A stretch of 734 nucleotides of DNA, taken from NCBI RefSeq assembly GCF_003334405.1, contig NZ_QOWM01000054.1. The stretch is one strand, 5' to 3'. Of the stretch, positions 1-734 are shown piece by piece; position 1 is the stretch's first letter, and the number at the start of each line of letters is the position of its first letter. Under the pieces are notes generated by a model, which searched no databases, had not been told where the DNA came from, and saw only the letters and a program-made list of their open reading frames with translations. The position numbers were made by a program, and so were the translations under genes. This DNA is from Escherichia coli (lineage in GTDB: Bacteria; Pseudomonadota; Gammaproteobacteria; Enterobacterales; Enterobacteriaceae).

Positions 1-734
1 CTCTCCCGCACCTACAGCAGTTACCGGACAAAAACGCCCGCGCCGGTGGGGAGCCTCGGCCCCGGCTGGAAAATGCCTGCGGATATCCGCTTACAGCTGC
101 GCGATAACACACTGATACTCAGTGATAACGGCGGCAGAAGCCTGTATTTTGAGCACCTGTTTCCCGGTGAGGACGGTTACAGCCGCAGCGAGTCACTGTG
201 GCTGGTGCGCGGCGGCGTGGCGAAACTGGATGAAGGTCACCGGCTGGCCGCACTCTGGCAGGCGCTGCCGGAAGAACTCCGCTTAAGTCCGCATCGTTAT
301 CTGGCGACAAACAGTCCGCAGGGGCCGTGGTGGCTGCTCGGTTGGTGTGAGCGGGTGCCGGAAGCGGATGAGGTGCTGCCTGCGCCGCTGCCGCCGTACC
401 GGGTACTGACCGGGCTGGTGGACCGCTTCGGGCGCACACAGACGTTCCACCGCGAAGCCGCCGGTGAATTCAGCGGCGAAATCACCGGCGTGACGGATGG
501 TGCCTGGCGTCACTTCCGGCTGGTACTGACCACGCAGGCGCAGCGGGCAGAAGAAGCCCGGCAGCAGGCCATTTCCGGCGGGACGGAACCGTCCGCTTTT
601 CCTGATACCCTGCCGGGTTACACCGAATATGGCCGGGACAACGGCATCCGTCTGTCTGCCGTGTGGCTGACGCACGACCCGGAATACCCGGAGAATTTAC
701 CTGCCGCGCCGCTGGTGCGCTATGGCTGGACGCC
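1..734 (+). CDS. Partial CDS (both ends outside the window, or start at ATG 73-75), hypothetical protein of unknown function; Trp/Arg/Pro-rich, probably two regions separated by a linker
   Basis: Seen in sequence: frame 1 is open for all 244 codons (my manual translation found no in-frame TAA/TAG/TGA), while + frame 2 stops at TGA 113-115 and + frame 3 at TAA 105-107. Third-position GC is about 74% against about 62% overall. Codon choice is strongly biased (CTG, CCG, GCG, CGC, GGC), with single rare ATA (115-117) and AGA (136-138). Translation from 73: MPADIRLQLRDNTLILSDNGGRSLYFEHLFPGEDGYSRSESLWLVRGGVAKLDEGHRLAALWQALPEELRLSPHRYLATNSPQGPWWLLGWCERVPEADEVLPAPLPPYRVLTGLVDRFGRTQTFHREAAGEFSGEITGVTDGAWRHFRLVLTTQAQRAEEARQQAISGGTEPSAFPDTLPGYTEYGRDNGIRLSAVWLTHDPEYPENLPAAPLVRYGWT... 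Upstream codons 1-72 (LSRTYSSYRTKTPAPVGSLGPGWK) also have high GC3 in the same frame, so the ORF probably continues upstream. No family assignment is possible without a database search. Confidence 0.8.
414..421 (+). other. Chi octamer (5'-GCTGGTGG-3'), a candidate RecBCD recombination hotspot
   Basis: Seen in sequence: exact GCTGGTGG at 414-421 on the + strand, within codons GGG-CTG-GTG-GAC. The reverse complement CCACCAGC does not occur in the window. Established knowledge: this octamer is the Chi sequence recognised by E. coli-type RecBCD approaching from the 3' side. Function here depends on the host having that Chi specificity, which is plausible given the enterobacterial-like codon usage but unproven. 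Confidence 0.4.
459..490. repeat. Perfect 8-bp inverted repeat (CGCCGGTG ... CACCGGCG) with a 16-nt spacer, a potential intragenic stem-loop
   Basis: Seen in sequence: 459-466 CGCCGGTG and 483-490 CACCGGCG are exact reverse complements; the spacer 467-482 (AATTCAGCGGCGAAAT) contains an EcoRI site GAATTC at 466-471. No U/T-run follows, so it is not an intrinsic terminator. One such 8-bp repeat could arise by chance in GC-rich DNA of this length. Confidence 0.25.

Follow-up and report, generated by a model that had tools for sequence, protein, structure and literature searches.

Rhs proteins ('rearrangement hot spot') were named for the near-identical repeat shared by rhsA and rhsB (PMC2935791, PMC3150448), and the classical picture of these elements is that of a G+C-rich core followed by an A+T-rich, variable core-extension (PMC2935791). 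In homologs that have been studied structurally, the unfolded toxin lies within a closed cage built from the YD repeats, with an N-terminal plug shutting one end. A C-terminal aspartyl protease frees the toxin inside the cage, a cleavage that is essential for killing, and through its PAAR end the protein sits on VgrG, to be delivered by a type VI secretion system, or T6SS (PMC10684867, PMC8765631, PMC8636562). Linkage of rhs genes to vgrG, eagR or a T6SS is common in the family and does not define it.

Tse5 of P. aeruginosa (8CP6), a pore-forming T6SS effector, resembles E. coli RhsA in its short N-terminus (putatively PAAR-like in RhsA), in the cleavage-site Pro48, and in its DUF6531 domain and YD cage, all at nearly the same numbering, and both proteins carry a DPxG-x18/19-DPxG motif. 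The C-terminal toxin of Tse5 is, however, unrelated to that of RhsA, and while a known VgrG carries Tse5, no vgrG adjoins the K-12 rhs genes. RhsA of P. protegens (7Q97) and Rhs1/Tre23 of Photorhabdus laumondii (7PQ5) also share the YD cage, the N-terminal plug and the C-terminal aspartyl-protease plug with E. coli RhsA. Both undergo double autocleavage, and the His-Pro pair at their cleavage site aligns with H47-P48 of the E. coli protein. They have long N-terminal regions (prePAAR, transmembrane helices and a full PAAR domain) and need EagR chaperones, while in E. coli RhsA the plug is preceded by only 47 residues. The BC components of Tc toxins (YenB/YenC2, 4IGL; TcdB2-TccC3) and the teneurins have the same YD cage and Rhs-associated core. 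Their N-terminal closure differs from the Rhs plug: Tc toxins use a beta-propeller and teneurins an FN-plug. TcB has a domain homologous to the Rhs plug (PMC8765631).

The window (the whole stretch of DNA analysed here, 734 nucleotides) is 100% identical over all of its bases to both rhsA and rhsB of E. coli K-12 MG1655, and 99.73% identical to K-12 rhsC (L003, 4803–5536). In the rhsA region (L001) the match lies at 9001–9734, within a coding sequence of 1377 codons (8782–12915), and in the rhsB region (L002) it lies at 5412–6145, again with 100% identity. Nucleotides 1–734 on the plus strand correspond to codons 74–317 of rhsA/rhsB, inside the G+C-rich conserved 'core'. The closest described proteins, RhsA (b3593) and RhsB (b3482) of K-12, belong to the rhsABCF subfamily ('clade I') and have the same bases, reading frame and position within the gene as the window. 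The window is, with a probability of about 0.95, an internal fragment of E. coli rhsA, a sequence that is also found in rhsB. As a sequence present in several copies, the same in rhsA as in rhsB, it has no single locus to which it can be mapped, and is not assignable to one of these two copies over the other.

A megablast search of 5,426 complete E. coli genomes found the window in 3886 of them, at a median of three copies per genome, and the best match was at least 99% identical in 3,251 records. The matches are annotated as 'RHS element core protein', RhsA, RhsB or RhsC. Across these genomes there are 11,969 matching places, only one of which is on a plasmid, and the copy number of the core segment ranges from 1 to 8 per genome. 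At the sensitivity of megablast, 1,540 of the 5,426 genomes gave no match to the core segment.

Frame +1 of the window has no stop in 244 codons, and the other five frames have 3–10 stops each. Mononucleotide shuffles of the sequence had on average 6.6 stops per 244 codons, and just 0.1% of 20,000 such shuffles were open. The window has a GC content of 64.7% (68.6, 53.1 and 72.5% at the three codon positions). Compared with the K-12 paralog rhsD, to which it is 76% identical (185 of 243 residues), the differences are distributed 37/36/103 over the codon positions and are synonymous in 66 of the 124 changed codons, a pattern indicating purifying selection on frame +1. The earlier note had read the whole window as one open plus-strand coding frame, and the stop counts, the shuffles and the comparison with rhsD bear this out.

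The encoded protein was described in the same note as having about ten tryptophans. It is indeed Trp-rich, with a count of nine (3.7% of residues), and the other features of composition are as claimed: PWWLLGW is encoded by nt 325–345, the sole Cys by nt 346–348, and Leu (30), Gly (24), Arg (22) and Pro (21) are abundant. Eight of the nine Trp are invariant across K-12 RhsA, RhsB and RhsC, seven are also kept in RhsD, and several align with Trp residues of Tse5. To judge from these alignments, the conserved Trp would fit buried structural residues of a beta-rich cage. Only two bases separate the window from rhsC, a silent T to C change at position 342 and a T to G change at 505 that replaces Trp169 by Gly. 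The Trp169 codon (TGG, 505–507, plus strand) marks the rhsA/rhsB allele, and is a Gly codon (GGG) in both rhsC and rhsD of K-12. A MAFFT alignment of the four K-12 paralogs showed a single hypervariable, indel-bearing spot at nt 562–591 (plus strand), where QQAISGGTEP of RhsA, RhsB and RhsC is replaced in RhsD by the Ser-rich TSSLSSSDSSRPLSA, five residues longer. This spot is probably a surface loop. It is preceded by the conserved sequence QAQRAEEAR, which is helical in a low-confidence model.

The NCBIfam profile RHS_core (NF041261) matches the window from end to end (E=3.6e-146, profile positions 74–325 of 1261). The window alone scores 488.8 bits, and falls short of the curated 2000-bit cut-off solely through being a fragment; full-length RhsA scores 2647.1 bits over profile positions 1–1261 and passes this cut-off. 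The complete protein also matches YD_repeat_2x (TIGR01643, 137.5 bits) and, at residues 1170–1247, Rhs_assc_core (TIGR03696). Pfam models searched against RhsA residues 1–1200 placed a complete DUF6531 domain at 46–123 (E=2.2e-17), ahead of the repeats, then ten matches to RHS_repeat (PF05593; E<=0.001) between residues 361 and 892, all downstream of the window and the first of them just beyond its end, and the RHS domain (PF03527) at 1143–1179. Within the window itself, DUF6531 (PF20148) is matched by amino acids 1–50 (model positions 28–74 of 74, E=9.9e-7), so that only 50 of the 244 residues are covered by a Pfam model. The proposal that the protein belongs to no assignable family is refuted by its identity to RhsA/RhsB, by the RHS_core and DUF6531 matches and by the alignment to Tse5 described below. 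The novelty was said to disappear if a confident match to a well-characterised housekeeping family were found; such a match has essentially been obtained, except that Rhs is an accessory polymorphic-toxin family and not a housekeeping one.

In searches against solved structures, full-length RhsA matched Tse5 (8cp6, E=6.9e-128), P. protegens RhsA (7q97, E=3.4e-83), Tse15, an Rhs protein of Salmonella bongori, and Tre23. Matches to teneurins and to YenC2/Tc-toxin C components were weaker and ran through the C-terminal core of RhsA only, outside the window. Amino acids 10–115 of the window align with Tse5 (8CP6) at E=8.9e-9. The first part of the window, nt 1–150 on the plus strand (RhsA 74–123), is the second half of the DUF6531 N-terminal plug as delimited by Pfam PF20148. 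In Tse5 the plug comprises residues 48–124 and coincides with DUF6531; it shuts off the cage at its N-terminal opening and holds the cleaved PAAR-like fragment in place (PMC10684867). Mapped from Tse5, window residues 1 to about 54 are predicted to be the second half of this plug. The cleaved PAAR-like N-terminal fragment of Tse5 is held by residues whose counterparts in the window are encoded by nt 136–192 (plus strand). In the phmmer alignment to 8cp6_B, the chain numbering of which is converted to Tse5 numbering by adding 47, window residues R46, F50, S61, S63 and E64 correspond to R116, F120, S131, S133 and E134 of Tse5. Five of the ten anchoring contacts listed for Tse5 (PMC10684867) are identical in RhsA, and by analogy these positions may hold its N-terminal fragment.

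The first cage stretch after the plug is encoded by nt 163–336 (plus strand; RhsA 128–185), and corresponds by phmmer to Tse5 residues ~125–190. It lies at the end of an aligned block that pairs RhsA 48–185 with 8cp6_B 1–143 (i-E=1.3e-17), and four conserved Trp fall within it, among them those of PWW in PWWLLGW. The start of the regular YD-repeat beta-sheet was located at nt 637–734 (plus strand; RhsA 286–317, window amino acids 213–244), equivalent to positions 189 onward of the Tse5 shell chain, and belongs to a second phmmer domain (RhsA 286–396 with 8cp6_B 189–305, i-E=1.9e-10).

Between these Tse5-aligned blocks is a segment typical of enterobacterial Rhs cores (nt 337–636, plus strand; RhsA 186–285, window amino acids 113–212), in which RhsA is about 55 residues longer than Tse5. 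It is covered contiguously by the RHS_core profile, includes a predicted helix followed by a linker, and holds the variable spot at nt 562–591. A degenerate YD-like repeat, the only such stretch inside the window, was recognised by eye at nt 418–528. When window amino acids 114–212 alone were compared with PDB sequences, only chance-level matches were returned, the best (E=0.08) being to an unrelated 'predicted protein'. An AF2 model of RhsA 1–420, made from a three-sequence alignment of the K-12 paralogs only, had a mean pLDDT of 37 with all window residues below 50, and was unusable. Amino acids 113–212 could form a clade-specific surface module, which might provide an interaction, for delivery or with a receptor, that needs no adjacent VgrG. 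This is a speculative idea to which we give little credence; if true, it would help to explain the persistence of rhsA/B/C-type genes without T6SS linkage, even in K-12.

Upstream of the window, RhsA residues 1–47 (L001, 8782–8922) form an N-terminus of the same length as the PAAR-like N-terminal part of Tse5 (Tse5-NT), and the cleavage-site proline is P48 in both proteins. The equivalent 47-residue Tse5-NT has been called PAAR-like (PMC10684867). Residues 5–8 of RhsA read literally P-A-A-R, which, together with the literature, suggests that its N-terminus is also PAAR-like; the Pfam PAAR model found no match in RhsA residues 1–1200, even at E<=10. RhsA P48 is the very first residue in the alignment to the Tse5 shell chain, where it is paired with Tse5 P48, the residue following the mapped K47|P48 cleavage. 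The RhsA sequence H47-P48-V-N-P-L-L-G (PVNPxxG motif) aligns with the mapped sites of Tse5 (K47|P48) and P. protegens RhsA (H304|P305). By analogy with these homologs, E. coli RhsA would be expected to cleave itself at H47|P48, just upstream of the window.

At the other end of the protein, RhsA residues 1221–1246 carry DPIG-x18-DPLG, a form of the family pattern DPxG-x18-DPxG (PxxxxDPxGL), and this is the predicted aspartyl autoprotease motif delimiting a toxin tip of 131 residues. Core identity among the K-12 paralogs is about 100% between A and B and 70–92% between A and D, and collapses to about 20% after the DPxGL motif. In rhsA the GC content falls from 61.7% in the core to 40.2% in the tip; the upstream flank has 51.9%. 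Since the autoprotease and toxin lie more than 800 residues downstream, the window would be expected to have no catalytic motif. Walker A and HExxH were absent from a motif scan of its protein, as the earlier note had stated. The DExD/H expression is matched once, by DEGH at amino acids 77–80; the match is isolated, without a Walker A, and was rejected as a helicase motif and attributed to chance.

Downstream of rhsA (L001, 12936–16382) are yibA, a HEAT-repeat immunity gene, and two orphan Rhs core/tip pseudogene fragments. Both fragments are N-terminally truncated and each is followed by an immunity-type gene, yibG (Sel1 repeats) in one case and a frameshifted Imm57 gene in the other. This array is the classical arrangement of displaced 'orphan tips'. 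In an account cited in PMC3150448 (Vlazny and Hill 1995), the C-terminal region of RhsA keeps stationary-phase cells from recovering, and yibA neutralises this effect. Genes for H-repeat-associated transposases (yhhI, a ybfL pseudogene and ybfD) are found at the rhsB and rhsC loci (L002, 10379–11515; L003, 11901–13854), and none is annotated at the rhsA locus examined. The flanks of the rhsA region (L001, 1–1027 and 16842–18343) hold paralogous pairs of genes for an HlyD-family secretion protein and a DUF3302 protein, yiaV-yiaW on one side of rhsA and yibH-yibI on the other.

In sequence, rhsA presents the full set of Rhs polymorphic-toxin features, its PAAR-like N-terminus being putative, and toxin, immunity and orphan tips are laid out at its locus as is usual for such genes. 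If RhsA works as its homologs do, the short PAAR-like N-terminus would be followed by a DUF6531 plug that shuts the cage at its N-terminal end, and the YD repeats would form the closed beta-sheet cage itself. The C-terminal aspartyl autoprotease plug (DPxG-x18-DPxG) would cut off the variable toxin tip, which would stay enclosed until delivery, and immunity would come from a small downstream gene, yibA in the case of rhsA. Enclosure of the toxin, and delivery by a T6SS in those strains that have one, are both what the homologs would predict for RhsA. The window encodes part of the lid and the first wall of the cage, helping to close it and, by analogy with Tse5, probably holding the cleaved N-terminal fragment. 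Its role is therefore structural and without catalysis, in agreement with the non-enzymatic, structural role that had been proposed.

No vgrG, hcp or eagR gene is present among the annotated neighbours of rhsA, rhsB, rhsC or rhsD in K-12. K-12 is not known to have a functional T6SS, so that delivery of its rhs copies is putative. The rhsA–D genes of EHEC are likewise unlinked to vgrG, and their rhsA/B/C clade has no known carrier (PMC7216683). In K-12 and other strains that lack a matching VgrG or T6SS, rhsA, rhsB and rhsC might not be delivered weapons but act inside the producing cell as modules resembling toxin-antitoxin systems, or they might be stranded effectors retained only for the immunity they give and as a reservoir for recombination. 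This is a question of the physiological role of the gene, and not of what the window encodes. The lack of an adjoining vgrG, hcp or eagR at any K-12 rhs gene is consistent with such a role. Salmonella Rhs elements have been reported as type II toxin-antitoxin modules (PMC7043789), and RhsA-CT, studied with yibA, gave a block of viability within stationary-phase cells (PMC3150448). However, purifying selection has kept the delivery architecture whole, and thousands of genomes share a near-identical core, which would be hard to explain if the tip alone mattered. Many E. coli strains with the same core are also described in the literature as having a T6SS. We therefore consider an intracellular or stranded role unlikely. 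The physiological role of the K-12 rhs copies is uncertain, and delivery of the vgrG-unlinked rhsA/B/C clade is an already recognised question.

The complete identity of the window in rhsA and rhsB could also mean that the sequence matters mainly as DNA, that is, as a 'rearrangement hot spot' giving rise to chromosomal duplications. Rhs elements were in fact discovered through recA-dependent unequal crossing-over between rhsA and rhsB, which duplicated glyS (PMC2935791, PMC3150448). Jackson et al. 2009 could find no report of a natural rearrangement brought about by rhs, and called the original phenotype artefactual (PMC2935791). The substitution pattern shows selection on the protein, and Rfam, searched with a permissive threshold, gave no RNA family for the window on either strand. 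A role chiefly as repeated DNA is thus very unlikely.

A further suggestion was that, if it came from an accessory or defence island, the window might encode one part of an uncharacterised system. Pfam covers only 50 of its 244 residues, with a model that is still a 'DUF', and residues 113–212 match no solved structure, so that on these grounds alone the family might appear unrecognisable. Against this are the 100% identity to the annotated RhsA and RhsB, the end-to-end RHS_core match, and the solved cages of homologous proteins. The PADLOC-DB v2 defence models gave no family at E<=0.01 with either the window protein or full-length RhsA, and the defence-island reading was rejected on this result. 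The accessory part of the suggestion was well placed, as rhsA is an accessory gene of inter-bacterial conflict; the uncharacterised defence system was not, as Rhs is known and PADLOC returned no match. That the window belongs to such a system is extremely improbable.

Two antisense open reading frames on the minus strand (119–439, 106 aa; 283–675, 130 aa) overlap the Rhs frame. They were rejected as genes, the substitution pattern fitting frame +1, and are the usual by-product of coding DNA with 65% GC. While these frames show that long spurious ORFs do occur at 64.7% GC, the likelihood that frame +1 is itself a chance open frame or a pseudogene fragment is negligible, given that it alone is fully open, that so few shuffles stay open, that its divergence from rhsD is biased to third positions, and that the whole gene, intact at 1377 codons, scores above the curated RHS_core cut-off.

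The window is, on the preferred reading, an ordinary piece of the long-described rhsA/rhsB, and its content is already known and not novel. As rhs was among the earliest repeated gene families to be reported from E. coli K-12 (1984), the discovery value is small. Solved structures now explain how Rhs proteins work, and the practical use of the finding is that the absence of catalytic motifs, which had made the protein hard to place, is just what is expected where a protein forms the lid and the first wall of a cage for a toxin used in bacterial competition.

What the first reader, a model, noticed from the sequence alone, without database searches (positions are those of the whole stretch)
414..421. 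Single + strand Chi site (GCTGGTGG) inside the coding sequence
An exact Chi octamer is present once and only in the + orientation. In enteric genomes Chi sites are over-represented and orientation-biased towards the leading strand, so this weakly suggests the + strand here is the leading strand. In horizontally acquired DNA the presence or absence of host-type Chi can affect its survival against RecBCD. One site in 734 bp is not statistically remarkable.
Basis: partly seen in the sequence, partly recalled or inferred. Interest (0 to 1): 0.2.

Follow-up and report, generated by a model that had tools for sequence, protein, structure and literature searches.

The report
Ordinary Chi site in Rhs gene
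The exact Chi recombination signal is really there, but it is a routine by-product of common Leu-Val codons inside a multi-copy E. coli Rhs toxin gene. It does not show which strand is the leading strand.

Summary
GCTGGTGG occurs once, at 414-421 on the + strand, with no complement, inside an ORF open across the whole window.

The window is codons 74-318 of the E. coli Rhs core ORF. It is 100% identical to both rhsA and rhsB of K-12 MG1655, differs from rhsC at 2 bases, and is found in 3,886 of 5,426 complete E. coli genomes. The host therefore uses this Chi.

The octamer sits in frame G|CTG|GTG|G (Gly-Leu-Val-Asp), the commonest setting for Chi in E. coli. Given the protein and the gene's own codon usage, the expected count is 0.10 per window. 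The complement cannot be encoded at all, so "+ only" simply marks the coding strand.

The leading-strand inference fails. rhsA and rhsB lie counter-clockwise of oriC on the + strand, so their Chi is anti-oriented to replication. The rhsC copy is co-oriented.

Chi density in the flanks is about the genome average. The site is not conserved: rhsD and homologous cores of Citrobacter, Pseudocitrobacter and Phytobacter lack it, in two cases through synonymous changes only. Its 3' flank (GCTT at nucleotides 4-7) is of the type reported to weaken RecBCD cutting.

Verdict: real, ordinary, already known.

The parts
414..421 (+). Exact Chi octamer 5'-GCTGGTGG-3'
   Evidence: single exact match, none on the - strand. 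It corresponds to nt 633-640 of rhsA, rhsB and rhsC of E. coli K-12.
1..734 (+). Internal fragment of the Rhs core ORF (frame 1, codons 74-318 of rhsA/rhsB; no start or stop in the window)
   Evidence: open frame. NCBIfam NF041261 RHS_core, profile positions 74-325, E 3.6e-146; 100% identical to MG1655 rhsA and rhsB nt 220-953, 99.7% to rhsC, 76% to rhsD; present in 3,886 of 5,426 complete E. coli genomes, median 3 copies.
412..423 (+). Codons GGG CTG GTG GAC (Gly-Leu-Val-Asp) that carry the octamer in frame G|CTG|GTG|G
   Evidence: CTG is 62% of Leu codons and GTG 67% of Val codons in rhsA. This is the only peptide in the window able to encode Chi. [quoted passage not shown]
422..431 (+). 3' flank of Chi (ACCGCTTCGG); nucleotides 4-7 are GCTT
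   Evidence: Taylor et al. 2016 (PMC5041463) report that A or G at nucleotides 4-7 favours RecBCD cutting and hotspot activity, whereas C at 4-7 and T at 5-7 are disfavoured. Three of the four positions here carry a disfavoured base. That this site is therefore a weak Chi is my inference.
201..208 (+). Chi-like octamer GCTGGTGC (one mismatch; Leu-Val-Arg codons)
   Evidence: It shows that the CTG GTG dicodon recurs in this ORF.
711..718 (+). Chi-like octamer GCTGGTGC (one mismatch; Leu-Val-Arg codons)
42..49 (+). Chi-like octamer GCCGGTGG (one mismatch)

Best explanation
The octamer is an incidental, codon-driven Chi sequence inside the conserved core ORF of an E. coli Rhs (YD-repeat polymorphic toxin) gene of the rhsA/B/C subfamily. 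It exists because the peptide Gly-Leu-Val-Asp is written with the codons GGG CTG GTG GAC, and CTG and GTG are the gene's favoured Leu and Val codons. It is present in every copy because the cores are near-identical repeats. As DNA it should still be a legitimate RecBCD signal. An enzyme that enters a double-strand end on the 3' side of the gene and travels towards the gene's 5' end would meet it in the active orientation, nick a few nucleotides 3' of it, and load RecA on the strand ending there. In rhsA and rhsB that direction of travel is away from oriC, so the site cannot serve the usual repair of a broken replication fork. In rhsC it can. The poor 3' flank suggests below-average activity. 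Shown here: sequence, identity, frame, copy positions, orientation relative to oriC, chance expectation, and lack of conservation. Inferred: RecBCD recognition at this site, and its strength.
For: Exact octamer. Open frame and RHS_core match. 100% identity to rhsA and rhsB of MG1655 and to thousands of E. coli chromosomes. Frame G|CTG|GTG|G at both Chi sites of the core, nt 633 and 2433, which is the majority frame and strand for Chi in E. coli ORFs. Expected counts from the protein plus the gene's own codon usage are 0.10 per window and 0.60 per ORF against 1 and 2 observed, with P(>=2) about 0.10; the complement is not encodable in the window. No conservation: rhsD has GATGGCGG and GCTGGTCG at the two sites. 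Pseudocitrobacter and Citrobacter youngae keep the Gly-Leu-Val-Asp peptide but read TCTGGTGG and GTTGGTGG, and other homologues have Ala or Thr in place of Val. There is only 1 Chi in 30.8 kb of homologous cores, and none in rhsD or rhsE. The copies sit in both orientations relative to replication. Flank density is ordinary.
Against: Two co-oriented Chi sites in a core of about 3.7 kb is roughly three times the codon-based expectation, although P is only about 0.10. Rhs elements were discovered through recA-dependent rhsA x rhsB exchanges (PMC2935791), so a contribution of these sites to such exchanges cannot be excluded by sequence analysis alone.
Confidence: 0.9

Rival explanations
1. The core Chi sites (nt 633 and 2433, both on the coding strand) are selected recombination hotspots. 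RecBCD entering from the variable 3' tip side would be tamed inside the core and load RecA on core homology. This would promote core-to-core exchange: rhsA x rhsB duplications, homogenisation of the cores, or capture of new toxin tips.
For: Both sites have the orientation that is active for an enzyme arriving from the tip side. The count is above the codon-based expectation (2 against 0.60). rhsA, rhsB and rhsC cores are 96-98% identical, and this 734-bp stretch is 100% identical between rhsA and rhsB. The family was named after recA-dependent rhsA x rhsB crossovers (PMC2935791).
Against: The excess is not significant (P about 0.10). The coding-strand orientation is the default for 79% of ORF Chi sites. 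The sites are absent from rhsD and rhsE, and from 10 of 11 homologous cores in other Enterobacteriaceae, twice through purely synonymous change. The 3' flank of the window's site is of the disfavoured type. Only 632 bp of gene lie 5' of the site at nt 633 (core homology upstream of the ORF was not measured). Jackson et al. found no published rhs-mediated chromosomal rearrangement and regard the original phenotype as an artefact of selection.
Confidence: 0.06
2. One reading: the Chi orientation reports the leading strand, so the + strand of the window is the leading strand and the site serves repair of collapsed replication forks.
For: Genome-wide, 75.5% of E. coli Chi sites are co-oriented with replication. 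The rhsC copy is co-oriented.
Against: Both exact copies in K-12 (rhsA, rhsB) are + strand genes on the counter-clockwise replichore, with negative + strand GC skew in the flanks. In the rhsA 50-kb region all five non-Rhs Chi sites are on the - strand, and the only two on the + strand are those inside rhsA. The same sequence therefore occurs in both orientations within one genome.
Confidence: 0.03
3. The Chi marks a horizontally acquired, GC-rich Rhs core as 'self' and so protected it from RecBCD degradation on entry.
For: The Rhs ORF is compositionally atypical, at 59-60% GC (64% in the window) against 50-52% in the flanks.
Against: One or two sites at roughly genome-average density give no special protection. 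Homologous cores in related genera lack them. The self/non-self role of Chi is itself disputed (bioRxiv 10.1101/2021.07.08.451572).
Confidence: 0.01

Closest known systems
Chi (crossover hotspot instigator) sites of the E. coli chromosome, the RecBCD regulatory signal
   Same: The octamer is exact and the host is E. coli. The site is inside an ORF, on the coding strand, in the CTG|GTG frame, which is the commonest situation among the 1008 chromosomal sites.
   Different: In rhsA and rhsB it belongs to the roughly 25% minority that is anti-oriented to replication. Nucleotides 4-7 of its 3' flank (GCTT) are mostly of the disfavoured kind described by Taylor et al. 2016. It is repeated at several loci because it lies in a repeated gene.
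Rhs (rearrangement hot spot) elements, rhsA/B/C(F) subfamily core ORF: YD-repeat polymorphic toxin genes
   Same: The window is 100% identical to rhsA and rhsB and 99.7% to rhsC of K-12. It matches RHS_core NF041261. The full gene has DUF6531, RHS repeats and the RHS-associated core domain, and GC content above the flanks.
   Different: Nothing differs; the window is a plain internal fragment of the known gene. The Chi sites are a peculiarity of the rhsABC-type core, not of the Rhs family: they are absent from rhsD and rhsE and from nearly all homologues in other genera.

Membership tests
E. coli Chi site | Exact sequence 5'-GCTGGTGG-3' | tested here: met
   one exact match at 414-421 on the + strand.
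E. coli Chi site | Resident in a host whose RecBCD recognises this octamer (E. coli and enteric relatives) | tested here: met
   100% identity over 734 bp to E. coli chromosomes, found in 3,886 of 5,426 complete genomes; exact in K-12 rhsA and rhsB. Chi specificity of E. coli: PMC8022716 and PMC5041463.
E. coli Chi site | Orientation co-directional with replication (octamer on the leading strand), as for 75.5% of sites; typical but not obligatory | tested here: not met
   rhsA and rhsB, the exact copies in K-12, are + strand genes counter-clockwise of oriC, with negative flank GC skew. The feature is met only at the rhsC locus. It is a statistical tendency, so failing it does not exclude the site from being a Chi.
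E. coli Chi site | Favourable 3' context (A or G at nucleotides 4-7), needed for full activity | tested here: not met
   Nucleotides 4-7 are GCTT. C at 4-7 and T at 5-7 are disfavoured (PMC5041463).
E. coli Chi site | RecBCD-dependent, orientation-dependent stimulation of recombination, or nicking 4-6 nt 3' of the octamer | not testable with these tools
   This needs a hotspot cross or an in vitro RecBCD cutting assay.
Rhs core protein (NCBIfam NF041261, rhsABC subfamily) | Full-length match to the RHS_core model above its curated cut-off | tested here: met
   K-12 RhsA, which contains the window exactly, scores 2647 bits against a cut-off of 2000. The window alone scores 488.8 bits over profile positions 74-325, below the cut-off only because it is a fragment.
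Rhs core protein (NCBIfam NF041261, rhsABC subfamily) | YD/RHS repeats and the RHS-associated core domain that ends the shell | tested here: met
   at least 10 RHS_repeat hits, YD_repeat_2x, Rhs_assc_core at residues 1170-1247 and the PF03527 RHS domain. All of these lie outside the window, in the full gene.
Rhs core protein (NCBIfam NF041261, rhsABC subfamily) | Sequence subfamily: close to rhsA/B/C and about 22% diverged from rhsD/E | tested here: met
   100%, 100% and 99.7% identity to rhsA, rhsB and rhsC, and 76% to rhsD.

The most novel reading that the evidence does not exclude
The two co-oriented Chi sites of the rhsABC-type core may be maintained because they direct RecBCD, arriving from the variable toxin-tip side, to start RecA-mediated exchange inside the core. 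That would drive core homogenisation, rhsA x rhsB duplications and the swapping of toxin tips.
Probability: 0.05. Interest if true: 0.4.

Novelty: already known. Interest (0 to 1): 0.05.

Why it matters
It matters little as biology. The window is a known gene of a fully catalogued genome, and the Chi is one of about a thousand ordinary sites. The useful point is methodological. A lone Chi inside an ORF reports the coding strand and codon usage, not the direction of replication. In a multi-copy element such as Rhs, the identical sequence sits in both replication orientations, so no strand inference should be drawn from it.

Tried and rejected
1. Other features under or near the site. An Rfam scan of the window at E<=1 gave no hit. 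No promoter-like sites were found, and two terminator-like hairpins at 577-603 lie inside the ORF and are weak. There is one 13-nt inverted repeat and one weak 24-nt direct repeat. None of these relates to the Chi. The - strand ORFs of 62-130 aa are shadows of a GC-rich + strand gene.

2. Enrichment of Chi in the Rhs core. This was rejected: 2 observed against 0.60 expected, P about 0.10; none in rhsD or rhsE; 1 in 30.8 kb of homologous cores from other genera.

3. Conservation of the site. This was rejected from the rhsD alignment and from a degenerate-pattern scan of 100,044 species genomes. The only other sequences with Chi at this site are E. coli-identical short contigs.

4. Literature on Chi within Rhs. 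Three searches found no paper linking the two. Jackson et al. 2009 do not mention Chi or RecBCD. Feulner et al. 1990 is not held in the library.

5. Local GC skew around rhsC is close to zero (+0.005 and -0.003) and so uninformative. The replichore of rhsC was assigned from its map position relative to oriC and the known position of the terminus near 1.6 Mb, which is established knowledge.

Full report
**Observation**

The window contains GCTGGTGG exactly once, at 414-421 on the + strand, and no copy of the complement.

It is not statistically remarkable:
- Dinucleotide-preserving shuffles give a mean of 0.08 sites, and 16 of 200 shuffles have at least one.
- The E. coli genome average of 1008 sites in 4.64 Mb (bioRxiv 10.1101/2021.07.08.451572) corresponds to about 0.16 per 734 bp.

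**What the window is**

The translation matches the NCBIfam equivalog RHS_core (NF041261) at profile positions 74-325, with E 3.6e-146. Megablast against 5,426 complete E. coli genomes finds the window in 3,886 of them, at 11,969 places, with a median of 3 copies per genome. In 3,251 records the best copy is at least 99% identical, and many are 100% identical.

In K-12 MG1655 the identities are:

| Gene | Identity to window | Position |
|---|---|---|
| rhsA | 100% (gene nt 220-953) | record 3,762,402-3,763,135 |
| rhsB | 100% | record 3,619,411-3,620,144 |
| rhsC | 99.7% (2 mismatches) | 0.73 Mb locus |
| rhsD | 76% | 0.52 Mb locus |

The full rhsA product has DUF6531, at least ten RHS repeats, the YD repeat signature and the RHS-associated core domain. 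The window is therefore an internal piece of the well-known Rhs core ORF of the rhsA/B/C subfamily, and the host is E. coli, the organism in which GCTGGTGG was defined as Chi (PMC8022716; PMC5041463).

**Why the octamer is there**

- It is read as G|CTG|GTG|G within the codons GGG CTG GTG GAC, encoding Gly-Leu-Val-Asp (RhsA residues 211-214).
- The rhsA/B/C cores carry a second Chi at gene nt 2433 in the same frame (CCG CTG GTG GAG), and no complement.
- In rhsA, CTG is 62% of Leu codons and GTG is 67% of Val codons.
[quoted passage not shown] This site is the textbook case.
- I resampled synonymous codons for the RhsA protein using the gene's own usage. The expected coding-strand Chi count is 0.10 per window and 0.60 per ORF, with P(>=2) about 0.10.
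- Gly-Leu-Val-Asp is the only peptide in the window able to encode Chi.
- The complement never arose in the window in 5000 trials.

It marks the coding strand.

**Leading-strand inference**

oriC is annotated at 3,925,744-3,925,975 in NC_000913.3.

- rhsA (3.762 Mb) and rhsB (3.619 Mb) are + strand genes lying 163 kb and 306 kb counter-clockwise of oriC. On that replichore the - strand is the leading strand.
- The + strand GC skew of their flanks is negative, at -0.012 and -0.030, as expected.
- The Chi in the two K-12 loci that match the window exactly is therefore anti-oriented to replication.
- rhsC (0.73 Mb, + strand, clockwise replichore) carries the same site co-oriented.
- In strain EJN001 the exact 734-mer sits in that rhsC locus, in the same chiP-fur-seqA-pgm-kdp-ybfA-rhsC-ybfB-phr-nei synteny.

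The same sequence thus occurs in both orientations relative to replication, within a single genome. The inference fails for two of the three K-12 copies, and the orientation of the window itself cannot be known without longer flanks.

| 50-kb region (MG1655) | + strand | - strand | Note |
|---|---|---|---|
| rhsA | 2 | 5 | Both + sites are inside rhsA; all five others are co-oriented with replication |
| rhsB | 6 | 8 | Two + sites are inside rhsB |
| rhsC | 8 | 6 | Two + sites are inside rhsC |
| rhsD | 9 | 8 | None in rhsD |
| rhsE | 4 | 4 | None in rhsE |

The total is 60 sites in 250 kb, or 1 per 4.2 kb, against a genome average of 1 per 4.6 kb. Local density is ordinary.

**Conservation**

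- At the window's site rhsD reads GATGGCGG (Met-Ala). At the second site it reads GCTGGTCG, a synonymous change.
- I scanned one representative genome for each of 100,044 species for the degenerate coding pattern of Pro-Tyr-Arg-Val-Leu-Thr-Gly-x-x-Asp-Arg-Phe-Gly. This returned 13 loci.
- Pseudocitrobacter faecalis and Citrobacter youngae keep Gly-Leu-Val-Asp but read TCTGGTGG and GTTGGTGG. Citrobacter amalonaticus and Phytobacter ursingii have Ala or Thr in place of Val.
- The only two loci with Chi at this site are short contigs that are 100% and 98.6% identical to E. coli rhsA/rhsB over their whole length.
- Over 30.8 kb of homologous cores there is a single Chi, and rhsD and rhsE have none.

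Chi is therefore a peculiarity of the E. coli rhsABC-type core. It is copied along with the repeat, and there is no sign that it is retained by selection.

**How it most likely works**

As DNA in an E. coli cell, the octamer should be recognised by a RecBCD enzyme that entered a double-strand end to its right (PMC5041463). Here that means from the 3' (toxin-tip) side of the gene, travelling towards the gene's 5' end. The enzyme would then nick a few nucleotides 3' of the octamer and load RecA. This step is inferred, not shown.

- In rhsA and rhsB that direction of travel is away from oriC, so the site is of no use for reassembling a collapsed fork. In rhsC it could serve that role.
- Taylor et al. 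2016 showed that A or G at nucleotides 4-7 of the 3' flank strongly raises cutting and hotspot activity, and that C at 4-7 and T at 5-7 lower it.
- The flank here is ACCGCTTCGG, so nucleotides 4-7 are GCTT. I infer a weaker-than-average Chi. The second core site has ACAC at those positions.

**Rivals**

The most interesting alternative is that the two co-oriented core sites help RecBCD-dependent exchange between cores. Rhs elements were named for recA-dependent rhsA x rhsB crossovers selected through glyS duplication (PMC2935791). The orientation would suit an enzyme arriving from the variable tip side.

Several points count against it:
- The excess is not significant.
- The coding-strand orientation is the default for ORF Chi sites.
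- The sites are not conserved in other Rhs cores.
- Only 632 bp of gene lie 5' of the window's site (core homology upstream of the ORF was not measured).
- The flank is poor.
- Jackson et al. regard the "hot spot" phenotype as an artefact of selection.

I give this rival about 0.05-0.06. The idea that Chi serves as a "self" tag for an acquired GC-rich core gets about 0.01. The gene is 59-60% GC against 50-52% in the flanks. However, homologous cores lack Chi, and the concept itself is disputed.

**Other checks**

Rfam, promoter, terminator and repeat scans of the window show nothing connected with the site. Three literature searches found no paper that links Chi and Rhs.

**Verdict**

It is one codon-driven Chi among about a thousand, located in a catalogued, multi-copy E. 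coli gene. Its single inference, that the + strand is the leading strand, is not supported. Interest 0.05.

Noticed in passing
L007 1-553; L019 1-2726; L018 1-2822: Short contigs filed under unrelated taxa are essentially E. coli Rhs DNA. Rheinheimera sp. A13L contig NZ_AFHI01000069.1 is 100% identical to K-12 rhsA/rhsB nt 556-1108. A MAG labelled Oscillospiraceae is 98.6% identical to rhsB, and a MAG labelled Lentisphaerae is 95.6% identical to rhsD. Contamination or mis-binning is the likely cause.
   Followed up: partly
window 1-734 (= NC_000913.3 3762402-3763135 and 3619411-3620144): rhsA and rhsB are 98.4% identical over the 3.8-kb core but 100% identical over this 734-bp stretch, so the window cannot be assigned to one locus. 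This is compatible with gene conversion between the cores, which was not analysed.
   Followed up: no
L001 (NC_000913.3 3739000-3788999): In the 50 kb around rhsA all five Chi sites outside the gene are on the - strand, co-oriented with replication. The only two + strand sites are those inside rhsA. The acquired-looking, GC-rich gene stands out from its surroundings in Chi polarity as well as in composition.
   Followed up: partly
window 42-49, 201-208, 711-718: There are three one-mismatch Chi-like octamers, all on the + strand: GCCGGTGG once and GCTGGTGC twice. The latter two come from Leu-Val-Arg codons. Their activity was not assessed.
   Followed up: no
window 459-490 and 577-603: A 13-nt inverted repeat (92% complementary, 6-nt spacer) and a terminator-like hairpin followed by CGCTTTTCCT both lie inside the ORF. 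The terminator scan found 2 overlapping sites against 0.4 expected. These are probably chance features.
   Followed up: no
L009 approx. 9110 (rhsA nt ~2406-2433 equivalent): Citrobacter youngae, whose core is 70% identical to rhsA, has a single coding-strand Chi near the position of the second E. coli core site. Whether it is the orthologous Pro-Leu-Val-Glu codons was not checked.
   Followed up: no

Follow-up and report, generated by a model that had tools for sequence, protein, structure and literature searches.

An inverted repeat in the Escherichia coli rhsB/rhsA coding sequence is very probably a by-product of its codons

Results

The window is a fragment of an RHS core protein gene

The window, by which we mean the whole 734-nt stretch of DNA analysed, is open in frame 1 of the + strand across all of its 734 bases, and + frames 2 and 3 are rich in stops. 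It is 100% identical over 734 nt to the annotated rhsB and rhsA genes of E. coli K-12, and was found in 3,886 of 5,426 complete E. coli genomes, at a median of three places per genome. The rhsB gene extends over locus positions 5782-10017 of the K-12 record, in which the window begins at 6001; this places the window at codons 74-318, with frame 1 as the rhsB frame. The translated window matches the NCBIfam RHS_core profile NF041261 over profile positions 74-325 (E 3.6e-146), with a score under the full-length cut-off because the window is a fragment, and Pfam DUF6531 matches window residues 1-50. As judged by this identity and these profile matches, the window can be assigned to an RHS element core protein gene (rhsA/rhsB, clade I).

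1-734, + strand: fragment of the rhs core open reading frame (rhsB/rhsA of E. coli K-12, codons 74-318, frame 1), assigned by identity and profile matches

Under the domain scheme of Jackson et al. (2009; PMC2935791) for clade I Rhs proteins, the window belongs to the 'clade-specific N-terminal domain', which is G+C-rich. G+C content reaches 68% at rhsB gene positions 401-800, which are the richest 400 nt of the gene and contain the hairpin discussed below. The only solved relative found by sequence is Pseudomonas aeruginosa Tse5 (8cp6), which aligns to window residues 10-115; this alignment stops short of the hairpin codons, which specify residues 153-164.

Two further features of the window were recorded. 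On the - strand, antisense open reading frames of 106 and 130 aa lie at window 119-439 and 283-675, opposite the rhs frame; long antisense frames are typical of G+C-rich coding sequence, and nothing in the sequence appears to mark either as a gene. A Chi octamer, GCTGGTGG, is located at window 414-421 (+ strand), 38 nt upstream of the hairpin. rhsB carries another Chi site at gene position 2433, likewise on the coding strand. Rhs genes originally came to notice as hot spots of rearrangement.

The inverted repeat forms an imperfect hairpin over a short tandem duplication

The initial annotation of this DNA described a perfect 8-bp inverted repeat with a 16-nt loop inside the open reading frame. 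The repeat itself is real: CGCCGGTG (459-466) is the exact reverse complement of CACCGGCG (483-490), and both lie in the open frame 1. Its size had been underestimated, as the perfect stem is 9 bp long (459-467 with 482-490) and encloses a 14-nt loop. Beyond an A.A mismatch (468/481) there are three further pairs (469-471 with 478-480), giving 12 pairs out of 13 overall and a terminal loop of 6 nt. The hairpin occupies rhsB nucleotides 678-709, codons 226-237 (A-A-G-E-F-S-G-E-I-T-G-V), within the 4,236-nt rhsB open reading frame.

459-467, + strand: 5' arm of the 9-bp stem, CGCCGGTGA, read as gcC GCC GGT GAa (Ala-Ala-Gly-Glu)
482-490, + strand: 3' arm of the 9-bp stem, TCACCGGCG, read as aTC ACC GGC Gtg (Ile-Thr-Gly-Val)
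469-480, + strand: inner extension of the stem, TTC (469-471) paired with GAA (478-480) around the loop AGCGGC (472-477)
459-478, no strand: near-palindrome CGCCGGTGAATTCAGCGGCG, 20 nt, 9 of 10 pairs, centred on the EcoRI site GAATTC (466-471)
463-486, + strand: two tandem 12-nt units, GGTGAATTCAGC (G-E-F-S) and GGCGAAATCACC (G-E-I-T), identical at 9 of 12 positions

These elements overlap one another. The 5' arm has an alternative partner, 467-478, within the 20-nt near-palindrome, in which 18 of the 20 positions are self-complementary. The first tandem unit together with its flanks makes up this near-palindrome, and the reported inverted repeat is the left half of the near-palindrome paired with the corresponding right half in the second unit. 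Folded as RNA, the 32-mer has an energy of -19.0 kcal/mol and the segment 455-494 one of -20.0 kcal/mol; as single-stranded DNA the hairpin reaches -12.7 kcal/mol on the + strand and -13.6 kcal/mol on the - strand. A third copy of CGCCGGTG is found at window 41-48, 434 nt from 483-490, to which it is also complementary; its occurrence is consistent with a common codon string (cGCC GGT G) rather than with a specific signal.

Self-complementarity arises from opposed codons

Both arms follow the codon register of the reading frame, so that whole codons oppose their reverse complements. Opposite GCC (Ala, 460-462) is GGC (Gly, 487-489), opposite GGT (Gly, 463-465) is ACC (Thr, 484-486), and opposite GAa (Glu) is aTC (Ile). 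In rhsB the codons GCC, GGC, ACC, ATC and GAA are each the commonest for their residue, and GGT is the second commonest glycine codon. In this register the third codon position of either arm always pairs with a first codon position of the opposite arm. The stem thus needs particular synonymous codons, and once it has been broken by one synonymous change a second synonymous change cannot repair it.

The hairpin is exceptional at its position and ordinary for the window

The significance of the hairpin depends on the control with which it is compared. When position-matched 40-mers were used, the fold had a z-score of -4.2, with one of 200 dinucleotide shuffles equally good; when codons 457-492 were resampled synonymously from rhsB codon usage, one of 3000 sequences folded as well (p about 3e-4). 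Both values are weak evidence because they are post hoc, the site having been picked as the best hairpin of the window. The fair control is therefore the strongest hairpin at any position of a shuffled window. Against this control, a 36-nt local fold of -20 kcal/mol or lower appears in 58% of synonymous-codon shuffles of the whole window, which keep the protein and its codon usage, and in 54% of dinucleotide shuffles. Perfect stems of 8 bp or more that enclose 3-20 nt are present in 25% of dinucleotide and 16% of synonymous-codon shuffles of the window.

The estimate of the initial annotation, that a repeat of this kind is about what chance would give in a GC-rich window of this size, agrees with these frequencies. 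The comparison it had proposed, of the 71-nt fold of 440-510 with shuffled controls, gave z = -1.40, with 20 of 200 shuffles equally good, and the native fold is no different from its controls. Other local folds in the window reach -17.3 to -18.5 kcal/mol, and a stronger fold (-21.7 kcal/mol) is found at rhsB gene position 1030. The hairpin looks exceptional at its own position; as the best hairpin of the window it is ordinary. A position-matched z-score of -4 is thus compatible with a window-wide probability of more than 50%.

The hairpin matches none of the known stem-loop elements compared

We compared the hairpin with known classes of element that depend on such structures. It is like rho-independent terminators in that its stem-loop is GC-rich and strong enough (-19 to -20 kcal/mol), but it has no T-run on either strand and lies in the middle of a 4.2-kb open reading frame, not at the end of a transcription unit. 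The bases that come next are TGACGGATGG on the + strand and GCTTCGCGGT on the - strand, and a terminator scan of both strands returned no site at the hairpin; an intrinsic terminator was rejected, as the initial annotation had already held. A scan for promoter-like sites found none in the window. The terminator scan did pick out a site inside the open reading frame at window 577-594 (+ strand), composed of a 5-bp GC-rich stem, GGACGGAACCGTCC, followed by GCTTTTCCTG, with two overlapping matches against 0.4 expected in shuffles. This site is weak, lies mid-gene, and is probably incidental.

A role as a frameshift stimulator was likewise rejected. The upstream sequence, CACCGCGAAGC, does not contain an X XXY YYZ motif, and frames 2 and 3 stop in or near the hairpin. 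A scan against Rfam 15, with E values up to 10, returned only matches at chance level, none of which attained half the gathering score of its family; the only one to overlap the hairpin is Erse, with 9 bits against a gathering score of 138.

The hairpin has in common with the REP/BIME elements of E. coli that it is a GC-rich imperfect palindrome. REP/BIME elements are extragenic and exist in hundreds of dispersed copies, whereas the hairpin is intragenic and confined to rhs genes: the 91-nt hairpin region occurs at 1-4 places per genome, and 40 of 40 sampled rows fall in genes annotated as Rhs proteins. Membership of this family fails on both location and copy number.

The stem is not conserved among close homologues

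Homologues were drawn from three sources: the K-12 paralogues rhsA, rhsC and rhsD; 11 loci from species-representative genomes (E. albertii, Pseudocitrobacter, Citrobacter, Phytobacter and two probable E. coli contaminants); and three divergent E. coli rhs genes from plasmid records. The 11 loci come from a single-protein query that reaches close relatives only, in a few enterobacterial genera; more distant Rhs genes, which lie outside this sample, differ in the residues at the hairpin site. Locus L019 (CP044351.1; 54.5% identity, in two pieces) was excluded from the alignments as too divergent or fragmented. The homologues have nucleotide identities of 71-100% across the window.

Several of the records that carry these genes are themselves anomalous. 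Near-identical E. coli rhs sequence is present in an 'Oscillospiraceae bacterium' MAG contig (L002, JAETOQ010000140.1; 99% protein identity) and in a 553-bp 'Rheinheimera sp. A13L' contig (L012, NZ_AFHI01000069.1; 100%), as well as in two small 'Klebsiella oxytoca plasmids' (H91 and H97) with rhsB and rhsD. Contamination or mis-binning is the most likely origin of the E. coli rhs genes in these four records. Several PLSDB 'plasmid' records with rhs (H92-H96) are 0.28-4.8 Mb in length, for example NZ_OL790696.1 with 4,795,340 bp and eight rhs places, and appear to be chromosomes, or pieces of them, that were deposited as plasmids.

In the homologue alignment (A1; 72 columns, 17 sequences, 15 distinct rows), 68.3% of the cells in the named structure are paired, against 68.9 +/- 1.2% when the partners are shuffled. 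Change on both sides is seen in one pair, against 1.6 expected from the shuffles, and the covariation score is 0.088, against 0.093. Six of the 12 pairs depart through unpaired cells only, and the stem is absent from the RNAalifold consensus of the homologue alignment. The arms vary independently among these 17 paralogues and orthologues, mainly by synonymous changes. Maintained pairs and compensatory changes, by which a conserved cis-regulatory RNA structure is recognised, were not found among these sequences. The initial annotation had suggested looking for compensatory changes in orthologues, and the outcome, like that of the folding comparison, is one that it had named as refuting a functional stem.

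The same residues are encoded with the stem lost through synonymous changes in E. albertii (GGT>GGA), Pseudocitrobacter (GCG GCA ... GGG) and the E. coli locus L016 (GCA GGC ... GGG), where the corresponding 32-mers fold with -12.2, -8.0 and -8.2 kcal/mol. The Citrobacter copies fold with -4.6 to -6.5 kcal/mol. Variation is also found within E. coli: the alleles L020 and L021 alter the 5' arm (GCC GCC > GCT GGC, and GGT > GGC), with folds of -13.7 and -9.8 kcal/mol. Both 9-nt arms are unchanged in K-12 rhsD, which is 76% identical over the window. For six codons, at about 0.63 identity each, such retention has a chance of roughly 6%, and rhsB and rhsD share ten further identical runs of at least 14 nt in the window; we do not find it persuasive to read selection from the retention of the arms in rhsD.

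These data bear on the proposal that the hairpin is a functional mRNA structure specific to the E. coli rhsA-D lineage, which slows ribosomes, protects the mRNA or marks it for processing, and which is too young to have left covariation elsewhere. Its local stability far above position-matched controls and the identity of the arms in rhsA, rhsB, rhsC and the divergent rhsD speak for such a structure, but the scan statistic is at chance level, and the sister species E. albertii breaks one pair through a synonymous change. Within E. coli the stem is weakened in L020 and L021, and part of it is missing from alleles with a single 12-nt unit, which occur in at least 263 records, in genes that are annotated as intact. 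Nor is there a slippery heptamer upstream, stops lie nearby in frames 2 and 3, and the hairpin belongs to no Rfam family. We regard this proposal as extremely improbable; the initial annotation's suggestion of a translational pause, an RNA-processing site or a cruciform likewise found no support.

One substitution within the region sets the window apart from its homologues. Window 505-507 in rhsB and rhsA is TGG (Trp, '...DGAWR'), and a glycine codon ('DGAGR') occupies this position in rhsC, rhsD and all other aligned homologues. An exact match to the 91-nt region is present in only 894 of 3,876 E. coli records. Taken with the glycine elsewhere, this suggests that the tryptophan is a minority, derived state.

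The tandem unit varies in copy number within E. coli

Comparison of E. coli rhs alleles revealed forms that have one 12-nt unit in place of two. Alleles L022 and L025 keep GGCGAAATCACC and allele L024 keeps GGCGAATTCAGC; in each, 12 nt of the hairpin region are gone. The existence of two different one-unit forms implies at least two events. The L025-type junction was matched without a difference over 81 nt in 263 E. coli records, a count that refers to this one junction type, as the L024 type is confounded by BLAST splitting full-length alleles into two perfect pieces. The genes of the one-unit alleles, like those of L020 and L021, are still annotated as intact RHS core proteins. Two units are present in all of the other genera and divergent E. 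coli clades sampled, which indicates that the one-unit alleles are the derived state and arose by in-frame deletion.

In E. coli, deletion is stimulated where a palindrome lies between short direct repeats, and the near-palindrome could in principle act at the level of DNA. On this account, a quasi-palindrome hairpin on the lagging-strand template promotes slippage, making the site a hotspot for in-frame 12-nt deletions or template-switch mutations. The two different one-unit alleles at exactly one spot, with at least two events behind them, the exact one-unit junction in 263 records, and a single-stranded DNA hairpin of -12.7 to -13.6 kcal/mol all fit this account. The deletions need no hairpin, however. 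L021 is the two-unit allele nearest to the deleted ones, and it contains a perfect 8-nt direct repeat, GCGGCGAA, in copies 12 nt apart, together with a weak hairpin (-9.8 kcal/mol). As read from these alleles, slippage between the direct repeats would explain the first deletion on its own, and a contribution from the palindrome would not be required.

Template switching at a quasi-palindrome has a signature of its own, namely substitutions that perfect the palindrome, here 481A>T or 468A>T, and neither is present in any E. coli record with the region. Queries carrying either substitution gave no exact match against the 5,426 E. coli genomes, in which some 3,540-3,875 records hold the region; the best identity to either engineered query, 98.9%, corresponds to the native sequence. 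A template-switch hotspot was rejected on this result, there being no perfected palindrome among the E. coli records searched. With these points on both sides, we consider a hairpin that drives mutation at this site very unlikely.

Quasipalindrome and short-direct-repeat slippage sites are known in E. coli, for example the hotspots of lacI and thyA. The rhs site shares with them an imperfect inverted repeat over short direct repeats and natural 12-nt in-frame deletions; it differs in that palindrome-perfecting variants are missing from the population and in that the direct repeats suffice for the deletions. There is a slim chance that the quasi-palindrome over the two 12-nt units is a recurrent in-frame indel hotspot acting through hairpin-assisted slippage, which, if true, would explain the two one-unit alleles at the same position in E. 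coli.

Discussion

Taken as a whole, the evidence indicates that the inverted repeat is very probably a by-product of the coding sequence and has no function of its own. This reading rests on four observations: the chance level of the hairpin in the window-wide scan, the opposed reverse-complement codons in a region of 68% G+C, the failure of the stem to be conserved, and the lack of the accessory signals that go with known hairpin-dependent elements. The arms are in-frame codons that happen to be mutual reverse complements and that are among the commonest for their residues, and they overlie a short tandem duplication encoding GEFS-GEIT. The hairpin can form in the mRNA, where a translating ribosome would be expected to unwind it as it does other local structures.

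The closest likeness is to the incidental mRNA structures of G+C-rich coding sequence. As with these, a GC-rich stem of common codons lies within an open reading frame and is unconserved, its window-scan energy falls within the shuffled range, and nothing sets it apart; the window contains several comparable local folds, and the hairpin is simply the strongest among them. The low interest that the initial annotation attached to the repeat is supported by our results. The stem-loop is genuinely present in the sequence and matters little, being neither a regulatory nor a structural element.

The case nevertheless illustrates how such features come about. In-frame pairs of reverse-complement codons, such as GCC/GGC and GGT/ACC, readily give strong-looking hairpins in G+C-rich genes that are rich in glycine, alanine and threonine. 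One by-product of the analysis is of mild interest: E. coli Rhs toxins naturally differ in the copy number of a four-codon unit in their N-terminal domain.
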